From Deltaproteobacteria bacterium (GTDB taxonomy: Bacteria > Desulfobacterota > Syntrophorhabdia > Syntrophorhabdales > Syntrophorhabdaceae), in the NCBI GenBank assembly GCA_029559435.1, contig JAKQBZ010000046.1:1-21050 (forward strand): a DNA stretch of 21,050 bases, written 5' to 3'. Within the stretch, counting starts at the first letter, position 1. Each line of letters opens with the position of its first letter. The position numbers were made by a program, and so were the translations under genes. A model generated the notes under the pieces. The model was not told the DNA's origin. It saw only the letters and a list, made by a program, of their open reading frames with translations, and did not search any database. This document shows, piece after piece, positions 1 through 21,050 of this stretch.

Positions 1-7918: not shown

Positions 7919-9451
7919 CTAAAAACCTGTCCTCGCGAAGAGTTTAGCGTATTCTGCCTGAGGCGCCTTTCCTTTTGCTATCTGCTCGTCCGAGAACCAC
8001 TTTTTCGGATCAACAACCTCGATCGGATATTTCGCCTTCTCGAAGGCATCCACGTATCTGAAAGGCACAGTGGCATCAAGCGCGATGGCGCCTGAAAATC
8101 TGATATTGGTCTGCGTCCAGTCCTTCTCGCCCGCCGAGCTTCTCTCTGCGGGCTGGAAGGTCTGCCCCGCACCTCCCGGCGACACGATCATGATGTCATC
8201 CTTGGCGTCGACGCGGGTGGCGATAGCCCACATCACATCGTCCATGCTGTAGATGTCGATGTCGGGATCAACAGCGATGGCAATCCGGGCTCCGATGGAG
8301 CAGGAAAGGGCGGTGGAGAGGATGTTCTTTACGAACCCTTCATCCCGCTGTCTGCGTTTCTTGACCTGGAATATCACGCCACCCCAGTCGGGGATTGCCA
8401 TAGGGATGTTGGTGTCTACGGTCAGCCCCGGGCAGACGCGCTCGGCCAGCTCGAGAAAGGTAGCGGTCCTCACCATGGTGTCGATGTTGTGGTCATCATA
8501 ACTGTGCACGCAGAGCGGATAGTAGATGGGGCGGTCCTTCCGGTGCGTAATGGCGGTTACCACAAATTTATAGGTGCGGTAGGCCTTACCCATGTACCCC
8601 GACCATTCGGGATGGAAGGGATAGACGCCTTGCTTTTGGTCGCGCTCGGCCAGCTCGCTCTCCCAGACCTTTTTTGTTGTGTCGAGATACCCTTCGATCA
8701 CGTATTCGGCCTGTGCGATCGAGTAGGCATCGATGGTCTTTGCCTTGACGATGTCAACGGGGAAACCCTGTACTGCCCCTGCGATCCCAAGCTCATCGCA
8801 TCCTGCCGGAAGGATCGTATAAACGAAGCCAGCGCCGGCCATCAGGGTACAGGCGGGCGGAACCCCCATGTTGATGGTCAGGGGTATGGGCTCCTTGCGG
8901 TAGAACTTTGACGCGATCATGTCGGTGTGAGAACCGGGTGAAATCTGGAAGGTGGAGAAATCAGGCCCACGGAAGAACATCCTGTTGTAGCTTATGTGGG
9001 TGCCTCCCCAGAACCATTTCCCCGTGGCGAGCGTGTTGCCCCCGCCCAAGGTCCTGCCCGGGTCAGAGGGAGTGTGCTTGATCATGGGAACGATAGGCCA
9101 GACATCGATGTTTTTGTCGATGACCACTTCCTGACAGGGCGCAGACTTTACCTCCTTCGGCGGGAGGGGTTTGCGGATGGCATCGAGGATCCTGAATTTG
9201 AAGGTCCTCTCAGTCCCCGCATCGAAAAGCTCGGCGATAAGGTTTCCGTCACCGTACAGGTTGGTGAAAAGTCTCCCGTTGGGATAACCTTTGACCTTGT
9301 TGAAGAGAATGGGGAGACCTCCGTCGAAATGCTTTTGAATACCTGTCATTTCCAGTTCCGGGTTGACCTCCACGTCTGTTTCCAGAAGTTTTCCCCTGGA
9401 CTTCAGGTGGTCGATGGTGGCCCTGAGGCTTGCTAAATAATTGTCAGCCAT
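7919..9451 (-). CDS. UbiD-family prFMN-dependent (de)carboxylase, divergent member
   Basis: The 510-aa product has an ATG preceded by AGGAGG 5 nt upstream. Its length and collinear pattern fit UbiD: the N-terminal region (LKSRGKLLETDVEVNPELEMTGIQK), the central DELGIAGAVQGFPVDIVKAKTIDAYSIAQAEYVIEGYL block (canonical DE..AGAL.G.P...V.....L.VPA.AE.V.EG) and a following PFHPEWSGY block in the position of the canonical GPFGE/D.TGYY. Confidence 0.8.
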   Translation of the reverse strand: MADNYLASLRATIDHLKSRGKLLETDVEVNPELEMTGIQKHFDGGLPILFNKVKGYPNGRLFTNLYGDGNLIAELFDAGTERTFKFRILDAIRKPLPPKEVKSAPCQEVVIDKNIDVWPIVPMIKHTPSDPGRTLGGGNTLATGKWFWGGTHISYNRMFFRGPDFSTFQISPGSHTDMIASKFYRKEPIPLTINMGVPPACTLMAGAGFVYTILPAGCDELGIAGAVQGFPVDIVKAKTIDAYSIAQAEYVIEGYLDTTKKVWESELAERDQKQGVYPFHPEWSGYMGKAYRTYKFVVTAITHRKDRPIYYPLCVHSYDDHNIDTMVRTATFLELAERVCPGLTVDTNIPMAIPDWGGVIFQVKKRRQRDEGFVKNILSTALSCSIGARIAIAVDPDIDIYSMDDVMWAIATRVDAKDDIMIVSPGGAGQTFQPAERSSAGEKDWTQTNIRFSGAIALDATVPFRYVDAFEKAKYPIEVVDPKKWFSDEQIAKGKAPQAEYAKLFARTGF

Positions 9452-9486
9452 AATAACCTCCTTTTTTTAAATTTTCGTTTGCATAA

Positions 9487-9513
9487 TAAACTAATAAACT
9501 GTTTAATAGTTTA
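9487..9513. promoter_or_regulatory. 27-bp near-perfect palindrome in the leader of the UbiD operon (candidate operator)
   Basis: TAAACTAATAAAC-T-GTTTAATAGTTTA has 13-bp arms with one mismatch and is centred on 9500. It lies between the candidate -10 (9522-9527) and the RBS (about 9457-9462). The region is very AT-rich, so a chance palindrome is possible. Confidence 0.35.
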
Positions 9514-9521
9514 ATAATTAT

Positions 9522-9550
9522 TTACTAACTTATTACAATTTTTTTGTCAA
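9522..9550 (-). promoter_or_regulatory. Candidate sigma70 promoter of the UbiD/ligase/TRAP/UbiX operon
   Basis: Minus strand reads TTGACA (9550-9545), a 17-nt spacer, then TAGTAA (9527-9522). The -35 is consensus but the -10 is weak. It sits in a roughly 150-bp stretch that is overwhelmingly A+T (9452-9600). Confidence 0.4.
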
Positions 9551-9633
9551 GAATTTTTTTATTTTATAAGAAAGTTTTTATAACATATCTTTATTATTGA
9601 CTATTTCAATTCCTCCCCATATGTTGCCACGCC

Positions 9634-9701
9634 CGTTTCCGATTGTATAAGTATCGCCTTCGGGCGGACGTCGTTTCGGATTGAAATATCGTTTCAGGTT
9701 G
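9634..9701. repeat. Three direct copies of a 12-mer CGTTTC-N-G-R-TTG upstream of the UbiD operon promoter
   Basis: cgtttccgattg at 9634-9645, cgtttcggattg at 9672-9683 and cgtttcaggttg at 9690-9701, with spacing of 38 and 18 bp. They lie between the typA stop (9755) and the AT-rich promoter region. Confidence 0.5.
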
Positions 9702-9754
9702 TGTGGTAGGATCTAAGTCGGATTATTATCTGAAAAAGGACAGGTCCATATTGT

Positions 9755-11569
9755 TCAGGCGGCGGCGATCTTTGCCCTTTTCCGCTCGATACCGTCGAGG
9801 ATCACTTTGCGGAGCCGTATCGATCTGGGAGTGATCTCTACGAGCTCGTCGTCGTTGATGTAGGAGATGCACTCTTCGAGGCTCATATTGGTATAAGGCG
9901 TGAGGATGACCGCGTCATCGGAGCCGGCGGCCCTCATGTTGGTCAGCTTCTTCCCCTTGGCAGGGTTGACGATGATATCCGTTTCCCTTGAGTGCTCGCC
10001 GATGATCTGTCCTGTGTAGACCTTTTCTCCCGGCCCGAGAAAGAGCTTGCCTCTCTCCTGGAGGTTGAAAAGGGCGTAGGCAACCGTTGTGCATTGATCC
10101 ATGGCGATAAGGACGCCTTTTGTCCTGTTCCTGATCTCTCCCGCATATTCGTCGAAGCCCAGGAACACGTAGTTCATCACGCCCATGCCGCGCGTTTCGG
10201 TGAGGAACTCGGAGCGGAACCCGAGAAGCCCCCTGGTGGGCACCTTGTATTTGAGCCGTGCCATCCCGTTATCCTGGCGCATGTCAAGGAGGACGCCCTT
10301 TCTTCCGCCCAGATTTTCGATGACCCTGCCCATGTAGTTCTCGTCTACATCGACCGTCAGCTCTTCATAGGGCTCGAGCCTTCTGCCGCCCTCTTCCCTG
10401 AATATCGCCTGCGGCCTTGTGACCTGGAACTCGTATCCTTCGCGCCTCATCTTTTCGATCAGGATAGAAAGATGGAGCTCCCCTCTGCCCGAGACCTTGT
10501 ATCCCTGGGCATCTTCAAGCTCTTCGACGATAAGCGCCACATCGGAGAGGGTTTCCCTGAACAGCCTGTCCCTTAAATGCCTGGAGGTGACGAACCTGCC
10601 TTCCTTGCCGTAGAAAGGCGAATCATTGGGGACAAAGCTCATGGATACGGTCGGCGGGTCTACCTTGATGCCCTCAAGGGGCACGGGGTTTAAAGGATCG
10701 GTCAATGTCTCGCCGATGGTAATGGACTCCATGCCGGCTACCGCCACGATCTCGCCAACGCCCGCCTCTTCCGTTTCGGTCTTCTCGTTCCCCCTGAAGC
10801 GGTAGATCTTCCGTATCCTGGCAGGGCGTACAGGGGCGCCGGGCGTTGCAACGACAACCTCTTTGTCGATATGGAGCCTGCCGGAGGTTATCTTTCCTGT
10901 TGCAAGCCTGCCCAGAAAGGTGGAGTAGCTGAGAGAGCTCACGAGCATCTGCAAAGGCCCGTCCGGATCTCCAACCGGGGCAGGGATCGCCCCGATGATC
11001 ATGTCGAACAGGGGCTCCATAGAACCTTCTTTTATATTGTGGTCAAGGGCGGCGTATCCATCCCTTGCGGAGGCGTAGATTACCGGGAAATCAAGGATAT
11101 GGTCAGGGGCGCCAAGCCTTGCAAAGAGGTCAAAGACCTCGTTGACCACCCAGTCGCACCGCGCTGCAGGCTTGTCGATCTTGTTCACCACCACGATCAC
11201 GGGAAGATCCAATGCAAGGGCCTTTTTCAGAACGAAGTAGGTCTGCGGCATGGGCCCTTCGGCGGCATCTACGAGGAGAAGCGCGCCGTCGGCCATCTTC
11301 AGGACCCGCTCTACCTGGCCCCCGAAATCGGCATGGCCAGGGGTGTCGATAATATTGACAAGATGATCTTTGTACATGAATGAGCCGTTCTTGGAGGCGA
11401 TGGTAATGCCGCGCTCCCGCTCGAGGTCCATCGAGTCCATGAGGCGCTCCTCGACGACCTGGTTGTCGCGGAACAGCCCGCTTTGCCTGAACAACTGGTC
11501 AACAAGCGTTGTCTTGCCGTGATCGACGTGTGCAATAATTGCAATATTTCTTATTCTGCCCTGTTCCAT
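9755..11569 (-). CDS. typA: Translational GTPase TypA/BipA
   Basis: The 604-aa product has an unmistakable N-terminus, [22 protein letters not shown] (G1). It also carries [12 protein letters not shown]-type G3 ([18 protein letters not shown]), NKIDK G4 and the TypA-specific C-terminal domain. Confidence 0.97.
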
Positions 11570-11602
11570 GTTCCCTTCAATTACCGGGGCTTACGTCGCC
11601 CC

Positions 11603-11625
11603 CTCTTCGGGCAAAGCCCGAAGAG
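11603..11625 (-). promoter_or_regulatory. Perfect 10-bp hairpin in the typA upstream region
   Basis: Minus strand reads CTCTTCGGGC-TTT-GCCCGAAGAG, immediately followed by a second hairpin GGGGC-gacgtaa-GCCCC (about 11585-11601) and then the RBS-like GAAGGGA. No U-run follows, so it is not a canonical terminator. Confidence 0.45.
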
Positions 11626-11848
11626 ACTTCCCCTCGCGCCCAAGAATGGGCTACCAAATATTTACAACTTTGTTGCCTTCGTCGTCATCGCCTCGACGTA
11701 CCTAAATGTACGCCTCCTCCTTGTCGCCTCGCTCTATTTTTGAATGCAACTCGGTATAAATGTGCCGATGATACAGCGATAGGGTACGAAATTGCAGCAA
11801 TTACATAACATGGAAAGGCATAAAAAGCAACAGAAAGAAGGGCGGGCT

Positions 11849-14800
11849 TTAGCTGTCGAGAAGCTCCCTCACCTTTTTGAGAAGCTCATCCGGCTTGAGG
11901 GGCTTCAGGATAAGGTCGACGCCTTCCTCGGGTATACCTTTTTCCTCGATGATGTCATAGGTATAACCGCTCATAAAGAGGACTTTCAGGGAAGGCTGCT
12001 GTTTCTTTAACGCATCGAGCGTCTCTTTCCCGTTCATCCTTGGCATGATCACATCGAGGATCACCATGTCCACTGCCTGTTCGGAGAATATGCGGATCGC
12101 TTCAAGGCCATCTTCCGCCGTGATAACGGTATAGCCATTTTCCATCAAAACCATACTGATAAGGTTTCTTACCTCCTTGTTGTCTTCTGCTATGAGGATC
12201 TTCTCGGTTCCCTTTAAGGCGGCCTCGCTGCGCTGGCCCCCTTTTGCTTCAAGGCTCTGAGTGATAAGCGGCAGGTAGATGAAGAACGAGGTGCCCTTGC
12301 CCGGTTCACTTTTTACATCGATATAGCCGTCGTGCTGGTCAATGATCCCATAAACCAGGGAAAGCCCGAGCCCGGTACCCTTACCCACTGCCTTGGTGGT
12401 GAAAAAAGGCTCAAAGATCTTCGGCAGGACATGCTCGTCTATCCCCGTCCCTGTATCGGATACCATGATCTGCGCGTATTTCCCGGGCTTTCCAAAGCCA
12501 TGGATACCGACAAACTTGTCGTCCATGGTAAAGCGGGAAGTGTATATCGAGATAATGCCTCCCATCGACATTGCGTCGCGCGCATTGGTCACAAGGTTCA
12601 TGACAACCTGACCGATCTGGTTCACATCCCCGAGAACGACCAGCCTTTCATGCGTGAGATGGGTCTTGAGGTCAATGTCCTCTGTAAGCAGCCGCACGAG
12701 GAGCTTCTGAATGTTGGCGATAGCATCGTTCAATAAAAATGGTTTCATAGTGATCTGTTGTTTCCTGCTGAAGGCGAGGAGGCTTTGCGTGAGCTGGGCA
12801 GCTCTTTCCGATGAGGTAAGGATCTGGGAGATATAAGAAGATAGGGGGCTGTCCCTGTCTATTTTAAGCTGCAGAAGGCTTGCATATCCCATGATTGCGC
12901 TGAGGATGTTGTTGAAGTCGTGGGCAACCCCGCCGGCAAGGGTGCCGACGGCCTCCATCTTCTGCGCCTGTAAGAGCTGGGACTCAAGCTGCTTTCTTCC
13001 CGTTACGTCTGACGCGGTGAGGATATATGCATTGCTGCCCGTCCGGGAAACCTGCAGAAAGATATCCCTTATTGCGCCGTCTTTTCGCACCCATTTTGTC
13101 TCTGCCTGCCCTTTACGATACAGGACATCGCCGACACGGTTGAACTCTTCTTCGTCTGCGTAGAGGAAACGCGTGCTTTGTCCTTGCAGCTCGTTCTCGC
13201 CATACCCGGTGATCCTGCACATGTATTCATTGAACCATTCAAGAAACCTGTCCCTGATGCGGCATATGCCGATCGGCGATGCCTGGAGGATCGCCCGCTG
13301 CGCCTGCTCCGATTCAAGGACCTTCTTCTCGGACTGCTTCCGCTCGGTGATATCCTGCAGCGTGCCGGCCACATAAGAACGGCCCCCTTCAAGAACAGGG
13401 GCGAGGCCGCGTACCTCTGCCCACAGTTCTTTGCCTGTATCGGTGATCACCTCTGCCTCGATAACGAACGTTTCTCCCGTCGCCAGGCAGTTGGTGACCC
13501 TGTCCCTGATTAAAGGGATATACCGGGGCGGGAAGTATTTAGATCCCTCTGCAAACCCCGGCCGGTAGTCCCTCGGCGCCTCGATGATCTCGTATATGCC
13601 TTCTGTCCACTCAAGATAATCCGTATGCGGGTTTGCCTTCCAGCCGCCGAGGCGCGCGATGGACTGGGTCTGCTTCAGGAACAGCTCGCTTGCCGTAAGC
13701 TCGGCCTCGGCCCTCTTGCGTTTGGTAATGTCTTCATTGGTGCCTTCATAGAATATGATCTTTCCGGAATTGTCCCTGACCGCCCGCGTATTTGAAGATA
13801 TCCAGATGATGGAGCCGCCCTTGCGATATACCTGATGCTCGAAGTCCTCATCAACGCCATGGGCTTCCATCCTTTCCATAAAGGCCCTGCGTTCTTCCGG
13901 GTAGACATAAAATTGAGGCCCGAGGTCGGTGATGCTCTCTACCATCTCTTCAGGAGTTGCATATCCGCACATCTTCGCCATTGCGGGGTTAACGCTGAGA
14001 AACCGGCCCTCCGGCGTGCTCTGAAAAAAACCTTCAACGGCATTTTCAAAGATGTTCCGGTATCTCATCTCGGAGATCTGCAGCATCTCCTCTGTCTTTT
14101 TACGTTCGGTGATGTCTTGAATCGACGTTATAACGAAATCCACAGACCGGTCGGGGTTGCGGGAACACGATGCGGCAATATGGACATAGACAATGCCGCC
14201 GTCTTTGCGGAAGAACCGCTTATCCATCTCATAGGCATCGATCTCGCCTTGGAGCATCATGTTGAATTGGGCAAGATTGGGTTCCATGTCATCGGGGTGT
14301 GTCATCTCTGTCCAGGTCTTCCGTAAAAGCTCCTCTTCAGTGTAACCGAACATCTCGCAAAGCCTCTTGTTTACCCTGAGCCAGCATTTTTCAACTGATG
14401 TGATGGCGATGCCGATGTTGCCAAACTCGAACTGGGAACGGAAAAGGGCCTCACTTTCCTGCAGCGCCCGTTCCGCCTGTTTACGCTTTGTGATATCGCG
14501 GATAATGCCTTCTGTACCGAGGAAATTGCCTGCATCGTCGTAATAGAAATGCGTGGTAAAGGATGCGTAGAAAGGCGTACCGTCCTTTTTCTTTATCATC
14601 CCTTCAAAATCCTGTACCTTGCCACGCTTGCTGATCTCTCCTATCAGCCGTTCCCTGTCCTCAGGGTATACCCAGAAGCTGTCAAGGGACAGGCCGATCA
14701 TCTCCTCGACGGAGCCGTAGCCAAAAAGCGCCGCACCTGACGGGCTGCCCATCAATAGCCTGCCGTCCTTGTCAGACCGGTAGAATACATCCTGGATATT

Positions 14801-17317
14801 ATCGATCACGCTCCGGTACATCTGTTCGCTTTCTCTTCGCGCCTCGTCGGCGCGCTTGCGGCTGATGAGCCCCCACATCCCCTGCATGAGCAATGTGAGC
14901 TGCTGCACGTCGGATTCGTCATATTCAGCGGGCTTGTTCCCTACGCCGGCCAGAAGGACTATCCTGTTGCCTTCGAATATGGGTACATTCATGTGCCGGG
15001 CCAGCTTGACGTGCCCTTCGGGATATCCCTTTTTCAGCGGGCTCGGCGCATGATAGTCGTTGGTAATGACAGGGCGCCGCTGGCGTACCGCCTCTCCCCA
15101 GAGCCCGGTCTTATGCACGGGGTATATGATCGGCTTATCGGTGATGGCGCATTCGCCCATTGCGACTACAGACCAGGAATACATGGTAAGCGTCGTTTCG
15201 TTCTCATCGAGAAAAGCAATGTAGCCGACGGTGCTTTTTGTCAGCCTTACCGCCTCCTCTAATGCAAAATCGGTGATCTCATGGGTGTCCGAGCTGACCA
15301 TCTGGTTTAGCCTGAGTACCGCCTCGAGGCGCTCTTTGTTGAGCCGCAGGTCATCCTCTGTCTTTTTGCGTTCCGAGATATCGATGATGACCCCCCGGAA
15401 TCCTGCAAAATTGCCGTTTCGGAATACGGGGGCGCTGTAGGCGATGACAGGTATACGGGTACCGTCATTACGCACCATCGTGTATTCAGTGCCATGAGAT
15501 GAACCCTCTTTAATGATCTGTTTAAAACTATGGAGAACCCTTGAGCGTTCCTCCTCGGGGAATAATGTAAAAATATCAAAGTCCTGGTGAATGTCTTCCT
15601 GTGCATAACCGAGCATCCTCTTCGCTTCCCTATTGAAGAAGGTCAGGCGATAGTCTGCATCTATCTCATAAATGATCTGCGGGGTCAATTGGGCAATATC
15701 CCTGAATTTTTTTTCGCTTTCCCTTAATGCCTCTTCCGCCTTTTTGTGCTCAGCAATATTGCGTTGCACCCCCCAGACCTTCGTGAGAAGGCCATGCTCC
15801 ACAACGCCAAAATAGCTTTCTACGATATGAACAGGACGTCCGTCGGCTGCCAGTTCAATTTCCTCGCGGTCTATGACCCTGCAACCTTCCGTTTGCAGCA
15901 GGTCGGCCATCTGGGCGCCGCAATTGGGTGCGAAATTTCTTACCGGGCGCCCAACCATCTCTTCCGGTCGCAGGCCATACATGGCGGACAGGGCCTCATT
16001 TGCTTCCCCTGTAATGGCACGGTCCGCGATCTGTTCCTGAAGGACCTCATAGGGCTGATCAACGGGTACGGGAGGTATAATGTCAATTCGGAATATGCCC
16101 TCGCTTGCATTGGCGATAAAGTTCCTGTACCGCTCCTCGCTCTCCAGAAGCGCCGCTTCCGATCGTTTCTGCTCGGTGATGTCCAACAGGACACCATTAA
16201 ATATTGTCTCCTTTTCCTGCCTGTGAGGGATCGAGTTTCCCCTGAACCACATGATCTCTCCCGAAGGCTTTTGAAGCTTGCCTTCGAATTGCCACTCGCT
16301 TATGGTACGGATGGCGTTGTCGTTCGACGCTAAAAAGCTCTCCTTGTATTCCGGCAGGACCAGCTCGGTAAAACGTTCAAAAAAACCATCGGGTTCGGGG
16401 CTGATGCCGAACAATTTCATCGATTGACCGCTGATATAATATAATCCAATATCCCCATTGTCCCTGGCGTAGAACTGATAGACGACACCGGGAATATTTG
16501 AAGAAACCTCCCGCATCTTTTGTTCGCTTCTTTGCAGTACCTCCTCAACATGCTTGAGCCGGCTGATGTCTGTCATCAGAACGAGGACCGCGGGCCTGTC
16601 ATCCCAGGAGATGGGGATGGAGCTCGTTTGCATCCAGCGTATTTTGCCCATCGTGTCTACAATGCGCATAGAATAATTATGAGGAGCAAGGTCTCCCTCA
16701 AGCCTCTTCCTGTAATAATCCATCACGACAGGAAGATCTTCTTTGTAGATAAAATCGAAGAAGGGTTTTTGTGCAAATTCATCCATTGACATGGAGGCAT
16801 CGTGCAGCATCTTCGGGTTTGCATATGCTACCTTCCCGTCCTGGATCACCATTATGAATTCATTCACCCCTTCGACAAGGGCGCGGTACCGCTCTTCCGA
16901 TGCCTTGAGCGCCTTTTCCGTCATCTTCTGTTCCGGGATATCGGCAGGGGTGCCGTGCTGGAATGCATGTTCGGTCAGTTGTGTTCTGGCAGCAGACAGG
17001 ATGTCCCAAAGGGAGACGGCTATCTTGACGTTTTTCACGTGGGGCTTTATCGCAGCTTCGAGCGCCGACAGGGTCTCCAGCGTCTGCTTTATCAGCTCCT
17101 GCGCAGCAGGCCCTTTCAGCAGGTTCTTTATGTGGCGCACGAAGCTGTTCTTTGTGCGGCCGGACAGGTCGGCAAAGAGGGGATCAAGAAATCTGCGGGC
17201 AATACGGAGCCTCTCTTTTTCCGGCAGCCCTTTATATGGATGGATGCCCCGGAGTTTTTCCTGAAACTTGCCCTTGATCGTGTTCTGCAGCCGGATAAGA
17301 GGATCTGGTTCTTCCAC
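11849..17317 (-). CDS. Soluble multi-PAS/GAF hybrid sensor histidine kinase with C-terminal receiver domain
   Basis: The 1822-aa product has no hydrophobic segments. About nine PAS-like modules are each introduced by a coiled linker of the type SE(E/Q)xYR (for example [72 protein letters not shown]). One GAF domain lies at roughly nt 14850-15330. In HisKA ([17 protein letters not shown]) the phospho-accepting His1466 codon is at 12920-12922. HATPase_c motifs are [16 protein letters not shown] and GKGTGLGLS. In the receiver domain ([11 protein letters not shown]...[10 protein letters not shown]) the Asp1755 codon is at 12053-12055. The start is a GTG with GGGGG 6 nt upstream. Confidence 0.9.
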
Positions 17318-17394
17318 GGCGTACCCCCGGAGGCATTATGTTCGTTGCGTCATGCAGCTTGTTGAATATTCTCTAACCGTACACCATATTTCTG

Positions 17395-17423
17395 TTAATA
17401 GCCCTAAATGTTTATTCTGTCAA
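17395..17423 (-). promoter_or_regulatory. Candidate sigma70 promoter of the histidine kinase gene
   Basis: Minus strand reads TTGACA (17423-17418), a 17-nt spacer, then TATTAA (17400-17395), about 75 nt upstream of the GTG at 17317. Confidence 0.5.
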
Positions 17424-17477
17424 TCGCTATATGGGGCTGCCCCCGCAAACACGCCCATTGCTTATCTGACGTAATGC

Positions 17478-17505
17478 GTTCGGAGTTCGGCGTTCGGCGT
17501 AGAGA
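17478..17505. repeat. Heptanucleotide tandem array GTTCGGA GTTCGGC GTTCGGC GTAGAGA
   Basis: Read directly from the sequence. It is the inverted partner of the array at 17603-17630. Confidence 0.85.
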
Positions 17506-17549
17506 GCAAAAAAGAAAAGGCAGGGCCGATGACCCTGTCTCGTTTTTTA
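17505..17549 (-). terminator. Probable rho-independent terminator of the cytochrome c / cytochrome b operon (A-run and T-run on both sides)
   Basis: Hairpin CAGGG-ccgatga-CCCTG at 17521-17537. On the minus strand it is followed by CCTTTTCTTTTTTG, and on the plus strand by TCTCGTTTTTTAT. The stem is short (5 bp), so the strength is moderate. Confidence 0.55.
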
Positions 17550-17562
17550 TACTATACGGTCT

Positions 17563-17583
17563 GCTATGAGCTATCAGCTATAA
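17563..17583. repeat. Heptanucleotide tandem array GCTATGA GCTATCA GCTATAA
   Basis: Read directly from the sequence. It lies between the terminator hairpin and the right-hand GCCGAAC array. Confidence 0.8.
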
Positions 17584-17602
17584 ACCATGAGCCGTGTTTC
17601 TC

Positions 17603-17630
17603 GCCGAACGCCGAACGCGCTACGCCGAAC
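17603..17630. repeat. Heptanucleotide tandem array GCCGAAC GCCGAAC GCGCTAC GCCGAAC (reverse complement of the GTTCGGC array)
   Basis: Read directly from the sequence. 17602-17616 is the perfect reverse complement of 17485-17499 (15 bp), and 17620-17631 is that of 17491-17502 (12 bp). Confidence 0.85.
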
Positions 17631-17646
17631 GGATTTCTCTACAATC

Positions 17647-17681
17647 ACGATATACGATATACGAACGACGGTATACGGGTT
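17647..17681. repeat. Heptanucleotide tandem array ACGATAT ACGATAT ACGAACG ACGGTAT ACGGGTT
   Basis: Five ACG-phased heptads lie immediately 3' of the cytochrome b stop codon (17681-17683), and the last heptad touches it. Confidence 0.75.
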
Positions 17682-18310
17682 TAGGGTTTACTCTCGTCGT
17701 CGGGTTCTTCGGCGTATCCCGTGATCATTGATCGAACATAGGTGGTGATGCCTTTGCCGAGCGACGACATGTAGATATGGACGATGAGGTAAAGCAGGAA
17801 GCAGTAGCCCGTTATGACGTGGATCGCGTCGAGCACCCTTAGACCACCGACCATATCGATATACTGGTAGAAGAAAAGGATGTCGCTGAAGAGTATACCC
17901 GTTATCACGATAACCGGCATGAGCAGGAACATTACCGATGAGTACGCCAGCTTCTGGAGGGGGTTGAACTTTGCGCCGGGCGTCGGAGTAAAAGGAGCCT
18001 TTCCTTTTGTAAAATAGGTGTAGAGATAGTAGAGCGCCTGCCTGGGGATACCTTTGAGGTCAACAATATTGAGTATGTAGTGTTTTCCCAGGCCCTTTGT
18101 GAAAAGATAGTAGAAGAACCAGAAGAGGAAAGACAGGGCAAGAAGGTAGCCGAGATATTTGTGAAGCGCCACGGTAGTCCCGTATTGCGGAAAGCTGGTA
18201 ATATCGGGGATCCTCAAGTGTATTCCGGTAAGCATGAGCATGATGATGAGGAAGGCGTTTGCCCAGTGCCATATGCGGACAGGTAGCGGATGGAGGTATA
18301 TCTTTTTCAT
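17681..18310 (-). CDS. Membrane dihaem b-type cytochrome (PhsC/HydC/FdnI-like, Ni/Fe-hydrogenase b-type cytochrome family)
   Basis: The 209-aa product has four predicted TM helices. Conserved histidines sit in the usual places (VRIWHWANAF, ALHKYLGY, DAIHVITGY, LIVHIYMS), consistent with two haem b groups. The start is set to the ATG at 18310, which overlaps the cytochrome c stop as ATGA (18307-18310). The 29-aa N-terminal extension in the ORF track (to 18397) lies inside the upstream gene and is rejected. Confidence 0.8.
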   Translation of the reverse strand: MKKIYLHPLPVRIWHWANAFLIIMLMLTGIHLRIPDITSFPQYGTTVALHKYLGYLLALSFLFWFFYYLFTKGLGKHYILNIVDLKGIPRQALYYLYTYFTKGKAPFTPTPGAKFNPLQKLAYSSVMFLLMPVIVITGILFSDILFFYQYIDMVGGLRVLDAIHVITGYCFLLYLIVHIYMSSLGKGITTYVRSMITGYAEEPDDESKP

Positions 18311-19980
18311 CGTTTCAGAAATATCCTCCCGATTATATGGAGCATAATGAATATAAGAATGACCGCAAAAAGAGCAATGCCAAGGATGTCTATCCACTTG
18401 AACCCAAGCTCCTGCACCTGACCGGTCCGGTCTTTACCGCTGAAGCCGAGCAGCATCCTGATATCTTCGAGGTTTACCCTTTCTTCGCCGAGAAGGCTCA
18501 GGTCGGTGAAGACAGAGATGGGCGCGGCCCCGAGTATGGTGCCTTTAACGGGAATATAGAGATGATCCTCTGCGTCGGGCAGGATAAGGTACATGGAGTC
18601 GTAGAACGGGGCGTTATGCGAGTGGCATGTTGTGCATACCTTGCGCTTTGTGCCTTTTTCAGAGTAGTCGTGGTGGACCTTTGTCACGATGATCGAGCCG
18701 CCGACGAAAAGCTCCTCCTGGAATTTTTTCTGCAAAGCGAGGAAGAAGTCCGACAGCTCCCTGGATATTACCGCGTTGTCACCGTCTGCATCAATGATGT
18801 TCTTGAGATCTGCGTGGCCGCCGTATGCGTCCCTGATATCCCTGTACGTTAAGGCCTGTTTCTTGCCGCCTGACCGTTTGCCGAGGTAAAAGACGATGCT
18901 CTTTTGTGATTCAGGGCTGTGGCAGGTGGAACATTCGAGGTAGTTGAAGTGGAGGCGGGTATGCGGCAGCCAGGCATGTTTATCCACGTAGTCCTTATGG
19001 CACCGGGCACAGACATCGATCCTCTGCTTTGCGTTATATTCCCGGTATGCGGTTATGCTGTGGGGATTATGACAATCGGTACACAGCGCGGCGCCCTTTT
19101 TTGTATGAACAGAGTTTTTGTAAACCCCGTAAACCTCTTTGTGGCATTTCAGGCAGGTGTTGTCGCTGATCCGCTCCTGGGAGATATGACAATCAAAGCA
19201 GGCAATCCCTTTTTTCCCGTGGACCGTTGCCTTATATTCTTTGATGGAAGGCAGTTCAGGGATGAGGATCTTCGGGTCGGCGCGGAACGTGTATGACGAG
19301 ACCCCTGACAACCTGAGGCGCGCTTCCCTGAAGATGCTTCCGTCGCCATGGCATCCATCGCACTGAAGGGGTTTTTTGGTGACACCGTGGGCATCGCCGG
19401 CCGCAGAGTACGACCTGCTTATTGTATATAGATCCTTATAGTTCTGCTCCAGGTATGCGAGGAAGCGGTCCGATTCTGCCTGATCGACAACGCTGTTTTT
19501 GTCGGGATCTATCGTCTCCTTCCCGATCGCACCGCCCTTGCGGACGTATACGCGAAGCTGGGCCGTGGCCGACCCTTTTTTTATCTTTCCGTGGCATACG
19601 GCGCACCCCATGCTCGCCAGGTGCTTTTCTTTGGACGGTATTGACCCGTGCGCGATCCCCTTATGGCACGAAAGGCAGTTTTTTGTGCCCTTATCGAGAA
19701 AATGGACGGCGTGGCATTCCTTGCAGGAGAGGCCTCCGGCGCTGTGGATGCTTTTTGCGTATAGGGCAGAGGTCTCCTTATGGCACTCCGCGCACAATGG
19801 TTTTGCAAGCTTTTCCTGGTGCGGGAGAGAAGCGGTATCCTTGTGGCAGTCTGTACAGGCTGCCTTGCCGTGGTTGTATTTTTTGAAGGCATCGTGGCAT
19901 TCGAAGCAGTCATCCGGCCTTACGGTGGCATGTAGGGGGCCAACAAGAAATATGAACAGTACGGCAATGATGACGTACAT
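18307..19980 (-). CDS. Tridecahaem c-type cytochrome with N-terminal signal peptide and C-terminal transmembrane anchor
   Basis: The 557-aa product carries 13 CxxCH motifs: CFECH, CTDCH, CAECH, CKECH, CLSCH, CAVCH, CDGCH, CFDCH, CLKCH, CTDCH, CARCH, CSTCH and CTTCH. It has a hydrophobic N-terminus (VIIAVLFIFLVGPLHA-TV) and a C-terminal helix, WIDILGIALFAVILIFIMLHIIG, followed by the basic tail RIFLKR. No SD lies upstream of the ATG at 19980. Confidence 0.9.
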   Translation of the reverse strand: MYVIIAVLFIFLVGPLHATVRPDDCFECHDAFKKYNHGKAACTDCHKDTASLPHQEKLAKPLCAECHKETSALYAKSIHSAGGLSCKECHAVHFLDKGTKNCLSCHKGIAHGSIPSKEKHLASMGCAVCHGKIKKGSATAQLRVYVRKGGAIGKETIDPDKNSVVDQAESDRFLAYLEQNYKDLYTISRSYSAAGDAHGVTKKPLQCDGCHGDGSIFREARLRLSGVSSYTFRADPKILIPELPSIKEYKATVHGKKGIACFDCHISQERISDNTCLKCHKEVYGVYKNSVHTKKGAALCTDCHNPHSITAYREYNAKQRIDVCARCHKDYVDKHAWLPHTRLHFNYLECSTCHSPESQKSIVFYLGKRSGGKKQALTYRDIRDAYGGHADLKNIIDADGDNAVISRELSDFFLALQKKFQEELFVGGSIIVTKVHHDYSEKGTKRKVCTTCHSHNAPFYDSMYLILPDAEDHLYIPVKGTILGAAPISVFTDLSLLGEERVNLEDIRMLLGFSGKDRTGQVQELGFKWIDILGIALFAVILIFIMLHIIGRIFLKR

Positions 19981-19987
19981 AATACTG

Positions 19988-20016
19988 ATGGTAACAGAAG
20001 GCGGGGATTTTGTAAA
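19988..20016 (-). promoter_or_regulatory. Speculative promoter in the queE / cytochrome c gap
   Basis: Minus strand reads TTTACA (20016-20011), a 17-nt spacer, then TACCAT (19993-19988), then 7 nt to the ATG at 19980. Both hexamers are imperfect. Confidence 0.25.
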
Positions 20017-20031
20017 CAGGATTGCGTGCCG

Positions 20032-20640
20032 CTATGGTATCCCGAGCAGCTTGTGCGTCTGCAGGCTAAGCCTCCACCTCGGGTTGGCAAGACAGTATTC
20101 CACAGCCTTTTGCGTATTGGCCTTTACGTCGGCCCCGCTCATGGGCTGGAGAAAGAAATATTTGAAATTCAGGTGCTCGAACCGTTCCGGCTCGGCGCCT
20201 TCCTGTGGAAAGACAAGCTTCAGCTCATCGCCGGACCTGACGACAAGTTCAGTGCCGGCCTTGGGGCTCACGGCGACCCAGTCTATGCCTCCCGGCAAAG
20301 GTAGCGTGCCGTTGGTCTCTATTCCGACCTCGAGGCCGTGGTTATGGAAGGCGGCAACAAGGGCCTCGTCTATCTGGAGCGCCGGCTCGCCTCCCGTGCA
20401 TACGACAAAAGCGAGGAAGGGATGGGCGCCCGGGCCGGGGAACATATTTGCAACAGCAACCGCCAGCTTTTCGGGGTTTTTGAAGACGCCGCCCCCGGGG
20501 CCGTCAGTGCCCTTGAAATCGGTATCGCAGAATTCGCAGGCGAGGTTGCACCCGGAAAACCGGCAGAAGATAGCGGGCCTCCCCGTGTGCAGGCCTTCTC
20601 CCTGGAGGGTATAATATATCTCTTTCACCCGGTAGGCCAC
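20032..20640 (-). CDS. queE: 7-carboxy-7-deazaguanine synthase QueE (radical SAM)
   Basis: The 202-aa product has the N-terminal EIYYTLQGEG motif and the radical-SAM cluster motif CNLACEFC (CxxxCxxC) followed by DTDF. The C-terminus is typical of short QueE proteins. The GTG start has GGGGAG 8 nt upstream and overlaps the queC stop by 1 nt. Confidence 0.9.
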   Translation of the reverse strand: MAYRVKEIYYTLQGEGLHTGRPAIFCRFSGCNLACEFCDTDFKGTDGPGGGVFKNPEKLAVAVANMFPGPGAHPFLAFVVCTGGEPALQIDEALVAAFHNHGLEVGIETNGTLPLPGGIDWVAVSPKAGTELVVRSGDELKLVFPQEGAEPERFEHLNFKYFFLQPMSGADVKANTQKAVEYCLANPRWRLSLQTHKLLGIP

Positions 20641-21050
20641 TATGAATGCTCCCCGCCCTTTTTGTGCAACAGAGGGTCTTCAAGGCCGCTCTCGGCGAAG
20701 CCTTTCTGCCGCAGGATGCAGGCATCGCATTGTCCGCACGGCCTGCCGTCCGGCAAGGGGTCGTAGCAGGTGCTGGTCATTGAAAAATCGACCCCCAGCT
20801 CCCTGCCCTTCCTGATGATCTCTGCCTTGGTCATGTTGATGAGCGGAGCGTGGATGGCAAAAGGTGCGCCGTTGACGCCGGCCTTCGTGGCGAGGTTCGC
20901 CATCTTCCCGAAGGCCTCGATATATTCCGGCCTGCAGTCAGGATAACCGCTGTAGTCGAGGGCATTTACGCCTATAAAGATATCGCGGGCCCCCAGGGTC
21001 TCCGCCCAGGCAAGCGCAAGGGAGAGAAAGATGGTGTTGCGCGCGGGGAC
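20640..21050 (-). CDS. queC: 7-cyano-7-deazaguanine synthase QueC, 5'-truncated by the window edge (C-terminal about 136 aa present)
   Basis: The reading frame is open to nt 21050. It translates as [58 protein letters not shown]... and ends with the Zn-binding CYDP...[10 protein letters not shown] motif. The track lists only the part from an internal Met (20903). Confidence 0.9.

Follow-up and report, generated by a model that had tools for sequence, protein, structure and literature searches.

Does a pair of overlapping cytochrome genes in an uncultured relative of bacteria that degrade aromatic compounds in microbial partnership encode a new kind of electron conduit, or does it belong to a known family of membrane oxidoreductases? 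The genes, one for a c-type cytochrome (hereafter c) and one for a cytochrome b (hereafter b), lie in a 21,050-nucleotide stretch of a Syntrophorhabdaceae metagenome-assembled genome (MAG), which was analysed as a whole and is called the window below. The original prediction of a Cbc-type b+c module linking quinol and periplasm was supported; c and b are homologous to CbcA and CbcB. We consider it highly probable that the pair is an inner-membrane CbcBA-family quinol:periplasmic-cytochrome oxidoreductase with an extended CbcA haem wire, the extra length stemming from tandem duplication of a six-haem module. Few conserved markers have been proposed by which extracellular or low-potential electron transfer could be recognised in uncultured organisms, and CbcBA is one of them (Joshi et al.); the present pair shows that the family reaches syntrophic aromatic degraders of anaerobic digesters. 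Pipeline names such as 'cytochrome c3 family', 'cytochrome b/b6 domain' and 'thiosulfate reductase b subunit' mask what is likely a respiratory or reverse-electron-transport component.

Two overlapping cytochrome genes

The cbcA-like gene (18307..19980, minus strand) encodes a 557-aa, 13-haem c-type cytochrome, and the exact protein is deposited at NCBI as HNT69472.1, 'cytochrome c3 family protein [Syntrophorhabdaceae bacterium]'. The cbcB-like gene (17681..18310, minus strand) encodes a 209-aa, 4-TM dihaem cytochrome b of PF01292; its reading frame runs from an ATG at 18310 to 17681, and the 238-aa GTG open reading frame listed for it is an upstream extension. The predicted translational coupling was borne out by an ATGA shared between the c stop and the b start (18307..18310, minus strand; TGA at 18309-18307, ATG at 18310-18308), with GGGAGG at 18325-18330 upstream of the overlap. 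The same 4-nt coordinate overlap is present in the called genes of loci L081, L082, L084 and L087-L090.

In the c protein, a signal-like N-terminus precedes a single cap haem and two six-haem modules, which are followed by a C-terminal domain and the TM anchor. Its 13 CxxCH motifs lie at residues 25, 42, 63, 86, 102, 126, 207, 261, 276, 300, 324, 350 and 449, and shuffling of its residues yielded a mean of 0.07 such motifs (maximum 2); no CxxCK or CxxxCH variant was found in the 557 residues. Hydropathy revealed hydrophobic segments at residues 1-22 and 524-557. The first of these holds the signal-peptide-like N-terminus (aa 1-19, MYVIIAVLFIFLVGPLHA followed by T; 19924..19980, minus strand), and most rows of the homologue alignment have a small residue (A, G or S) just ahead of the conserved start of the mature protein. 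The second holds the predicted C-terminal TM anchor helix (aa 528-554; 18319..18399, minus strand), which was assigned by hydropathy, alignment and AF2 and carries His548 and Arg552 (HxxxR) near its predicted cytoplasmic end, before a basic tail (GRIFLKR). The haem count, the signal-like N-terminus and the C-terminal TM helix with its basic tail, all noted at the outset, were thus confirmed in the 557-aa reading frame. The AF2 model of c places a helix at 528-554 and is of moderate quality overall (pLDDT 70, pTM 0.48); Foldseek gave no match at E<=0.001 for this model against the PDB (library to April 2026), apo multihaem models being poor in secondary structure. Across 33 c sequences, all 13 CxxCH motifs, 13 further periplasmic histidines, H548 and R552 are invariant. 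Named homologues came from Syntrophorhabdus or Syntrophorhabdaceae, the others being labelled only to class or phylum. With 13 invariant non-motif histidines for 13 haems, c has no obvious open coordination site.

The b protein, with some four hydrophobic segments, matches PF01292 at E 1.9e-24. In 21 homologues, H15, H50, H164 and H178 never vary, in agreement with the four conserved histidines of a dihaem-type b that had been predicted. Single-sequence phmmer found no solved structure for b, and a profile search recovered E. coli FdnI (PDB 1KQF chain C, E 1.7e-6) and HyaC of Hyd-1 (4GD3, E 1e-3), a likeness detectable by profile only. The four histidines align with FdnI His18, 57, 155 and 169 and reproduce the FdnI-type axial pattern, with single ligands in TM1 and TM2 and a pair 14 residues apart in TM4; in addition, the invariant N116 and Q119 of b align with FdnI N110 and Q113, which we take to be quinone-site (HQNO-site) residues. 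The b protein shares a fold family with FdnI and HyaC. Those proteins, however, are partnered by an FeS subunit within a molybdo- or NiFe enzyme, whereas b pairs with a tail-anchored multihaem cytochrome.

Relationship to the CbcBA family

According to the original prediction, CbcBA differs in topology from the present pair, whose arrangement was said to be unrecognised. This part of the prediction did not survive comparison. Published CbcA, a periplasmic multihaem protein with a His-bearing C-terminal TM anchor and a gene beside that of the 4-TM CbcB (Joshi et al.; PMC13591261), is equally C-tail-anchored, c and b are homologues of CbcA and CbcB, and one deposited homologue, 46% identical to c over its full length, is already named cbcA. 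Judged by sequence, the pair belongs to the CbcBA family, and its architecture is not an unrecognised one. The b protein is 42% identical to CbcB of Geobacter sp. over 199 of its 209 aa (E 3e-47), and residues 194-469 of c match both Geobacter CbcA (28% identity, E 2e-28, BLASTP) and PDB entry 28pb, 'Cytochrome c' (E 1e-23, phmmer). 28pb is 63% identical to the Geobacter CbcA used for comparison and is presumably the CbcA structure of Antunes et al. 2026; we keep to 'presumably' for its identification with G. sulfurreducens CbcA because a review prints the CbcA structure as 'PDB 2BPB' (PMC13591261). The source of the Geobacter CbcB reference (L009) is a canonical cbc5 locus, comprising a sigma-54 regulator, a receiver protein, 7-haem cbcA, cbcB and dodecahaem cbcC.

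The likeness to G. sulfurreducens CbcBA (GSU0593/GSU0594, Cbc5 cluster) extends to a 4-TM, PhsC-like PF01292 b subunit, the gene order cbcA then cbcB, the same haem module, in which an EF-hand-type insert precedes the final haem, and the same C-terminal TM anchor with HxxxR, a motif found in Geobacter CbcA and in 11 of 12 other CbcA-like proteins. All haems appear bis-His in both Geobacter CbcA and c. In contrast, Geobacter CbcA has 7 haems (1+6) and c has 13 (1+6+6, the N-terminal module being highly divergent), and c carries about 25 extra residues between the last haem domain and the anchor. The Geobacter cbc operon includes BccR/sigma-54, a receiver protein and a downstream cbcC, whereas no BccR-type sigma-54 regulator, receiver protein or cbcC was found in the window or L081; the Geobacter host is a metal reducer and the present one a Syntrophorhabdaceae MAG. 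Geobacter CbcL, another inner-membrane quinol oxidoreductase, also combines a dihaem b with a multihaem c, but the two are fused into one polypeptide that has 9 haems and a b domain of 6 TM helices, whereas the present pair is two proteins; CbcL has no sequence homology to CbcBA (Joshi et al.).

The gene order c then b was observed in 22 of 22 genome loci with a CbcA-like c match and in none of the generic multihaem matches. One protein (P0258) is a natural CbcA-CbcB fusion, and such fusions have been reported (Joshi et al.). What the sequences show directly is homology, the duplication, ligand conservation and this strict gene pairing.

Database labels suggest two other identities. One is that b anchors a thiosulfate/polysulfide reductase, a hydrogenase or a formate dehydrogenase in the membrane, the genes for the catalytic subunits lying elsewhere and c being unrelated; PhsC (NF011582) is indeed the best NCBIfam match of b, and JGI labels many b homologues 'thiosulfate reductase cytochrome b subunit'. 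However, the score of 120.8 bits lies far under the curated equivalog cut-off of 204 bits, and Geobacter CbcB gives the same sub-threshold match. Moreover, b always overlaps a CbcA-like c by 4 nt or adjoins it, natural CbcA-CbcB fusions exist (P0258; Joshi et al.), and no molybdopterin, FeS or hydrogenase genes were found within about 10 kb in five loci. The absence of catalytic Phs/Psr, hydrogenase or Fdh subunits near the pair in the window, in L081 and in four further 13-haem loci is what the CbcBA-type reading had anticipated, and we rejected the PhsC/hydrogenase-anchor identity, to which we attach only a very slight chance, on its sub-cut-off score and the constant pairing of b with a CbcA-like c. 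No more credible is that c, instead of serving as a wire, is a catalytic multihaem enzyme akin to nitrite, sulfite or hydroxylamine reductases, as might be read from its weak Pfam matches to cytochrome c552, c554 and NrfB-like families and from the NCBI name 'nitrite reductase subunit c552' of one homologue. The Pfam matches fall below the cut-offs, CxxCK or any other unusual haem motif is lacking, and there are exactly 13 invariant non-motif histidines for 13 haems; this identity was likewise rejected.

The duplicated haem module and its EF-hand-type loops

What is new in c is that the CbcA six-haem module is internally duplicated to give 1+6+6 = 13 haems; c has 13 haems rather than seven because of this duplication. 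Self-alignment of c detected the repeat by blastp (E 2e-18), and hhalign matched the N half with the C half at 99.7% (E 5e-26). Cap haem 1 (C25) and the N-terminal module (haems 2-7, aa ~30-245) occupy 19246..19923 on the minus strand and include the first haem-free insert. The C-terminal module (haems 8-13, aa 246-500; 18481..19245, minus strand) is the part that matches Geobacter CbcA and 28pb. The N-terminal module has diverged strongly, and its comparison with each of the other modules gave no more than 37-76 bits.

The two haem-free inserts noted in the original prediction are present (residues 131-206 and 355-448), and each is the EF-hand-bearing insert of the CbcA module, occurring once per copy. 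An EF-hand-type loop was defined as a 12-residue stretch that begins with D, has D/N/S in positions 3 and 5 and a hydrophobic residue in position 8, and closes with E/D in position 12. Loop 1 (aa 158-169, DPDKNSVVDQAE; 19474..19509, minus strand) and loop 2 (aa 397-408, DADGDNAVISRE; 18757..18792, minus strand) are putative Ca2+ loops that conform to this definition, and both are conserved by alignment column. Pfam EF-hand_1 matches 20 of 33 family members, this c protein giving no match at E<=1. Loop 2 (DADGDNAVISRE) aligns with DNNGDGKISLSE of Geobacter CbcA and DTNNDNYISLAE of 28pb, and conserved EF-hand loops are a feature of the CbcA module.

Three metagenome CbcA proteins of 628-679 aa (P0242, P0246 and P0250) are also double-module forms, with 13 CxxCH motifs in a 1+6+6 order, a C-terminal HxxxR anchor and one EF-hand-type loop per module. 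Scores of 163-269 bits link the two modules of P0242 and of P0246 to one another and to single-module relatives, against only 40-76 bits to the N-terminal module described here, and P0250 has a likewise divergent N-terminal module of its own (about 75-111 bits). These are accordingly separate duplication or fusion events, 13-haem double CbcAs having arisen independently in other lineages. The CbcA haem subunit is evidently modular, with 6-, 7- and 13-haem versions as well as c-b fusions.

Direction of electron flow and gene neighbourhood

The pair is most likely a low-potential menaquinol:periplasmic-cytochrome oxidoreductase, and we infer haem occupancy, the side of the quinone site, electron direction, partners and physiological role as follows. 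The 4-TM b would bind two b haems across the membrane through its four FdnI-type histidines, and its menaquinone site would probably lie near the cytoplasmic-side haem, as suggested by N116 and Q119 against FdnI N110 and Q113; this placement rests on the FdnI alignment at E 1.7e-6 and on the position of the FdnI HQNO site. The c protein would be exported and receive 13 c haems, all bis-His and hence predicted to be of low potential, and its C-terminal helix would tether it beside b, with His548 and Arg552 as deep in the membrane as the cytoplasmic b haem. The route of electrons would then lead from menaquinol through b(C), b(P) and the 13-haem chain to acceptors dissolved in the periplasm. Should the quinone site face the cytoplasm, the membrane potential aids the outward movement of electrons, so that the complex would spend rather than conserve energy. 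Such a mode would fit the low-yield, lowest-potential role of Geobacter CbcBA, which is required below -0.21 V and gives the lowest yield (Joshi et al.), the CbcA midpoint being -279 mV (PMC13591261), and in a syntroph it would be well matched to reverse electron transport. The FdnI alignment also offers a testable proposal for the low energy yield of CbcBA, namely a cytoplasmic-side quinone site.

The same complex might also run in reverse, with H2 or formate reducing periplasmic carriers whose electrons are then passed to menaquinone at the cytoplasmic face, as an energy-conserving redox-loop half like Fdn-N or Qrc, for example with an internal acceptor. The alignment of b with FdnI, including haem ligands and two quinone-site residues, is compatible with this direction, as are the reversible redox equilibria between reduced CbcA and periplasmic partners (PMC13591261), the report that Syntrophus runs a quinone loop both ways, and the TAT flavoprotein and small cytochrome that adjoin the pair in L090 and L087. 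We nevertheless hold reversal to be somewhat unlikely, given that characterised CbcBA is a quinol oxidase towards low-potential acceptors (Joshi et al.) and that electrons could hardly enter through bis-His haems around -280 mV except from strongly reducing donors. Another suggestion is that the pair serves specifically to initiate electron transfer to the cell exterior or directly between species, with the doubled wire reaching an outer-membrane conduit. The proposed use of cbcBA as an extracellular electron transfer marker (Joshi et al.), the haem chain of doubled length and the further large multihaem cytochromes in L087 and L088 speak for it; however, no porin-cytochrome or outer-surface cytochrome genes were found in the window or in the further 10 kb that L081 covers, and neighbours are not conserved across loci. 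Syntrophorhabdus, moreover, is reportedly an H2/formate syntroph, and we regard the extracellular assignment as decidedly improbable. Building on the preferred menaquinol-oxidising direction, one may conjecture that the doubled EF-hand CbcA is the missing low-potential quinone-pool outlet of Syntrophorhabdaceae, that is, a membrane-potential-driven menaquinol oxidase that feeds periplasmic H2/formate production or direct interspecies transfer in syntrophic aromatic degradation, the 13-haem length and two Ca2+ loops being adaptations of reach or gating without counterpart in Geobacter CbcA; we consider this unlikely as a whole.

Flanking genes vary across the four further 13-haem loci, and no periplasmic partner gene was found near the pair in the window. 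Upstream, queE (TIGR04508, 291 bits) ends 51 bp before the c gene. It is absent from every other related locus, which upholds the earlier view that it has no functional link to the pair; a queuosine link was rejected, as neither queE nor queC neighbours the cytochrome genes in any other locus. The gap between queE and c contains a sigma-70-like promoter match (TTTACA-17-TACCAT with TG; 19988..20016, minus strand), a consensus match of a kind whose count is not above chance. A search for sigma-54 (-24/-12) promoters gave fewer matches than chance and none upstream of c, and an Rfam search of the window returned no match. Downstream, a terminator-like hairpin followed by a T run lies 144 nt beyond the b stop (17521..17537, minus strand), and this hairpin sits inside a longer inverted repeat.

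The cytochrome pair and its relation to CbcBA

The reverse-strand ORF at 18307-19980 (c) encodes 557 aa with 13 CxxCH motifs, compared with a mean of 0.07 and a maximum of 2 in shuffles of the same residues, and a search of the ORF for CxxCK or longer-spaced haem motifs found none. Both ends are hydrophobic (aa 1-22, ending LHA/T, and aa 524-557, closing with the basic tail GRIFLKR), a helix is predicted by AF2 at aa 528-554, and the stretches aa 131-206 and aa 355-448 contain no haem motif. The c stop codon and the start ATG of the next reverse-strand gene (b, 17681-18310) share ATGA at 18307-18310, and GGGAGG lies near this junction, at 18325-18330. The 209-aa b protein has about four hydrophobic segments and matches PF01292 ('prokaryotic cytochrome b561', E 1.9e-24); upstream, queE (TIGR04508, 291 bits) ends 51 bp before c. 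The 13 CxxCH sites, hydrophobic ends, ATGA overlap, b gene and queE neighbor listed in the original prediction are all present. Window c is identical to NCBI HNT69472.1, 'cytochrome c3 family protein [Syntrophorhabdaceae bacterium]', and the b cluster is labeled 'cytochrome b/b6 domain-containing protein [Syntrophorhabdaceae bacterium]'.

Across 199 of its 209 residues, b shares 42% identity (E 3e-47) with the b protein of L009, a canonical cbc5 locus in a Geobacter sp. MAG. This locus has the published cbc5 layout, beginning with a divergent sigma-54 response regulator and a small receiver protein; its CbcA (L009:7971-9035; 355 aa, 7 CxxCH, C-terminal TM helix) is followed by b, and its last cytochrome has four c7-type trihaem domains. 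Residues 194-469 of window c match L009 CbcA (E 2e-28) and PDB 28pb, a 278-aa 'Cytochrome c' (E 1e-23), and 28pb is 63% identical to L009 CbcA over the part of 28pb visible in the alignment compared. We take 28pb to be the G. sulfurreducens CbcA crystal structure of Antunes et al., whose code is printed '2BPB' in a 2026 review (PMC13591261). A deposited 552-aa homologue, 46% identical to window c over its full length, is already named cbcA. CbcB is a 4-TM dihaem b commonly annotated as 'thiosulfate reductase'-like (Joshi et al.), and by the same published description a tail-anchored c with a 4-TM b is the CbcBA architecture and no departure from it. The functional analogy to Cbc modules drawn in the original prediction was correct and reflects homology to CbcBA; its view that the topology was an unrecognized one did not hold, since this topology is already known from CbcBA. 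What was shown is that the window pair is homologous to CbcBA, with its haem module doubled and its ligand sets intact.

The N half of c (aa 20-245) is colinear with the C half, with haems paired as 42/261, 63/276, 86/300, 102/324, 126/350 and 207/449, and both an H-x-LP-x4-H motif and the insert between haems five and six of each unit align. The halves match at E 2e-18 by BLASTP without composition correction and, in a profile-profile comparison from a 33-sequence alignment, at 99.7% probability and E 5e-26 over 190 columns. These colinear, aligning halves indicate a layout of one cap haem plus two six-haem modules, whereas Geobacter CbcA has one cap and one module. In a protein library clustered at 50% identity, only three clusters consist of the full-length 13-haem form. 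Many proteins of 330-400 aa align solely with aa ~240-557 of window c; these are CbcAs with a single module and 6 or 7 haems. Three other families (628-679 aa) are also 13-haem doubles, and a 580-aa protein joins CbcA and CbcB in a natural fusion. In module-by-module scores, the C module of window c is nearest to the single-module proteins (209-230 bits) and its N module is about equidistant from all others (37-76 bits), while the two modules of the metagenome homologues P0242 and P0246 are much closer to each other and to single-module relatives (163-269 bits); by these scores, doubling has occurred more than once. The doubling may bring a longer reach, greater electron storage or another partner surface. 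The CbcA module serves like a building block, as in the independent 13-haem doubles P0242, P0246 and P0250 and the fusion P0258. A further case, P0249, has 19 haems and has in common with window c only the N-terminal ~310 residues of window c.

Haem ligands and EF-hand-type loops

Among 33 c homologues (42-87% identical), all 13 CxxCH sites are invariant, as are 13 further periplasmic His (37, 54, 79, 93, 111, 120, 198, 254, 292, 307, 335, 344 and 437) and, in the anchor helix, Arg552 and His548 (codon at 18337-18339, reverse strand). The 13 spare His suggest bis-His coordination of all 13 c haems, which would agree with the CbcA midpoint of -279 mV (2026 review, PMC13591261). An HxxxR motif occurs in 11 of 12 other CbcA-like C-termini and in Geobacter CbcA.

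In b, all 21 sequences compared, CbcBs of Geobacter and Alphaproteobacteria among them, keep H15, H50, H164 and H178. The b-family profile matches E. coli FdnI (1KQF chain C, E 1.7e-6) and HyaC (4GD3, E 1e-3), and the four His align with FdnI His18, His57, His155 and His169, which reportedly coordinate haems b(C) and b(P) in the Fdn-N structure. The likewise invariant N116 and Q119 correspond in the alignment to FdnI N110 and Q113, said to line the cytoplasmic-side HQNO/menaquinone site of that structure. By this alignment b has its own full set of haem ligands, so that His548 of the c anchor is a fifth conserved His. All four FdnI-type ligands are likewise present in Geobacter CbcB, which differs from the reading of Joshi et al., in which three His in CbcB and one in CbcA are the haem ligands. 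His548 sits at the same membrane depth as b H15 and H178, and it might act at the quinone pocket, at a haem propionate or in some other role.

Each haem-free insert of c holds one canonical 12-residue EF-hand-type loop: DPDKNSVVDQAE in the first (aa 158-169, window 19474-19509, reverse strand) and DADGDNAVISRE in the second (aa 397-408, window 18757-18792, reverse strand). Loop positions 1, 3, 5, 8 and 12 are each conserved in 29-33 members of the 33-member family, which match Pfam EF-hand_1 (20/33), EF-hand_6 (19/33) and EF-hand_5 (12/33) with a best E-value of 2.9e-9; window c itself has no Pfam EF-hand match at E<=1. The same loop is carried by Geobacter CbcA (L009) and 28pb. No paper linking EF-hands with multihaem cytochromes was found in the literature library searched, and the loop may already be described in the CbcA crystal-structure paper.

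Proposed electron path

The site of menaquinol oxidation would lie close to the b haem on the cytoplasmic side, and electrons would cross the membrane via the two b haems into the chain of 13 low-potential c haems, held beside b by the anchor helix, and exit to soluble periplasmic carriers. If the quinone site is on the N side, the membrane potential would assist outward electron flow and protons would be released inside, so that the complex would consume, not build, proton-motive force. Such consumption would explain why, in Geobacter, yields are lowest with CbcBA and the complex is required only below about -0.21 V (Joshi et al. and another source). A CbcBA of this type would be what a syntroph requires for driving quinol electrons towards H2, formate or a partner, and reverse redox loops are published background. 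The sequence permits flow from periplasmic carriers to the quinone just as well, since the redox equilibria of CbcA and its partners are reported as reversible (2026 review, PMC13591261). A proposed marker of low-potential electron transfer now extends to syntrophic aromatic degraders, the CbcBA family is shown to be modular, and testable ideas arise on the quinone site, His548 and the putative Ca2+ loops.

Gene pairing, distribution and neighboring genes

The c profile recovered 80 genome loci; b lies directly downstream of c in all 22 whose match reaches CbcA-specific regions and in none of the generic multihaem matches. The best eight loci (L001-L008) come from MAGs of Syntrophorhabdus, Syntrophorhabdaceae or unclassified 'Deltaproteobacteria'/'Proteobacteria', and of these at least L006 and L007 carry shorter forms. 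Pairs of the single-module type are found in Geobacter, Desulfuromonadales, a SEEP-SRB2 MAG, Burkholderiales and Xanthobacteraceae. The window pair is a 13-haem, module-duplicated CbcBA typical of Syntrophorhabdaceae that public records label generically. Single-module cbcBA, found in the SEEP-SRB2 MAG (L011) and in many Burkholderiales and Xanthobacteraceae/Alphaproteobacteria MAGs (L012-L016, L018, L020 and L022-L025), is spread much more widely than the defining metal reducers.

Four further 13-haem loci have the same 4-nt c/b overlap as the window, with different flanking genes in all; queE/queC never adjoin the pair in the other related loci, and its surroundings hold no molybdopterin, FeS, hydrogenase or porin genes. 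The string queH, DUF2905, queC, queE, c, b, PAS/GAF hybrid kinase, typA, UbiD is found on 20 metagenome contigs of up to 72 kb. With TRAP transport, a GntR regulator, a UbiX-like flavoprotein, a CoA ligase and a UbiD-like decarboxylase in the rest of the window, the gene content fits an anaerobic aromatic-acid degrader. The reverse-strand cluster at 299-9451 (DctP, GntR/FCD regulator, UbiX-like flavoprotein, fused DctQM-type TRAP permease, NMT1-like binding protein, AMP-forming CoA ligase and UbiD-family decarboxylase) resembles a module for activating and decarboxylating aromatic dicarboxylates of the phthalate type.

The gap between queE and c contains a sigma-70-like site, and a terminator-like hairpin follows the b stop codon at a distance of 144 nt; both are consensus matches no commoner than chance, and they would set c-b apart as its own unit. 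No sigma-54 promoter match was found upstream of the pair. The b-kinase gap (17473-17635) carries two heptad repeats, GCGTTCG (x3.6) and CGCCGAA (x4.3), which make up an imperfect inverted repeat of 28 nt enclosing the terminator-like hairpin (17518-17540); the RNA fold z-score is -3.2, and the 15-nt motif has no other copy in the window. Directly downstream of c-b, 11849-17317 (reverse strand) encodes a 1822-aa hybrid histidine kinase with many PAS domains, one GAF domain and a receiver; kinase homologues lie near the pair in L007 and the Geobacter locus L009, and a regulatory link to c-b is possible.

In the related locus L088 (7001-15208), the 13-haem pair is followed by an 11-haem tail-anchored c with a PF01292 b, an 8-haem tail-anchored c (His in the anchor) with a PF01292 b of 312 aa, and finally a 15-haem c; the locus is an array of distinct modules of the 'tail-anchored multihaem c + cytochrome b' kind. 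An FAD_binding_2 flavoprotein and a small c3/c7-type cytochrome are encoded immediately upstream of the 13-haem pair in L090 (4888-7040, the flavoprotein with a TAT signal) and ~4.5 kb upstream of it in L087 (134-2494), and are a candidate periplasmic reductase served by the complex.
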